Assembly: GCF_900605495.1 (NCBI RefSeq)
Contig: NZ_LR027602.1
Location: 514,456-578,455 of the forward strand
Direction of reading: 5' to 3'
DNA from: Bacilliculturomica massiliensis
GTDB lineage: Bacteria; Bacillota; Clostridia; Peptostreptococcales; Anaerovoracaceae
DNA: 64,000 nt
Every line of letters starts with the position of its first letter. Positions within the stretch are counted from its first letter, which is position 1. The notes under the pieces are model-generated. The model made no database searches. It was not told where the DNA came from and saw nothing but the letters and a program-made list of their open reading frames with translations. The position numbers were made by a program, and so were the translations under genes. This document shows, piece after piece, positions 1 to 64,000 of the stretch.

Positions 1-318
1 CTCCGGCCCGGCTTCGTTGAGTTCGCTGGCTTTGAGATCCGGCCCGGCCTCGTTGAGTTCGCTGGCTTTGAGATCCGGCCCGGCTTCGCTGAGTTCGCCA
101 GCTTCAGGCTCCGGTCCAGCTTCGCCGGGTTCGCCGGCTTCGGGCTCTCCTTTGTGAATGGCGCGTGTGTAGCATTTGCAGACGCACATTCCGCACCCGG
201 TGCAAAGCGTGGGATCGACGTGTGCGCAGCCGCCGCGGAGCGTTATGGCTCTGGCGGGACAGACCACGGCGCAGGCGCCGCAGGAGATGCACTTATTCTT
301 GTCGATGAAGACGGTCAT
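1..318 (-). CDS. 2x[4Fe-4S] ferredoxin, partial (runs off the window start), with a repetitive low-complexity C-terminal tail
   Basis: The reverse complement of 316..318 is ATG, preceded by GGAGGAA. Translation MTVFIDKNKCISCGACAVVCP...CTGCGMCVCKC carries two CxxCxxCxxxC(P) cluster motifs. The tail is built of (LNEAGPDLKASE)n repeats encoded by 39-bp tandem repeats at 1..120. The ORF is absent from the track because no stop lies inside the window. Confidence 0.7.
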   Translation of the reverse strand, partial: MTVFIDKNKCISCGACAVVCPARAITLRGGCAHVDPTLCTGCGMCVCKCYTRAIHKGEPEAGEPGEAGPEPEAGELSEAGPDLKASELNEAGPDLKASELNEAGPE

Positions 319-751
319 GGGACGTTCCTCCTTTGTTCTGTGAGACTGATATTGCCCGCGGATCATCCGCTGTTCGGCAATAGTATAAAACATTTGTATT
401 GAAATGTCACTTATCAGATAAAAATTGCTAAATAAATTCCGAATATAGGAATCAAATATGGGCAATATTGGGCGGAATGCCAATGCGGGCGTGACAAATA
501 AAATAAAGATAAATAACAAAAAAGCTGGAATAAATACGATAAAATTAGAATAATAGCAGTCATATCGTTCAAAAAATTTTGATTTATATCAAAAACCCTG
601 TAAAAAATGAAGTGAGATTTTTTCGATGAAAGTCCGGATGTTAGAATTTCATATTGCGGAAAAATAGAATTGGGTATATTATTAAATCAGAATTGAGAAT
701 CGGAAACGGGGACGTTTCTGCTATGGCAAAGATGTGACTGGAGGTAAGAAA

Positions 752-2203
752 ATGAGAACACAGGAACAGTATCTGGAAGGACTTAAAAAAATGCGTCCGA
801 ATATCTATTTGGACGGCGAATGTATCGGGCGTGACGATCCCCGGGTCGTCAGAGCCAGCTCGGCGATCAGAATGACGTTCAGCCTGGTTGATAATCCGGA
901 GTATGAGGATCTGCTGACGGCGACTTCTCATATCAGCGGAAAGAAGATCAACCGTTTCACCCACATCCATCAGAGCGTGGACGATCTTCTGAAGAAGCAG
1001 GAAATGACGAGAAAGATCTGCGGCGCCTGCGGCGGATGCGTACAGCGGTGCATGGGCATCGACATGATGAACGCGATCTCCGGCGTAAGCTACGACGTGG
1101 ACCAGAAATATGGAACGAGCTACTACCAGAACTTCTTGAAGTTCCTGGAGTATTTCCAGGAGAACGATCTGGTGTGCGCGGGTTCCCAGACAGATACCAA
1201 GGGAGACAGAGCGGCAAGACCTTCCCAGCAGTGGGATCCGGACCAGTATCTGCACGTGGTGGAGAGAAGACCGGACGGCGTGGTCGTCCGCGGATGCAAA
1301 GTACATAACACCATGGCTCCCTATGCAGATGAGCTGCTCATCGTTCCGACCAGAGTGATGGGACCGGATGAGAAGGATTACGCCATCGCTTTCGCTATTC
1401 CGGCGGACACGGAAGGCATCTACCTCATCGCCAGAGAAGCGTTCTCCACCGCCCGCAAGCCGGAGATGGACGCTCCGATCACCAGTGCGGGAGACCTGGA
1501 AAGCATGACTGTGTTCGACGATGTGTTCATTCCCAACGAGAGGATCTTCCTCAACGGTGAAGTGGATATGGCTGGAAAGATGGCGCTGCGTTTCGCCCTC
1601 TATCACAGACACTCCTATACCGGATGCAAGCCGGGGATCGGCGACGTGATCATGGGCACTGCGGCGCTGATCGCGGATTACCAGAACATCAAGAAGCAGG
1701 GACACGTGAAGGAAAAGCTGGCTGAGATGATCAGCGTGGCTGAGCTGGTCTATGCGGCCGGTATCGCCAGCGCGGTAAAATCCACCAAGGCGGCTTCCGG
1801 GACGCAGGTTCCCAACGTGATCTACGCCAACGTGGGCAGAAGACACGCGGGCCACAATATCTATCATGAATTCAATATGCTCTGCGATATCACAGGCGGC
1901 CTGCCGGCTACCATTCCGGGCACGGCCGAATACCTGAATCCTGAGATCTCCAAGTACGTACAGAAGTACGTGACGAGACGGGAAGGGATTTCGCCGGAAG
2001 ACTGCTACAGGGCCTTCATGCTGGCTTCCGATCTGCTGACTGGAGAGTACAGCACTGTTGTGTTCCAGGTGGCCGGCGTTCACGGCGGCGGTTCCCCCAT
2101 CATGGAAGATATCGCGATCCTGGGTTCTTACGACCTGAATGCCAAGGTGAACATCGCAAAACACCTGGCCGGCATCGAGGTCAAGGACGAAGAAAAGAAA
2201 TAG
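752..2203 (+). CDS. abfD: 4-hydroxybutyryl-CoA dehydratase / vinylacetyl-CoA delta-isomerase-like (HpaB-fold flavoprotein with Fe-S ligands)
   Basis: 484 aa starting at ATG 752, preceded by GGAGGTAAG. The AbfD-type ligand pattern is present: CxxxC near residues 96-100 and H(x6)C near residues 285-292 (ALYHRHSYTGC). Family size is about 490 aa. Confidence 0.75.
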   Translation: MRTQEQYLEGLKKMRPNIYLDGECIGRDDPRVVRASSAIRMTFSLVDNPEYEDLLTATSHISGKKINRFTHIHQSVDDLLKKQEMTRKICGACGGCVQRCMGIDMMNAISGVSYDVDQKYGTSYYQNFLKFLEYFQENDLVCAGSQTDTKGDRAARPSQQWDPDQYLHVVERRPDGVVVRGCKVHNTMAPYADELLIVPTRVMGPDEKDYAIAFAIPADTEGIYLIAREAFSTARKPEMDAPITSAGDLESMTVFDDVFIPNERIFLNGEVDMAGKMALRFALYHRHSYTGCKPGIGDVIMGTAALIADYQNIKKQGHVKEKLAEMISVAELVYAAGIASAVKSTKAASGTQVPNVIYANVGRRHAGHNIYHEFNMLCDITGGLPATIPGTAEYLNPEISKYVQKYVTRREGISPEDCYRAFMLASDLLTGEYSTVVFQVAGVHGGGSPIMEDIAILGSYDLNAKVNIAKHLAGIEVKDEEKK

Positions 2204-2327
2204 GAAGCCTTTGCCGGAATATCGTACACGAACTCCGGAGACCGCGTAAGAGCTTCCTGGAATCGGAACTCTTGTCAAGCCCTTCGGAGTTCGTCGGTAC
2301 GGACGGAGATTGAAAGGAAGACGAGAA

Positions 2328-2870
2328 ATGAAAGAGATCAGAATTCATGGACGCGGCGGACAGGGATCTGTCGTGCTTGCCGAGATGCTTGGCATCGCGG
2401 CGTTTATGGAAGGAAAATACTGCCTCGCATTTCCTTATCTGGGCGGCGGCGGAGAGCGCCGGGGAGCGCCGGTGCAGGGGTTTGCCCGCATCGACGACCA
2501 GCCCGTCAAGGTTCGCGAAAAAATACAGAATCCGGACTATGTGATCATTCAGGATACCTCCATTATGGACGTGGTGGACGTATTTCACGGAATCAGAGAA
2601 AACGGAACAGTCATCGTCAACACAAGCGAGAAAGAGTTCAAATGCCCCAGAAGCGATCTGAAAGTAGTCGCTGTGGACGCCAGCCGCATCGCCATGGAGG
2701 CGCTGGGACGGCCCATCATGAACACTGCTCTTCTGGGAGCCTTTGCAAAGGTCACGGGCGAGATCTCCATCGAATCGGTGGAAGCGACCATCCGCGGCCG
2801 GTTTGAAGACGAACTGATCGACGGAAATCTGAAAGCCGCGCTGGATACGTACAACGCTGTACAGTTGTAG
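2328..2870 (+). CDS. 2-oxoacid:ferredoxin oxidoreductase, gamma subunit
   Basis: MKEIRIHGRGGQGSVVLAEMLG... is a typical Por/Kor/Vor gamma N-terminus. It is the first gene of a gamma-delta-alpha-beta set. Confidence 0.85.
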   Translation: MKEIRIHGRGGQGSVVLAEMLGIAAFMEGKYCLAFPYLGGGGERRGAPVQGFARIDDQPVKVREKIQNPDYVIIQDTSIMDVVDVFHGIRENGTVIVNTSEKEFKCPRSDLKVVAVDASRIAMEALGRPIMNTALLGAFAKVTGEISIESVEATIRGRFEDELIDGNLKAALDTYNAVQL

Positions 2871-2885
2871 AATGGAGGGATCACG

Positions 2886-3134
2886 ATGAAACTTAGTGTT
2901 GGCGGCACCTGCTTTGCCGGGGGATCAAAGGCAAACAACACCGGCGTGTGGAGACAGACCGCGCCCGTGGTCGATCTGGCAAAGTGCGTGAAGTGTAAAA
3001 TCTGTGTCGATTATTGTCCTGACTGCGCCATTGCGGTGGACGAAGAAGGCTGCAAGATCGACATGTTCTACTGTAAAGGCTGCGGAATCTGCTCCAATGA
3101 ATGTCCCGCCGGGGCGATCAGAATGGAGGTGTAG
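2886..3134 (+). CDS. 2-oxoacid:ferredoxin oxidoreductase, delta subunit (2x[4Fe-4S] ferredoxin)
   Basis: 82 aa carrying CVKCKICVDYCP and CKGCGICSNECP motifs. Confidence 0.85.
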   Translation: MKLSVGGTCFAGGSKANNTGVWRQTAPVVDLAKCVKCKICVDYCPDCAIAVDEEGCKIDMFYCKGCGICSNECPAGAIRMEV

Positions 3135-3139
3135 AGGAC

Positions 3140-4342
3140 ATGGGCAAAACAGTAAAAGTAATGGAAGGCTCCATGGCAGTTGCAAACGCCATCAGAAGCT
3201 GCAAAACCGATGTGATCGCGGCGTATCCCATCAGTCCGCAGACTCACATCGTTGAATATCTCTCCGACTTCGCTGCAAACGGAGAACTCAACGGGAAATA
3301 CATCAATGTGGATTCCGAGTTTTCGGCATCCTCCTTCGTATACGGGGCTTCGGCAACGGGCGCCCGTTCCTACACGGCATCCTCTTCTCAGGGGCTGCTG
3401 CTCATGACGGAGGTGCTTTACAATATTGCGGGTTCCCGGCTGCCGCTGGTCATGACCGGCGTGAACCGGACGGTATCCCCGCCCATCAGCATCCAGCCTG
3501 ACCATCAGGATACGATGACGCTGAGAGACGTGGGCTTTATCCAGCTCCATGTGGAAAGTATTCAGGAGGCCTACGACACGCACATTCAGGCGTTCCGCAT
3601 CGCGGAGGACCACAATGTGCTTCTGCCGGTCATGGTCTGCATGGACGGATGGATCCTGACCCACGCTTACGAACCTGTGACGATCTTCGACGACGCGGAC
3701 GTCTACAAGTTTGTGGGCGGACCGATCAAGCCGTATCAGAAAATGGACCCCTTCGACGAAAAGCCTGTGAATTACGGCTGCTATGCGGACGAAGACAAGC
3801 TGATGGAGTTCAAATATCTGATCATGGAAGCGCATAAGAACGCGGAAAAGGTCATCGAGGACGTTGCACTGGAATACAAAGAAACCTTTGGGCACTTCGC
3901 GGGCGGTCTCATCGACGCCTACCGTACGGAGGACGCTGACGTGATCCTGGTGGGTATGGGCTCTGTGACAGGCACCATTCGCTGCGCTGTGGATGAGCTG
4001 AGAGCGGAGGGAAAGAAGGTCGGCCTTCTGAAGATCAGAAGTTTCCGCCCCTTCCCCGGCAGACAGATCGCCGCCGCCTGCGCCGGCGCCAGAGTGGTGG
4101 GAGTCATTGATAAGGCTCTGTCTCTGGGGTACGGCGGGGTACTGGGCGCGGAGGTCAAGGAAGCGCTCTGCAACCAGAAGAATGCGCCGGCCGTCAAGGA
4201 TTACATAGCCGGCATCGGCGGAAAAGAAGTGAACCGCGCCGTGATCAAGGATATTTTCGCTGATGCGGAAAAGGTCACGAAGGAAAATATTCTGGATCAG
4301 GAAGTCATGTACGTCAACCTGAACAGACAGTTTGTGGAATAA
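3140..4342 (+). CDS. 2-oxoacid:ferredoxin oxidoreductase, alpha subunit
   Basis: Internal ATG preceded by GGAGGTG. MGKTVKVMEGSMAVANAIRSCKTDVIAAYPISPQT is a typical alpha-subunit N-terminus. Confidence 0.85.
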   Translation: MGKTVKVMEGSMAVANAIRSCKTDVIAAYPISPQTHIVEYLSDFAANGELNGKYINVDSEFSASSFVYGASATGARSYTASSSQGLLLMTEVLYNIAGSRLPLVMTGVNRTVSPPISIQPDHQDTMTLRDVGFIQLHVESIQEAYDTHIQAFRIAEDHNVLLPVMVCMDGWILTHAYEPVTIFDDADVYKFVGGPIKPYQKMDPFDEKPVNYGCYADEDKLMEFKYLIMEAHKNAEKVIEDVALEYKETFGHFAGGLIDAYRTEDADVILVGMGSVTGTIRCAVDELRAEGKKVGLLKIRSFRPFPGRQIAAACAGARVVGVIDKALSLGYGGVLGAEVKEALCNQKNAPAVKDYIAGIGGKEVNRAVIKDIFADAEKVTKENILDQEVMYVNLNRQFVE

Positions 4343-4355
4343 GGTGGTGGATACG

Positions 4356-5234
4356 ATGACAGAAAAGAAAAATTTGCTGGCGTCGGGACACAAAGCTTGT
4401 CCCGGCTGTACTGTTCCGATCGCTGTGAACAAAGTGCTGGAAGCCACGGGGAAAAACGTGATCGTCGTAACCGCTACAGGCTGTCTTGAGACGTTCACCT
4501 CGCTGATCGATTTCTCCAGCTGGGAAGTTCCCTGGATCACGCCTCTGTTTGAAAACGCGGCGGCTGTGGGAGCGGGCGTTGCTGCGGCTCTTGAGGCCAA
4601 GGACGGCAATGAGCGCGATACGAAGGTGGTGGCTTTCGGCGGAGACGGTTCGACCTACGACATCGGCTTTGGAGCCCTTTCTGGAATGCTGGAAAGAAAT
4701 GATAATGTTATTTACGTCTGCTACGACAATGAAGCTTATATGAACACGGGAGTCCAGAGGAGCAGCGGAACGCCCTTCGCCGCTACCACGACCACCAGTC
4801 CCTGCGGCGAGGCTTCCTTCGGCAACATCAAGTATAAGAAGAATATGCCGGAGATAGCCAGAGCGCACGGGATCCACTATGTGGCTACGGCCGCGATCTC
4901 GGACCTGAAAGATCTGAAGAAAAAGGTGGAGAAGGCCATGGCGGTGAAAGGCGCGTCTTATCTGCACATTCTGACTCCGTGCAACGTGGGATGGGGCTTC
5001 CCCTCTGAGAAATCAGTGGAGATGGCGCGGCTGACTGTAAATGCGGGATTGTTCCCGATCATTGAATACACGGACGGGGAATTGACGGCCGTGAAAAAGA
5101 TCAAAAAAATTCCTGTTGAGGATGCGCTGTTCGTGCAGAAGAGATTTAAACATCTGAAGAAGGACGAATATGCACAGCAGCTGAAGCAGGTACAGGCGAT
5201 TGCCGACGCAAATATTGCCAGGTACGGATTGTAG
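4356..5234 (+). CDS. 2-oxoacid:ferredoxin oxidoreductase, beta subunit (TPP-binding)
   Basis: Contains CPGC and the TPP motif GGDGSTYDIGFGALSG. Start at MTEKK after AAGGTGG. Confidence 0.85.
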   Translation: MTEKKNLLASGHKACPGCTVPIAVNKVLEATGKNVIVVTATGCLETFTSLIDFSSWEVPWITPLFENAAAVGAGVAAALEAKDGNERDTKVVAFGGDGSTYDIGFGALSGMLERNDNVIYVCYDNEAYMNTGVQRSSGTPFAATTTTSPCGEASFGNIKYKKNMPEIARAHGIHYVATAAISDLKDLKKKVEKAMAVKGASYLHILTPCNVGWGFPSEKSVEMARLTVNAGLFPIIEYTDGELTAVKKIKKIPVEDALFVQKRFKHLKKDEYAQQLKQVQAIADANIARYGL

Positions 5235-5275
5235 TATAGCCGACGCAAATATTGCCGGGTATGGATTATAGTATA
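5202..5275 (+). repeat. 37-bp tandem duplication (2 copies, 4 mismatches) spanning the stop codon of the beta-subunit gene
   Basis: gccgacgcaaatattgccaggtacggattgtagtata is followed directly by gccgacgcaaatattgccgggtatggattatagtata. Confidence 0.8.
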
Positions 5276-5276
5276 G

Positions 5277-5310
5277 GGTCTCCCCCAAAAAACTCTCTCC
5301 GGGGGAGACC
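5277..5310 (+). other. GC-rich stem-loop (ggtctccccc...gggggagacc) without a U-tract
   Basis: Perfect 10-bp inverted repeat with a 14-nt loop. No T-run follows on either strand, so it is a possible processing or attenuation structure rather than a canonical intrinsic terminator. Confidence 0.5.
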
Positions 5311-5338
5311 GGACCTGCGGAAACAAGGAGGTAGCAAA

Positions 5339-6532
5339 ATGCCGAAAGTATCCATTCAGAGAACGAAAGATCACGAGTATGCGAGCATCAAAGAAGCGGT
5401 AGACAAAGTGATCGAACAGCTGGGTGGCCTGGAAGACATCATCAAGCCGGGCTACAAAGTAATCATTAAACCGAATCTGGTGGCCACGCCTACCGACAGA
5501 TTGTCCGGCGGCGTTACCAGATGGGAAGTCTGCATGGCGGTCTACGAAGCTGTTCAGGCTGTGGGCGGCATTCCGGTCATCGCCGAATCCGCCGCTGCCG
5601 GCGCGGATACGGAATCTGTTATCCAGAAGTGCGGATATCAGGATCTGAGAGACAAGGGAGTTCCCGTGATCGACCTGAAGGACAAGGCCAACGCCCGCTG
5701 CACCGTGGAAGTTGAAAACGGCGTGGTGTTCAATAAGATCAATACCTGGGAGATGGTCCGCGACGCGGACGCCATCATCACCGTTCCTGTCATGAAGACT
5801 CATGATCAGACGGAGATCACCCTGGGCATGAAGAATCTGAAGGGACTGCTGGTGGACACCCAGAAAAAGGATTTCCACAAGCAGGGCCTGATCGAGGGCG
5901 TTGTGGACTGGTGCCTGCACTTAAAGCCGGTTCTGGAGATCATCGACGGAACCTATGGACAGCAGGGCCTGGGCCCCATCTTCGGCGAGACCAAAGAGAT
6001 GAAGCTGATCATCGGATCCAAGGATCTGGTGGCCTGCGAGGCCGTCACCGGCAAGATCATGGGATATGAGCCCAAGGATGTTATGATCACCAAGTCTGCC
6101 TGCGAGCGCGGTTTTGGCGAGATGGATCTCGACAAGATCGAGGTGGTGGGCACGCAGATCAAAGATGTGGAGAGCCGCTTCAAGAGATCCAGCGAGGTGG
6201 AGATCCCCGGTATTCCCGAGTCCTTCAATCTGATCTTCAGCAAGGACGCCTGCACGGGCTGCCACAACACTGTGATCAGTGCTCTGATGGATATGAAGGC
6301 GCAGGAGCTGTTCCCTTATCTGGAGAACATGAATGTCTGTGTGGGTCCTGTTACCAAGGATATGCTGCCTGAGGACGCAAACGCGGAGAACACCGTCTGT
6401 ATCGGCATCTGCTGCAAGAAGCTGGCGGACGAGATGAACTTCCGCTGGGTCGTGGGCTGCCCGCCGGGCAACGCGGACGTGGTAAAGGGAATTCTGGGCG
6501 ACCGTCTGGAATACGGAGTACGTTACAACTAG
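5339..6532 (+). CDS. DUF362-domain Fe-S protein with a C-terminal Cys-rich region
   Basis: Start at MPKVSIQ after AAGGAGG. The C-terminus carries CTGCHNT...CVGP...CIGICC cysteine clusters. Organisation is typical of DUF362 proteins found next to oxidoreductases. Confidence 0.6.
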   Translation: MPKVSIQRTKDHEYASIKEAVDKVIEQLGGLEDIIKPGYKVIIKPNLVATPTDRLSGGVTRWEVCMAVYEAVQAVGGIPVIAESAAAGADTESVIQKCGYQDLRDKGVPVIDLKDKANARCTVEVENGVVFNKINTWEMVRDADAIITVPVMKTHDQTEITLGMKNLKGLLVDTQKKDFHKQGLIEGVVDWCLHLKPVLEIIDGTYGQQGLGPIFGETKEMKLIIGSKDLVACEAVTGKIMGYEPKDVMITKSACERGFGEMDLDKIEVVGTQIKDVESRFKRSSEVEIPGIPESFNLIFSKDACTGCHNTVISALMDMKAQELFPYLENMNVCVGPVTKDMLPEDANAENTVCIGICCKKLADEMNFRWVVGCPPGNADVVKGILGDRLEYGVRYN

Positions 6533-6669
6533 AGACGCCGATCGCGGCAGATGGACAAAGCGAAATAAAAGCGGAAAAGACGGCCTGGGGGAAGGGACGG
6601 AAAAGGACCGATCCCCTTGGGCCGCGCCGGATGCCGGAAAATCAGTAACATCAAAGGAGTATTCGTTTT

Positions 6670-8010
6670 ATGATCGACTACGCAGGTGAATACAAGAAGA
6701 AGCTGGTGAGCGCGGATAAGGCTGTGCAGGCCGTTAAGCCGGGCGACTGGGTGGATTACGGCATGGCTCATTCCATTCCCATCGCGCTGGACAAAGCGCT
6801 GGCCGGCCGGAAGGATGAACTCCGCGACATCAAGGTGCGGGCCTGCCTGTCGCTGCAGGTGCCGGAGATCGTCAAGGCCGATCCGCAGGGTGAGACCTTT
6901 ACTTATCAGAGCTGGCACTTCGGAGGCGTTGACAGGAAGCTCTACAACCAGGGCAGTTGTTTCTTTATCCCGCTGCTCTACAGAGACCAGCCGGGATATT
7001 ACAGAAATGATCTTGACGTGGATGTGGCGATGATCCGGGTGACGCCCATGGACCGCCACGGTTATTTCGGTTTTTCTTTGATGAACTCGTCTAACGCGGC
7101 GATTCTGGAAAAGGCGAAAACGGTAATTCTTGAGGTCAATGAAAACCTTCCGCCCGTATATGGATTCGAAGAGTGCATACATATCTCTCAGGTAGATTTC
7201 GTGGTAGAAGGAAATAACGAAATGCCCGTGGCGACGCCTGTGCAGTCGAATGCCACCGAGACGGACCGGAAGATCGCGGAGTATGTAATAGAAGAGATCG
7301 AAGACGGCTCCGTGCTGCAGCTGGGGATCGGCAGCCTGCCGGACACGGTAGGACACATGATCGCTCAGTCGGATCTGAAAGATCTGGGCATGCACACGGA
7401 AATGCTGGTGGATTCCTACTATGAGCTTTACAAGGCCGGCAAGCTGACGAACCGCAGAAAGCAGATCGACAGGGGCAAAGGAGTCTGGACGTTCTGCGTG
7501 GGATCCGCGGAGCTTTACGAGTGGGTCAGGGAAAACCGGGGCCTGCTGTCCGCGCCGGTAAGCTACTGCAACTCGCCGGAGGTCATGGCGCAGAACGACA
7601 AAATGGTTGGGATCAACAATTGTATCGAGATGGATCTGTTCGGGCAGATCTGCTCGGAGTCTGCCGGCTACAGACACATCACCGGCACAGGAGGCCAGAT
7701 GGACTTTGTGCAGGGCTGCAGAAAGTCCAGGGGCGGAAAATGCTTCGTCTGTATGTCCTCTGTATTTGAGGGCAAGGATGGGGTGACCAGGTCCAGGATC
7801 GTGCCCGTCATGCAGGAAGGTGGGATCGTGACAGACCCTCGTTCCTTCCCGGTCTGTGTGGTGACGGAATTTGGAAAGCTGAATACAGCGGGTCTTTCGA
7901 CCTGGGAAAGAGCGGAAGGGCTGATCTCTCTGGCTCATCCTGATTTCCGGGAGGAATTGATCGCTGCTGCAGAAAAAATGAAAATTTGGCGGAGGAGTAA
8001 CAAGATATGA
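6670..8010 (+). CDS. Acetyl-CoA hydrolase/transferase-family CoA-transferase (4-hydroxybutyrate or butyryl-CoA:acetate CoA-transferase-like)
   Basis: 446 aa. Family motif GTGGQMDF is present. The stop overlaps the bcd start (ATGA). Confidence 0.8.
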
Positions 8011-9155
8011 GCTTTATACTGACAAAAGAGCAGGAACAGGTCCAGAAGATGATGAGAAGCTTCGTGGAAAACGAAGTTGCTCCCATCGCGGACGAAATGG
8101 ACAAAGCCGGAGAGTTCCCGGTGGATCTTGTTAAAAAGATGGGACGTTACGGCCTGATGGGCGTTGCGTTCCCGAAAGAGTACGGCGGCGCGGGCGCGGA
8201 TTACGTTTCCTATGCCATCGTCATCGAGGAACTGTCCAAGGCGTGGGCTGCGGCTGCTACCATCGTGGCGGCTCACAATTCTCTGTGCTGCTGGCCGATC
8301 TTTGGCTGGGGCAACGAAGAGCAGAAGCAGAAGTATCTGCCGGACCTGCTGTCCGGAAAGAAGCTGGGCGCGTTTGGTCTCACGGAGCCCAATGCGGGAA
8401 GCGACGCCGGCGCACAGCAGACGAGAGTAGATGTGAAGGACGACTGCTACGTGCTCAACGGCGCGAAGGTCTTCATCACCAACGGCGCTTACGCCGATGT
8501 GTTTGTGGTCATGGCTATGAACGACAAGAAAAAGGGAACCCGCGGCGGCATCAGCGCATTCATCGTAGAGAAGGGCGATCCGGGATTCTCCATCGGAAAG
8601 TCGGAAGAAAAGCTGGGAATCCATTCTTCTTCCACCACCGAGCTGGTATTCCAGGACTGCACCATTCCCAAGGACAGACTGCTCGGAAAGATCGGCGACG
8701 GCTTCAAGGTCGCTATGAGCACGCTGGAAGGCGGACGTATCGGCGTTGCCTCTCAGGCGGTGGGTATCGCTCAGGGAGCTTTTGACCTGGCGGTAGAATA
8801 TATGAAGCAGAGAAAGCAGTTTGGCAAGAAACTGTCTCAGTTCCAGGCTCTGCAGTTCGAAATGGCCGATATGGATACGCGGATCCACGCAGCCCGTCTT
8901 CTGGTCAGAGAAGCGGCGGTCCGCAAGGATCAGCATCTGCCCATGGGCAAGAATTCCGCGATGGCGAAATACTACGCGGCGGACACTGCTATGCAGGTTG
9001 CCGTCAAGTGCCTCCAGTTCCACGGCGGATACGGCTTTACGCAGGATTACGCGATCGAGCGGTTCTTCAGAGACGCGAAGATCACCGAGATCTACGAGGG
9101 AACATCGGAAGTACAGAAGATCATTATTGCCGGCACGATTTTCGGAAAAAAATAG
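8007..9155 (+). CDS. bcd: Butyryl-CoA (short-chain acyl-CoA) dehydrogenase
   Basis: 382 aa. ACAD-family sequence lies directly upstream of etfB and etfA. Confidence 0.9.
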
Positions 9156-9179
9156 ACGGTAAAAAGGGAGGAACGACTT

Positions 9180-9971
9180 ATGAAAATTATCGTATGCGCA
9201 AAACAGGTGCCGGACACCAATGAGATCAGGATCAATCCGGAGACGGGAACTCTGATCCGCGACGGTGTGCCCAGCATCCTCAATCCTGACGACGCCAATG
9301 CTCTGGAGCTGGCCCTTGAGATCAAGGACAAAAATCCGGGAACCACGGTAACTGTGGTCAGCATGGGACCGCCGCAGGCGCAGGAAATGCTGGAAGAGTG
9401 CCTGGCTATGGGCGCCGATGAGGGAATTCTCGTCTCCGACAGAGCTGTCGGAGGTTCGGATACATGGGCTACGTCCAACGCGCTGGCGGCCGCGATCAGA
9501 AAGGTCGGAGATTTCGATCTCCTGCTGGGCGGACGTCAGGCCATCGACGGAGATACGGCTCAGGTCGGACCGCAGATCGCGGAAAAACTGGGGCTGCCCC
9601 AGGTCACTTACGTGACGGAGTTTGAACTGGAAGAGGGCGGAAAATCCATGGTCGTAAAACGGGCCCTGGAAGATGGATTTGAAGAGATCCGCATTCATAC
9701 GCCCTGCATGCTGACGGCGATCAAGGAGCTGAACGATCCCAGATACATGTCCATCAGCGGGATCTACAACAAAGACAAGGATATCAAGGTGTGGAACGCA
9801 GCTGATATCGAGGTGGATCTGACTACCGTAGGTCTGAAGGCGTCGCCGACCAACGTGTTCCGTTCCTTCACGCCGAAGCCGAAGGGCAAGGGCGTTATGC
9901 TGGAAGGCGATACGGACGGCGAACTGGCGCAGCATCTGGTCGATGACCTGAAGCGGAAACACATCATTTAA
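9180..9971 (+). CDS. etfB: Electron transfer flavoprotein, beta subunit
   Basis: [13 protein letters not shown]... is a canonical EtfB N-terminus. 263 aa. Confidence 0.9.
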
Positions 9972-9984
9972 GGGAGGAAAGAAC

Positions 9985-11064
9985 ATGGCTACGGAAAATC
10001 TTTCAGATTACAAAGATATATGGGTGTTTGCGGAGCAGCGTCAGGGAAAGCTGATGAACGTTGCGCTGGAACTGATCGGAGAGGGTTACAACCTGTCCAG
10101 AGAGATCGGTGCGGACACGAAGGTGTGCGCTCTGCTGATCGGAAATAATATCGACGATCTGGCCAAGGAGTGCTTCGAGTACGGCGCTGACAAGGTGTAT
10201 CTGGTTCAGGATCCGCTCCTGGAAAACTACACCACGGACGCTTACACCAAAGTGATCACCGATGCGATCCACGAATACAAACCGGAGATCGTTCTGTACG
10301 GAGCGACTCACATCGGCAGAGACCTGGCGCCCAGAGTGGCGGCCAGAGTGGATACCGGTCTGACGGCGGACTGCACGCACCTGAACGTAAAACTGGGAAG
10401 CTACATTGAATATGCAAAAGAGAATACCACTCTGAATACGGATAATCTGGATCCCAACGATCCGGATACCGGTCTGAAAATGACCCGTCCTGCATTCGGC
10501 GGAAATCTGATGGCCACCATCATCTGCCCCAGGACCAGACCGCAGATGTCCACGGTGAGACCGGGCGTAATGTCCAAGAGAGAACGCGTGGAAGGCGCTG
10601 TGGGAGAGATCGAGAACGTAAACGTGAAACTGACGGCTGCGGATATCCGCACAGAGCTGATCCGTGTGGTAAGAGAGACCAAGGAAATGGTCTCCCTGAC
10701 GGATGCGGACATCATCTGCTCCGGCGGACGCGGTCTGGGCGGTCCGGACGGCTTTAAGCTGATCAAGGAGTTCGCCGACAAAGTGGGCGGCGTGGTAGGT
10801 TCTTCCAGAGCCTGTGTAGACAGCGGCTGGATCGACCACTCTCATCAGGTCGGCCAGACCGGTACTACCGTAAAGCCGACGATCTACTTTGCATGCGGAA
10901 TTTCCGGTGCGATCCAGCACCTGGCAGGCATGCAGAACTCGGATATCATTGTTGCCATCAACAAGGATCCCGAGGCTCCTATCTTTGAAGTTGCCGACTA
11001 TGGTATCGTAGGCGACTTATATAAAGTGATCCCTGAGATTATGGAGCGCTGGGACGCGGAATAA
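9985..11064 (+). CDS. etfA: Electron transfer flavoprotein, alpha subunit
   Basis: 359 aa with an EtfA FAD-binding C-terminal domain. It follows etfB. Confidence 0.9.
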
Positions 11065-11117
11065 TGCCTCCCGCGTGACCGGCGAAGACCAAAAACAAGG
11101 ACACCTATGTGACACTA

Positions 11118-11162
11118 AATCAAAATGGCAGATTTCGCATGTTGAAATCTGCCATTTTGATT
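11118..11162 (+). terminator. Perfect 19-bp inverted repeat hairpin downstream of etfA
   Basis: aatcaaaatggcagatttc, then gcatgtt, then gaaatctgccattttgatt, followed by a T-rich stretch. It lies 54 nt after the etfA stop. Confidence 0.55.
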
Positions 11163-11433
11163 TCTCTTGCGAATTTTCAGTATATTCCGTACAATTGGCA
11201 AATAAATTGTTGAAATTTCAACGATAACAAAAAATGTATTGCTAAAAATATAAATTATCTTAAAATTGGAGCATCTACAATATTGAAATTATATTGACTA
11301 CATGTTATAATAATTAAAATTGCTAATTTAGCATTGTGATTTCGTGAAAGGAGGGTAGTCGTTAGGGGGAAAACGGGGGAGAGAAGACGGTAAATTACCT
11401 TTTGTTAGAGTAAGTAAGAAAAGGAGAATCAAA

Positions 11434-12882
11434 ATGGAAAATGCAAAGAAAGTGAGAGCACCGGAGCGCGAGGGTACCTTTGCCAGCTCCGTGATCATGT
11501 TCATCATTTGCGTCAGTGTCATTATGGTAGGCATTCTTGTTCTCGGACTGGATGCCCACATTCCGCTTATTTTTGCCTGTGCTATTATTATGATTTATGC
11601 CGCGTTTCTTCACATTCCTCTCGGGGAGCTGGAGACTGCGATGGCCAATTCGGCCGCCACATCCATGGGCGTTATGGTGGTCATCATCGTTGTCGGTACG
11701 CTGATCGCTTCGTTCATGGCGGCCGGTACCGTACCGTACATAATCTATGTAGGGCTGGAATTGATCAACCCTGCCTGGTTCCTGGCTTTCGTAACGATCA
11801 TGTGTGCGATCCTGTCATCTGTAACGGGTTCGTCCTGGACTACATGCGGCACCATCGGCGTTGCTTTCATCGGAATCTCCATCGGACTTGGCATTCCTGT
11901 GGGAATGGCTGCGGGAGCTGTGGCCGGCGGAGCTTATTTCGGCGACAAGCAGTCCCCGATCTCCGACTTTGCCATGTATGCGGCCGGTGTTTCCAGAGTT
12001 AACATTTATAAACACTGCAAGAACATGCTTTATACAACCGGACCCGCACTTATTGTATCCATCATCATCTACTTTGTTCTGGGCATGCGCTTCAGAGGCG
12101 GCGAAGTAGACGCTGCACAGATCGAGGTCATCAGAGGGGGACTGGAGCAGATCTACAATTTCAGCCCCATCGTACTGCTGCCCCTGGTGGTTCTGATCGC
12201 AGCGATCATCCTTAAGCTGCCCACCACGGTATCGCTGTTCCTGGGAATGTTCTGCGCACTGATCATCGCTATCACTTATCAGGGCATGAATCCCGGAGAT
12301 GTGCTGAAGATGCTGATGAACGGATATTCCATCGATCCCGCTATCGCGGAGAGCGTACCGGCTGAGGTTGCGAAGATCTGTCAACGGGGCGGCGTCTCTT
12401 CCATGCTGTACACCCTGGCTCTGATGATCTGTTCGCTGGCTATGGCCGGCGGCTTCGACAGAACGAAGATGCTGACCAAGATCGTAGACAAGATGGAAAA
12501 CATCATCAAGAACAGAGTGGGACTGATCGCCACCACCCTGGTGACCGGTATCGGAATGTCCTACTTCGCCTGCGACCCGTACATTGCGGCTATCATCCCG
12601 GTGAAGGCTTACGAGAAGAAGTACGAGGAAATGGGTCTCGACAGATGCGTGCTCTCCAGAACGATCTCCGACGGCGGCGTAAACTTCTGCCCGATCGTTC
12701 CCTGGGGCTCCTCCGGCGTATTCACATCCCAGACTCTGGGCGTGCCTGTAGGCCAGTACATCGGCTACTACTACATCGGCTGGGGCACCTGCATCATGGC
12801 TCTCGTCTGCGCGATCACCGGCTGGGGTATGAAGACCTATGACTACAGCCAGGATCAGAAGGATTCCGTGATGACGGCTTAG
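11434..12882 (+). CDS. NhaC-family Na+/H+ antiporter-type transporter (possible substrate or amino-acid transporter)
   Basis: 482 aa polytopic membrane protein. RBS AAAAGGAGAA. Matches the NhaC family pattern. Confidence 0.75.
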   Translation: MENAKKVRAPEREGTFASSVIMFIICVSVIMVGILVLGLDAHIPLIFACAIIMIYAAFLHIPLGELETAMANSAATSMGVMVVIIVVGTLIASFMAAGTVPYIIYVGLELINPAWFLAFVTIMCAILSSVTGSSWTTCGTIGVAFIGISIGLGIPVGMAAGAVAGGAYFGDKQSPISDFAMYAAGVSRVNIYKHCKNMLYTTGPALIVSIIIYFVLGMRFRGGEVDAAQIEVIRGGLEQIYNFSPIVLLPLVVLIAAIILKLPTTVSLFLGMFCALIIAITYQGMNPGDVLKMLMNGYSIDPAIAESVPAEVAKICQRGGVSSMLYTLALMICSLAMAGGFDRTKMLTKIVDKMENIIKNRVGLIATTLVTGIGMSYFACDPYIAAIIPVKAYEKKYEEMGLDRCVLSRTISDGGVNFCPIVPWGSSGVFTSQTLGVPVGQYIGYYYIGWGTCIMALVCAITGWGMKTYDYSQDQKDSVMTA

Positions 12883-12937
12883 TAAAAATATTCTTTCTAT
12901 CGTTGATCGGTTCATGAAAGAACAGATAGACTTGTGC

Positions 12938-12979
12938 GAGACCTGGCTACGGACCGCTCTGCGGACCGGGCCAGGTCTC
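12938..12979 (+). terminator. GC-rich hairpin (gagacctggc...gccaggtctc) downstream of the transporter
   Basis: 10-bp perfect inverted repeat with a weak downstream T-stretch. Confidence 0.4.
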
Positions 12980-13077
12980 CAGACTGAAGAAAATCAGGAC
13001 AGACAGATCGGGTTTATTTCTGAATGGGGCCCCGCCGGTGCAGACCGGCGCGGGCGCCGGAAGAGAGGAGAAGCAGA

Positions 13078-14361
13078 ATGGCTTTGGACTTAAAAGAAAA
13101 ACTCAAGGATCTCCGCGGCGCGGACTGCAGCTTCATCGACGAGGCTAGACGCACGGGCAGAGAACTGAAGGTTGGACAGACTCGTTTTGTGGCGGCCAGT
13201 GAGTTTCAGTCGGAAAAGAGCTACAAGAAGGCCATGAGCAAGAAAGGCCGGATGATGTATCATTTCCATCTCTGCTGTGAGAACAATGAAGTGTTCAAGA
13301 CACAGATCAGAGAACTGGATGAAAAACTGTCGGCCAAAGGACTGTGTCTGGATCGTTTCGGCATCAGCATCGACCCGGCGATGGCGCTTCCCGCCGATAT
13401 CCGGGAAAAGAACAAAAAAGGCGGCGCGCTGTACTTTGCCGGTCAGGAAGACTGGGATATGCTTGGCATGTCGGAAAAGATGCAGCCCCATCTGGGAGAC
13501 AATATGATCGGAAGCCCGGCTTCCTATGAGATCGTGCAGAACGCGCTGAAAGCCGGCGTCACCACCATAGGCAACGTTTCACAGTTCTTCGGCTACGAGT
13601 ATCCCGAGTTTTCCGATGTGGACGCCAGGACCAGAAGCACGCTGCAGGCCATGGCGGTCATGGCCGAGAACGTGGATGCGGGAACGCTGATCCATTCAAA
13701 TCTGGACGACGGCTACGGCGACAAGGCCGCGGATCTGGGACTGCTCATCGGCTGCGCTCTGCTGGAAAAGTATCTGGTGGAAGACCTGATGGGCGCGAAG
13801 ATCGCTCACTCTTACGGCGATATGTTTTTCTCGCCGGAGAAACGTCTGATCTTCCTGTCCGCGCTGAAGACGGCCCACAAGGGCGATCTGACCGGCTCCA
13901 TGGTATTTACCAACAAGCTGGGAAGAAACAGCGCCGACATAGAACGCAACACGCCCCACCTGTGCATGTCCGTGCTCTGTGACATGGCAGGTCAGTACGT
14001 CTATCAGACGGGCCACGCCATCGCCACGATGGCCAATCAGGGCCTGACCACCGACGTGACTACCGACGAGGTCGTCAGAACGCTGGAGTACGCAAAGGAA
14101 TTGGAGGCTTACATCCCCGACGTGGTGTCACTCATTGATTTTGACAAGATTGACAGGAGGGCCAAGGAGGTCTACGATCGAGGGGAGATGTTCTTCGAGT
14201 CCACTCTGGAGGTCCTGAGCGACCACATTGATATCGATAATCCGTATGCTGTGCTTTCCGCGCTGAAGAGAGTGGGGATCGGCAATTTGACCGACGCTCT
14301 CGGAAGAATGGACAGAGACAGCATCATAGCTGATTATAATTTATTTGAGCACGACCATTAA
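13078..14361 (+). CDS. Glutamate-mutase-E / 2-methyleneglutarate-mutase-like TIM-barrel protein, paralog lacking a B12-binding domain
   Basis: Start at MALDLKE after GAGAGGAGAAG. Shares colinear blocks with the downstream 584-aa protein (AGVTTIGN, IHSNLDDGYG, TGHA) but ends without a DxHxxG domain. 427 aa. Confidence 0.5.
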   Translation: MALDLKEKLKDLRGADCSFIDEARRTGRELKVGQTRFVAASEFQSEKSYKKAMSKKGRMMYHFHLCCENNEVFKTQIRELDEKLSAKGLCLDRFGISIDPAMALPADIREKNKKGGALYFAGQEDWDMLGMSEKMQPHLGDNMIGSPASYEIVQNALKAGVTTIGNVSQFFGYEYPEFSDVDARTRSTLQAMAVMAENVDAGTLIHSNLDDGYGDKAADLGLLIGCALLEKYLVEDLMGAKIAHSYGDMFFSPEKRLIFLSALKTAHKGDLTGSMVFTNKLGRNSADIERNTPHLCMSVLCDMAGQYVYQTGHAIATMANQGLTTDVTTDEVVRTLEYAKELEAYIPDVVSLIDFDKIDRRAKEVYDRGEMFFESTLEVLSDHIDIDNPYAVLSALKRVGIGNLTDALGRMDRDSIIADYNLFEHDH

Positions 14362-14378
14362 CCTAAGGAGGTAATGTC

Positions 14379-15122
14379 ATGGGTATGTTTGACGGAAAAG
14401 TAGCATTGATCACGGGCAGCGCACAGGGTATCGGACAGGCGATCGCACTGAAGTTCGCTGAGAACGGCGCGGATGTCGTTGTGCACGGTATTGGAGCCAC
14501 TGCGGACTGCAAGACCTGCAAAGATATTGAGGCGCTGGGTAGAAAGACTCTGGTGTACGACACGGATATCACAGATGTGAAGGCGGTAAACGCCATGGTA
14601 GACGATGTTATTGCCAAGTGGGGAAAGATCGACATTCTGGTCAACAATGCGGGAATCTATCCGGCGGTGCTGTGCGTCGACGTGGACGAGGCTCACTTCG
14701 ACAAGGTGGTGGATGTCAACCTGAAGGGAACGTTCTTCACCACTCAGGCTGTTGTGAAGAAGTCCATGATCCCCAACAACTACGGCAGGATCGTGAGCAT
14801 CAGCTCCTGCGACGGCAAGTGCCCCGCCTCCGGCGTGGCGATCTACTCCGCGGCCAAGGCCGGCGTGATCAGTCTGGTAAAGTCCTTCGCACTGGAGATG
14901 GCGGAATACGACATCAACAGCAACTGCGTGGCTCCGGGCTGGGTAGAATCCGAGACCGTTCTGGCCGGCGACCGCTGGAAGGACGCCCTCAAGATCATTC
15001 CGTCCAGACGTCTGGGCAAGCTGTCTGAGATCGGAGAAGCCTGCTGCTTCCTGTGCAACGACAACGTATCTTATATCAACGGCGAAGTTCTTGACGTAAA
15101 CGGCGCTATCATTATGGACTAA
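14379..15122 (+). CDS. SDR-family NAD(P)-dependent oxidoreductase
   Basis: Carries TGSAQGIGQAIA (Rossmann TGxxxGIG), NNAG and the S...YxxxK catalytic pattern. RBS AAGGAGG. Confidence 0.85.
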   Translation: MGMFDGKVALITGSAQGIGQAIALKFAENGADVVVHGIGATADCKTCKDIEALGRKTLVYDTDITDVKAVNAMVDDVIAKWGKIDILVNNAGIYPAVLCVDVDEAHFDKVVDVNLKGTFFTTQAVVKKSMIPNNYGRIVSISSCDGKCPASGVAIYSAAKAGVISLVKSFALEMAEYDINSNCVAPGWVESETVLAGDRWKDALKIIPSRRLGKLSEIGEACCFLCNDNVSYINGEVLDVNGAIIMD

Positions 15123-15225
15123 TGCGGCGATGGGCCGCCCGCCTGTAGGCGGGCGGCCCGCTGCAGAGATCAGTTCGTAGGATTTCCAGGATGAAAAGGA
15201 AATTTCAGCGAAGGAGTTATACAAA

Positions 15226-16629
15226 ATGGGCAATGCAATTTTGTTGGATTTTGGCAGCACGTTCACAAAGGCCACGGTGGTGGATCTGGATGCGAGAAAG
15301 ATCGTGCTGGCGGAGAAGGAACCATCCACAGTGGGTGTCGATGCGAAGATCGCTTTGGACCGGCTGTACGACAAGATACGCAGGGAGATAGGGGAAGAAA
15401 ACTTCAGGCAGGCGCGCAAGCTGGCTACCAGCAGCGCCGCTGGAGGGCTGCGGATGATCGTCATCGGACTGACTCCCACTCTGAGTATCGTGGCCGGAAA
15501 AAACGCGGCCTTCGGAGCGGGCGCGAAAATTCTCAAGTCCTATTCAGGCTTTCTCACCGATGAAGACGTGGCGGAGATCGAGAGTTCCAGAGCGGAGATC
15601 ATACTTCTCTGCGGGGGCTATGAAGGCGGAAATACCACCGCTGTCCTCCACAACGTAAATATGCTGGGAAAGATGGACAACAGGATCCCTATCATCTACG
15701 CGGGAAACAGCGAGATCCTGAAGGACGTAAAGATCGGGTTCTATCTGAAGAGAAAAGAGTGCTTCGTCGTCAACAACATCATCCCCAGAGTGGGTGAAGT
15801 GGATTCCGCCCACGCGGAGTCGCTGATCCGCAATATCTTTCTGGAACGGATCACCAATATGAAGGGCCTGGACAAAGTGAAAAGCGCCATCGAACGCATT
15901 GTAATGCCTACGCCGGCGGCGGTGCTGGAAGCGGGCGAGCTTCTGGCCCGCGGCTGCGGCAGCGAACCAGGGCTGGGCGATCTCATGATCGTCGACATCG
16001 GCGGAGCGACCACAGATATCCATACATACTGCGAGCCGAGGGCTTACGAGGGCGCGAAGATCGTGGGCTCTCCCGAACCCTATGCAAAGCGCACGGTGGA
16101 GGGAGATCTGGGCATGCGCGAATCCTCAGGACTGGTGATCGAGGAGATCGGAAGCGCCCAGGCGGCGGCGGATCTGGGGATCACGGAAGAACAGCTCGGG
16201 AGTTCCATCGGCCGCAGGCTGGAAAACATCAAATTCCTGCCTGCAGACGATCCCGCCCACAGAGAACTGGAACTGCGGGTCGATGAGCAGATCGCCTGCT
16301 ACGCCTGCAGAACGGCGGTGCGGAGACACTCCGGGAAGCTGGAGCACGTGAGATCCAGGGTGTGCCCTCTGGTACAGAAGGGGAAAAATCTATCCAGGAT
16401 ACGCACGGTCATCGGCACGGGCGGCCCGATCATTCACAGCGGCGCTCCGGGCAGGATCCTGGCGGAAGCGGTCACTACGGAACAGGATGTAAAGCTGAAC
16501 TACATGCTTCCCAGAAGCGCGGAGTTCTTCGTTGATACTGATTACGTATTTTACGCGGCGGGCATTCTGAAGGAGATCGATCCGGAAGCAGCGCTGGCGA
16601 TCATGAAAAACAGTTTGAAACAGGTGTAA
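15226..16629 (+). CDS. GlmL/MutL-family protein (ASKHA-fold, putative B12-mutase reactivase or chaperone)
   Basis: 467 aa. N-terminus LLDFGSTFTKATVVDL is typical of the glutamate-mutase operon protein GlmL (about 460 aa). It sits between the two mutase paralogs. Confidence 0.55.
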   Translation: MGNAILLDFGSTFTKATVVDLDARKIVLAEKEPSTVGVDAKIALDRLYDKIRREIGEENFRQARKLATSSAAGGLRMIVIGLTPTLSIVAGKNAAFGAGAKILKSYSGFLTDEDVAEIESSRAEIILLCGGYEGGNTTAVLHNVNMLGKMDNRIPIIYAGNSEILKDVKIGFYLKRKECFVVNNIIPRVGEVDSAHAESLIRNIFLERITNMKGLDKVKSAIERIVMPTPAAVLEAGELLARGCGSEPGLGDLMIVDIGGATTDIHTYCEPRAYEGAKIVGSPEPYAKRTVEGDLGMRESSGLVIEEIGSAQAAADLGITEEQLGSSIGRRLENIKFLPADDPAHRELELRVDEQIACYACRTAVRRHSGKLEHVRSRVCPLVQKGKNLSRIRTVIGTGGPIIHSGAPGRILAEAVTTEQDVKLNYMLPRSAEFFVDTDYVFYAAGILKEIDPEAALAIMKNSLKQV

Positions 16630-16710
16630 TAAATCCGGCGCGGGCCTTGGCGAAAGGCGCTGGGGTCCGCGCTGCAGATGGTATGGCTCCAGGCTCAACA
16701 GGAGGAAAAT

Positions 16711-18465
16711 ATGGAAATCAAAATGAAAAAGAGGTTTGAGTACAAGAACCTCCCCGACATGCAGACAATTCGCTCGGAGATCAAGAAACTGCAGGATCAG
16801 GTGGAACTGGGTCAGACTCTGTTCTGTAAGGAACACGGTGTGAAGACCGAAGGCGAGTACAAGAAAAAGATGATGAACTCAGGCCATCGTCATATCATGA
16901 AACATACCCACATCGGGTATAATACGTGGGATACCACTAAAAAATGTGTAGAAGAAGTCTACTCGCAGCTTCAGGAAAGAGGAAGCTATATCGACCGGTT
17001 CGGATTCTGTCTCGATAATCTCATGGGTATGCCTGAGAAGTGGAGAGCAGGACAGCTTCAGGGAACCGGACTGATCTTCAAAAACGAGGAAGAATGGAAA
17101 CAGATCGGGCAGATCGTGCCGGTGCAGCCCCACTGCGGCGATATGATGATCGGTACGCTCAACGGTCTGGAAAACGCCATGAACGCGCTGCGCGCGGGCG
17201 TTACCACCATCGGAAATCCGTCCCACTACTATACCTACGAGTGGCCGGGCATCGATGAAGAAGAGTACCGCGTCATGGACATCATCAAGGCTGTGGGCGT
17301 CATGGCAAAGTTCAAGGAGGACGGCGCTATCATCCACTCCAATCTTGACGACGGTTACGGCGGGCAGCTGCACGACATTGCCAACCTGGTCGGCTGGGCG
17401 AGAGTGGAACGCTACTACATCGAGGATCTGCTGGGCGGCGGTCTGGGCCACTGCTTCGGAAATCTGTTCAGCCACCCGATCATGCGTATCATCTTCAACC
17501 TGGCTGTATGGGAGATGAACCCCAACCATATTCCGGGTTCCATGATCTATGGAAATACCACGGAGTACGGATTTGACTTTGAACAAAACTGCGGAGCCCT
17601 GGCTTCGTTTATCACTGGCGACATCATCGGTCAGAACCGCCTGGCTACAGGTCACGCTGTGGTGCCTATTCCGGTCAGCGAGGCGGCCCGTATCCCCACG
17701 GTGGAAGAGATCGTCCAGGCCCATATGATCGCAGACAAGATGATCAAAAAGGCGCCGTGTTATGCGGAATATCTGGATTGGGACAAGATCATCGCGGAGA
17801 AGGATCTGCTGGTAGCCTGCGGAAATCTCTTCTTCGAGAGAGTCATGAACGGACTGGACAGTCTGGGCGTAGACACAGAGCATCCCGGCGAGATCATGGG
17901 AGCCATCAAAGCCATCGGACCTGCGCAGCTTGAAGAGAACTTCGGCGTGGGCAAGGCGGATAAGATGGCCCTGCGCGGAAGGATCCCCGTACGTCCCACC
18001 AACTCGGTCAGCGATCTGAAGCGTCAGGAGCATTCCATCATCGTTCAGATCCCCGGCCTGGAGAAATCCCTGGAGGGCGTCAAGGTCGTTATCTGCACCA
18101 CCGACGTTCACGAATTCGGTAAGCAGATCATCAAAGACATTCTGATCGAAGCGGGCGCTACGGTCTTCGACCTGGGCACCAGCATCGGAACGGCCGAAGT
18201 GCTGGACGCTGTGATCGAGACCGAATGTAAGGTGGTGCTGGTCAGCACCTACAACGGTATCGCCTATAGCTACGGCAAGGAACTGCTGGAAGGGCTGGAG
18301 AAGAGAAAGCTGGATGGCGTCAGCGTCATCATGGGCGGTCTCCTCAACGAGGACCTGGACGGCGACGAGCTGGCCGAGGACGTCAGCGACAAACTGAAGG
18401 AAATGGGTATTCACGCCGATAACAAAGCAGAAGAGATTATAGATGTGATAAAGGCTTGCCTCTGA
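16711..18465 (+). CDS. Cobalamin-dependent mutase, TIM-barrel fused to a C-terminal B12-binding domain (2-methyleneglutarate-mutase-like / GlmE-GlmS fusion-like)
   Basis: Start at MEIKMKK after AGGAGGAAAAT. The N-terminal region is homologous to the 13078 paralog. The C-terminus carries DVHEFG (DxHxxG, 18103..18120) in a Rossmann-like B12-binding context (VVICTTDVHEFGKQII...SVIMGG). 584 aa, similar in size to the 614-aa Mgm. Confidence 0.6.
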   Translation: MEIKMKKRFEYKNLPDMQTIRSEIKKLQDQVELGQTLFCKEHGVKTEGEYKKKMMNSGHRHIMKHTHIGYNTWDTTKKCVEEVYSQLQERGSYIDRFGFCLDNLMGMPEKWRAGQLQGTGLIFKNEEEWKQIGQIVPVQPHCGDMMIGTLNGLENAMNALRAGVTTIGNPSHYYTYEWPGIDEEEYRVMDIIKAVGVMAKFKEDGAIIHSNLDDGYGGQLHDIANLVGWARVERYYIEDLLGGGLGHCFGNLFSHPIMRIIFNLAVWEMNPNHIPGSMIYGNTTEYGFDFEQNCGALASFITGDIIGQNRLATGHAVVPIPVSEAARIPTVEEIVQAHMIADKMIKKAPCYAEYLDWDKIIAEKDLLVACGNLFFERVMNGLDSLGVDTEHPGEIMGAIKAIGPAQLEENFGVGKADKMALRGRIPVRPTNSVSDLKRQEHSIIVQIPGLEKSLEGVKVVICTTDVHEFGKQIIKDILIEAGATVFDLGTSIGTAEVLDAVIETECKVVLVSTYNGIAYSYGKELLEGLEKRKLDGVSVIMGGLLNEDLDGDELAEDVSDKLKEMGIHADNKAEEIIDVIKACL

Positions 18466-18488
18466 TTTGTGTGAATGATGAGGCGCGC

Positions 18489-18520
18489 CGTCGTCCGGCT
18501 GTTGCTGCAGCCGGACGACG
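18489..18520 (+). other. Stem-loop downstream of the mutase gene (cgtcgtccggctg...cagccggacgacg)
   Basis: 13-bp inverted repeat with no clean U-tract. A second hairpin (ggcgggagagccgcc) and a T-rich run follow at about 18571..18605. Confidence 0.35.
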
Positions 18521-18751
18521 CCAACAAAAGCAGGGCTGAATACGTATGCCTTGCTTTTGTTGTCTCAGACGGCGGGAGAGCCGCCGGCAGAAGCGGATTT
18601 CATTTGTTATTTTTGGAATGTAATTTTACTATTTGTTTGCAATTGTATTTATTTATTATATTATTACTCGCTTTTTGTCTGCAAAAATGGAATGGCAGGG
18701 GATCTGGCCCTTGCGTAAAGAAAAAGTATTTAGTATACTATGTAATTAAGG

Positions 18752-20041
18752 ATGAAAAATATGGATGACATCAGATTGCCCAGAGGCATCAAGAAGATTC
18801 TCAGGCTGCTTTCGGAGAATAAGCGAACGGCCGCGGCGGCGGGAGCCGGTCTGCGGGAGCTGGCGGCTGAGACGGAATTGACGCAGTGGAGCGTGATCAC
18901 GGATGCGGACGCAGCGCTGCTCGCCAGACTGTTTCCGGAAGGAAAGCAGGTGGGCGGCAGCGGCTCTTCCGGCGAAAGCGAAGCTGGAATGTTCCGGCTG
19001 GAAGGTTTTGGACCGGAAGCGGGGGATAAGGATGCGCCTGTGGTTTTTTATTTTCTGTCAGGAACGATGGAAGAACATTTGAATTCCAGATTGGTGACCG
19101 CAGACGCCTTCGCCTTTGACGGCCAGCAGATGACCGATCCCTGGGGCGGGCTGGAAGATGCACGGGCGGAGCGGATCCGCACAGTGCGGGACAGCGGGGA
19201 GCTCTTGAAGGAGGACCCTTCCGCTGCCTTTGAACTGATCGAGTATGCCGCGCGCACGGGATTCAGCCTGGAGGGGGAGCTGAAGGCCCGGATCACGTCC
19301 GTGGCGTCACAGCTGAAGGAGACTGACAAAACGTGGCTGGCCCGCTGGTTCGGACGGATACTGACAGCGCCCCACGCCGGACAGGGAGTGCTCTATATCA
19401 GAGACTGCAAACTGTTCCCTCTGATCGTGGGGGAGCGGATCTACCGCACCATGAGCAAAAACGAGAAAAAAGGTCTGGATATGTACATCAGGCGTATCGA
19501 CGATACGCTGCCTATCTTGGAACGTCGGCTCACCGTATTTTACTTGGGGTTTTTGAGAAAGCGGGATTTTGCCGCTATGGCTCATTTGAATTATGACAGC
19601 GCTCTCAGGGAAAAAGAAATTTATGCGCACAAACATCTGCCCGATCTTCACTTTATTCGCAAAAGTAAACAGCTGAAGCGCCTGATCTACGACGAGGGTT
19701 TTGACAACTATCAATTTCTTGAGAATATAGCGAAAATTCAGTGCAAACTTTATGACATTGATACCAAAGGGGTTTTCGTCCGCGACACCATGCTCCATGA
19801 GATCAGCAAGAACAATGAAGCGGTCTTTATCGAGGATCTGGCGATCAAGAAAAAAGATCTGATGGAATCCGGTATTGTGAAGGATGAAAAACGGGCGGAT
19901 CTTATTCTGTCCCTGCTGCCTTATTATGTGCACAAATGGCCTAAGTTCAATACGAAAGAGATTTTGCTGGATCAGGCCAAGAAAATTCAGCGAAACAAAT
20001 GGAAGGAGTTTAAGCTGAAACACGCATATTTCAGGGGGTGA
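18752..20041 (+). CDS. Hypothetical protein (429 aa) with a low-complexity Gly/Ser N-terminal region
   Basis: ORF preceded by an AT-rich promoter-like region. No confident family assignment. The C-terminal half is Lys-rich and helical. Confidence 0.5.
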   Translation: MKNMDDIRLPRGIKKILRLLSENKRTAAAAGAGLRELAAETELTQWSVITDADAALLARLFPEGKQVGGSGSSGESEAGMFRLEGFGPEAGDKDAPVVFYFLSGTMEEHLNSRLVTADAFAFDGQQMTDPWGGLEDARAERIRTVRDSGELLKEDPSAAFELIEYAARTGFSLEGELKARITSVASQLKETDKTWLARWFGRILTAPHAGQGVLYIRDCKLFPLIVGERIYRTMSKNEKKGLDMYIRRIDDTLPILERRLTVFYLGFLRKRDFAAMAHLNYDSALREKEIYAHKHLPDLHFIRKSKQLKRLIYDEGFDNYQFLENIAKIQCKLYDIDTKGVFVRDTMLHEISKNNEAVFIEDLAIKKKDLMESGIVKDEKRADLILSLLPYYVHKWPKFNTKEILLDQAKKIQRNKWKEFKLKHAYFRG

Positions 20042-20064
20042 TGCGTGCGGATGTAAAGTGAAAA

Positions 20065-20844
20065 ATGGGAAATGAAACGGGAACAAACACAACGAATAAT
20101 TTATTCACACTGACGCTGCTGAAAGCTGTGGAGATCCTGAACTGTTTTGACGACGACTGTCAGGAAGTGGGGATCAAGGAGATCGCCGAGCTGATCCACA
20201 TGCCGCAGAGTTCTGTTTACCGCATTATGCAGAGCCTGGAATTTACAGGATTTATTTTTCAGAACAAGAAAAACAAGAAATACCGCATGGGCCCGAAGGT
20301 CATCCGGATGGCGCGGTCTGTGAATTGCATGGACAAGTATATGAAGGTCGTAATGGATAATATGAAGCAGCTCAATGAAGAATGCGGCGAGACCATCAAT
20401 CTGGGCATCGCCGACTGCGACAGAGTCACGTATATCTACAGAGTGGAGAGCAAGCACCTTCTGAGGCCCAATTATGAGCTGAACGCCAGATATCCCGCTT
20501 ACAGTACAGGTATGGGAAAAGTTTTTCTGGCGGACATGTCAAAGTCCGTGCTCCGCTGGGTATACGACAACAACACGGCAGAAATTGGCGGTACCTTCGA
20601 AGACTTCTGGCAGAGGATGGAGCAGATCAGAAAGCTGGGGTTCGCGGTGGACGACGAGGAATTCTGTGCGGGCCTGCGCTGTGTGGCTTCCCCGGTGAGA
20701 GGGCCGGGCGGAAATGTGATCTTTTCCGTCAGCGTCTCCGCTCCAACGATGCGTATGCCGGACGACGTCTTCGATAAGACGAGAGCAATGGTCATGGCGT
20801 GCACGCAAAAGTCCACGGAAGAGATCCTTCAGATGGGACTGTAA
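20065..20844 (+). CDS. IclR-family transcriptional regulator
   Basis: N-terminal wHTH (LKAVEILNCFDD...IKEIAELIHMPQSSVYRIMQSLE) plus a C-terminal IclR effector domain. 259 aa. Confidence 0.8.
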   Translation: MGNETGTNTTNNLFTLTLLKAVEILNCFDDDCQEVGIKEIAELIHMPQSSVYRIMQSLEFTGFIFQNKKNKKYRMGPKVIRMARSVNCMDKYMKVVMDNMKQLNEECGETINLGIADCDRVTYIYRVESKHLLRPNYELNARYPAYSTGMGKVFLADMSKSVLRWVYDNNTAEIGGTFEDFWQRMEQIRKLGFAVDDEEFCAGLRCVASPVRGPGGNVIFSVSVSAPTMRMPDDVFDKTRAMVMACTQKSTEEILQMGL

Positions 20845-20973
20845 CATACATACTGCACATTTTTTGCATTCATTGAAGCGGTCTCCGTTCTAACGGGGGC
20901 CGCTTTTTTCATATAATAAAGCGAAGGCAGCGCCTGGATATGCAGGGGATGTTTCCTCCCCGGAAAGGACGGA

Positions 20974-21819
20974 ATGCAATTGAAAATAAAGTGGGGAGCC
21001 GCCACGGTCCTGACCGCGCTGATCATAGTTCTGCTGATCTCTGCGGCGCCGGCAGAGCTGTCGTCGCGGGCGTCTCTGATCTCGCCGTCGGATACCATCG
21101 TCATCGATCCGGGGCACGGGGGGATGGACGGGGGAGCCGTAGGCGCGGCGGGGATCAGCGAAAAAGACATCAACCTGGCTATCGCTCTGGCGATCCGCGA
21201 CCTGGCCGAACAGGACGGCTGGAAGGTGGTCATGACCAGAGAAGAGGATAAAGGCCTGTATACAGGCGTGAAAAACGACGGTACGGACCAGATGGAGATA
21301 GAAGGGAAACGAAGTATACGCAGTTTGAAAACAGAGGATCTGAAAGAGCGGAAAGCCATCGTGGAGAAGACGGAACCGGTCATGGCGGTAAGCATCCACC
21401 TCAACAGCTTCAAACAGGATCCGGGGGTACACGGGGCGCAGACCTTCTACCCCTCTGCGGCGCAGGATGATACTGTGGTGGACAGGAGCAAGGAGCTGGC
21501 GGAACATATTCAGGAAAAACTGGTGGCTGGTCTGGACGACGGAACGGACCGGATCGCCCTGGGCAAAAAAGATGTGATGCTGTTTAAGAATCCCACGGTT
21601 CCCATGGTCATCGTGGAGTGCGGTTTTCTCTCCAATCGGGCGGAGGAACAACGCCTGTGCGATGAGGAATATCAGAAAAAAATTGCGGCGCTCATTTATG
21701 ACGGAATGATGGAATTTTCAGGGAAAGAACGCCGAAAAGCGCTTGATATCATTGATAACAGAACCGCGAACGCAGTTTTGCGGCGGGGTTACGATTTATC
21801 CTGTGGAAGCTGTGGATAA
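20974..21819 (+). CDS. N-acetylmuramoyl-L-alanine amidase (Amidase_3, CwlD-like)
   Basis: Signal/TM segment followed by the IVIDPGHGGMDGGAVG motif. Confidence 0.75.
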   Translation: MQLKIKWGAATVLTALIIVLLISAAPAELSSRASLISPSDTIVIDPGHGGMDGGAVGAAGISEKDINLAIALAIRDLAEQDGWKVVMTREEDKGLYTGVKNDGTDQMEIEGKRSIRSLKTEDLKERKAIVEKTEPVMAVSIHLNSFKQDPGVHGAQTFYPSAAQDDTVVDRSKELAEHIQEKLVAGLDDGTDRIALGKKDVMLFKNPTVPMVIVECGFLSNRAEEQRLCDEEYQKKIAALIYDGMMEFSGKERRKALDIIDNRTANAVLRRGYDLSCGSCG

Positions 21820-21942
21820 CTTTGGGGTTGATTTTTTGATTGACCCATGTATACGTTCAAATTTAAACGATCTGTGCTTTACACATTATCCACAGGGGCC
21901 TTGGGATAAAATTGTATACAATTTTATCCCGCATGTGGAAAA
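21801..21942. promoter_or_regulatory. Cluster of DnaA-box motifs in the convergent intergenic region
   Basis: TGTGGATAA at 21811..21819 (perfect TTATCCACA on the minus strand). TTATCCACA at 21886..21894 (perfect, plus strand). TGTGGAAAA at 21934..21942 (8/9). Weaker sites at 21801..21809 and 21924..21932. Confidence 0.5.
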
Positions 21943-22026
21943 TCGACAATAATCCCGAAATTTCCGCATTTATCTCTTGTTGAAAAACGTTCTTTCACGG
22001 GCAAACATAGGTTTACATAATGTTTG

Positions 22027-23583
22027 CTAAGGCGTTACGAGCTGCCGTAATTTTTTTCGTATTTCAGCCTCTATGGACAAAGGCGACAGGCAGATGAGAT
22101 AGTCCCCGGGAAGGATCACGGTCCGCCCTTTGGGAATAAATTCCCGGCCCCCGCGCTTTACCGCGATCAGCAGGCACTGAGAAGGCCACGCCACCTCGGA
22201 GACCTTTTTGCCCGCCGCCGGGGAACCCAGCTGTACGATGATCTCAAAGGTGATCTTCTTGTCCGTATCTTCCTCGATGTGCAGGCGGCGGTTTCCCTTG
22301 ACCTGTCTTGCCAGCAGAGAGTCGTAGATGGGCTGGCTGGATACCAGATCCGCCGTCAGATAGGCGATCAGCGATACTACGGTGAGAGACAGCATGTGGG
22401 AAAAAGAACCTGTCATCTCCACGATGAGCACGATGCCGGTGATCGGCGCCCGCACGATAGCGGCGAAGAAACCGGCCATGGAAATAATGACGAAATTGTA
22501 AAAGAGAACGGGGTCGATCCCTGCATAGGTCACCGCAAGCTGGCCGAACCAGGCGCCGACGGCCGCGCCCATGACCAGCAGGGGGAAGAAGATCCCGCCC
22601 GGGGCTCCGGATCCGAAGCTGACCATGGAAAACAGGAATTTTACCGCCAGAGCGGCGAGAAGCAGTCCTGCGGCGGTGTCTAAAGTGAAGAGCGAGAGCA
22701 TGGCGTGGCCGCCGCCCAGGACCATGGGAAAGCACAGCCCCAGGACGCCGGCGCACGCGAAGGGGACGATGGGCCGGGCCCAGTCGGGCAGGAAAGAGAC
22801 GCGTTTATAAGCGCTCTGGGTGCCCAGAAGCACTCTGTTGTACAGCGCTCCGGAAAGCCCCAGCAGGATCCCCAGGGGCAGCAGACACCAGTAGGCAGTC
22901 AGCGGAAGAGCCCCTTCCACGGGAAATTGGAAGATGGGAGCCATGCCGAAGACGTACTTCGACACGAAATCAGCGGCCACGGAAGCGGTCATGGCCGAGA
23001 GCAGGATGGCGGGAGAAAAGTACTTGAATACTTCCTCCAGCGTGAAGACGACGCCTGCCAGCGGCGCGTTGAAAGCGGCTGCCAGCCCGGCGCTGGCTCC
23101 GCTGGCCATGAGCAGCTTTCGTTCCATGCGGGTGGCCCCGTAGCGCTGGGCAAAGCCGTCGGCCACGCATGCGCCCAGCTGAATGGACGGGCCCTCGCGG
23201 CCCAGCGACAGGCCTGCCACGATGCAGAGCGCGCCGCCGAAGAACTTGGCCAGGAGAGTGGCCAGCCAGCTGTTCTGAAAGTATCCCAGAAGAATACCTT
23301 TGACCTGGGGAATGCCGCTTCCGCTGATGAGGGGACAGCGGCGGACCAGCAGGCCGATAAAGGCCCCGGCTGCGGCCAGGCCCGCGAACAGGCAGAAAAC
23401 CGCCGGCGCCGCGCCCCCGCGGATGGTCCCGTACATGGCAAAGGACAGGCTCTCGGCTTCGCCCAGAAGCCATCGGTAAGCCACCACCACCACGCCTACG
23501 AGAACGCCTACAAAGAGGCTTTTTCCCACTGTGAAAAAGAGTTTTCTGTCTGTATTGATGATCCCTTTATAATTATTTTTCAT
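22027..23583 (-). CDS. ClC-family H+/Cl- exchange transporter with a C-terminal TrkA-C-like domain
   Basis: Carries GSGIP, GREGP and GIFFP selectivity-filter-type motifs. 518 aa. Confidence 0.85.
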   Translation of the reverse strand: MKNNYKGIINTDRKLFFTVGKSLFVGVLVGVVVVAYRWLLGEAESLSFAMYGTIRGGAAPAVFCLFAGLAAAGAFIGLLVRRCPLISGSGIPQVKGILLGYFQNSWLATLLAKFFGGALCIVAGLSLGREGPSIQLGACVADGFAQRYGATRMERKLLMASGASAGLAAAFNAPLAGVVFTLEEVFKYFSPAILLSAMTASVAADFVSKYVFGMAPIFQFPVEGALPLTAYWCLLPLGILLGLSGALYNRVLLGTQSAYKRVSFLPDWARPIVPFACAGVLGLCFPMVLGGGHAMLSLFTLDTAAGLLLAALAVKFLFSMVSFGSGAPGGIFFPLLVMGAAVGAWFGQLAVTYAGIDPVLFYNFVIISMAGFFAAIVRAPITGIVLIVEMTGSFSHMLSLTVVSLIAYLTADLVSSQPIYDSLLARQVKGNRRLHIEEDTDKKITFEIIVQLGSPAAGKKVSEVAWPSQCLLIAVKRGGREFIPKGRTVILPGDYLICLSPLSIEAEIRKKLRQLVTP

Positions 23584-23612
23584 TGCCTTACGCCTTCGAT
23601 CTCCTATTTCTG

Positions 23613-23621
23613 TGTGGATAA
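23613..23621 (-). promoter_or_regulatory. Perfect DnaA box (TTATCCACA) between the ClC and MurJ genes, followed by a second partial box
   Basis: tgtgtggataactgctttggataactg contains TGTGGATAA and GGATAAC. Confidence 0.45.
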
Positions 23622-23641
23622 CTGCTTTGGATAACTGCAGA

Positions 23642-25270
23642 TTACGGGCGTCTGCGCGCCCTTTTTTTCAGCGGGTCGAATAAGCCCCTGATGAGATTGA
23701 TCTCCTCTATTTTGCTGTGGCAGAGAAGAAGCCAGTAGATCAGCACCGCCGCCAGTACGCAGAGAGCCAGCAGGACCATGCGCGGCATCCAGATGTGAGC
23801 GTCCAGAAAGCGGTAGAGCATCCAGGAAGCGCCCACGGCGATGATCGAGAACAGCGTGATCGCCCACGCTTTTTCCACCGTACCGCGAAGGCGGACTTCA
23901 CGGTGGTTCTTTCGGAGAAAACACCACAGCAGCAGCGAGTTGACAGCCGCGGCGTAGCTGGAAGCCAGGGCGAGACCGCCGTGCTCCATGGGCCCCACCA
24001 GCAGAAGGTCCAGGCCGATGTTGACCACGGCGCCTGCGGCGGCGCAGAGCACCGGAGTGCGGACGTCGCCCAGGGCATAATAGATCTTCACCAGCAGCGC
24101 GTTGGCCGCCACAAAGGTCAGCCCTGCAGAATACCAGAACAGAGCGGGCGAGGTCATGGCAACGGAAGCGCCGTCAAAGCTGCCGCGCTCAAAGACTACC
24201 TGGATGACCTGATCGCTGTACAGCATGGCTCCCAGCGTGAACGGCACGGAGATGAGCATGGTCACGTTCATCCCCTGGGCCGCGATGGCGCTGAAATGAT
24301 CGTGATCGCGGGTCAGCCGGGCCTGCGTCATCCGGGGATATACGATGGTGACCAGGATCATCACGGTCAATGTGGACAGCATGGTCATAAACACATTGCC
24401 GTAATCCAGAGCGCTTACGGCTTCCGGCGAAAGGCCGGCGGCCAGCAGCTTATCCACCAGAGCGTTGATCTGATTGATACTGCCGCCCACGAAGACCGGA
24501 AAGGACAGGGCGATGATCTCCCGTGCGGCCTGCCCCGTCGTACTGTGGACGGCGTCTTTCTGCAGTTCCTGATCCCGACGCCCATTTCCCTGCCGGTCAT
24601 GATTCCGCCGTCCATGGCCGCAAAGGTAGCGAAAGCCCCGGCGCCAGGCCAGGATCAGAATGCCCCCGGCACGGAAGGCACACCCGAGAAGTACGCCGAA
24701 TACCAGCAGGTAGTGAGACGTATGGGCGCTGATCACCGTCAGCGCGATGATACACAGCGTCTGCCCGTACCCGATGAGTATCTGGGGGAGAAATACGTTC
24801 TTATACTGCAGGAGCGCTTCCAGCAGCGTGGCCGTCGAATTAAAAAACAGAAAAGAAAAGGAGACCTTCAGATAAAATCCGGTCAGAGCCACCGTCTCCT
24901 CCGAGAATTTGTAGCCGATCAGGCGGGCCAGAAAATCTGATCCGAAGATCCCTACCAGAGAGGACACGGCGGACACCAGAAACAGCAGGTTTAAAGCCTG
25001 GCTGGTAAACCGGTTGGCCGCAGGTTCTCCTTCCAATTCGTATTTTCTTGAATAGATGGGCATATAGGCTGTGGCCACCGCTGAAAACAGCGCGCCGAAC
25101 AGCATGACCGGTATGTCCTGCGAAAGCGTGAAGGCCGCCTTCACATATCCCGTACCGTAGTAATTGGCCATCAGCATGGTGCGTATGAGCCCCACCAGCT
25201 TTGATCCCAATGTCAAGATCCCCATGATGACGGCCAGCTGCGCCGCCGTCAACTTTTTTTCTGTTATCAT
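23642..25270 (-). CDS. murJ: Lipid II flippase MurJ (MviN family)
   Basis: Start at MITEKKLTAAQLAVIMGILTLGSKLVGLIR after GAGGAAACAGGGG. Polytopic MOP-superfamily membrane protein. Confidence 0.8.
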   Translation of the reverse strand: MITEKKLTAAQLAVIMGILTLGSKLVGLIRTMLMANYYGTGYVKAAFTLSQDIPVMLFGALFSAVATAYMPIYSRKYELEGEPAANRFTSQALNLLFLVSAVSSLVGIFGSDFLARLIGYKFSEETVALTGFYLKVSFSFLFFNSTATLLEALLQYKNVFLPQILIGYGQTLCIIALTVISAHTSHYLLVFGVLLGCAFRAGGILILAWRRGFRYLCGHGRRNHDRQGNGRRDQELQKDAVHSTTGQAAREIIALSFPVFVGGSINQINALVDKLLAAGLSPEAVSALDYGNVFMTMLSTLTVMILVTIVYPRMTQARLTRDHDHFSAIAAQGMNVTMLISVPFTLGAMLYSDQVIQVVFERGSFDGASVAMTSPALFWYSAGLTFVAANALLVKIYYALGDVRTPVLCAAAGAVVNIGLDLLLVGPMEHGGLALASSYAAAVNSLLLWCFLRKNHREVRLRGTVEKAWAITLFSIIAVGASWMLYRFLDAHIWMPRMVLLALCVLAAVLIYWLLLCHSKIEEINLIRGLFDPLKKRARRRP

Positions 25271-25527
25271 TCTATTCCCCTGTTTCCTCTTTGCGACCCC
25301 TGAAATGCAAAACAGCAGTCCGCAGCCCACGCCGCTGTCTCCGCTGCTGTTCCTACCACTGAGTTTAGCATTCCCGGGAGCCGCCGTCAAATTCTTATGC
25401 GGGATAGCCGCGGCGGGCGGTTTACATTTTCCGCAGATCCGCTATAATAAAAGAGGTGCTTACGGCGGAAGGACAAAAGATCTGTTCTGCCTGCGGCAGG
25501 CGAAAAGAGTGAGGGGTTAACAGAGGG

Positions 25528-26325
25528 ATGAAAAATGTACTGAAGGGGATCATAATCGGGGCGGCAATGCTGGTGCCCGGCGTGAGCGGCGGCACCATGG
25601 CCATCATTTTAAATGTATACGATCGGCTGCTGCGGGGCGTCAGCAATTTCACGAAGGACGTAAAGCGCTACGGCGTACTGCTGCTGCAGTTCGCTTTCGG
25701 CGGGCTGGTGGGCATCGTGGCGCTGTCGGGACTGCTGCTGGATCTGGTGACGGCCTACGAGCGGACGATGATGTATCTTTTTCTGGGAGCCATCGCGGGC
25801 AGCGTTTTCCCACTCTACAGAAAAGCCACCATAGACCGGGTAAAGCCCGTGAATATAGTGGCTGCGGCGATTGGATTCATCTGCTGCGCTCTGATCATGT
25901 TCATACCGAAGGAACTGTTCAGCTTCGGCGCGGAACTGACGGCGTCCAGCTTTTTCATGCTGATCCTGGCCGGCGTTATCGTCGCCGTGGCCATCGTGCT
26001 TCCGGGGATCAGCGCTTCCTACGTGCTGCTGATGCTGGGAATGTACGATGTGACGCTTCACGCCATCCGATATATGGAGCTGTTTTATCTGGCTCCGCTG
26101 GGCATCGGCGCTCTTGTGGGCACCTTTGTGACGGCGGGCATTCTGGAGCGGGCCATGCGCCGGCACCCCCAGTTTACGTACATGCTGATCATCGGTTTTG
26201 TGCTGGGTTCGCTCATCGACGTGTTTCCGGGTCTCCCGGGGACCGGAGACGCGGTATCCTGCCTGCTGGCCGCAGCAGCGGGATTTGGGACGGTATACTG
26301 GCTGGGAATGAAGGCCAGGGATTAG
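25528..26325 (+). CDS. DUF368-family membrane protein (family recently linked to undecaprenyl-phosphate translocation)
   Basis: Two PG(V/I)S(G/A) motifs (PGVSGGTMAIIL and PGISASYVLLMLG). 265 aa polytopic. Confidence 0.7.
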   Translation: MKNVLKGIIIGAAMLVPGVSGGTMAIILNVYDRLLRGVSNFTKDVKRYGVLLLQFAFGGLVGIVALSGLLLDLVTAYERTMMYLFLGAIAGSVFPLYRKATIDRVKPVNIVAAAIGFICCALIMFIPKELFSFGAELTASSFFMLILAGVIVAVAIVLPGISASYVLLMLGMYDVTLHAIRYMELFYLAPLGIGALVGTFVTAGILERAMRRHPQFTYMLIIGFVLGSLIDVFPGLPGTGDAVSCLLAAAAGFGTVYWLGMKARD

Positions 26326-26330
26326 GAGAC

Positions 26331-27539
26331 TCAGTCCACACGCAGCGAGTCCAGAAAATCGTCAAAGTCTTCAAAATCACTGTGGATAAACTCGTAGAGC
26401 ACAGGCTCCTTGAACTCGTATTTTGCCGTGGGCAGGATCAGAGCGTTCAGGGGGCTTTTTTGCAGCCCGATCTCCACCTCGCGGATGGCGTTAAGGGAAT
26501 AGGCCGCCACGATGAGCTGTCCGAAATCAGACACGTAGTAAAGACCGTGGATATCGTCGTTGAGACGGAATATCCTCTGGTTGACGTGGCTGTTGTTGCG
26601 GTTGAATTCCATGTAAAGACGGCCGTTTTCGTGTGAAGTCATCATGAAACCGGCGCTGTGGATGGTAAAGTCCAGATCGAAGTCGTCGGGATCGGCCAGG
26701 ATCTCGAAGACCGTAACGAATTCCGGACGTGCCAGCATCATGCTGACTTCCGCCACCGTGACGGGAAAGGCGGATTTTCTGCGGGCGCTGAGGACCAGTC
26801 CGTCCTCCGTGGTGATCTCCGACATGATGAGTTTGTACTGGGAAGAGGTCTCCACCAGCGATTCGCTGAGGTAAGAGATCTCTCCGTCCGCATTGATGAA
26901 TTCTTCAATGGTGTTTTTGCAGAGGGTACAGGGCCGGAACTCGCTGAGCTCGCCGATGTCCTCCGTTCTGGCGTTGGGCGATGTGAGAATGGACATGCCT
27001 TTGCGGTCCTTGCCAAAAGCCCGCATGAGATAATAGTGGACCAGCTGATAGTCGCTCTCGATGGGAGTACAGCACTTCCGGACCAGCAGGGTCCTCTCTT
27101 TTCTCGTGAGCGAGATCGGTTCGTCCAACAGAAAGCCGTACTCCTCACGGCCTTCCGGCAGCGGCTTGCGGAGCCGCTTCGTGTCTTCCGCGAAGCTCTG
27201 GACGAGATAGCAGGCTTCCTTTTCCGTCAGCTCCACCTTTTTGCCGCCCAGACCGCCGATGACGGATTTTTCAAGAATGGCAAGTCCGGCGCTGTCGCCG
27301 CCGGTCAGACTCTGATAATTCTCCAATCCAAACTCCTCCGCATCAAAGTAAAAAAACTGATGCAGATCGGTACAGTAGATCGTATTCGCCATTTTCCAGT
27401 GTATATAAAGACCGACCACCCCCATGAGGCGTGTGTCGGTGACAAATGCGGACACGAATTCCCGGCTGTCTCCAGGAGAGGGATTGGGATGACCTCCCTT
27501 TATCAGCTTCAGGTTTGCGCGTTCTGTCCTTTGATCCAA
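26331..27539 (-). CDS. Hypothetical protein (402 aa), probable TTG start after GGAGGAA
   Basis: Long ORF on the minus strand with a strong SD 8 nt upstream of the TTG. No recognisable domain. Acidic C-terminus (DFEDFDDFLDSLRVD). Confidence 0.55.
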   Translation of the reverse strand: MDQRTERANLKLIKGGHPNPSPGDSREFVSAFVTDTRLMGVVGLYIHWKMANTIYCTDLHQFFYFDAEEFGLENYQSLTGGDSAGLAILEKSVIGGLGGKKVELTEKEACYLVQSFAEDTKRLRKPLPEGREEYGFLLDEPISLTRKERTLLVRKCCTPIESDYQLVHYYLMRAFGKDRKGMSILTSPNARTEDIGELSEFRPCTLCKNTIEEFINADGEISYLSESLVETSSQYKLIMSEITTEDGLVLSARRKSAFPVTVAEVSMMLARPEFVTVFEILADPDDFDLDFTIHSAGFMMTSHENGRLYMEFNRNNSHVNQRIFRLNDDIHGLYYVSDFGQLIVAAYSLNAIREVEIGLQKSPLNALILPTAKYEFKEPVLYEFIHSDFEDFDDFLDSLRVD

Positions 27540-27755
27540 TGAATCGTTTCCTCCTTATACTGCCGGGAGACGGGAAGGCCCGCCGGACGCCGGCTGTTTT
27601 GCCGGATCGGATTATTACCGGAGCCAGCTATTCATAATAAAGTATACCCTATTTCAGGGGAAATGTGTTAAACTATATTTGCAAATTGAGGAATTGTAGA
27701 AAAAGGGCCGGAAGACCGCTTCACAGGCGGCGGAACGGCCTCAGGGGAGAAGAGA

Positions 27756-28640
27756 ATGAATGTAAAAAAAGTGCGGAAAGCGATCATTCCCGCGGCGGGG
27801 CTGGGAACCAGATTCCTGCCGGCGACGAAGGCGCTTCCCAAAGAAATGATCCCGATCGTGGACAAGCCCGCGATCCAGTATATCGTGGAGGAGGCGCTGG
27901 CCGCCGGCATTGAGGAGATCCTCATCGTCATCGGCAGAGACAAGGCGGCCATAGAAGACCACTTTGACAAATCCTATGAGCTGGAAAAAGATCTGGAGGA
28001 AAGAGGAAAGACCGGACTCCTGCAGGCGGTGAGCAAGATATCGGACATGGCGGACATCCATTATATCCGTCAGAAGTCGCCGCTGGGTCTGGGGCATGCG
28101 GTGAACAAGGGCCGCGTCTTCGCGGAGGGCGAGCCGGTGGCCGTGCTGCTCCCCGACGAGATCATGGATTGCCGGACCCCCTGCATCCGCCAGATGATCG
28201 ACGTGTACGAAGAGTACGCCTGCACCGTTTTGGGCGTTCTGCGCGTCCCCGAATCCGAGGTGGAAAACTACGGGATCGTGAAAGGCGAGGAACTGGAAAA
28301 GGGACTTTACCGCGTCATCGATATGGTGGAAAAGCCAAAGAGGGAAGAAGCTCCCTCCGATCTGGCCATCATTGGAAGATATGTCATCACTCCGGAGATC
28401 TTTGAGGCGCTGTCGGAGATCCGTCCGGGAGCGGGAGGCGAGCTGCAGCTGACGGACGCGCTCCGTCTGCTCCATGCAAAACAGGGCATGCTGGCCCGGA
28501 CGGTGGAGGGCAGCCGTTACGATTCCGGAAGCAAGGCGGGATTTTTGCAGGCTACTGTGGAGCTGGCCCTGAAACGCGAGGACGTAGGTCCGGAATTTCG
28601 GGCGTATCTGCGCAGGATGGCGGAGGAAGGCCGTATCTGA
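27756..28640 (+). CDS. galU: UTP--glucose-1-phosphate uridylyltransferase
   Basis: IPAAGLGTRFLPATKALPKEMIP is a canonical GalU N-terminal motif. 294 aa. Confidence 0.9.
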   Translation: MNVKKVRKAIIPAAGLGTRFLPATKALPKEMIPIVDKPAIQYIVEEALAAGIEEILIVIGRDKAAIEDHFDKSYELEKDLEERGKTGLLQAVSKISDMADIHYIRQKSPLGLGHAVNKGRVFAEGEPVAVLLPDEIMDCRTPCIRQMIDVYEEYACTVLGVLRVPESEVENYGIVKGEELEKGLYRVIDMVEKPKREEAPSDLAIIGRYVITPEIFEALSEIRPGAGGELQLTDALRLLHAKQGMLARTVEGSRYDSGSKAGFLQATVELALKREDVGPEFRAYLRRMAEEGRI

Positions 28641-28736
28641 CGGCGGCAAAAAATGAAACTGCGGCATAAAGCAATATGACGTGATAATAAGATGTGAAAC
28701 AGGCGTATCTGCGCGGGAAAGGGGAGAGAACAGGAG

Positions 28737-28907
28737 ATGGTGGTAAGAATCAGAGAAGATGTGTGCAGAGGGTGTAAAATGTGTATCCGCATCTGTCCCT
28801 CCCGGGCCATCGAGATGAAGGGCAGCACGGCCTTCATTAACGGGAAATGCACGGGATGCGGCAGCTGCGTCTCTCTGTGCCCCATGGGGGCTATCGAGAA
28901 GGAATGA
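28737..28907 (+). CDS. Small 2x[4Fe-4S] ferredoxin (56 aa). It is absent from the ORF track because it is under 60 aa
   Basis: GGGGAGAGAACAGGAG then ATG. Translation MVVRIREDVCRGCKMCIRICPSRAIEMKGSTAFINGKCTGCGSCVSLCPMGAIEKE carries two CxxCxxCxxxCP motifs. Confidence 0.7.
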   Translation: MVVRIREDVCRGCKMCIRICPSRAIEMKGSTAFINGKCTGCGSCVSLCPMGAIEKE

Positions 28908-28948
28908 GAGAACAGGCCGCCCCATGGAATAGACGGAATTATAGAAGA

Positions 28949-28996
28949 GAACGCCCGGCAAAATTTATAAACTTTGCCGGGCGTTCTCTTTTTTAT
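28949..28996 (+). terminator. Rho-independent terminator after the small ferredoxin
   Basis: gaacgcccggcaaa then atttataaac then tttgccgggcgttc, followed by tcttttttat. Confidence 0.75.
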
Positions 28997-29114
28997 GGGC
29001 AATTCAGACAGCGCCGTTCCGCCTTCGGGCGGTCTGCCGCAGCGCGTTGGCCCGTTGCTGGACGGTCTGCCGCGCAGGTCCACGGCGTTGGCCTGCTGCA
29101 CAATTTTTTTTATT

Positions 29115-29172
29115 AATACTACGGCGCCCACCGAGATCTACATTCCCTCCCTACACGACGTTCTTCCGATCT
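29115..29172 (+). other. Illumina TruSeq universal (P5) adapter-like 58-mer, probable assembly or contamination artefact
   Basis: AATACTACGGCGCCCACCGAGATCTACATTCCCTCCCTACACGACGTTCTTCCGATCT matches AATGATACGGCGACCACCGAGATCTACACTCTTTCCCTACACGACGCTCTTCCGATCT at 51 of 58 positions. It is preceded by a poly-T run and by low-complexity ggtctgccgcag repeats. Confidence 0.75.
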
Positions 29173-29251
29173 GCCGCAGCAGTCCGGCCCGCGGCGGAGG
29201 AGTTCCGGCATACGGGTCCCCGCCGGATCTCCGAATGTCCGTCTGGCCGGA

Positions 29252-30766
29252 CTATATGCCTGCCAGCAGTTCCCTTGCTTCCGCGGTCAGCGGGATCAGA
29301 TCGTCCTTGTTGACGCAGGACAGGCGGAATTTTCTGTTCAGAGCCGCAAAATGCTGCAGTCCGAATGAAATTCTGTTTAAATAAGAGTAAACGCCTATGG
29401 CGCCGGTGGAGAACTCCGAGGCTTCTTTTCCGTAGAGATACCGCAGATCGGGGATATCGGCGAAGATCTCTTCAACGGAAGCGCCGAAGGATCGGAACAT
29501 GGGCGGGATCTCACCTGACCGGATCCGGCTGCCGATGCTTTTGCCGGTCATGGCCGCCGCCATGGAAGAACGGCACAGACCCACCGCCGCGATCTCTCCG
29601 TCCCCCAGGGCCAGCGCCTTATAGACCTGATCTTCCATGGAAAATCCGCCGGTAATGACCAGGGCGGGCAGTTGGAGCCCCTCTTTTTTCAATCTTTTCG
29701 CGATGCGCACCACCGTCGTTTCCAGCATGACGGCGGGCTGTCCCCATTCGTTCATCATTTTGCAGGGGCTGTACCCGCTGCCGCCGCCGGCTCCGTCAAA
29801 GGTGACCATATCCGCCTTTACGGAGGCGGCGATGCGTATGACGCGCTCCACGTCGGCGGAGTCGTACCCGGCCATCTTGAAATACACATTCTTCAGCCCC
29901 GCCCTGCGCAGGTCGGCGATGCGCCCGCTGAGATAGTCTTCATCCCACAGAGGAAGTCTGTCGTAGGAGTAGAAATTGGGGCACACATCCCGCCGGCAGG
30001 CGTCCTGGATCTCAGGGGAGGAGGGATCGGGATGCACCAGCACGCCTTCGGAGCGTTTTCGGAGAGCTTCCTCATAACCGCCCCTGAGCAGATGGGCGGG
30101 CTGCGTGCCTTTGGCAGACTGGCCGAATTTGAATTCGATGCCCTCTACATTGTGCGCGGTCACGGCGTATTCCGGCAGGCCGCAGAGATCGTCCTCCACA
30201 TTGCACTGCAGGATGATCTGGCCGTAGCCCCGATCGTATTTGCGGAAGGAATCTAAAATCTGTTTCAAAAAGGGAAAGCCGGTGATCTTTCCGTCCTGGT
30301 AGACAGCGTCGGGATCCTTGCTGCGGGAACCCTCTCCGATCACGCAGCTGACTCCTGCCATGGCCGCCCCGCCGAAGTAGTCCTGCCAATTGAGCTTGAT
30401 CAGGGCGGGAAGAATGATGGGAAGAGCCATTTTGACCGGATGGGTCTTGCCGTAGGTGACGCCCAGATCTACGTTGAATATCTGTGCCTGCTCATAGACC
30501 GGGGGAACGCCTTCGGCCCCGAAGACCCGTCCGTTGATGTTGAAAATGGAGTAATCGATGGGATAGTTCTTTTCTGACGCCACCTGATTGGAACCTGTGG
30601 TGGTGGGATAGACGGCCTGAGCGCCGAGTACTGCGGAAAGAGCTATCTCGCAGGTGCCGGGACATTCCTCCGTACAGAAGGAGCACATACCGGAGAGCGG
30701 CGATATCTGTTTACTGCGGTTCACGGTGTTGTTGAAGGCGGAGCCCAGACTGGGTGTAAAGGACAT
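29252..30766 (-). CDS. Glutamate synthase domain-2-like FMN-binding protein (GltB-related)
   Basis: Start at MSFTPSLG after AAGGAGGTAATAAA. N-terminal Cys cluster CSFCTEECPGTC and GltS FMN-domain-like sequence. 504 aa. Confidence 0.7.
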   Translation of the reverse strand: MSFTPSLGSAFNNTVNRSKQISPLSGMCSFCTEECPGTCEIALSAVLGAQAVYPTTTGSNQVASEKNYPIDYSIFNINGRVFGAEGVPPVYEQAQIFNVDLGVTYGKTHPVKMALPIILPALIKLNWQDYFGGAAMAGVSCVIGEGSRSKDPDAVYQDGKITGFPFLKQILDSFRKYDRGYGQIILQCNVEDDLCGLPEYAVTAHNVEGIEFKFGQSAKGTQPAHLLRGGYEEALRKRSEGVLVHPDPSSPEIQDACRRDVCPNFYSYDRLPLWDEDYLSGRIADLRRAGLKNVYFKMAGYDSADVERVIRIAASVKADMVTFDGAGGGSGYSPCKMMNEWGQPAVMLETTVVRIAKRLKKEGLQLPALVITGGFSMEDQVYKALALGDGEIAAVGLCRSSMAAAMTGKSIGSRIRSGEIPPMFRSFGASVEEIFADIPDLRYLYGKEASEFSTGAIGVYSYLNRISFGLQHFAALNRKFRLSCVNKDDLIPLTAEARELLAGI

Positions 30767-31045
30767 TTTATTACCTCCTTTATCAGAGTGCAAATGAAAG
30801 CAGTAGTGAAATTACCTGTAATATACCATATCAGCATTCTAAATGCAAAGCTGTATCAGGCGATACGCGGAAAAGGAAAATAAATATAATATGCCAAAAG
30901 AGAGCGCCGTTTGTATCTGCTGATACAACGGCGCCGCTTTCTTTGTGCTACATTTATCTAAATCAAACGGAACGCGCAGCGGCCGGTGCACAGGCTGCCG
31001 CGGGAAAGGAGACGAGAAATGTCCAGCCGTCATATCAGTCATAGA

Positions 31046-31085
31046 AAAGACCCAGAGCATCTGAATGGATGCTCTGGGTCTTTTA
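31046..31085. terminator. Bidirectional hairpin terminator (aaagacccagagcatc...gatgctctgggtctttt)
   Basis: 16-bp perfect stem with T/A runs on both sides. It lies downstream of the flotillin gene on the minus strand. Confidence 0.7.
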
Positions 31086-31171
31086 CAGCCGGTTTCTGTC
31101 TTTATTGTCTTGATTGACTTTATTGGCTTTATCGGCTTCGCTGGCCTGATGATTTTGATGCATTAGCCTGC

Positions 31172-31220
31172 GATCTGTTCTGCCGGTGATCTTTTTTGCC
31201 GGTGATCTTTTTTGCCGGTC
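31172..31220 (+). repeat. 16-bp tandem repeat (tgccggtgatcttttt), about 2.5 copies, just downstream of the flotillin stop
   Basis: ctgccggtgatcttttttgccggtgatcttttttgccggtcatc. Confidence 0.7.
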
Positions 31221-31232
31221 ATCATCGGACGA

Positions 31233-32768
31233 TCATCGTCTCAGCCTGGGCCGCGTTACGCGGGGGCCTGTTTCCTCCGTGTTCTCGGCGCCGGGCACCG
31301 GGGCGGACACGGAGACGGAGCTGGATGACGCCGCGGAAGCGGCTTTCGGCGCGGGACCCTTCAGGTCCGCGCTGTCCACTGTGGGAGCGGCCGGCGCGTC
31401 TTTTTCAGACAGTACATCCGCCGATACCACATCGGCTCCTTCCAGGTCTTTTCCCAGGAAGTCGGGCAGCTCCATACCAGCCTGACGGAACAATTCGTTC
31501 ATAGGCGGGATGGATTTCATCATGCCGGAGAGAAAATTCGCCGTGGCGGTCTTTCCGTCGCCGGCCGCGCCGTTGTTGCTGTCCCAGACGGTGACCTTGT
31601 CGATCTTGATATTCTTGATGGCTTCCACCTGGATCCTGGTGAGGTCCTCCAGTTTGTCTGCGATCATCAGCTTGACGGCGGCGTCTGCATTGTCGCCTGC
31701 CGCTGCTACGAGACTCTTGATACCGGCGGCCTGACGTTCCAGGATCTCCTGGGCGCCGCGGGCTTCCGCTTCCATCTTGGCGAAGATGGCGTCGGCTTCA
31801 CCGCGGGCTTTACGGCGCAGGACTTCAGCTTCCGCCTCAGCGGAGATCTCGGCCTGCTGTTTTTTGATCTGTGCGGTAACGATGACGTCGGCCTGCTGAG
31901 TGGCTGTTTCCAGCTGAGCACGGGTCTGCTCTGCTTCCTGCTGAGCGATATAGGCTTCCTGTTTCGCCTTCGCAGCCTGAACGGCCTCGGCGGCGGTAGC
32001 GATCTTCAGGGCTTCCGCTTCTTTTTCTCTTCTGTTGGCTTCGGACTGAGCCACGTTGATCTTCGCGGTGTTTTCACCGTCGATGGCTGCAGCGTTGGCT
32101 GCGGCTACGTTGATACGCTGATCTCTGCGGGCGTTGGCCTGACCGATCTCTCCGTCTCTGTCCTTCTCTGCCACGCTCTTTTTCGCATCGTTGATAGCCT
32201 TGGCGGCCGCTTCCTTACCCAGCGCTTCGATGTAGCCGGACTCGTCGTTGATGTCGGTGACGTTTACGTTGATCAGACGAAGACCGATCTTTTTCAGTTC
32301 GATCTCTACGTTGTTGGAGACGGCGATGAGGAACTTGTCTCTGTCCGTGTTGATCTCCTCGATGTCCATGGTGGCGATGACCAGACGCAGCTGTCCGAAG
32401 ATAATGTCCTTGGCCAGCTCCTGGATCTCAGCCAGCTTCAGGCCCAGCAGACGTTCGGCGGCGTTCTGCATGACGCCGGATTCCACAGAGATGCCCACGG
32501 TGAAGCGGGACGGAACGTCTACACGGATATTCTGCTTGGACAGAGCGTTTTTCAGATCCACGTTGATGGACATGGGCGTCAGGTCCAGATACTGATAGGA
32601 CTGGAGGACGGGAATGATGAAAGCGGCTCCGCCGTGGATGCAGCGGGCGCTTCTGGTGGAACCGTCCTTGTTGGCCCCCACCTTACCGTAGATGACGAGG
32701 ACCTTGTCGGAAGGGCACTTCCGGTACCGCGAGAGAATGGCGATGATCGCTGCCAGCAGGACCAGCAC
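31233..32768 (-). CDS. floT: Flotillin-like SPFH/Band-7 protein (FloT/YuaG-like)
   Basis: N-terminal TM segment, SPFH domain, long Ala/Glu-rich coiled coil (EA repeats) and a C-terminal flotillin tail. The track start is GTG at 32768 with no SD. A strong AGGAGG at 32817..32812 precedes in-frame ATT codons at 32807 and 32804 (see the flotillin start-site finding). Confidence 0.85.
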   Translation of the reverse strand: MLVLLAAIIAILSRYRKCPSDKVLVIYGKVGANKDGSTRSARCIHGGAAFIIPVLQSYQYLDLTPMSINVDLKNALSKQNIRVDVPSRFTVGISVESGVMQNAAERLLGLKLAEIQELAKDIIFGQLRLVIATMDIEEINTDRDKFLIAVSNNVEIELKKIGLRLINVNVTDINDESGYIEALGKEAAAKAINDAKKSVAEKDRDGEIGQANARRDQRINVAAANAAAIDGENTAKINVAQSEANRREKEAEALKIATAAEAVQAAKAKQEAYIAQQEAEQTRAQLETATQQADVIVTAQIKKQQAEISAEAEAEVLRRKARGEADAIFAKMEAEARGAQEILERQAAGIKSLVAAAGDNADAAVKLMIADKLEDLTRIQVEAIKNIKIDKVTVWDSNNGAAGDGKTATANFLSGMMKSIPPMNELFRQAGMELPDFLGKDLEGADVVSADVLSEKDAPAAPTVDSADLKGPAPKAASAASSSSVSVSAPVPGAENTEETGPRVTRPRLRR

Positions 32769-32913
32769 GATAACGCATACTGAGATAATTACTCCAAAAC
32801 CAATAATTCTTCCTCCTGATTTTCAGATACCACTTGATACTGTTTTTTATGCCGCCGGCCCAATGTGCGGCGAAACGCCGGAAACCGGGCGGGCCAACGG
32901 TTTAAGGATAAAA

Positions 32914-33660
32914 TTAGTTATCTTCCTCCGCGACGAGAACGCCGTTTCGGAAATCTACGATGCGCACCGCCGCCCCCGTGGGCAGGGTGTTGTCGCCGTC
33001 AGTCACCGCCTCGCATTCCAGAAAACGTCCCTGGAGATAGACGGTCAGCTTGCCTTCGCCTTTGCCTCTGGGCGGGATGGGAATGTATACTTTGCCCGTC
33101 TCGCCGATGGCGTTTTTGATATCCACGTTGCCGCTCTCCGTCAGCTTGCGGGAGACCTGAACCAGTTTGGCGATGGCAAACATGGCGATCAGCCCGAAGA
33201 GGATGCCCAGCACCACGCTCAGCGTAGTATTGGCTCCCGAGGTGATCGAGGCGATGGAGGACCAGCCGAAGACTGTCATGAAGGCCACGATGCCCTGAAG
33301 GGTGAACAGTCTCAGCGTGGAGAGATCGGCGGGGTTGCCGCCGTCGGTAAAGTGCTGGCCTCCCTGCACATTGCCCATGTCCGTCGCGTCGGCGATCTCT
33401 CCCATGTCGGGAGCTCCGTCAAAGGAGACGTCCACCTGCCCGGCGTCAAAGCCGCCGGACGCCGCGGAGACATCCAGGCCTCCCGAGTCCATGCCGCTCA
33501 GATCCAGTCCGGATGTGTCGCTGACGTCGACTCCCGCGCCGCTGTCCATACCGCCCAGCATGGACATAATGGTCTGGATGACCAGGATGAGCGTGGACGG
33601 AACCGCAACGCAGTACAGAACCTTGACAAGAGTATCCAGACTATTCCACCATTCAATCAT
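32914..33660 (-). CDS. nfeD: NfeD-family membrane protein (YuaF-like flotillin partner)
   Basis: N-terminal TM, Gly/Asp-rich linker, TM helices and a C-terminal OB-fold (KGEGKLTVYLQGRFLECEA). It lies directly upstream of floT on the same strand. Confidence 0.75.
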   Translation of the reverse strand: MIEWWNSLDTLVKVLYCVAVPSTLILVIQTIMSMLGGMDSGAGVDVSDTSGLDLSGMDSGGLDVSAASGGFDAGQVDVSFDGAPDMGEIADATDMGNVQGGQHFTDGGNPADLSTLRLFTLQGIVAFMTVFGWSSIASITSGANTTLSVVLGILFGLIAMFAIAKLVQVSRKLTESGNVDIKNAIGETGKVYIPIPPRGKGEGKLTVYLQGRFLECEAVTDGDNTLPTGAAVRIVDFRNGVLVAEEDN

Positions 33661-33871
33661 TGTAAACCCTCCTTCTGTACTGTGATGACACTGTATCGAA
33701 ATCTGTCGAATGTGAGATGAAAATGTTTGAAATGTAAATTTTATTTACCTAAATTATAGACGAATAAAAATGTGGTGTCAATATGACTTTTTATTTTTTA
33801 TAAGGGACATGTCTTGAAATTTAAGGATTTTTGGGAGACGCACGGGTGCGTGGAAAGAGAGGAAAAAGTTC

Positions 33872-33900
33872 TTGCAATTGCCGCCAGCCTTTGCTACAAT
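33872..33900 (+). promoter_or_regulatory. Sigma-A-type promoter (TTGCAA, 17-nt spacer, TACAAT) for the XRE regulator gene
   Basis: ttgcaattgccgccagcctttgctacaat with 17-nt spacing. Confidence 0.45.
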
Positions 33901-33945
33901 AAAGGTAAATCAGATTTACTCAAACAAAAATGAAAAAGGCTGGAG

Positions 33946-34509
33946 ATGAAGGTCATGGATGCTGCCGAATTAGGAAAGAGAATAAAGGAAGCGCGGCTGG
34001 CCAGAAAGATGACGCAGAGCGAAGTCGTGGGCGATTTTATCACGAGGAACATGCTCAGTCAGATCGAGGGCGGCACGGCTACTCCTTCGATCCGCACGCT
34101 GGAGTACCTCTGCGAGGTACTGAACGTGCCGATGAAGCAGCTTGTAGTGGATAGTCCGGAGGATGAGCTGGATCTGCTCCTGCGGGCGAAGGGCCTGCTG
34201 AGCAAAGGGGAATACGCCAGGACGATCGAGCTGTGCCGGGGCTATCCAAAAGAACTGTCCGACGAGTTCTGCGCCATTCTGGCGCGGGCTTGTCTGGGAA
34301 ACGCCAGGAAGGAGGCCGCACAGGGGAATCTGAAAGAAGCGGCGGCTTTGACGGAGAGCGCTTTGGATCATTCGCAAAAGGGGATTTATGCCAACGATAC
34401 ATTGAAAACGGAAGCGCTCCTGTTTTTGAACGAAGTGGCGGAAAAGCTGAGCAGCTACTATCTGAAACGGATCGGGGAAAACAGCGGAGCAGGATCGGAA
34501 AATCACTGA
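33946..34509 (+). CDS. XRE-family HTH transcriptional regulator with a C-terminal helical (TPR-like) domain
   Basis: The HTH_3 pattern is present (LGKRIKEARLARKMTQSEVVGDFITRNMLSQIEGG). Confidence 0.75.
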   Translation: MKVMDAAELGKRIKEARLARKMTQSEVVGDFITRNMLSQIEGGTATPSIRTLEYLCEVLNVPMKQLVVDSPEDELDLLLRAKGLLSKGEYARTIELCRGYPKELSDEFCAILARACLGNARKEAAQGNLKEAAALTESALDHSQKGIYANDTLKTEALLFLNEVAEKLSSYYLKRIGENSGAGSENH

Positions 34510-34979
34510 GATCAAGGCTTGTCAGGTGGGCGACAGATGGGATCGCGCCCAGGGGTCGGGTTGTTTGTCAGGGGAAAGTATAAGAGCTGGATAAAATTGT
34601 TTGGGTAAAAAGAGGATATCGCGGGAACAAAATCCCGGGATAGGTAGTCAAAAAAGGGTACGCACTGAAAAGCGCGGCCCTTTTTTGTCGCCGCCGTACG
34701 GTTGGACGCCTGTGTGGGCAAGCTGCGGCGGACGCGCCGCAGGGAATAAGGCGAGGCGGACGCGCCGCGGCGAATAAGCTGAGGCGGGCGAGGCTTGGTG
34801 ATACGGCCGCCTGCGCTGCGGCGTCCCGCAGGGTTCTGCGGAGGCGACACGCGGTGGCGGTCGTGGCGCGCAGTGGTAAGGCGCTGCGGCGGATAAGACA
34901 CTGCGGTGGACAAAATGCTGCGGTGGACGCGCTGGTGCGAATAATGAAAATCATAGAGAAATGGAAAGAGGAGAACAAA

Positions 34980-35708
34980 ATGAAAAAGAGATTATTTGCC
35001 GCTCTGCTGGCGTTTACACTGGTGTTTGGTCTGGGGGCCTGCGGGTCCGGAGACGGGAAAGATCCTGAGAACGGGCAGAAGCCGGGAGTGGAGCAGGGAG
35101 AAGATGACGGGAACGGAGGAGACGAAGATCAGTCCGCTGACGGGGACGTGGGCGCTCCGGACGGAGACGCCGGCGGCGATGCAGACAGCGGATCCGGCGG
35201 ACCGCAGACCGGCGGGAGCGGCGACGCAGATAAACCGTCTCAGGGAGCGCCGAAACCGGGCGGAACGCAGGGAAATACTTCCGGGGGCAGTGGCTCCCAG
35301 AGTGGAAACACGTCCGCAAAGCCGGCGATCAGCGGCAGTTTCAGCGAGATCATCAAAAATATTTACGACAAGACAGGCTACGATGTGCAGACATCCGAGA
35401 CAGAGGTGACCGCGGACAACGCCGAATACTATCTGGGCAGCAGCGACATTAAATTTAAAAAAGCTCTGGCCTCAGAACCTATGATGTCGTCCATCGCACA
35501 CTCCGTCGTTCTTCTGGAGGCAGAGGACGGCGCCGATCTGGCGGCTATAAAGAAAAAGATCAAAGAAAACGTCAATGGTTATAAGTGGGTGTGCGTAGGC
35601 GTGGAAGACGAGAATATCCTCGTGGGAAATGTGGGAAACTATATCCTGCTGGTAATGGATGAAGACGCGCAGAGCTTCATGGATGCCTTCACGGCCATGG
35701 GGAAATAA
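34980..35708 (+). CDS. Lipoprotein with a Gly/Asp/Ser-rich linker and a C-terminal globular (DUF4358-like) domain
   Basis: MKKRLFAALLAFTLVFGLGACG carries a lipobox. Start after GAAAGAGGAGAA. The annotated upstream extension (34854) is unlikely. Confidence 0.7.
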   Translation: MKKRLFAALLAFTLVFGLGACGSGDGKDPENGQKPGVEQGEDDGNGGDEDQSADGDVGAPDGDAGGDADSGSGGPQTGGSGDADKPSQGAPKPGGTQGNTSGGSGSQSGNTSAKPAISGSFSEIIKNIYDKTGYDVQTSETEVTADNAEYYLGSSDIKFKKALASEPMMSSIAHSVVLLEAEDGADLAAIKKKIKENVNGYKWVCVGVEDENILVGNVGNYILLVMDEDAQSFMDAFTAMGK

Positions 35709-36016
35709 GCCGTCCATAACCAACGGCGCCGACGGGACAGAGCGGCGCAGAGCGCAGAGAATAGCGGCGTTCAGAGAGAATGGCGCCGCGGACTGCGCAG
35801 TTCCAGTTGGAGAGAATGGGACCGGCCGGAGCTAAAGTTGCGAAAGGAATGAGCAGTTCAGCCGGAGAGAACGGCGTCGGCCGGAGCTGAGGCAACGAGC
35901 CGAAAGAATTGAGAGATTCCGGCCGGAACGCATTGAATCGGCCGGACAGGATGACGCCGGCCGGAAGGCCGGCGTTCGCTGTCCCGAAAAAATGAAAGAG
36001 AAAGAGAGAGAATTCC

Positions 36017-37579
36017 GTGCTGTTTTCAAGTGTGAGTTTTATTTACTGTTTCCTGCCGGTGTTTCTGGCGGCGTATTTCGTCGTCCCGGCCCGGCTGAAA
36101 AACGGGGTTCTGCTGTTGTTCAGCCTGATCTTTTACTTTGCGGGCGAGCCCGTATATATATGGATCCTTCTGTTGTCTTCCGTATCTGACTACCTGCACG
36201 GCAGGTTCATCGGGAGCAGACCGGGCACTCCGGCGGCCAGGGCGGCGCTGGTATCCTCCATCGCCGTCAATATCGGACTTCTGAGCTTTTTCAAATACTC
36301 GGATTTTTTTATCAATACTGTGAATTCGCTGACGGGAAGCGGGTTGGAACCGCTGGGACTGGCGCTGCCTCTGGGGATCAGCTTCTACACGTTTCAGACC
36401 ATGAGCTACACCATCGATGTGTATCGGGGAGAAGTGCCGGCGCAGAAAAGCCTGTCTGACTTCGCCGCTTATGTCACCATGTTTCCACAGTTGGTAGCGG
36501 GACCGATCGTGCGCTACCGCACCGTGGCGGAGGAACTGGAATACAGGAAAGCGTCCTTTGGCGGCTTCGCGCTGGGCGTCCGTCGGTTTACCGTAGGACT
36601 TTCAAAGAAAGTTCTGCTTGCAAACGCCCTGGGTCAGCTGGCTGAGGCAGCGGCGGAAGGGACTGCCGGCGAACCGTCGGTGCTGCTCTACTGGCTGGGA
36701 GCGCTGGGCTTTATGATGCAGATCTATTTCGACTTTTCGGGTTATAGCGACATGGCCATCGGACTGGGCGCCATGATGGGATTTACCTTTCCGGAAAATT
36801 TTCGTTATCCTTTCACCGCCAGAAGCGTGACAGAATTCTGGAAGAGGTGGCATATGACGCTGGGCGGCTGGTTCCGGGATTATGTGTACATCCCTATGGG
36901 CGGCAACAGGAAAGGCCGGCTGCGTTGGATCTTCAACGTGTTTGTCGTCTGGTTCCTCACCGGCTTCTGGCACGGAGCCGGATGGAATTTTATCCTGTGG
37001 GGTCTATACTTCGCCGTGCTGTTGTGTCTGGAAAAATTTGTGTTCCGGATCTTTCTGGGAAAATGGGCGGTGACAGATCGGATCTATACGCTGCTGGTGC
37101 TGGTCGTCAGTTTCGTGATCTTTGATTCGGTGGATGTGGCTCAGATCCCGGTGCGGATCAAAGGAATGCTGGGTATAGGAAGTACGCTCACAGGTAATCC
37201 CGCCGCGGTCCTGCCCCTGTGGAACGATTATGGAGTCTATTACCTGAAAAGCTACGCGGTTTTGCTGGCGGTCTCCGTCTTCGCGTCCACTCCGGCTCTG
37301 GCGCTGATCTGCGGAAAGCTGGATCGTCTGGCGCGTGGGGGATCGGAGGATGGAACGGAAGGTACTGCGGCCGGCAGGATTGTGGGCGGTCCGGAAGATA
37401 CCATGGAACTCAAAGGGAAGGAAGATACCAAACTGCAGACGAAAACCGGGAGAAAAAGCCGGGCGGCACAGGTGCTTCTTGCGGTGGGAGAGCCGGTCGT
37501 GTTGACAGCGCTGCTGCTGCTCTGCACTGCGTATATCGTTGATTCTTCCTTCAATCCGTTTTTGTATTTCCGATTTTAG
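36017..37579 (+). CDS. MBOAT-family membrane-bound O-acyltransferase (AlgI/DltB/PatA-like)
   Basis: Multi-TM protein with the conserved FWKRWHMTLGGWFRDYVYIP histidine motif. 520 aa. Confidence 0.85.
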   Translation: MLFSSVSFIYCFLPVFLAAYFVVPARLKNGVLLLFSLIFYFAGEPVYIWILLLSSVSDYLHGRFIGSRPGTPAARAALVSSIAVNIGLLSFFKYSDFFINTVNSLTGSGLEPLGLALPLGISFYTFQTMSYTIDVYRGEVPAQKSLSDFAAYVTMFPQLVAGPIVRYRTVAEELEYRKASFGGFALGVRRFTVGLSKKVLLANALGQLAEAAAEGTAGEPSVLLYWLGALGFMMQIYFDFSGYSDMAIGLGAMMGFTFPENFRYPFTARSVTEFWKRWHMTLGGWFRDYVYIPMGGNRKGRLRWIFNVFVVWFLTGFWHGAGWNFILWGLYFAVLLCLEKFVFRIFLGKWAVTDRIYTLLVLVVSFVIFDSVDVAQIPVRIKGMLGIGSTLTGNPAAVLPLWNDYGVYYLKSYAVLLAVSVFASTPALALICGKLDRLARGGSEDGTEGTAAGRIVGGPEDTMELKGKEDTKLQTKTGRKSRAAQVLLAVGEPVVLTALLLLCTAYIVDSSFNPFLYFRF

Positions 37580-37631
37580 CGGAAATGGTCCACGGCCTTC
37601 AGGCAGCTGGATCCGCAAGAGAGGAGAGTAA

Positions 37632-38771
37632 ATGCGAGAAAAAATAGTAACTGCTGTGTTTTGTACCACGCTGGCGGCGGTGTTTCTGATCAACATCGCC
37701 ACACCGGATCAGGCCTTGTCCTATTCGGAGCGGCGCGCCCTAATCCAGCGCCCGTCCTTTGATCGGGAATTTCTTTTTTCCGGTGAGGCCCAGGAGAAGA
37801 CGGAGGCCTGGATGCTGGACCAGTTCGCTTTTCGCGACGCCTTTCGGGGGCTTTCCGCAGCTGCGGATCTCAAACTGTTCCGAAAGAAGGACAGCAGCGG
37901 TATCTACGTGATCGGAGATCAGGTATATAAGATGGATTATCCGATGAATGAACAGAGCGTAATTGGTCTGGCCCGGAAGATGAACGAGATCGCGGAGATG
38001 TATCTGAAGGACTGCACCACGGCCTTCGCAGTCATACCGGATAAAAGCGCTTATGCGGCCAAGGACGCGGGGTATTTAAATTACGATCATTACGAGCTGA
38101 CGGGACTTCTGGGAAGCGAACTGATCCCGGAGTTTTTCAGCCATATCGATCTGTTTCCGGCGCTCACCGCAGATGATTATTTCCGTACGGATCTGCATTG
38201 GAAGCAGGAGGGACTGGGTCAAGTTCTGGAGCGGATCGGCGCATTCTTCGAGGTGGACTTTCCCGCAGCGTCCGTGGGCAACAGTGTCGAGGCATGGAAA
38301 CAGGCCGGGTATCAGGTGCATTCCTACGCTCCGTTTTATGGCGCGTATTACGGACAGGCGGCGCTGAACCTGCGGCCGGATACGCTGAACTATTTCTCAG
38401 ATCCGGTGATCGACAGCCTGACGGTGGAAAACATGGATACTCAGGCCGGCCCGGAGGATCAGGTCATATATAATGAAACAAAATTGGGCAGCATCGATTC
38501 CTACGAGGTATTTCTCTCCGGGAACTCTCCCCTGATCACCATTGAGAACCCGCGGTCCGCCACAGACAGAGAACTCATCGTATTCCGCGATTCCTTCGGA
38601 AGCAGTATCGCTCCCTTCCTGGCGGAGGGTTACGCGAAGGTGACGCTCATCGACCTGCGTTTTGTGGGCTATGAGAGGATCGGTAACTTTGTAGAGTTTT
38701 CCGATCAGGACGTGTTGTTCCTCTACAGCACGGGCGTAGCGGGCAGCAGCGATATGATAAGAAAATATTGA
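37632..38771 (+). CDS. AlgX/AlgJ/PatB-like (DHHW-family-like) periplasmic-facing partner of the MBOAT acyltransferase
   Basis: N-terminal signal/TM. The DLHW motif (FRTDLHWKQEG) resembles the DHHW-family signature. It is gene-paired with the MBOAT. 379 aa. Confidence 0.5.
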   Translation: MREKIVTAVFCTTLAAVFLINIATPDQALSYSERRALIQRPSFDREFLFSGEAQEKTEAWMLDQFAFRDAFRGLSAAADLKLFRKKDSSGIYVIGDQVYKMDYPMNEQSVIGLARKMNEIAEMYLKDCTTAFAVIPDKSAYAAKDAGYLNYDHYELTGLLGSELIPEFFSHIDLFPALTADDYFRTDLHWKQEGLGQVLERIGAFFEVDFPAASVGNSVEAWKQAGYQVHSYAPFYGAYYGQAALNLRPDTLNYFSDPVIDSLTVENMDTQAGPEDQVIYNETKLGSIDSYEVFLSGNSPLITIENPRSATDRELIVFRDSFGSSIAPFLAEGYAKVTLIDLRFVGYERIGNFVEFSDQDVLFLYSTGVAGSSDMIRKY

Positions 38772-38881
38772 TCTCTCCTTTTTGGAGAGCGGGAGGGGTG
38801 CGCGGCTGGCATGAACATTAAAAGAGGCGCCGCAATCACTGCGGCGCCCCGAATCTATTTTCATTTTATATCTATTTACAG

Positions 38882-38995
38882 CTAGCAGCGGCGTCTGGGG
38901 TAGCAGCGACAGCAGCAGCTTCTGCCGCAGTCACAGCCAAACCTGCCGGTCTGGCCGACTACATAGCCGATAACCAGAGGAATAATGAAAGGCAT
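38882..38995 (-). CDS. 37-aa hydrophobic, Cys-rich micro-protein (MPFIIPLVIGYVVGQTGRFGCDCGRSCCCRCYPRRRC)
   Basis: ATG preceded by GGGAGGGGATGAT (a strong SD). The N-terminus is TM-like and the C-terminus carries 8 Cys within 17 residues. The track lists only the longer 63-aa frame. Confidence 0.4.
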   Translation of the reverse strand: MPFIIPLVIGYVVGQTGRFGCDCGRSCCCRCYPRRRC

Positions 38996-39220
38996 ATCAT
39001 CCCCTCCCTTCCTGACATCAGTATATGCCGGGAAGAGATATGTGTGCCGCTCCCTTTCCCTTGGTCCATCCACTTTTATCGGAAGATGTTAAAGATCACG
39101 TATGAGAAATATGGAGGAAAGGCCAGAATGACCATTATGGGAAGAAGAACGACGACTTTAATAGGATGATCAGGAATGACCGGCGGATCTTCGGGCTTAT
39201 CTTGTGGAAAGCCCTGAGGG

Positions 39221-39309
39221 TAAATCGGTGAAATCAAGATTTTTTTCTCGATTTCACCGATGAAGAGCTGTTAAATAGGTGAGAATCAATTTTTTTCTGC
39301 GTATTATAC
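39221..39309 (+). repeat. Left portion of an intergenic repeat family, interrupted by the IS element
   Basis: cggtgaaatcaagatttttttctcgatttcaccgatgaagagctgttaaataggtgagaatcaatttttttct is about 75% identical to 55453..55500. Confidence 0.6.
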
Positions 39310-39445
39310 TGTACCCATAAGTGTGGACACGACCAGATTTTAGATACCCCAATTATGGACACACAGCCCGCTAGGGTTTTGGTGCATCCTGCAAAATAGA
39401 CATTCGCTTTTGTGTATGGTACGCTAGGGACATCAGGAGGTCGTC

Positions 39446-39847
39446 ATGAGCAAAATACCGTTCACAGAAGAGCAGATAAAACTGCTGCAAGAGAACCCAT
39501 ATACCTACAACGTTACACCCAACACCCTCTATCTCACGAAAGAATTCAAGGAACTCTTTTATCAAGAATATAGAAAGGGGAAGCTGCCCCGGCAGATCCT
39601 TGAGGAGCATGGATTTCCGATGAGCATTCTGGGCGAGAGCCGGATCAGCGGTATTTCTTCCATGATCCGCAAGGAAGCAAAGCGGCCGGAGGGGTTCCGG
39701 GAAGGTCCCACGAGCAGGAGAGAACTGCCCCTAATTGGGGATACGCCCGAAGCGGCGATCCGTGACCTTCTGCATGAGGTACAGTACCTCCGTCAGGAAG
39801 TTGAGTTTTTAAAAAAAATTACCTCGATCAAGAATACAAGGAAGTAG
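39446..39847 (+). CDS. IS3-family transposase OrfA (HTH)
   Basis: 133 aa. The helix-turn-helix N-terminus is typical of IS3/IS911 OrfA. It ends just after the aaaaaaaa slippery run at about 39811..39820. Confidence 0.8.
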   Translation: MSKIPFTEEQIKLLQENPYTYNVTPNTLYLTKEFKELFYQEYRKGKLPRQILEEHGFPMSILGESRISGISSMIRKEAKRPEGFREGPTSRRELPLIGDTPEAAIRDLLHEVQYLRQEVEFLKKITSIKNTRK

Positions 39848-39852
39848 GTGCA

Positions 39853-40971
39853 TTGCTAATGAATGAATCTTCCTTTGTATTTGAAGTGATCGATCAAACG
39901 ATCGCGGTCGGAGAGCCCCCGCTTTGTGTGTCAGAACTGTGCCGGATCGCAGGGGTATCCAGAAGCGGCTATTACGCCTGGGTAAAAGCGGCTCCGATCC
40001 GGGAACGGCGAGAGGCAGCGGATCGCAGAGCGTTCGATCAGATTCTTGGCGCTTACAAGATGCATGGCTACACCAAGGGGGCCCGCGGCATCCATATGGC
40101 GCTGCTGCATCAGGATCCACCCGTCGTCATGAATCAGAAGAAGATCCGCCGCTTGATGAACAAGTACAACCTGTCGTGTCCGATCAGGAAGGCGAATCCC
40201 TATCGGCGGATGGCCAGGGCGCTGAAGACGGACAACGTTGCGGAGAACTTACTCCGGCGTGAATTTGAATGCTATGGACCGAGGACGGTGCTGCTGACGG
40301 ATATCACGTACCTGCCTTACAACGGGACATTTGCTTACCTGTCGACCATTCTGGATGCCTTTACGAAAGAGATCCTGTCGTACGTAGTGAGCGAATCGCT
40401 GGAAATGGACTTCGTTTTGGAGACAGTAAAACAGCTTGTTGATCGGCATGGCATCGCGCTCACCGCCGAGACGATCGTTCATAGTGATCAAGGGTGCCAT
40501 TATACCAGCCACTGCTTTATCAACCTCCTGACGGATAAGCAGCTGCGGCGTTCGATGTCGCGGAAGGGCAATTGCTGGGATAATGCGCCACAGGAAAGCT
40601 TCTTTGGCCATATGAAGGATCACATCAAGGAAAAACTGGGTGAGTGCAAGGAATGGAAGGACGTAAAGGCGGTGGTGGACGAATACATGGATTATTACAA
40701 CAACCGGCGATACCAGTGGGATCTGGCAAAGCTTTCACCAACCGAGTTCTATGAATTTTGTACGACGGGAATGTATCCATTAAACATTCCCAACAAACCG
40801 GCTGTGCCAGCTGCGCACAAACCGGTTTGCGAATTGGGAGCGGAAGCGGAGCCAGGAAACAGCACGCCTGGCTGTGCAGTCGGACAGCCTTGCACAAAAG
40901 GAACAGGCGTCAGTTCCAGCTTCCCTGCGAAGGACAATGCAAAGGATAACGATCAAAGAAAGAGCACCTGA
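39853..40971 (+). CDS. IS3-family transposase OrfB (integrase/DDE core). It is probably expressed as an OrfAB fusion by -1 frameshifting
   Basis: rve-domain motifs HSDQGCHYTS and CWDNAPQESFFGHMK. orfA is in frame 2 and orfB in frame 1, so a -1 shift at the A8 run would fuse them. Confidence 0.8.
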   Translation: MLMNESSFVFEVIDQTIAVGEPPLCVSELCRIAGVSRSGYYAWVKAAPIRERREAADRRAFDQILGAYKMHGYTKGARGIHMALLHQDPPVVMNQKKIRRLMNKYNLSCPIRKANPYRRMARALKTDNVAENLLRREFECYGPRTVLLTDITYLPYNGTFAYLSTILDAFTKEILSYVVSESLEMDFVLETVKQLVDRHGIALTAETIVHSDQGCHYTSHCFINLLTDKQLRRSMSRKGNCWDNAPQESFFGHMKDHIKEKLGECKEWKDVKAVVDEYMDYYNNRRYQWDLAKLSPTEFYEFCTTGMYPLNIPNKPAVPAAHKPVCELGAEAEPGNSTPGCAVGQPCTKGTGVSSSFPAKDNAKDNDQRKST

Positions 40972-41092
40972 ACATGCTGTCCATGATTCAGGGCACACAA
41001 AAAGCAACTGTCTAACATGCAGGTTTATCCAAACCTTGATTCCATAAAATAGGGAAATCAAAAATTGATATTGTCCTTGACATGGGGTACCA

Positions 41093-41185
41093 TTCATATT
41101 CACCTATTTCGCGGCAGATATTGAGGGGATATCGCTGATTTCCGAGGGGATTTCGGTGATATTCATTTTTTTTTGCTGTTTTCAC
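41093..41185 (+). repeat. Right portion of the interrupted intergenic repeat
   Basis: gaggggatatcgctgatttccgaggggatttcggtgatattcatttttttttgctgttttcacctat is homologous to 55525..55590 (gtgatttccaattttttttgctgttttcgcctac). Confidence 0.6.
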
Positions 41186-41425
41186 CTATCCTCTGTGCGC
41201 CGCCCGTCCCCGTCCTCAGCCAGTTCACGCGCCGCCTGATGGTCGCGCCGAGTGCGGATGCCCGCGCCGGCCGATGCGCTCCCAACTGACAGCCCTGCCG
41301 CAAAAGAGTCGAAAGTTAATGTGACGTTGCGGCCGCAGTAAAGCGCTGTGGGACATATCTTTTCCTTTTGGGATAAGGCCGCCTGGCGACTGAGGGACGG
41401 CCAACCGAGATACGACTGACGAGAT

Positions 41426-41491
41426 GCAGCCGACCAATATGCAGCCGCTCAAAATGCAGCCGCTCAAAATGCAGCCGCTCAAAATGCAGCC
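41426..41491 (+). repeat. 15-bp tandem repeat (gcagccgctcaaaat), 3 perfect copies plus a degenerate copy
   Basis: gcagccgaccaatat followed by gcagccgctcaaaat three times and then gcagcc. Confidence 0.8.
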
Positions 41492-41504
41492 TGAAAAAGC
41501 TGTG

Positions 41505-41556
41505 GAAAAAAACGGAGGGGCTCGCCGCAGATCTGAATTTCTGCGGCAAACCCCTC
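41505..41556 (-). terminator. Rho-independent terminator of the sigma/anti-sigma operon (minus strand)
   Basis: Stem ggaggggctcgccgcag with ctgcggcaaacccctc, followed on the minus strand by a U-run (aaaaaaac on the plus strand). Confidence 0.65.
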
Positions 41557-41600
41557 TTGAAGAATGCTTGCTTGGATGGTTTTCCGCCTGCCGGCGGAGC

Positions 41601-42584
41601 TTATTTGGTGATCTCGAATTCCTGAATGCCCATGTATCCCGGAGCGATCTCGTATTTGTTGAACACTACCACCGGATTTCCGGCGTCGTTTACGTAGAAG
41701 TTCTGGTCTGCGGCAATGGTCTTGAAGCCGTCCACGCCTTCGCTTCCATCGAAATACAAGTTATCGGGGTTCTTGCTTCTCACGGCGATCTCGTCGCTGA
41801 TCTGTTTGTTGGCGATCGCGATGTAATCGTCGCCCAGCATGTCTTTGAGAGTCAGCTCTTTGTTTGTGTTCAGGTCGATATTGTAGTAGTACATTTCGAA
41901 ATAGGCGCTGCCGCTGGTCTCTGTCTTGGAAACAACGAAGGACAAAACATCGTTGGAGATGGATTTGACTTCGTAGTCAACGATCACTTCGCGGAGCATA
42001 TATTCGTCTTCCGTGCCGCCGGTCTCCAGCCAGGCTTTTTTGTTTTCCGCCGCTCTCTGCTTTGCATCTTCCACGATGGCGGTCATTTTGTCGTGGATCT
42101 CGGTGTTGATGCGTTCCTCCACCGCTTTGTCGGTGAGTCCCTCTACCTTGGGCAGCTTCATCTCCACGTGGATGATGTCGTCAGATTCGTCCACCTGTTC
42201 GCCGATGAATACGCGGGCCAGCGTTCCCAAAAGCGGCATGCCGCTGACAGAGTCCGCGAAGGCTTCGTTGGTAGATACTCCATAGCCGAAGGCTCCCACC
42301 ATGACAGCCAGCGCTGCAGCCGCTGCTGTCAGGCTCCTGTAAAGATTTCTGCGTCCTTTTCCGGCAGAGGCGCGGCCAGTATCGTTTGCTTCATTTTTAA
42401 TTACGCTCATTTTCAGTTCCCCCTGATTCTCATTCTCTGATCTGACTTCTGATTTGACGTTTTTCAGGATCCCGTTTTCATTTTGATGGAGGGCGCTGTT
42501 CACGATATGGGAGAGCTCCGGCGGAATCTCCGTATTTTCGTATAAACGGCGCAGTTCCTGCATTTTATTCATTCTTGAAAACAT
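41601..42584 (-). CDS. Anti-sigma factor, RsiV-like (cytoplasmic anti-sigma domain, single TM, extracytoplasmic DUF4163/DUF3298-like domain)
   Basis: 327 aa with a TM segment at LTAAAAALAVMVGAFGYGV. It overlaps the upstream ECF sigma gene by 20 nt. Confidence 0.5.
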   Translation of the reverse strand: MFSRMNKMQELRRLYENTEIPPELSHIVNSALHQNENGILKNVKSEVRSENENQGELKMSVIKNEANDTGRASAGKGRRNLYRSLTAAAAALAVMVGAFGYGVSTNEAFADSVSGMPLLGTLARVFIGEQVDESDDIIHVEMKLPKVEGLTDKAVEERINTEIHDKMTAIVEDAKQRAAENKKAWLETGGTEDEYMLREVIVDYEVKSISNDVLSFVVSKTETSGSAYFEMYYYNIDLNTNKELTLKDMLGDDYIAIANKQISDEIAVRSKNPDNLYFDGSEGVDGFKTIAADQNFYVNDAGNPVVVFNKYEIAPGYMGIQEFEITK

Positions 42585-43077
42585 CTCCTTCCAGTTCTAC
42601 TTTCAACTTTTCCAGCGCGCGGTAAAGTCTGGTCTTGACCGTGCTGAGATTTGCTCCTATGACGTCGGCTATGTCGCTCAATTTCATGTCCTCAAAGTAG
42701 CGGAGGACAACGATGGTTTTGGACTCCGGATCCAGAGATTCCAGCGCCCGCTGCAGATCGAGAAGCTCTTCGCGGCTGACCGATTCCGAAACGGCTCCCT
42801 CGGGAAGCTCCTGGGGATCGGTAGGCACCAGCCGCTTTGTCTTTCTCAGCTCGTCGATGCAGGCGTTGACAAGGATCCGGTAAAACCAGGTCTTTACATA
42901 GCTGGGTTCGTTGAGGGTATGGATGGCCCGAAGGCCGTTGTAAATGGCGTTCTGGACGATATCCAGGGCGGATTCCTTATTTTTTACGTAGCTGTAGGCC
43001 AGCCGGTAAAAACGGTCCTGATTCTCCTGAACACAATCGATGAACGCGTTATAGATCATTTCATTGGGTTTTTCCAT
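42565..43077 (-). CDS. ECF-type RNA polymerase sigma factor (SigV-like)
   Basis: Sigma-70 region 2 (FYRLAYSYVKNKESALDIVQNAIYN) and region 4 (LSTVKTRLYRALEKLK). Start at MEKPNEM. Confidence 0.8.
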   Translation of the reverse strand: MEKPNEMIYNAFIDCVQENQDRFYRLAYSYVKNKESALDIVQNAIYNGLRAIHTLNEPSYVKTWFYRILVNACIDELRKTKRLVPTDPQELPEGAVSESVSREELLDLQRALESLDPESKTIVVLRYFEDMKLSDIADVIGANLSTVKTRLYRALEKLKVELEGDVFKNE

Positions 43078-43173
43078 TGTCGACAAATCCTTTGTTCCCC
43101 CTTTACATAAGTTTTGACGGGGAAGCGCTGCAAAAAGTTGAGAGGTCAGAGAATTTTTTTGTAGATCAATTGA

Positions 43174-43719
43174 TCAGAGAGAATGCAGAGCCGGGCGCAG
43201 CCTTCTGGTCAGAAGCGACGCGGCGGCGATCTTCAACGCGTCTCCGGGAAGAAAGGGGACCACGCACATCATCAGAGAGGGGAGAAGCTGGCTGCCGGTG
43301 ACCGCCATGAACCACATGGTGCCGGGAAGATAGCAGGCCAAAAGCGATACGGCGTAGATTCCGGCGCAGACTGCGGTTCCCGGTTTTGGGGAAGACAGAC
43401 GGTCAAAAAGCAGTCCGGCCAGGGCTGCGGTGAAAAGATATCCCGCTATGTAGCCGCCGGTGGGTCCCATGACGATGCCTGCCCCGCCGGTAAACTGCGC
43501 GAAGACCGGCAGCCCCACAAGGCCCAGGCAGACGTAGATGATCTGGCTGATCAATCCGAAACGCAGTCCAAGGATTCCGCCCGCAAGCATTACGGCCAGG
43601 GTGGCCAGATTGACGGGCACCGGCGTAAAGGGAAGCGGAAAAGCGATCTGGGAAAATACGGCGGTCAGGGCCGCGAAAAGAGCGGCCTGGATCATTCGGT
43701 TCAATTTAATGTTGTGCAT
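43174..43719 (-). CDS. bioY: BioY biotin transporter (ECF S-component)
   Basis: 181 aa polytopic protein with the BioY family pattern. It is co-oriented downstream of birA. Confidence 0.8.
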   Translation of the reverse strand: MHNIKLNRMIQAALFAALTAVFSQIAFPLPFTPVPVNLATLAVMLAGGILGLRFGLISQIIYVCLGLVGLPVFAQFTGGAGIVMGPTGGYIAGYLFTAALAGLLFDRLSSPKPGTAVCAGIYAVSLLACYLPGTMWFMAVTGSQLLPSLMMCVVPFLPGDALKIAAASLLTRRLRPALHSL

Positions 43720-43777
43720 GAAACAACTCCTTTATACAATAATGCATCTATATTCATATAGAATAGTTAAGATTGGA

Positions 43778-44938
43778 TCAGTTTGCTGAAGTCTGGTCAG
43801 CCAGCCGGACAGAAATTTCGCCGGTGGACAGGGTGCGCAGGCTGTGATCGGGAAGCTCCACAATGAGCCCGCCCTGATCGTCGATGTCAACGGCGCGGCC
43901 CGCAAAGCCTGCGGATCGGTGCTGCGGCGCACTGTCCTTGTGCGTCGTGCCTGTCTGCGTCATGTCCTTCCGGGGCTGTTCCGGATCCATCCTGCCGTCT
44001 TCCCGCATGTCGGAGGGCATTCCGCCGGGGTAGAAGCGGATCTCTCTGCCCAGAACAAGAGAACGCCTTCTGTATTCCGGAATGAACCGGCTGTCCGGAA
44101 GCTCCCGCTGAACGGCGGCCAGCTCGTCTATGACAGCGGCGATCAGGCGGTTCTTTGTGAAACGTCCAAGACCGCAGTCGGTGTTTTCCGGGACGGAGGA
44201 GTATAATGCGGCGGCCTTATCCGCCACATCTCCCGGAAAGCCGCCCTGGGGCGTAAAACAGTTGATCCCGATCCCGACCACCATGGATTCAATGGATCCC
44301 GTCTCAAAATCGCTCACTCCCTCCGTGAGAATGCCGCAGATCTTTTTGCCGTCGAGATAAAGGTCGTTTACCCACTTGATCTGTACATCCTTTCCGGTCA
44401 GCGACTGAATGGCTCTGGCCGCGGCCACGGAAGCGGCGGTGGTGATGAGAACAGGATTCACAAAGCCCTGGGCTGCTGCCGCCATAGCGTCGGGCCGAAG
44501 AACGACGCTGAAATATACGCCGGCGTCCTCCGGTGAGAAAAAGCTGCGTCCCATGCGGCCGCGGCCGGCGGTCTGAGATGCGGCGGCCACTACGGTCAGA
44601 TGGGGCGCTCCCGCCACGGCCATCTGTTTTGCCGTCAGATTGGTGGATTCCAGGACCGGGTAAGTGTGGATCTCAGGAAGAGGATCCCTGCATTTCAGGA
44701 AGGCGGCGATCCCCTGAGGCGACAGGAGATCGCTGGTTTCCGCCAGAGAATATCCGCGGTTGGTGGCCGCGGCGATCTCGTATCCATCGCTGCGCAGCTC
44801 GCCGATGGCTTTCCATACAGAGGCTCTGGTGACAGACAGTGCCTCCGCGATCTTCGCGCCGGAGATATACTGGCCCCGATGCTGCTCCAAAACACGAAGC
44901 ACGTGGTCTTTCATAGTAATTGCTTTTTTTTCTGTCAT
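43778..44938 (-). CDS. birA: Bifunctional biotin--[acetyl-CoA-carboxylase] ligase and biotin-operon repressor BirA
   Basis: Start at MTEKKAITMKDHV after AGGAGG. N-terminal wHTH and the ligase motif GRGRMGRSFFSPEDAGVYFS. A low-complexity insert sits near the C-terminus. Confidence 0.85.
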   Translation of the reverse strand: MTEKKAITMKDHVLRVLEQHRGQYISGAKIAEALSVTRASVWKAIGELRSDGYEIAAATNRGYSLAETSDLLSPQGIAAFLKCRDPLPEIHTYPVLESTNLTAKQMAVAGAPHLTVVAAASQTAGRGRMGRSFFSPEDAGVYFSVVLRPDAMAAAAQGFVNPVLITTAASVAAARAIQSLTGKDVQIKWVNDLYLDGKKICGILTEGVSDFETGSIESMVVGIGINCFTPQGGFPGDVADKAAALYSSVPENTDCGLGRFTKNRLIAAVIDELAAVQRELPDSRFIPEYRRRSLVLGREIRFYPGGMPSDMREDGRMDPEQPRKDMTQTGTTHKDSAPQHRSAGFAGRAVDIDDQGGLIVELPDHSLRTLSTGEISVRLADQTSAN

Positions 44939-44999
44939 GGCGAAACCTCCTGCCCATTGTTGTAGGTATAATGGTTTTATTATAGGGAACGAAGAAGTG

Positions 45000-45032
45000 A
45001 TTGTCAATTAATTTTTAAAAAAGGTTTACAAT
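45000..45032. promoter_or_regulatory. Putative BirA operator (bioO-like imperfect palindrome) in the birA-bioY promoter region
   Basis: ATTGTCAATT, a 13-nt spacer, then GGTTTACAAT. The halves resemble the TTGTAAACC/GGTTTACAA arms of known bioO sites. Confidence 0.4.
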
Positions 45033-45215
45033 CAAAAAGGCTGCGGCGTACAGCGGAATTTTTTTCATGATACGACCAGATGTTTGAGGCCTTTTAGGGA
45101 TTGGTAAAACAGAAATTGCAGAAGATGCCGATGTGTTAATATAATATTGAAGAGAGATGACATACAGTTGTCATCTTTCTTCCTGTATAATAGAGATAAA
45201 CAGGAGGAACGAAGG

Positions 45216-45662
45216 ATGAAAATGACAGAAATGATCGAAGAGATCATGTTTGCCCCATGCGGTATGAACTGCAAGGTATGCTATAAACACTGTTTTACAA
45301 AGAAGACAAGAAGACCGTGTCCGGGGTGTCTGGCCAATGATGAAACGGGCAGACCGGAACACTGCCGTAAATGTAAAATAAAAGATTGCGTTCATGAAAA
45401 AGGCGTCTCGTACTGTTTTGAATGCAGCCAATTCCCGTGTAAGCAGATAAAAAACCTCGAAAAAAGCTACGTCCAGCGTTATAACGCAAGTTTAATCGCC
45501 AATAGTCTGTTCGTAAAGGAGCGCGGCCTTGCGCACTTTATGAGAGATCAACGTAACATTTATACCTGTCCAATGTGCGGAGGAATTTTCTCATTACATG
45601 ACAGAATCTGCACAGAATGCGGAAATCCTTATCCGTCAGAGGACCATGAGCCTAAAGAGTGA
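45216..45662 (+). CDS. Cys-rich DUF3795-like protein
   Basis: Start at MKMTEMIEE after ACAGGAGGAACGAAGG. Several CxxC pairs (CGMNCKVCY, CPGC, CRKCKIKDC, CFEC, CPMC, CTEC). Confidence 0.6.
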   Translation: MKMTEMIEEIMFAPCGMNCKVCYKHCFTKKTRRPCPGCLANDETGRPEHCRKCKIKDCVHEKGVSYCFECSQFPCKQIKNLEKSYVQRYNASLIANSLFVKERGLAHFMRDQRNIYTCPMCGGIFSLHDRICTECGNPYPSEDHEPKE

Positions 45663-45702
45663 ATCAGGTCTGATTAAATTTCTGTTCAGACGATCCAACC
45701 AC

Positions 45703-45735
45703 AACGCGGGGCGTTTTTTACGCCCCGCGTTTATT
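45703..45735. terminator. Bidirectional rho-independent terminator (aacgcggggcg tttttta cgccccgcgtt)
   Basis: 11-bp perfect stem with T/A runs on both sides. Confidence 0.8.
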
Positions 45736-45773
45736 CTGGAATTAGTATGCCAGGACCAAGTCCTTATGCCGTA

Positions 45774-46814
45774 TCATTTTTTCCGGAGACCGGCCGGATC
45801 GTTACCGTCCGCTGTTTCGCCGGGCCTGCCGGGGTGCACGTCCACGCTGTCCTGCGATCCCCCGCTCATGGGTGAACGCTTTATCTTCCGTCTTTTGGTA
45901 AACCAGAGGATCGAGACTACCACGGCGGCCAGGATGAGGATCGGCACCAGGTTGTAGGCCAGCAGCACGATAACGGCGCCCAGACCGTCGCCCGCGTTCA
46001 GGAATCCGTCCCGGAAAGCGGCGCCCAGTCTCTGGGAGAAGGAGACCTGCCCGGCGGAGCCGGAGCTCAGGCGATCCACCTGACTCAGCGTAATGTTCAC
46101 GGTGGAATAGCCGATCAGACTGTCGTAGCGGTTCAGCTGGGTGGTATACTGTTCGATCTCGTACTGCACGTCTGTCAGGGAGTCCTCCAGAGCGATGATG
46201 TCTTCCATTTTCGTGGCCTGGCCCATGAGCGTCAGAAGACGTTCCTCCTTTGTGCGCAGCGTCTTAACTCTCAGTTCCGTATCGTGGTATTGGGCTCCCA
46301 CGTCCTCTGCGGATTCTGATCGGCTGACGAGATGGCAGACGTTCTCCGCCGAACTGAGAAAAGCATCAAAGTGTTCCCGGGGCACCCGCACAGTATAATA
46401 ACCCCGGCGGCCGGATCCGGCGCCATAGGCGCCCAGATCCACCTCTGTGTTTTCAAAGTAGCCGTCATAATCGCTTACAAGCTGGTTCAGACTTTTTGCC
46501 GACTGCTCAAAATCTGTGGTCTCCAGAACGAGAGAGGCGCGCAGGATCAGTTTTACGTCCGCGCCTTCCGGACGGGAGGGGACGCCGGACTCATCCGTTT
46601 GCGCCGACTCGGCGGACGTCCCGTTGATTCCGGCGCCGTAATGAGTTTCCGTATCCGCGATGGAATCGCTGGAAGGGGCGCCGCCGGCGCCGCAGCCGGC
46701 CAGAAGCAGGCAAAGGAGGAGCAGGACGGCGATCGGAAGAAAAAGAGACCGCTGTTTTCTGTTGAGTTTTCCGTCGTGATCCCGGTGTTTTTTCCCACTG
46801 TGACAGATTCTCAT
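45774..46814 (-). CDS. DUF4349-like lipoprotein/membrane protein (N-terminal lipobox, coiled-coil middle, C-terminal TM)
   Basis: LLLCLLLAGCGAG lipobox. C-terminal TM at VIVLLAYNLVPILILAAVVVSILWF. RBS GGGAAAGGA. Confidence 0.6.
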   Translation of the reverse strand: MRICHSGKKHRDHDGKLNRKQRSLFLPIAVLLLLCLLLAGCGAGGAPSSDSIADTETHYGAGINGTSAESAQTDESGVPSRPEGADVKLILRASLVLETTDFEQSAKSLNQLVSDYDGYFENTEVDLGAYGAGSGRRGYYTVRVPREHFDAFLSSAENVCHLVSRSESAEDVGAQYHDTELRVKTLRTKEERLLTLMGQATKMEDIIALEDSLTDVQYEIEQYTTQLNRYDSLIGYSTVNITLSQVDRLSSGSAGQVSFSQRLGAAFRDGFLNAGDGLGAVIVLLAYNLVPILILAAVVVSILWFTKRRKIKRSPMSGGSQDSVDVHPGRPGETADGNDPAGLRKK

Positions 46815-46833
46815 GAGAATTCCTTTCCCGCGC

Positions 46834-47286
46834 TTATTTCAGCGCAAATTCATCGGAGATGGATTCGCCGTCGGGCCAGTCCTCCGTCTGAAATGTCAGA
46901 CGGTAATTGCCGGCGGACAGATCGGGGTAAAAATCGGTGGAGAGAACAGAATTCAACTTTTCATCCACATAGTCGGGAGTTCCGCAGAAGATTCCCGTGC
47001 AGTCCACGGAACGCCATTCTCCGTCTTCTTCCCGCTCCAGAAGCGGCACCAGCACTACCTTCCGCGTTTCTCCCGTCTCGTTGATGATGGTGTAAGGGAT
47101 CTCCGCGATAGTCAGAGGATAGACGTCCTCCGTCATTTCCAGACGAAAGGCGCTCTGTTCCGCTTCGCTTCCGTCGTCCTGCACGCCGCCGGATCCGTCC
47201 TGATCGGAGGGCAGGTCAGCGGCCCCGCAGGCAGCTGTGAAAAGACACAGCGCAATGCAGAGACCGGTCAGTAATTTTTTTCTCAT
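46834..47286 (-). CDS. Lipoprotein, function unknown
   Basis: Start at MRKKLLTGLCIALCLFTAACGA after GAGGAG. 150 aa. Confidence 0.6.
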   Translation of the reverse strand: MRKKLLTGLCIALCLFTAACGAADLPSDQDGSGGVQDDGSEAEQSAFRLEMTEDVYPLTIAEIPYTIINETGETRKVVLVPLLEREEDGEWRSVDCTGIFCGTPDYVDEKLNSVLSTDFYPDLSAGNYRLTFQTEDWPDGESISDEFALK

Positions 47287-47653
47287 ATCCAATACTCCTC
47301 GCCAGACTTTTTCACTGCAGAAGCCGGGAAAAAGCCAAGTGTTTTTCGGCCTGCCGCGGCGGCGGCCGGGTCTGAGCAAAGACCGGCGGCCGGGCTGCGC
47401 GGGGCCTGATAAAGATTAGACGGGAAAACACCAAAAATGTTCCAGTTTTTTTTGGCGGTCGGACCGTCAGACCAACAGAACGCGCGTCTCTGCGGAGTTG
47501 AAAGGGCGCGCCTGCAGGAAACGACGGGCGGCAGCATTTTTAGTTGTGGAACGGAGCGAGGCAGGGTATAATAAAGCGTAAGTTATCATGTCGGGCGGCG
47601 GGAAAATTTCAGGAAAGCCTCTGACCCGGGAAGGAAAGTAAGAAGGATAATAA

Positions 47654-48358
47654 ATGAGACTGAATAAATACATCGCACAGGCGGGCGTGGCCTCCAGGAG
47701 AAAGGCGGACGAGCTGACAGCGGCGGGCAAAGTAAAAATCAACGGCGTGGTAATGACGGAGATGGGATACGATGTGAAGCCGGAGGACGTGGTCGAAGTG
47801 AACGGCCGGGCGCTGGAAAATGCCGCCAGGCCGGTCTATTACGTGCTGAACAAGCCGGTGGGGTACATCACCACGGCCCAGGATGAGCAGGGACGGCTCA
47901 CGGTAATGGAGCTGATGGCCGATGTGGAGCAGAGAGTGTTTCCCGTTGGACGGCTGGACTGCAATACATCGGGGCTGCTGATCATGACCAACGACGGAAA
48001 TCTGGCCTACCGTCTCACCCATCCAAAGCACAATGTCTATAAGACGTACCGGGCCCGGGTCAGCGGATTTCTGTCGCCCGGCAGGGTGGAAAAACTCAGG
48101 ACCGGCGTGGATATCGGCGGATATGTGACGGCCCCGGCGCAGGTCGCACTGCTCAGGCAGGGGGATCGCTCCGCGATCGTGGAGATCAGTATCTGCGAGG
48201 GTAAGAACCGGCAGGTGAGAAAGATGTTCGCCGCTGTGGGCAACAAAGTGGTGGAGCTTCAGCGCACGGCTATCGGCGAACTGAAGCTGGGCCGTCTGAA
48301 GGAAGGGCAGTACCGAAAGCTGACGCCGAAGGAAGTGGAGTATCTGAAAAACTGCTGA
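47654..48358 (+). CDS. RsuA/RluB-family rRNA pseudouridine synthase
   Basis: N-terminal S4 domain (RLNKYIAQAGVASRRKADELTAAGKVKINGV) plus the catalytic VGRLDCNTSGLL motif. Confidence 0.85.
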   Translation: MRLNKYIAQAGVASRRKADELTAAGKVKINGVVMTEMGYDVKPEDVVEVNGRALENAARPVYYVLNKPVGYITTAQDEQGRLTVMELMADVEQRVFPVGRLDCNTSGLLIMTNDGNLAYRLTHPKHNVYKTYRARVSGFLSPGRVEKLRTGVDIGGYVTAPAQVALLRQGDRSAIVEISICEGKNRQVRKMFAAVGNKVVELQRTAIGELKLGRLKEGQYRKLTPKEVEYLKNC

Positions 48359-48452
48359 CGGTCCGCGGAATTCCGCGGTCTGTTTTGAGATAGCCGCAGG
48401 CGGGTATACTATGAGAAAACAAGAGCTTTAAGCCGGAAAGGATTTTCATAGT

Positions 48453-49250
48453 ATGGGAGACTTTTATCCGGTGGGACTGGCGCTTACAGGCACCGGTTTC
48501 ACCTTTTTTATGACGGCGCTGGGAGCGGCCGTCGTCTTTTTCGTAAAAGACGTCATATCGAGTAAAATAGAGAGCGCGTTTCTGGGCTTTGCCGCAGGCG
48601 TGATGGTGGCCGCATCCGTGTGGTCCCTTTTAATGCCGGCAATGGACTTCGCCCGTCAGCAGGGCCAGAGCGAGCTGCTGACCGCAGCGGGAGGTTTTCT
48701 GCTGGGGGGCGTGTTTCTGTTTCTTCTGGACAAAACGCTGCCTCATCTTCACGTTCAGGGCGACGAGCGCGAGGGAGTGAAGACAGACTGGAACCGCACC
48801 ACGCTTCTGGTGCTGGCGGTAACGCTGCACAATATCCCGGAGGGTCTGGCCGTGGGCCTGTCTTTCGGGCTGGCAGGCATGGAAAACCAGAATGTATCCC
48901 TGGCCGCCGCCATGGTTCTGGCTCTGGGCATGGGACTTCAGAATTTTCCCGAGGGAGCGGCGATCTCTCTGCCCCTGAAAAAAGAAGGCTGTTCGAAGAT
49001 GAAGTCCTTCGTCTACGGAGCGCTGTCGGGCATCGTGGAACCCATCGCAGGCGTCATCGGCGCCCTGATGGCAGAACATATCGTGACCGCCATGCCGCTG
49101 CTGCTGTCCTTTGCGGCGGGAGCCATGATCTACGTGGTGGTGGAGGACCTGATCCCTCAGGCCCACCTGGGCGAACACTCCCACGGCGGAACGGTGGGCG
49201 TGATGCTGGGCTTTGTCCTCATGATGGTGCTGGACATCGGCCTGGCGTGA
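48453..49250 (+). CDS. zupT: ZIP-family zinc/metal transporter (ZupT-like)
   Basis: The HNIPEGLAVG and QNFPEGAA motifs are typical of ZupT. Confidence 0.85.
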   Translation: MGDFYPVGLALTGTGFTFFMTALGAAVVFFVKDVISSKIESAFLGFAAGVMVAASVWSLLMPAMDFARQQGQSELLTAAGGFLLGGVFLFLLDKTLPHLHVQGDEREGVKTDWNRTTLLVLAVTLHNIPEGLAVGLSFGLAGMENQNVSLAAAMVLALGMGLQNFPEGAAISLPLKKEGCSKMKSFVYGALSGIVEPIAGVIGALMAEHIVTAMPLLLSFAAGAMIYVVVEDLIPQAHLGEHSHGGTVGVMLGFVLMMVLDIGLA

Positions 49251-49376
49251 CCGATCCCTTTTCGGATGGGGCAAAGGCGGGATAACGGCGGGGCAAAAGC
49301 GCAGTAAAGACTGGAAAAGACGCGGCAATGATCGGGAAATGATCGGGAAAGAATTGTACAAGGGGGATGTGGCAAG

Positions 49377-50057
49377 ATGCAAAATTTTTCTCAGGAACTC
49401 AGGGGAGCGATCTTCGACATGGACGGTACGCTTCTGGATTCTATGTCTATCTGGAATGATATGGGCGCCAATTACCTTCTCAGCCGGGGCGTAAAGCCCA
49501 GGCCGGATCTTCTGGAGGCCCTGCGTCCGCTGAGCCTGCGTCAGGCGGCGGAGTACCTGACCGCTCATTACGACGTGGACCAGACGGAAGAGGAGATCAT
49601 GGAAGCGGTTAATTCCAGCATCGAACATTTTTACAGAGAGGAAGCGCAGCTGAAGCCGGGCGTGCTGGAGATGCTTGAACGGTGGAAAACGGCGGGGGTG
49701 CGGATGTGCGTGGCCACAGCCACGGACCGCTATCTGGCGGAAGCGGCTCTGTCCCGGACCGGCGCGCTTGCGTACTTTGAAAAGGTCTTTACCTGTACGG
49801 AACTGGAGACGGGAAAGGACCGGCCCGACATTTTTCTCACAGCGCTGGATTATCTGGGAACGGACAAAGAGTCTACCTGGGTCTTTGAAGACGCGCTGTT
49901 TGCGGCGCAGACCGTCAAAGGAGAAGGGATCCCCCTGGCTGTGATCCGGGACGCCTCCTCCGAAGATCAGAGGGAAGAATTGTTGGCCCTGGCGGACGTG
50001 TATATCGAGAACTGGGCGGAATTGCCCGGATTTATGGCGGATCCGGAGATCCTTTGA
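49377..50057 (+). CDS. HAD-superfamily hydrolase (subfamily IA, beta-phosphoglucomutase-like)
   Basis: DMDGTLLDS motif I plus downstream HAD motifs. Confidence 0.8.
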   Translation: MQNFSQELRGAIFDMDGTLLDSMSIWNDMGANYLLSRGVKPRPDLLEALRPLSLRQAAEYLTAHYDVDQTEEEIMEAVNSSIEHFYREEAQLKPGVLEMLERWKTAGVRMCVATATDRYLAEAALSRTGALAYFEKVFTCTELETGKDRPDIFLTALDYLGTDKESTWVFEDALFAAQTVKGEGIPLAVIRDASSEDQREELLALADVYIENWAELPGFMADPEIL

Positions 50058-50204
50058 GAGCGCCGGAAGGACGCGTCTGCCGCCGGATGCCGGCGGAAGG
50101 GGAACAGGTGTCCTTCTGGAAAATACACAAATCGTCCTTTTTGTACGGAACAGATTCGACTGCGCGGTCGGCCGTGATTTTTGTATTATTTATATGGAAA
50201 GCGT

Positions 50205-50233
50205 TTGACCTTTCCATAGCGGTGGTATATAAT
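50205..50233 (+). promoter_or_regulatory. Promoter (TTGACC, 17-nt spacer, TATAAT) driving the SAM riboswitch and metK
   Basis: ttgacctttccatagcggtggtatataat. Confidence 0.5.
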
Positions 50234-50254
50234 AAGCATCGTTGAAAACAAAAT

Positions 50255-50432
50255 AGTTTTGCCTTATCAAGAGCGGCTGAGGGAATAGGCCCTGTGAAGC
50301 CCGGCAACCTAGGTGCGTGGCGCGCGAGCGTCAGGTAGAAAAGGTGCTAAGTCCTACAGGTGAAAACCTGAAAGATGAGGAATTGCGTGTAAACCCAAAA
50401 AACCTCTTCTTTCGTGAGAAGAGGTTTTTTAA
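50255..50432 (+). ncRNA. SAM-I (S-box) riboswitch with a terminator expression platform
   Basis: cttatcaagagcggctgagggaataggccctgtgaagcccggcaacc...ggtgctaagtcctacagg matches S-box conserved blocks. The terminator aaaaaacctcttctttcgtgagaagaggtttttt lies at 50396..50430. Confidence 0.85.
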
Positions 50433-50672
50433 TCGGAAGAACGTACCGAAGAACGGCGCGGACGGAAGAGAAACGGTTTGCCTCGTGAAAGTGAGCGAGC
50501 TGAAAGAATTTCAAGAGACTTTTTAACGAGGCCGGGAGACCGGCAGATAACGCGATAAGGCGGACCAGTATGAGGAAGCCTGCCGCTTCGGCGGAGGGAG
50601 GTCCTGCGGAAGGAAACGACCGCGGGAAAGAGCTCCCGTCCGGCGGAGCGCTGGTGTAAAGGAGGATTTAAA

Positions 50673-51860
50673 ATGGCGAGAAGATTATTTACATCCGAGT
50701 CCGTCACCGAAGGACATCCGGATAAGATGTGCGACCAGATCTCTGATGCGATCCTGGACGCGATCATGGAAAAAGACCCCCAGGGACGCGTGGCGGCTGA
50801 GACCACTGTTACCACCGGTCTGGCGCTGGTAGTGGGTGAGATAAGCACCAACTGTTACGTAGATATTCCCAAGACGATCCGGGATGTGATCTGTGAGATC
50901 GGATATACAAAGGGAGAGTACGGCTATGACGGCAGGACCTGCGCGGTGATGACGGCTATCGACGAGCAGTCCGGCGACATTGCCATGGGCGTTAATAAAG
51001 CGCTGGAATATAAGGAAGGTATCCTTTCCGACAATATCGACACCATAGGAGCGGGAGATCAGGGACTGATGTTCGGCTATGCCTGCAACGATACGCCGGA
51101 GCTGATGCCCATGCCTATATCGCTGGCGCAGAAGATGGCGAAGCGGTTGTCCGACGTGAGAAAATCCGGCGAGGTCCCCTATCTGAGACCGGACGGAAAG
51201 ACGCAGGTCACCGTAGAATACGACGGGGACAAAGTGGTCCGGGTGGACACTGTGGTCGTCTCCACTCAGCACGACCCGGAAGCGACCCAGGAACAGATCC
51301 GCAAAGATATGATCGAAAAGGTGATCAAGCCTATCGTGCCTGCGGAACTGCTGGACGATAATACAAAGTACTACGTAAATCCCACCGGACGTTTTGTGGT
51401 GGGCGGTCCCCACGGAGATTCCGGGCTGACCGGCAGAAAGATCATCGTAGACACTTACGGCGGGTTCGCCAGACACGGCGGCGGCGCCTTCTCGGGGAAG
51501 GATCCCACAAAAGTGGACCGCTCCGCGGCTTACGCGGCCCGCTACGCGGCCAAGAACATCGTGGCCGCCGGATTGGCCGACCAGTGTGAGATCGAGCTGG
51601 CCTATGCCATCGGCGTGGCGAAGCCGGTTTCCGTTCTGGTGGACAGCCACGGAACCGGAAAGGTATCGGACGAAAAGCTGGCGGAACTGGTGGAAAAGCA
51701 TTTCGACCTGCGGCCGGCGGCTATCATCCGCGATCTGGACTTGAGACGGCCGATCTACAGACAGGTAGCGGCGTACGGTCACTTTGGGAGAACGGATCTT
51801 GACCTGCCCTGGGAGAGAACGGACAAGGCGGAACTGCTGAAGAAAGACGCAGGACTGTAG
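50673..51860 (+). CDS. metK: S-adenosylmethionine synthetase
   Basis: [30 protein letters not shown] is a canonical MetK sequence. 395 aa. Confidence 0.95.
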
Positions 51861-52141
51861 GCTTCGGAAATAAAATCAGCCGGGTCTCAGCGAGATTGGC
51901 GTAGGGAGAGCGGAAGGAATGTAGGAAATCCGCGGATAAACGCGCCGGCAGTTCGTCCGCGGATGCACCAATTTTTATCCCTGGGGATAAGATGTATTGT
52001 GCGGTACAGGAAATGGCCGCAGAGCAGGCCGTTTCCCGCGCTTGTCTTCCGTCTGCAGGAGTCTGCCGGCGGAAGACCGATCAGAATTATCGACAAATGT
52101 GGATTGAAGGAGAAGCGTCAGCGCTTCGCAGGAGGAAAATA

Positions 52142-53458
52142 ATGAGCTTAAAAGTAGCAAAGTTTGGAGGAAGCTCTGTAGCAGACGCCATTCAGCTGGC
52201 AAAGGTAAAGAAAATCGTCGACCATGATCCTGCGCGCAGGTACGTGGTGGTATCTGCGCCGGGAAAGCGGTTCGACGGCGACAATAAGATGACAGACCTG
52301 CTTTATCTGTGCAGGACCCATATCGAACACAATGTGCCTTACGATCAGGTGTTTCAGGTGATCTGCGACAGATTCCGCGCCATGGAACTGAATCTGGGCG
52401 TGAAAGTGGACCTGGACAGCGAATTTGACACGATCAGAAAGAATCTGGATGAGGGAGCGGGCCCGGACTACATAGCCAGCCGAGGCGAGTATCTGAACGC
52501 GCTGCTGACGGCCAGCTATCTGGGTTTTGATTTTGTAGACACGGCCGGACTGGTACGGTTCGACGAGAAGGGCAGACTCATGGATGAAGAAACGGACAAG
52601 GCTCTGAGAGAAGAGCTGGAAAAGCATGAAAACGCTGTGCTCCCAGGCTTTTACGGGACCACGCCCGACGGAAAGGTGAAGACCTTCTCCAGAGGAGGCT
52701 CCGATATTACAGGGTCTCTGGTGGCCAAGGCCGTGAGAGCGGACGTCTACGAGAACTGGACGGACGTGCCGGGCTTTCTGGTGGCCGATCCCCGCATCGT
52801 CAACAACCCGGAACCGATCGAAACGATCTCCTATCAGGAACTGAGAGAGCTGTCCTACATGGGCGCCAGCGTGCTCCACGAGGACGCCATCTATCCGGTG
52901 CGCACGGTGGATATTCCCATCAATATCAGAAATACCAACGATCCGCAGCACCCGGGAACCACCATCGTCTCCGAGGCGAGCCCCAAGGACGGCAGGATCA
53001 TCACCGGCATCGCGGGAAGCAAGGGCTTCACGGTCGTTGCTCTTTACAAGAACATGATGAGCTCCGAGCGGGGGTTTGTCCGCCGGACCCTGGGCATCTT
53101 CGAGGATCTGGGCATCAAGTTCGAACATCTTCCCAGCGGCATCGATACGCTGTCCATCGTCATCTCCAACAAGGAGCTGGGCGATCGGCTGCCGGAGCTG
53201 CTGGAGGAGATCGAGCGCAGAATGAATCCTGACAGCATCGAGGTCAGCGACGATATCGCGCTGATCGCCACCGTGGGCTGGGGAATGGCCCGCCGCACCG
53301 GCGTGTCGGCCAGATTGTTCGGCGCGCTGGCGGAAGCGGAGGTCAATATCCGCATGATCGATCAGGGTTCCAGCGAGATGAATATCATCGTCGGCGTCCA
53401 CAACAAGGACTTCGAAAAGGCGATCCGGGCGATCTACGAGGCATTTCAGGAGAACTGA
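52142..53458 (+). CDS. Aspartate kinase
   Basis: Start at MSLKVAKFGGSSVADA after GGAGGAAAATA. Amino-acid-kinase N-domain and C-terminal ACT domains. Confidence 0.8.
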   Translation: MSLKVAKFGGSSVADAIQLAKVKKIVDHDPARRYVVVSAPGKRFDGDNKMTDLLYLCRTHIEHNVPYDQVFQVICDRFRAMELNLGVKVDLDSEFDTIRKNLDEGAGPDYIASRGEYLNALLTASYLGFDFVDTAGLVRFDEKGRLMDEETDKALREELEKHENAVLPGFYGTTPDGKVKTFSRGGSDITGSLVAKAVRADVYENWTDVPGFLVADPRIVNNPEPIETISYQELRELSYMGASVLHEDAIYPVRTVDIPINIRNTNDPQHPGTTIVSEASPKDGRIITGIAGSKGFTVVALYKNMMSSERGFVRRTLGIFEDLGIKFEHLPSGIDTLSIVISNKELGDRLPELLEEIERRMNPDSIEVSDDIALIATVGWGMARRTGVSARLFGALAEAEVNIRMIDQGSSEMNIIVGVHNKDFEKAIRAIYEAFQEN

Positions 53459-53610
53459 CCGGTTCGGGATGAGAGGGCTGACCAGAGCGGCGCTCTGAAA
53501 ACAGAAACGAACAATTGAATAACAGCCGGACAAAGGCCGTCCGTTTCTTTCTGCTGGAAGGCAGGAAGACAGGGACGGAGGCGTTTGCCCGGCTTTTTCT
53601 TTTTCTGTGC

Positions 53611-53790
53611 TGCTCTTGTCCTGCTTTTGTCCTGCTCTTGTCCTGCTCTTGTCCTGCTTTTGTCCTGCTTTTGTCCTGCTTTTGTCTTGTATTCGCCCTG
53701 TATTCGCCCTCGCCCTGTTTTCGTCCTGCTACCGTCCTGTTTCCCTCCTGCTTTCGTCCTGTTTTCATCCTGTTTTCATCCTGTGGTTCC
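53611..53790 (+). repeat. 11-bp tandem repeat array (cctgctYttgt, 7 near-perfect copies) followed by degenerate related repeats
   Basis: Within tgctcttgtcctgcttttgtcctgctcttgtcctgctcttgtcctgcttttgtcctgcttttgtcctgcttttgtc the gtcctg motif recurs at an 11-bp period. This is followed by ...tattcgccctgtattcgccct...cgtcctg...catcctg. No unique spacers, so it is not a CRISPR array. Confidence 0.8.
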
Positions 53791-53904
53791 GGTTCGGGGG
53801 ATGCTGCGGCCCGGAGCCGGGAAGGCGCCGACAGGAATTTGTTTTAGAGTCACGGGTTTTGTGGTATACTTTACATAGGAAAAAAGAAAGGCAGGAAGGG
53901 ACAT

Positions 53905-54300
53905 ATGGGAGACAGGAGAGAACCCGGGAACCGTCGGGAACCCAGGATTTACACAATAAAGCGTTCTGAGCTGCCGCCGGGATCGGAGAACGGCAGGCCG
54001 CGGGGCATCGTGGCGGCGGTGCGCAGGCGAGGACTGCCGGAGAAAAAAATGCAGGCGTTCAGAGGGAGGGTGCATCCCCTGAAATACGGCCGCCCGGGCG
54101 GCGGGTTCCGGATGAGGATAAAAAGCTGCGCGGACGACTTCTGCGGCGTGCCTGACGATATGCTGGACGAGATGCTGCAGAGGGCGGTAGAAGTGCGTAT
54201 ACAGGAAAATGTGAGAGCGGGATTCCCCACCGCCCACTATGACCGGGAACGGCGCAGGGCGTATATGGAGTACCCGGACGGAAGACGCGTCTATGAGTAA
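53905..54300 (+). CDS. Arg-rich small protein, putative antitoxin or regulator translationally coupled to the zeta-toxin-like gene
   Basis: Its stop TAA overlaps the downstream start (ATGAGTAA). RBS AAGGCAGGAAGGGA. No recognisable domain. Confidence 0.4.
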   Translation: MGDRREPGNRREPRIYTIKRSELPPGSENGRPRGIVAAVRRRGLPEKKMQAFRGRVHPLKYGRPGGGFRMRIKSCADDFCGVPDDMLDEMLQRAVEVRIQENVRAGFPTAHYDRERRRAYMEYPDGRRVYE

Positions 54301-54859
54301 AAAACCGGAGATCATCGTCTTTGCCGGGCCCAATGGGTCAGGCAAGAGCAGCATTACCATACAGGCCCGGATATTACAGCCCTATATCAACGCCGATGAT
54401 ATTAAAAGGGAGAAGGGCTGTACCGATCTGGAAGCGGCGGAAGAGGCGGACAGACTGCGCTTTGCAGCCATAGACGAAAAGCGTGATTTTTCATTTGAAA
54501 CGGTTCTGTCCACGCACAGAAAGATCGAGATGCTGGAGCGGGCAAAAAAGAGAGGATATTTCATTCGCTGCGTTTACGTGCTGACGGACGATCCGCAGGT
54601 CAACATCATGCGGGTGGCGGTAAGAGTGGAGAGCGGCGGACACAATGTGGAAAAGCGAAAAATCGTCCAACGGTATCACCGCTGCATGGAGCTGGTACCG
54701 GAAGTATTCTGGCTTTCCAACGTCTTCTATCTCTACGACAATACGGAACGGCCGGAACGGATCGCCATGAAAAAGCGGGATCAGCTGTTTCTGTACGGCA
54801 ACGACTTCTGGAGCGAGGACCGGATCCTCAATCTGCTGAACCTGATCGTGAAGAAGTAG
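54293..54859 (+). CDS. Zeta-toxin-family P-loop kinase (PezT/zeta-like, AAA-type ATPase fold)
   Basis: MSKKPEIIVFAGPNGSGKSS carries a Walker A motif. About 190 aa, typical of zeta-toxin-family proteins. Confidence 0.7.
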   Translation: MSKKPEIIVFAGPNGSGKSSITIQARILQPYINADDIKREKGCTDLEAAEEADRLRFAAIDEKRDFSFETVLSTHRKIEMLERAKKRGYFIRCVYVLTDDPQVNIMRVAVRVESGGHNVEKRKIVQRYHRCMELVPEVFWLSNVFYLYDNTERPERIAMKKRDQLFLYGNDFWSEDRILNLLNLIVKK

Positions 54860-54930
54860 GGGAAGGCGGTTCCGGGTCGACGGGAGCGGGAATGCAGTGA
54901 AGGTTGTGAACTTGTTATGGGGTCAAAGCG

Positions 54931-55000
54931 GTAAGGTCATGGTTGTAAGGTCAAGGCTGTAAGGTCAAGGCTGTAAGGTCAAGGCTGTAAGGTCAAGGTC
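54931..55000 (+). repeat. 14-bp tandem repeat (gtaaggtcaaggct), about 5 copies
   Basis: gtaaggtcatggtt, then gtaaggtcaaggct three times, then gtaaggtcaaggtc. Confidence 0.85.
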
Positions 55001-55439
55001 TTAGGGGCTGGGGCTTAAGGGCGGCGCCATAAATAAGCGATCTGATTTATATACATAGATCCGTGACGGCAAACTGCATAGAGCGTCCTTTCCGGCTTGA
55101 AAGCGCCGGAAGGGGCGCTGATTTTTTTACGCCGTTTTTCACAGACTGTTCTGCAGCAGGTCTCCGGCTCCGCGGTTTTGCACTTGCAGCGAGTTTGTCC
55201 GCCATTCGCTGCGGTCCGGGGGCGGCTGTGGGGTCTGGCCCCCCTCTCCCGGTAAGTAGTGGGCTTCCGATGGATTGGGGCTTGCGGTTGGATGTTGGGT
55301 CCCGGCGGATTGTGATCTTGTGGTCGGCTGATGGTCTCCAGCGGAGGGATGTCGGTCTCCGGGGCTGCGGATCTCTGGCGGAGGAGCGTCGGTCTCCGAG
55401 GGCTGTTGATTTACGGCGTAATGAGCAATTACTAGATAT

Positions 55440-55590
55440 TTTTTTCTGTTTCACCGAAAAAGAGCTTCCAAATAGGCGATAGTTAATTTTTTTTTGAGAT
55501 TTTGCATATTTTGCAGTAAATATGGTGGGATTATCGCTAATAATCGCGTGTATTTGGGTGATTTCCAATTTTTTTTGCTGTTTTCGCCTA
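55440..55590 (+). repeat. Uninterrupted copy of the roughly 150-bp intergenic repeat family whose other copy (39221..39309 and 41093..41185) carries the IS3 insertion
   Basis: tttcaccgaaaaagagcttccaaataggcgatagttaattttttttt...ggtgggattatcgctaataatcgcgtgtatttgggtgatttccaattttttttgctgttttcgcctac is colinear with both flanks of the IS. Confidence 0.6.
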
Positions 55591-56349
55591 CGCCGACGCC
55601 GGGAGACCGGACAGCGCGTCCATGTCGGCGCAAGGGATCCGTCCGCCAGTTCAGCCCATGCCGTCGGGAGAGCCGCCAGCGGGCTCGTATCATCGCCGAA
55701 CGTCCCAACATCCAGACTGAGTCCACGCTGCGCAAGCGATCTGCCCGCCAGTTCAGCCCATGCCGCCAGCCGGCCTGTTTCCGGAAAAGCGGCAGTCATC
55801 CTGGGCCTGGGCTCTGTGCGGCTGCGGCCGCGGCAAAGTACCTACAGAGCCATCCTGCGAGGCCTTGCATGTGACTGATCCGAATAACGATCTGAATAAC
55901 CATCTGTATAACCATCTGTATAACGATCAGTATGACAGTCCGTATAACGGCCTGTATGACGATCGGGCAACGATCAATTGGGATATGATCAAATAAACAC
56001 TATGACCGTGGAGGGGACCTTCTGCAGAGCTTTATTCCGCAGAAGGTCCTGTTTGCATCTCCTGCCATTTTGATAAAAAGCAAAGGGGACGAGATTATCA
56101 AAATGATAAAGAGGAGGAGTTTTATCGGTTAAAATCCTGAATAACAGCCGCGGTTTGTCGAAATTCGCCGAAACATTGGGAAAACGTCTATCAAATTGAT
56201 ATAAAATCCTTTTCTGTGCTTATCAATATGATAAAATGAATGGAAACAAAAAAATGAAACGTTGAAATCTCAATGTTTTTGACTTGGCATGATTTATGCT
56301 TCCATATGATATCATCGGACTAATCTGCTTTATTAACAGGAGGAAAGAA

Positions 56350-57756
56350 ATGGACAACAAATTGACAAAGCGACAGTGGAAGGTTCCGCATACGTATGTC
56401 ATCATCATGGCCTTTGTGATCTTCATGGCGATCATGACGTATGTGATCCCCGCCGGGGAGTACGGCACGTATATGGACGAGGTTACCGAGCGCGAACTGG
56501 TAGATCCGCAGAGCTTTACGTATGTAGAGAATCAGCCGGTATCGCTGATGCAGGTGCTGACCTCGATCACGGCGGGCATGCAGGGCGTGGCGGACGTGAT
56601 CTTTTTCGTATTTATCATCGGAGGATCTATGGAGATCCTGTACGCCACCGGAGCGATCCACAGGGGAGTCGACAGCGTGGCGAAGAATAAGCTCATGGGC
56701 AGGTGGTTTATTCCGATCTTCGCGTTCATTTTTGCGCTGGGCGGCGCGACCTTCGGCGTCTCTGATGAGATCGTGATCTTCGCGCCTCTGGGGGTGGCAC
56801 TGGCCCACGCCATGGGTTACGATGCCATCACAGGACTTGCCACCATTGCCCTGGGCGCCGCGGTGGGCTTTAACGCCGGATTTATGAATCCCTTCTCCAC
56901 CAGCATCGCCCAATCCATCGCCCAGCTGCCGATTTTTTCCGGAATCGAGCTGCGGCTGATCGTATTTGTCGTTTTGTTTGTTGTGACGGTCGGTTACATT
57001 ATGCGTTACGCCAAGAAGATCAAGAACAATCCGGAATTGTCCATCGTGAGAGACTGTCTCTGCGAGACGGACAGAAGGGATCTCAGCGTGGAGACGCTGG
57101 AAGGCGCAGGGGGCAGGGACAAGCTGATCCTGCTGGTGCTCTGCGGCGGCATCCTGATCATGGTGTACGGCGTATTCAACTGGGATTGGTATATCGATGA
57201 GATGGCGGGCGTGTTCGTGGCGATCGGCATCATCAGCGGCTTCATCGGCCGCATGGGACCCAGCCGCATGGCTGAAGCGTTTGTCGAAGGTTCAAAATCG
57301 CTGGCGTTTGGAGCGCTGGTCACCGGTTTCGCCAAGGCGATTCTCATCATCATGGAAGACGGCATGATCCTGGATTCCATCATCCATGGACTGGGCAACG
57401 CGGTAATGGCTCTGCCCACGGCGATCGCGGCACTGGGCATGTATGCGATCCAGATCGTCATCAATTTCTTCATTCCCTCGTCCACGGGTCAGGCGGCCAC
57501 CGTTATGCCGATCATGATCCCGCTGGCTGACATCGTGGGGGTAACGCGTCAGACGGCGGTACTGGCCTTCCAGTTCGGCGACGGTTTCAGCAATTCCATC
57601 ATCCCCACGTCTTCCGTCCTGATGACGTATCTGGCGGCTGCGCGTATCCCCTATGAAAAATGGGTGAAATTCATCTGGCCGCTGATGCTGATCTGGATCG
57701 GTATCGGCGCTATATTCCTGATGGTCGCCACGGCTATCAACTACGGTCCGTTCTAA
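56350..57756 (+). CDS. YfcC/DcuC-like (C4-dicarboxylate anaerobic carrier family) transporter
   Basis: Start at MDNKLTKRQW after AACAGGAGGAAAGAA. Polytopic membrane protein, 468 aa. Confidence 0.75.
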   Translation: MDNKLTKRQWKVPHTYVIIMAFVIFMAIMTYVIPAGEYGTYMDEVTERELVDPQSFTYVENQPVSLMQVLTSITAGMQGVADVIFFVFIIGGSMEILYATGAIHRGVDSVAKNKLMGRWFIPIFAFIFALGGATFGVSDEIVIFAPLGVALAHAMGYDAITGLATIALGAAVGFNAGFMNPFSTSIAQSIAQLPIFSGIELRLIVFVVLFVVTVGYIMRYAKKIKNNPELSIVRDCLCETDRRDLSVETLEGAGGRDKLILLVLCGGILIMVYGVFNWDWYIDEMAGVFVAIGIISGFIGRMGPSRMAEAFVEGSKSLAFGALVTGFAKAILIIMEDGMILDSIIHGLGNAVMALPTAIAALGMYAIQIVINFFIPSSTGQAATVMPIMIPLADIVGVTRQTAVLAFQFGDGFSNSIIPTSSVLMTYLAAARIPYEKWVKFIWPLMLIWIGIGAIFLMVATAINYGPF

Positions 57757-57997
57757 GGATCATTCCGCATTTCGATGCGGACGTCAGGCGGCACGCCGGG
57801 GCGGGAAGACCGCAGCCCGGTGGGAACTGTCATGAATGGGGCCGCCTGTCTGAGCATCAGGTCTGCAGGACTGCAGGACCGCGGCCTGATCGCAGCGAGA
57901 CTGTTACGGAAACGGCCGCCTGCCGGGGCGGCGGAGTGGGAAGGGTGGAACGCGCCTGACCGATATGAAATAAGAAAACAATAAAGGAGTTATCGCA

Positions 57998-59026
57998 ATG
58001 GAAAAACAGATGACGAAAACGGAGAGGGTCCGCGGAGCCGTTCGTTTTGAGGATATAGACCGCATTCCGATCAGCCTGTGGCCTCATTTTACGGATGTGG
58101 ATCAGGACTGGGAAAAGCTGGCGGACGCGCAGTTCCGCCACTATCAGATCCTGGATCTGGATTTTGTAAAACTGATGCCCTTCGGGCTCTACGGTGTGGA
58201 GGATTACGGCGTAAAGATCGAAAAATTTTACCTGCCGGACCAGTGGCCCCGGGTAGCGGAGGAATTTATTCAGAAGGATGAGGACTGGGAAAAGATCGTT
58301 CCACTGGATGTAACGAAGGGGACTTATGGCGATCAGCTGCGTTACGCCGGGCGCATGCTGGATCTGATGAAAGAGGCGGACGACGTGGCCCCGGTGATCC
58401 ATACCATATTCAGCCCGCTGACCACGCTCTACAAACTGATCGGTGAGAAAAAGCTGCTGTCGGCGATCGGGGAAGAGCCGGATAAGGTCCATGGGGCGCT
58501 GGAGACGATTACAGCGACCACCGTGGAGTTCGTGAAGGAAAACATATCGCTGGGTATCAGCGGGTTCTTCTTTGCCAGCCAGCTGGCAAATTACCGCTTT
58601 ATGGACGATCCAACATACGATGAATTTGGCGAGGCGTACGACCGCAGAGTGATCGCGGCTTATCAGGACGAGACCTGGTTCAACGTGGTGCATATCCACA
58701 GCTTTACCCAGCAGCAGGAGATGGCCATGTTTGAAAGGCTGATGAATTATCCTGCCACCTGCGCCAACTGGCACGACCGCTGGACAGGTCCCAGTCTGGC
58801 GGAAGCCAGAAAGGTCACGGATAAATGCCTGATCGGCGGGATCAACGAGGAACAGTATTTCAATAAGGTAGATTACAGAGAGGTGTACGATCACGTCCGG
58901 GAGGGCATGGAACTGGGCGGCAGACGGGGCTACATGGTGGGACCGGGCTGCACGATCTACGAGGACACCCCGGCAGCCAATTACATGGCAGCCAGACTGG
59001 CCGTCGAAAAATACGGAAAGCTGTAA
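57998..59026 (+). CDS. Uroporphyrinogen decarboxylase (URO-D)-family protein
   Basis: 342 aa. The URO-D-like TIM-barrel family is common in anaerobes (methyltransferase or decarboxylase-like). RBS AAAGGAG. Confidence 0.65.
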   Translation: MEKQMTKTERVRGAVRFEDIDRIPISLWPHFTDVDQDWEKLADAQFRHYQILDLDFVKLMPFGLYGVEDYGVKIEKFYLPDQWPRVAEEFIQKDEDWEKIVPLDVTKGTYGDQLRYAGRMLDLMKEADDVAPVIHTIFSPLTTLYKLIGEKKLLSAIGEEPDKVHGALETITATTVEFVKENISLGISGFFFASQLANYRFMDDPTYDEFGEAYDRRVIAAYQDETWFNVVHIHSFTQQQEMAMFERLMNYPATCANWHDRWTGPSLAEARKVTDKCLIGGINEEQYFNKVDYREVYDHVREGMELGGRRGYMVGPGCTIYEDTPAANYMAARLAVEKYGKL

Positions 59027-59096
59027 GGAAATGCGGTTTCGGCGCGGCGCACCCTGTGGTATCATAGAGGAAAGCGGGATCGAACGGAGGTGCGCC

Positions 59097-59840
59097 GTGG
59101 CGGAATTAATGGAAATCAGGGATTATGTGTGGACGACGGCCAAGGTGATCGGGTCCGTTCTGAAAAAGGAAGTCGTGATCTGCGACAGCCGCATGTATAT
59201 CGTGGGAGACAGCAAATATGACTCCTACGCAGACATGAAGAAGAACACGGTGACCAACGACGCGATTCTGCGGACGGCCATGCAGAATCGGGAAGTTCTG
59301 ACCATCAACAACGTAAAAGAGGAAGCGGAGGGCTGCAGCACCTGTGAAAATCTGGAATGGTGTGACATTAACTCGATCATCGCCTTTCCTATCATAAAGG
59401 ACGATGTGGTCATCGGCTGCATCGGGCTGTATTCCGACGACGCAGGATTTCAGGCAGGCGTCACGGAGGAGGGACGCTTTCTCATCGATTTTATCTGGAG
59501 GATGTCGGAGCTGCTCATCAGCAAGCTGGAAGAAAAGAACGAGAATCTGGAGCTGAAGGCGCTTCAGAAACGGTTGTCCAGCATGATCGAGCATCTGGAT
59601 ACGGCAGTTGCCGGCATCGACGGAAAAGGGCGCATCATTCACACGAATTCTAAGTTTTGGGAAATATTTGGCGGGGAGGGAGAGCCTTCTGGATCGTTCG
59701 GGCAGACCGCTTCGGGAGGATCCGCGGCGGCGCGGCGCCGGAGCACGGGCTCCCAGAATCCGCGCTGTCTCTTATGCACCTCTGGCTGTGTATCAGAGAC
59801 AGCTTTCTTAACAGGTGGACAGACATGGCCAACACATTGA
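59097..59840 (+). pseudogene. N-terminal sensor (GAF/PAS-like) portion of a sigma-54-dependent activator. The C-terminal roughly 90 codons appear frame-disrupted
   Basis: The ORF is in the same frame (mod 3) as the downstream AAA+ ORF but is separated from it by two in-frame stops (TGA at 59838..59840 and about 59865). PAS-like fragments (GRESLLDRSGRPL and others) appear in the other two frames at 59640..59930. Confidence 0.45.
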
Positions 59841-59930
59841 CAACTGAGCAGGGGAAGGTGAGACCGCGCCGGGAAACGGACGGCAGGGCCGGGCGAACCG
59901 CAGGCGGCGGGCTCGGAGGAACGGCAGGCG

Positions 59931-61109
59931 GTGCGGCCCCTTGAATCGCTGAAACCTCTGCGGGACTGTCCGGAGTTTCTGGCGTTATTGCAGGATAAGA
60001 CGGAAGGCGACGCGGAGAAAGAACTGCAGTTTCTGGTAGGACGGAAAAAGATCAACGTCATCGTTACGGTCAATCACATCGAGATCGACGGCGTGCCCGC
60101 GGGGACGATGGTGTATTTCAAAAACACGTCCAAGCTGTATGAAGAGATCAACCGCGTGTCCAACAGCTATACAAGAGTGACCTTCGACGATGTGATCGGA
60201 AACAGCCAGATCATCCGGGACCTGAAAGAGAAAGCCGAGATCTTTTCCAAGAGTTCCTCTACGATCCTCATACAGGGTGAGAGCGGGACGGGGAAGGAGA
60301 TCTTTTCCCGGGCCATTCACAGCGCCAGCAGCAGGTGCGACGGTCCCTTCGTGGCGGTGAACTGCGCGGCCATACCGGACAATCTGCTGGAAAGCGAACT
60401 GTTTGGCTATGAGGAAGGGGCGTTTACGGGAGCAGCTAAGGGCGGCCGCATCGGAAAGTTTCAGCTGGCGAACAACGGCACGCTGTTTCTCGACGAGGTG
60501 GGAGAGATGCCTATTCATCTGCAGGTGAAGCTGCTGCGGGCCATCCAGGAGAAGAAGATCCAGAAGATCGGCGGAAGCCGGGACATCGATATCAATATCC
60601 GCATTATCGCGGCCACGAATAAGGATCTGGAGCGCATGATCGAGAGCGGCGAATTCAGGGAAGATCTGTTTTACCGTCTCAACGTCATACCGGTGACGCT
60701 GCCCGCGCTGCGGGAGCGCCGGTCGGATATTCCGGTCCTGCTCACGTATTTTTTGGACAAGTTCAACGACGTGCTGGAAAAAAACATCAGAGGCCTGGAC
60801 CGGGAAGCCCAGCGGCTGTTTTATACCTATGACTGGCCGGGAAACATCCGGGAACTTCAGAACACGGTGGAATACTGTGTCAACATGGCGGAGGGGCCCT
60901 ATATCAGACCGGAGGACCTGCCCCGGCGCGTGACACAGCCGAAGAATCACCTGCACCGGGAGGATATCCGGCCCCTGCGGGAGATCGAACAATTTTACAT
61001 CCAGGGAGCGGTCAGCGTCTTCGGGGACACCTACGAGGGAAAAGAGGAGGCGGCGCGGGCCTTGGGCATCGGCATCGCCACGCTGTACCGAAAGCTGAAA
61101 AACAGCTGA
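59931..61109 (+). CDS. Sigma-54-dependent transcriptional activator, AAA+ and HTH portion (bEBP)
   Basis: Walker A GESGTGKE, the GAFTGA motif ([12 protein letters not shown]), an arginine finger region and a C-terminal Fis-type HTH ([16 protein letters not shown]). Starts at GTG. Confidence 0.8.
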
Positions 61110-61193
61110 GGGACAGTTGGCGAACGGAAAAAGAAGACGGAAAACGCAAGAGAAGATCAGGGCAGAACACTGCCTGAGAAAGGGAGAGGGAAT

Positions 61194-62450
61194 ATGTACA
61201 ACGAATTTGTGGAAGCTCTGAAGAGAGAACTGGTCCCGGCCATGGGGTGTACCGAGCCGATCGCCATCGCCTACGCAGGCGCGGTGGCGCGGCGGGAGCT
61301 GGGCGCGGTTCCGCAGCACATTACGGTGAGATGCAGCGGAAATATTATAAAGAACGTGAAGGGAGTAGTCGTTCCAACCACGGGTGATATGAAAGGGATC
61401 GAGACCAGCGCCGTGCTGGGATCGCTGGCAGGGGACGCCGACAAGAACCTGGAAGTGCTGAACGGCGTCAGACCTGAGGATATTGAGAAGACAAAAGAAC
61501 TGCTGGCTCATGGGATCTGCAGAGTGGAGCTGGCGGAAGGCGTGGAGAATCTCTACATCGAATTGACCGCATCTGCGGGTGAGGACCGGGTCACGGTGGT
61601 GATCGCAGATACCCATACAAATATTGTGAAAATAGAAAAAAACGGAGTTGTTTGTTTTGAAACAAAAAAAGCGGCGGAAGAGATACAGAAGGTAATAAAT
61701 GAAAACCAGTTTACCGTCCGCAGTATCTATGAGTTTGCAAACACTGTCAATATAGAGGATGTGAAGGACGTGCTGGACCGCCAGATCAGCATGAATATGC
61801 GCATCGCCACGGAGGGCATGGAGCATCTGTACGGTGCAAACGTGGGAAAATCCTTGGTAAAGCACTACGGAGAGGATATCAAGATCCTGGCCAAGGCCTA
61901 CGCGGCGGCAGGTTCCGATGCGCGGATGAGCGGCTGCGAGATGCCGGTGGTCATCAATTCGGGAAGCGGAAACCAGGGGATCACCGTATCGGTGCCGGTA
62001 GTAGTCTACGCCAAGTATCTGGACGTGTCCGACGAAAAACTGTACCGGGCGCTGACGCTGTCCAATCTGCTGTCGATCCATCTGAAGATGGGGATCGGCA
62101 AGCTGTCGGCCTACTGCGGAGCGGTGAGCGCGGCCTGCGGCTGCGGTGCGGCCATCTCCTACCTGTACGGCGCGCCCTTTGAGGTCATTGCAGACACTAT
62201 CACGAATATTCTGGGTAATGTGTCCGGCATTGTGTGCGACGGCGCCAAGCCCTCCTGTGCGGCCAAGATCGCGTCTTCCGTGGATGCAGCGATCCTGGGA
62301 CACAGCATGGCTATGGACGGCATGACCTTCAGCGATGGGGAGGGTCTGGTAAAAAAAGATATCGAGGAGACGATCCAGAGCATCTGGCGTCTGGGAAAAG
62401 AGGGTATGAAGGACACTGATGTGGAGATCCTGAATATCATGATCAATTAG
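61194..62450 (+). CDS. L-cysteine desulfidase / serine-dehydratase-like family protein (YhaM/CdsB-like, UPF0597)
   Basis: GCTEPIAIAYAGAVA and SDARMSGCEMPVVINSGSGNQGITVSVPVV match the YhaM-family conserved blocks. 418 aa. Confidence 0.8.
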   Translation: MYNEFVEALKRELVPAMGCTEPIAIAYAGAVARRELGAVPQHITVRCSGNIIKNVKGVVVPTTGDMKGIETSAVLGSLAGDADKNLEVLNGVRPEDIEKTKELLAHGICRVELAEGVENLYIELTASAGEDRVTVVIADTHTNIVKIEKNGVVCFETKKAAEEIQKVINENQFTVRSIYEFANTVNIEDVKDVLDRQISMNMRIATEGMEHLYGANVGKSLVKHYGEDIKILAKAYAAAGSDARMSGCEMPVVINSGSGNQGITVSVPVVVYAKYLDVSDEKLYRALTLSNLLSIHLKMGIGKLSAYCGAVSAACGCGAAISYLYGAPFEVIADTITNILGNVSGIVCDGAKPSCAAKIASSVDAAILGHSMAMDGMTFSDGEGLVKKDIEETIQSIWRLGKEGMKDTDVEILNIMIN

Positions 62451-62584
62451 AGCGGCGGGGCGACCGTAGAAGGCGGGCTGCTGCAGAGCCGTTGGAGACG
62501 GACCGGCTCAGAGAGGGCGGAAGCGGGCTGCCGCAGGAGGCTGGAAGGGGCGTCTTTTCCGCAGCAAACGGAAGGAGGATGGAC

Positions 62585-63754
62585 ATGAAACACAAATATA
62601 TAGCCAAGAGATACTGGAAGGACCAGAGCACGGCCATGGGACAGTCGGATGTGATGGCCAGGGCTTTTGACGACGTGATCAATCTCAGCCTGGGAGATCC
62701 GGATCTGATCACCCACGAACTGATCATCGACAAGGCTTTTGCGGACGCCAGAGCGGGCCACACAAAATACACGGACTTCCGGGGCGATCCGGAGCTGCGG
62801 GCGGAGATCTGCAGGTTCTATGAGGAAGAGTACGGCATGGACGTAAAAGACGAGGAGGTCTTCGTCTGCGCCAGCGCCTGCCTGGGCATGTACCTGGCGC
62901 TGGAAGCCATTCTGGACGACGGGGACGAAGTGATCCTGCAGGCCCCGTATTTCACCCCTTATCCCCAGCAGGTAGAGCTGGCCCGTGGAATACCGGTGGA
63001 GCTTGCCACTTATGAGGAAGAAGATTTCCAGATCAACATCGAGCGTCTGGAGGGGCTGATCAACGAGCGCACCAAGGCCGTCGTCATCAATTCGCCCAGC
63101 AATCCCACGGGAAACTGCCTGACGGTGGAGACCATGGAGGAGATCGGTCGGATCGCGGAGAAATACGACCTGCTGGTGATCAGCGACGACATCTACACGG
63201 CGTTCAGCTACCAGAACCCCTTCGTGCCCTTTGGGTCCCTTAAGGGGATGAAAGAGCGGACGATCATACTGAACAGCTTTTCGAAGAATTTCACCATGAC
63301 AGGGTGGAGAGTGGGAAATATCATCGCGCCGGAATACATCATAAAGGTGATCCAGCAGATCAACGAGAACGTGGTGTTCACGGCGCCGTCGATCTCGCAG
63401 AGAGCGGCGCTGCACGCGCTGAGGAACCGGAAGGAAGTGCAGCCGTCCATGGTGGAGGAATACCGGAGCCGGGTATTTTACGCGGCGAAGCGGATCAACG
63501 AGCTTAAGGGAATGTCGGTGATCGATCCGCCCAAGGGGAGCTTTTACCTGTTCATCAACATCAAGGAGACAGGTCTGAGCTCGGAGGAAGCTGCGGAGGC
63601 GATCCTGAAGGAGGCCCACGTGCTGATGCTGCCGGGAAACGCCTTCGGAAGCTGCGGGGAAGGGTATCTGCGCATCGCATGCACGGTGAACAATCAGGTG
63701 CTGGGCGAGGCCTTCGACCGGATCGGGCGGATGAAGCTGTTCGGTGGAAAGTGA
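62585..63754 (+). CDS. PLP-dependent aminotransferase, class I/II
   Basis: Start after GGAAGGAGGA. SFSKNFTMTGWRVG carries the PLP lysine context. 389 aa. Confidence 0.8.
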   Translation: MKHKYIAKRYWKDQSTAMGQSDVMARAFDDVINLSLGDPDLITHELIIDKAFADARAGHTKYTDFRGDPELRAEICRFYEEEYGMDVKDEEVFVCASACLGMYLALEAILDDGDEVILQAPYFTPYPQQVELARGIPVELATYEEEDFQINIERLEGLINERTKAVVINSPSNPTGNCLTVETMEEIGRIAEKYDLLVISDDIYTAFSYQNPFVPFGSLKGMKERTIILNSFSKNFTMTGWRVGNIIAPEYIIKVIQQINENVVFTAPSISQRAALHALRNRKEVQPSMVEEYRSRVFYAAKRINELKGMSVIDPPKGSFYLFINIKETGLSSEEAAEAILKEAHVLMLPGNAFGSCGEGYLRIACTVNNQVLGEAFDRIGRMKLFGGK

Positions 63755-63779
63755 CGAAGAAAGCGTGACTAACGTGACC

Positions 63780-63830
63780 TGTAAAGCGTGATCCGGAAAA
63801 GTTTGCTCAAGTAAAGCGTGATCCGGAAAA
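63780..63830 (+). repeat. Direct repeat (gtaaagcgtgatccggaaaa, 2 copies, 11-nt spacer) upstream of the PucR-like gene
   Basis: ctgtaaagcgtgatccggaaaagtttgctcaagtaaagcgtgatccggaaaacg. Confidence 0.75.
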
Positions 63831-63894
63831 CGTCCGTACCAAATGAATACATGTGGCGCTGTGGGGAAAGCCTGCATCGGGGAGGAGTGTCTGC

Positions 63895-64000
63895 ATGCCG
63901 ATTACACTGCGGGACATTTTGCATATGGAAAAGATGGCGGCCCGCGTGCTTGCCGGGTCAGGGGGACTGGATCGGGAGATCGGGCACATTGCCGCTTTCG
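63895..64000 (+). CDS. PucR-family transcriptional regulator, N-terminal fragment (runs off the window end)
   Basis: MPITLRDILHMEKMAARVLAGSGGLDREIGHIAAF is a PucR N-terminal-domain-like sequence. RBS GGGGAGGAG. Confidence 0.6.
   Translation, partial: MPITLRDILHMEKMAARVLAGSGGLDREIGHIAAF

What the first reader, a model, noticed from the sequence alone, without database searches (positions are those of the whole stretch)
28990..29250. Illumina TruSeq universal adapter-like sequence embedded in the contig, a likely chimeric or contaminated assembly region
29115..29172 matches the 58-nt P5 universal adapter at 51 of 58 positions, including the 3' ...CTCTTCCGATCT end. It is preceded by a poly-T stretch and by low-complexity ggtctgccgcag repeats, and no credible gene covers the interval. 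The flanking genes (small ferredoxin and terminator on the left, GltS-like gene on the right) are intact, so this looks like foreign technical sequence incorporated at a join. Synteny across this point should not be trusted.
Basis: partly seen in the sequence, partly recalled or inferred. Interest (0 to 1): 0.7.

Follow-up and report, generated by a model that had tools for sequence, protein, structure and literature searches.

The report
Sequencing adapter left by gap filling
The adapter-like stretch is real laboratory sequence, an error-ridden Illumina adapter with its flow-cell poly-T tail, pasted into a tiny assembly gap in the Bacilliculturomica massiliensis reference genome; the genes on either side are correctly joined, so this is an ordinary assembly artefact and not biology.

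Summary
Window 29115-29172 matches the 58-nt TruSeq universal adapter at 51/58 (shuffled and background maxima 34 and 31). It is preceded by T8ATT, which matches the T10 flow-cell linker.

The sequence is technical, but this is not a chimeric join. Five independent assemblies of the same species (99.6-99.8% identical) have the same GalU-ferredoxin-GltS gene order and the same flanks, including the 'low-complexity' GGTCTGCCGC repeats. None has the adapter. The window simply replaces 16 native nt with an 84-nt patch (29101-29184).

A second patch (59761-59860) shows where both came from. It holds a diverged Nextera mate-pair junction adapter (33/38), followed by a 46/58 copy of window 56327-56384, which lies 3.4 kb upstream on the same strand. 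That is the expected layout of a circularised mate-pair read. This patch splits a regulator that is intact (639/640 aa) elsewhere into two RefSeq proteins.

Both patches sit in the most GC-rich 100-nt stretches of the region (78% and 76% GC). They carry about 16% substitution-only errors. The source laboratory's standard pipeline used Nextera mate-pair MiSeq reads, sometimes untrimmed, plus GapCloser.

Verdict: a gap-closure artefact of low biological interest, with some value for database curation.

The parts
28944..28995 (+). Native terminator-like hairpin with a T-run downstream of the ferredoxin gene. It is not part of the artefact.
   Evidence: Inverted repeat I1. RNA fold dG -34.4 kcal/mol, z -7.4. 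Conserved in all independent assemblies.
28996..29100 (.). Native GC-rich intergenic spacer with GG(G/A)CGGTCTGCCGC repeats. It is genuine genome sequence.
   Evidence: Identical or near-identical in 5 independent assemblies. Repeats D1-D3.
29101..29103 (.). CAA: three junk bases at the join between the left contig edge and the filler read.
   Evidence: Absent from all independent assemblies.
29104..29114 (+). T8ATT: relic of the poly-T spacer that tethers the P5 oligo to the flow cell, with one miscall.
   Evidence: In 80 public poly-T+P5 loci the T-run length peaks at 10, and 68 of 82 copies lie at contig ends with the poly-T outermost.
29115..29172 (+). Diverged TruSeq universal (P5 plus read-1 primer) adapter: 51/58, 7 substitutions, no indels.
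   Evidence: The minus-strand translation RSEERRVGRECRSRWAP compares with the canonical RSEERRVGKECRSRWSPYH.
29173..29184 (.). GCCGCAGCAGTC: an error-laden version of native GCCGCCGC, the end of the same low-quality filler read. Native sequence resumes at 29185.
   Evidence: BLAST and MAFFT alignments to L001 and L002.
59761..59764 (+). CGCG where all other assemblies have AGAG: two A>C miscalls at the start of the second patch.
59765..59802 (+). Diverged Nextera mate-pair junction (circularisation) adapter, ME-rc plus ME, 33/38.
   Evidence: next best 22/38, shuffled maximum 24. The arms are closer to the synthetic ME (17 and 16 of 19) than to natural Tn5 OE or IE (12-14 of 19). The identity of the 38-mer is given in PMC7357533.
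59802..59859 (+). Misplaced, error-laden copy (46/58, ungapped) of window 56327-56384. This is the far end of a 3,438-bp circularised mate-pair fragment.
   Evidence: next best 31/58, shuffled maximum 34.
56327..56384 (+). True genomic origin of the misplaced tail, upstream of and at the start of the DcuC/YfcC-family gene.
59097..59840 (+). N-terminal fragment of the PAS/sigma-54 regulator, truncated by patch 2. It is annotated as WP_165445292.1 (247 aa). Its last residues, RCLLCTSGCVSETAFLTGGQTWPTH, are translated from the adapter and the misplaced tail.
59931..61109 (+). C-terminal fragment of the same regulator, annotated as WP_130862661.1 (392 aa).
   Evidence: The gene is intact at 639/640 aa in ERZ21883246 and GCA_902363245.1.

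Best explanation
The window comes from the NCBI assembly of Bacilliculturomica massiliensis (an 862,596-bp scaffold). At two extremely GC-rich spots Illumina coverage failed, which left small gaps between contigs that are truly adjacent. A gap-closing or tip-joining step then bridged each gap with single, untrimmed, low-quality reads from a Nextera mate-pair library.

At site 1 the filler was a minus-strand read. It ran off a short insert, through the TruSeq universal adapter, and into the T10 spacer of the flow-cell oligo. This gave the patch 29101-29184, which replaces 16 native nt.

At site 2 the filler was a read that crossed the circularisation junction. It carried the junction adapter plus sequence from 3.4 kb upstream. 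This gave the patch 59761-59860, which replaces about 7 native nt and splits a gene.

Shown: the adapter identities, the absence of both patches from independent assemblies, the intact synteny, the mate-pair geometry, the substitution-only errors of about 16%, the GC extremes, and the source organism. Inferred: that coverage dropped out, that single low-quality reads were used, and which program made the join. GapCloser is the leading candidate because it is in the laboratory's published pipeline.
For: 1. Adapter identity: 51/58 against a shuffled maximum of 34.
2. The poly-T directly 5' of P5 matches the flow-cell-tethered oligo. In public contigs the T-run peaks at 10 nt, and most copies are at contig ends with the poly-T outermost.
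3. Five independent assemblies lack the patch and agree on both flanks.
4. Site 2: junction adapter 33/38, followed by a 46/58 copy of sequence 3,438 bp upstream on the same strand. The order is fragment end, then junction, then fragment start, as circularisation predicts. The patch is absent from four independent assemblies.
5. One library type explains both adapters. Nextera mate-pair libraries are tagmented with junction adapters, circularised and sheared, and then ligated to TruSeq adapters (PMC6298255). The 38-mer is the circularisation adapter (PMC7357533).
6. Errors: 24 substitutions in 154 nt whose true sequence is known, 11 of them A>C, and no indels. The adjoining flanks differ from other strains by only 0.2-1%.
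7. The native sites are 78% and 76% GC per 100 nt, at the 100th and 99.9th percentile of the window.
8. Source: the window's proteins are exact WP_ entries of B. massiliensis on an 862,596-bp contig. The same laboratory's standard methods for strains with neighbouring numbers were MiSeq Nextera Mate Pair, fragments of 1.5-11 kb, assembly of trimmed or untrimmed reads, GapCloser on every assembly, and selection by fewest scaffolds and fewest Ns (PMC6154776). 58 papers hold at least 4 of the 5 search terms for this pipeline.
9. The VecScreen-parameter score is only 23, so the relic would pass routine screening.
Against: No raw reads were available, so the coverage dropout and single-read support are not shown directly. 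The genome methods for strain Marseille-P3303 itself are not published in the papers I could read (PMC5537403 reports only the 16S gene), so the pipeline is inferred from the laboratory's standard wording. An error rate of about 16% is high even for MiSeq read ends. A 4-nt extra AGTC at 29181-29184 is an indel-type difference beside the adapter; it could be strain variation or a further error. About half of the window (1-21.7 kb and 34.7-52.4 kb) could not be compared with independent assemblies.
Confidence: 0.88

Rival explanations
1. One reading: the adapter marks a chimeric join between two contigs that are not neighbours in the genome, or a contaminant fragment, so synteny across it is false.
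For: Adapters do often mark contig ends. 68 of 82 public poly-T+P5 copies are terminal.
Against: Five independent assemblies from different read sets have GalU, ferredoxin and the Glu_synthase-family gene in the same order and orientation, with identical spacer sequence on both sides of the patch. The flanks are 99.6-99.8% identical to them over 5-13 kb.
Confidence: 0.02
2. The artefact is the same, but the primary assembler or scaffolder made it rather than a dedicated gap closer. Examples are SPAdes tip extension into adapter read-through followed by its internal gap closing, or SSPACE-type contig extension.
For: The sequence alone cannot tell which program joined the pieces. The laboratory's pipeline usually chose the SPAdes assembly. 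Internal poly-T+P5 blocks also occur in metagenome-derived viral contigs that were probably never gap-closed (14 of 82).
Against: The pipeline text says GapCloser was run on every assembly and that assemblies were ranked by number of Ns. Error-laden unique k-mers are normally pruned by de Bruijn assemblers.
Confidence: 0.1
3. The adapter-like block is physically present in the strain's chromosome, either as a natural sequence that happens to resemble the adapter or as integrated synthetic DNA.
For: None beyond its presence in the deposited assembly.
Against: By my knowledge of the chemistry, the poly-T spacer exists only on the flow-cell-bound oligo and never in free library DNA, yet it is attached in the correct position. 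The block is absent from 5 near-identical assemblies. The exact diverged sequence is absent from JGI metagenome contigs. The replacement is not clean: 16 nt are lost and there is no target duplication. A second relic in the same window has mate-pair geometry.
Confidence: 0.005
4. The second relic (59765-59802) is a natural Tn5/IS50-type inverted-repeat remnant, not a library adapter.
For: The mosaic end derives from Tn5 ends, so some resemblance is expected.
Against: The arms match the synthetic mosaic end at 17 and 16 of 19, against 12-14 of 19 for the natural OE and IE. The arms abut head-to-head with no element between them. There is no 9-bp target duplication. The block is absent from four independent assemblies and interrupts a conserved ORF. 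It is followed by a copy of sequence from 3.4 kb upstream.
Confidence: 0.005

Closest known systems
Illumina TruSeq universal adapter read-through contamination in assemblies, including the flow-cell T10 spacer
   Same: The same 58-nt sequence in the same orientation relative to a 5' poly-T run. Like 14 of 82 public copies, it lies inside a contig. Its reverse-strand translation is the familiar spurious peptide RSEERRVGKECRSRWSPYH.
   Different: It has 7 substitutions (12%), whereas the public copies were found by exact match. It sits between two correctly ordered native flanks and not at a contig end. It scores only 23 with VecScreen parameters, so it escapes routine screening.
Nextera mate-pair junction adapter (CTGTCTCTTATACACATCT+AGATGTGTATAAGAGACAG) left in untrimmed reads, the problem that tools such as NxTrim address
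   Same: Site 2 has the head-to-head ME pair. The fragment-end sequence is on its left and the fragment-start sequence (3,438 bp upstream, same strand) is on its right (PMC7357533, PMC6298255). Exact copies also occur in 7 public viral-contig stretches.
   Different: It is diverged (33/38) and embedded in a finished scaffold, where it splits a gene into two RefSeq proteins.
Gap-closer misfills (SOAPdenovo GapCloser and similar)
   Same: There are small patches private to this assembly at GC-rich contig boundaries. They replace a few native bases with longer wrong sequence, in an assembly from a pipeline that ran GapCloser and selected for fewest Ns.
   Different: Which program was responsible is inferred, not demonstrated.
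Chimeric contig misjoin
   Same: Technical sequence lies at a point where two assembly pieces meet.
   Different: The two pieces are true neighbours, and synteny is confirmed in five independent assemblies.

Membership tests
Illumina TruSeq universal adapter contamination | Near-full-length match to the 58-nt adapter, far above chance | tested here: met
   51/58 ungapped. Background maximum 31, shuffled maximum 34. E 1.4e-13.
Illumina TruSeq universal adapter contamination | Poly-T (T10 flow-cell spacer) directly 5' of the P5 end, the mark of read-through to the tethered oligo | tested here: met
   T8ATT at 29104-29114. The public copies have a T-run mode of 10. That the flow-cell oligo carries a T10 spacer is from my own knowledge.
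Illumina TruSeq universal adapter contamination | Absent from independent assemblies of the same locus | tested here: met
   0 of 5 assemblies carry it. The exact diverged string has 0 hits in JGI metagenome contigs.
Illumina TruSeq universal adapter contamination | Read support collapses or is soft-clipped over the block | not testable with these tools
   No access to raw reads.
Nextera mate-pair junction read incorporated in the assembly (site 2) | ME-rc+ME 38-mer | tested here: met
   33/38 at 59765-59802. Next best 22, shuffled maximum 24.
Nextera mate-pair junction read incorporated in the assembly (site 2) | The sequences flanking the junction come from the two ends of one kb-scale fragment, on the same strand, with the fragment end before the fragment start | tested here: met
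   Left flank native up to 59760. Right flank 46/58 to 56327-56384 on the + strand. Implied fragment 3,438 bp, within the 1.5-11 kb range of the laboratory's libraries.
Nextera mate-pair junction read incorporated in the assembly (site 2) | Absent from independent assemblies | tested here: met
   0 of 4 assemblies carry it, and the regulator is intact at 639/640 aa.
   The flanks are adjacent and collinear in 5 assemblies.
Natural transposon or insertion sequence remnant | Ends match natural element termini, with a target-site duplication and a clean insertion | tested here: not met
   Closer to the synthetic ME than to natural OE or IE. No duplication, and native bases are replaced instead.
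GapCloser misfill | The patch appears at the gap-closing step of the pipeline | not testable with these tools
   Only circumstantial: the laboratory's pipeline text and the location at GC extremes.

The most novel reading that the evidence does not exclude
The two relics may be typical examples of a hidden class of contamination. These would be error-laden adapter and junction-adapter gap fills that fall below VecScreen-type thresholds (score 23 here). They could be spread through the many type-strain genomes made with the same mate-pair, untrimmed-read and GapCloser pipeline. There they would silently create split genes and RefSeq/UniRef proteins with adapter-encoded tails, as WP_165445292.1 shows. 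I regard the reading that the block is physically present in the chromosome as practically excluded, by the flow-cell poly-T and by the mate-pair geometry.
Probability: 0.5. Interest if true: 0.3.

Novelty: not a real feature. Interest (0 to 1): 0.12.

Why it matters
Biologically it does not matter, because there is no element here. Practically it has three consequences.

1. Only 84 nt need to be replaced by the native 16-mer.

2. The same process damaged a real gene 30 kb away. A 639/640-aa PAS/sigma-54 regulator appears in RefSeq and UniRef as two proteins, and one of them has a tail encoded by adapter sequence.

3. The diverged relics escape standard adapter screens. This is the only named genome of an effectively published genus, and the species appears to be missing or masked in the species-representative collection I searched. 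Such patches can therefore carry over into comparative and protein-family analyses.

Tried and rejected
1. Rfam scan of 28600-29400 at E<=1: only sub-threshold hairpin hits on the terminator and nothing on the adapter interval.

2. Scan of species-representative genomes for a conserved left-flank 41-mer: 0 hits. A protein-based scan with the GltS-like protein gave relatives at no more than 67% identity, so there were no orthologous spacers to compare. The source species appears absent or masked there.

3. JGI metagenome scans for the exact diverged adapter and for the native junction: both 0 hits.

4. Exact-protein look-ups for five longer window proteins found no gene on record. As a result, 1-21.7 kb and 34.7-52.4 kb could not be compared with independent assemblies.

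5. I asked whether 55250-55950 and 53600-53700 were further junk patches. I rejected this: they are tandem-repeat copy-number differences, and the independent strains also differ from each other there.

6. I asked whether the 76% ungapped similarity between 55507-55590 and 41105-41188 was another mate-pair relic. I rejected this because the 55.5-kb copy is present in the other strains. It is probably a shared regulatory region.

7. The simple terminator scanner missed the long native hairpin. It reported instead a 'terminator' at 29083-29098, which is created by the inserted poly-T and is itself an artefact.

8. Natural Tn5 ends as the origin of the palindrome: rejected.

Full report
OBSERVATION

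Window 29115-29172 reads AATACTACGGCGCCCACCGAGATCTACATTCCCTCCCTACACGACGTTCTTCCGATCT. It matches the 58-nt TruSeq universal adapter at 51 of 58 positions without gaps. The best ungapped match elsewhere in the 64-kb window, on either strand, is 31/58. Across 300 shuffles of the adapter the mean best match is 30.2 and the maximum is 34. The blastn-short E-value is 1.4e-13. Directly 5' of the match lies T8ATT (29104-29114). On the minus strand the block translates to RSEERRVGRECRSRWAP. The canonical adapter gives RSEERRVGKECRSRWSPYH.

IS IT A CHIMERIC JOIN?

No. The exact GalU protein of the window (27756-28640) and the exact 56-aa ferredoxin (28737-28907) occur on contigs from five independent read sets: Logan ERR2221283, SRR30937730, SRR30937704 and SRR27389708, and ENA ERZ21883246. 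All of them show GalU, then the ferredoxin, then a convergent Glu_synthase-family gene. The two longer contigs are 99.6-99.8% identical to the window up to position 29100 and 99.0-99.4% identical from 29167/29184 onward.

The alignments show three things. First, the terminator hairpin and the GC-rich spacer with its GG(G/A)CGGTCTGCCGC repeats are native and conserved. Second, four assemblies have GGGCGTTCTGCCGCCG (16 nt) between ...GGCCTGCTGCA and CCGGCCCGCGG..., and the fifth has a natural deletion of the variable segment. Third, the window alone has 84 nt there (29101-29184): CAA, T8ATT, the adapter, then GCCGCAGCAGTC, which is a garbled form of the native GCCGCCGC.

The two flanks are therefore true neighbours, and only a local patch is wrong. 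The exact diverged adapter string is absent from JGI metagenome contigs.

THE POLY-T

To my knowledge the P5 and P7 oligos are tethered to the flow cell by a T10 spacer. I tested this reading. The pattern T8+P5 occurs in 112 stretches of IMG/VR contigs. In the 80 loci returned, 68 of 82 copies lie within 150 nt of a contig end with the poly-T outermost, and 14 are internal. The T-run length has a sharp mode at 10 (27 copies). That pattern is what read-through to the physical end of a tethered molecule predicts.

It also means the filler read ran on the minus strand: native sequence, then the reverse-complemented adapter, then poly-A. A poly-T spacer is never part of free library DNA. This argues against a chimeric library molecule and against a real genomic insertion.

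A SECOND RELIC SHOWS THE LIBRARY TYPE

Scanning the window for other adapters found 59765-59802, CTGTCTCTTATgCACcTCTggcTGTGTATcAGAGACAG. It matches the 38-nt head-to-head mosaic-end pair at 33/38 (next best 22, shuffled maximum 24). Its arms match the synthetic mosaic end at 17 and 16 of 19, better than the natural Tn5 OE or IE at 12-14 of 19. That 38-mer is the circularisation ('ring'/junction) adapter of roughly 4-kb mate-pair libraries (PMC7357533).

The 58 nt that follow it (59802-59859) align without gaps at 46/58 to window 56327-56384 on the same strand. The next best match is 31 and the shuffled maximum is 34. Native sequence up to about 59760, then the junction, then sequence from 3,438 bp upstream on the same strand, is exactly the order a circularised fragment gives: fragment end, junction, fragment start.

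Nextera mate-pair libraries are tagmented with junction adapters, circularised and sheared, and then ligated to TruSeq adapters (PMC6298255). One library therefore explains both relics.

Four independent assemblies (GCA_902363245.1, ERZ21883246, ERZ28576369, ERR2221283) read CAGAATC-AGAGGGA-AGACCGCG straight through this site. They encode an intact 639/640-aa PAS/sigma-54 regulator. In the window the 100-nt patch (59761-59860) splits that gene.

ERROR SIGNATURE AND LOCATION

There are 154 nt whose true sequence is known: the adapter, the junction and the tail. In these there are 24 substitutions (15.6%), 11 of them A>C, and no indels. The CGCG at 59761-59764, where the native sequence is AGAG, adds two more A>C changes. 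The immediately adjacent flanks differ from other strains by only 0.2-1%. A sharp step from under 1% to about 16%, made up of substitutions only, points to low-quality Illumina base calls. It does not fit evolutionary divergence or long-read errors.

The native sequence at the two sites is 78% and 76% GC per 100 nt. These values are at the 100th and 99.9th percentile of all 100-nt windows here. Such stretches are where Illumina coverage typically fails and contigs break. That last step is an inference.

SOURCE

Exact look-ups identify the window's proteins as RefSeq entries of Bacilliculturomica massiliensis on an 862,596-bp contig. They are WP_130862635.1, WP_130862637.1, WP_130862658.1, WP_130862659.1 and WP_130862662.1. 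The taxonomy is Clostridia, Anaerovoracaceae.

The species description reports only the 16S gene (PMC5537403). The same laboratory's standard genome methods, given for strains with neighbouring collection numbers, are these: MiSeq with the Nextera Mate Pair kit; fragments of 1.5-11 kb without size selection; circularisation and shearing; 2x151 or 2x251 reads; assembly with Velvet, SPAdes and SOAPdenovo on trimmed or untrimmed data; GapCloser on each assembly; and choice of the best assembly by number of scaffolds, N50 and number of Ns (PMC6154776). 58 papers hold at least 4 of the 5 search terms for this pipeline. That pipeline supplies every ingredient the sequence evidence calls for. Its use for this particular strain is inferred, not documented.

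MECHANISM

Shown: both patches are technical sequence private to this assembly, they lie between correctly ordered native flanks, and they derive from a mate-pair library.

Inferred: coverage gaps at the GC-rich spots left two scaffolded contig pairs separated by Ns. A gap closer or tip joiner then filled each gap with a single untrimmed, low-quality read and joined it on minimal overlap. At site 1 the adapter's ...CGATCT end merges into native ...CGTTCT. At site 2 the tail's GGAAGGT meets native GGGAAGA.

Why it survived: with VecScreen parameters the adapter scores only 23. By my recollection of the VecScreen categories that is a 'weak' internal match. The junction gave no hit at all. Exact adapters would have been flagged, so only error-laden copies get through.

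CONSEQUENCES

Site 1 is intergenic and harmless. The one side effect is a spurious terminator-like call at 29083-29098, created by the inserted poly-T.

Site 2 has propagated into the protein databases. WP_165445292.1 (247 aa, 'PAS domain-containing protein') ends in RCLLCTSGCVSETAFLTGGQTWPTH, which is translated from the junction adapter and the misplaced tail. WP_130862661.1 (392 aa) is the other half of the gene.

OTHER DIFFERENCES CHECKED

About 30 kb of the window can be compared with independent assemblies. The only other indels there are tandem-repeat copy-number changes and 1-4-nt differences. These are ordinary strain variation.

VERDICT

The adapter observation is correct. The 'chimeric join, do not trust synteny' interpretation is wrong. 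This is a gap-closure artefact, not a biological feature. It has low scientific interest and modest value for curating this reference genome and others from the same pipeline.

Noticed in passing
window 59761-59860: Second technical patch: a diverged Nextera mate-pair junction adapter (33/38) followed by a 46/58 copy of 56327-56384. It is absent from four independent assemblies and splits a 639/640-aa PAS/sigma-54 regulator into WP_165445292.1 (adapter-encoded C-terminus) and WP_130862661.1.
   Followed up: yes
window 57764-57946: Seven window-private substitutions in about 190 nt of a GC-rich spacer between the DcuC/YfcC-family gene and the URO-D-family gene. The other four assemblies agree with each other at those positions. 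This could be low-coverage consensus error or real strain variation.
   Followed up: partly
window 55507-55590 and 41105-41188: An ungapped 76% similarity between two intergenic regions 14 kb apart, sharing TATCGCT...GGTGAT...TTTTTTTTGCTGTTTTC.CCTA. The 55.5-kb copy is present in other strains, so it is native. It may be a shared promoter or regulator-binding region.
   Followed up: partly
window 53613-53690, 55350-55950 and 31185-31203: Hypervariable intergenic tandem repeats (an 11-nt unit CTTTTGTCCTG, units of about 33-35 nt, a 12-13-nt unit ACCATCTGTATAA, and a 16-nt duplication) whose copy number differs among strains.
   Followed up: partly
L088 (ENA ERZ21883246) versus window 29100-29245: One strain naturally lacks the roughly 145-nt GC-rich part of the ferredoxin/GltS spacer (GGCCTGCTGC joined directly to CGGACTATATGCC), so this spacer is dispensable and variable.
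   Followed up: no
window 40928-41096: The first 169 nt of contig CABIZN010000024.1 (GCA_902363245.1) match this stretch at 100% in reverse orientation. It lies next to another very GC-rich spot (41000-41200). This suggests a repeat or a contig-end overlap where that other assembly broke.
   Followed up: no
window 26331-27539 (minus strand): A 402-aa ORF conserved in the independent assemblies, with no Pfam family on record.
   Followed up: no
window 2-140: A diverged tandem duplication with a period of about 72 nt (79% identity) at the very start of the window.
   Followed up: no
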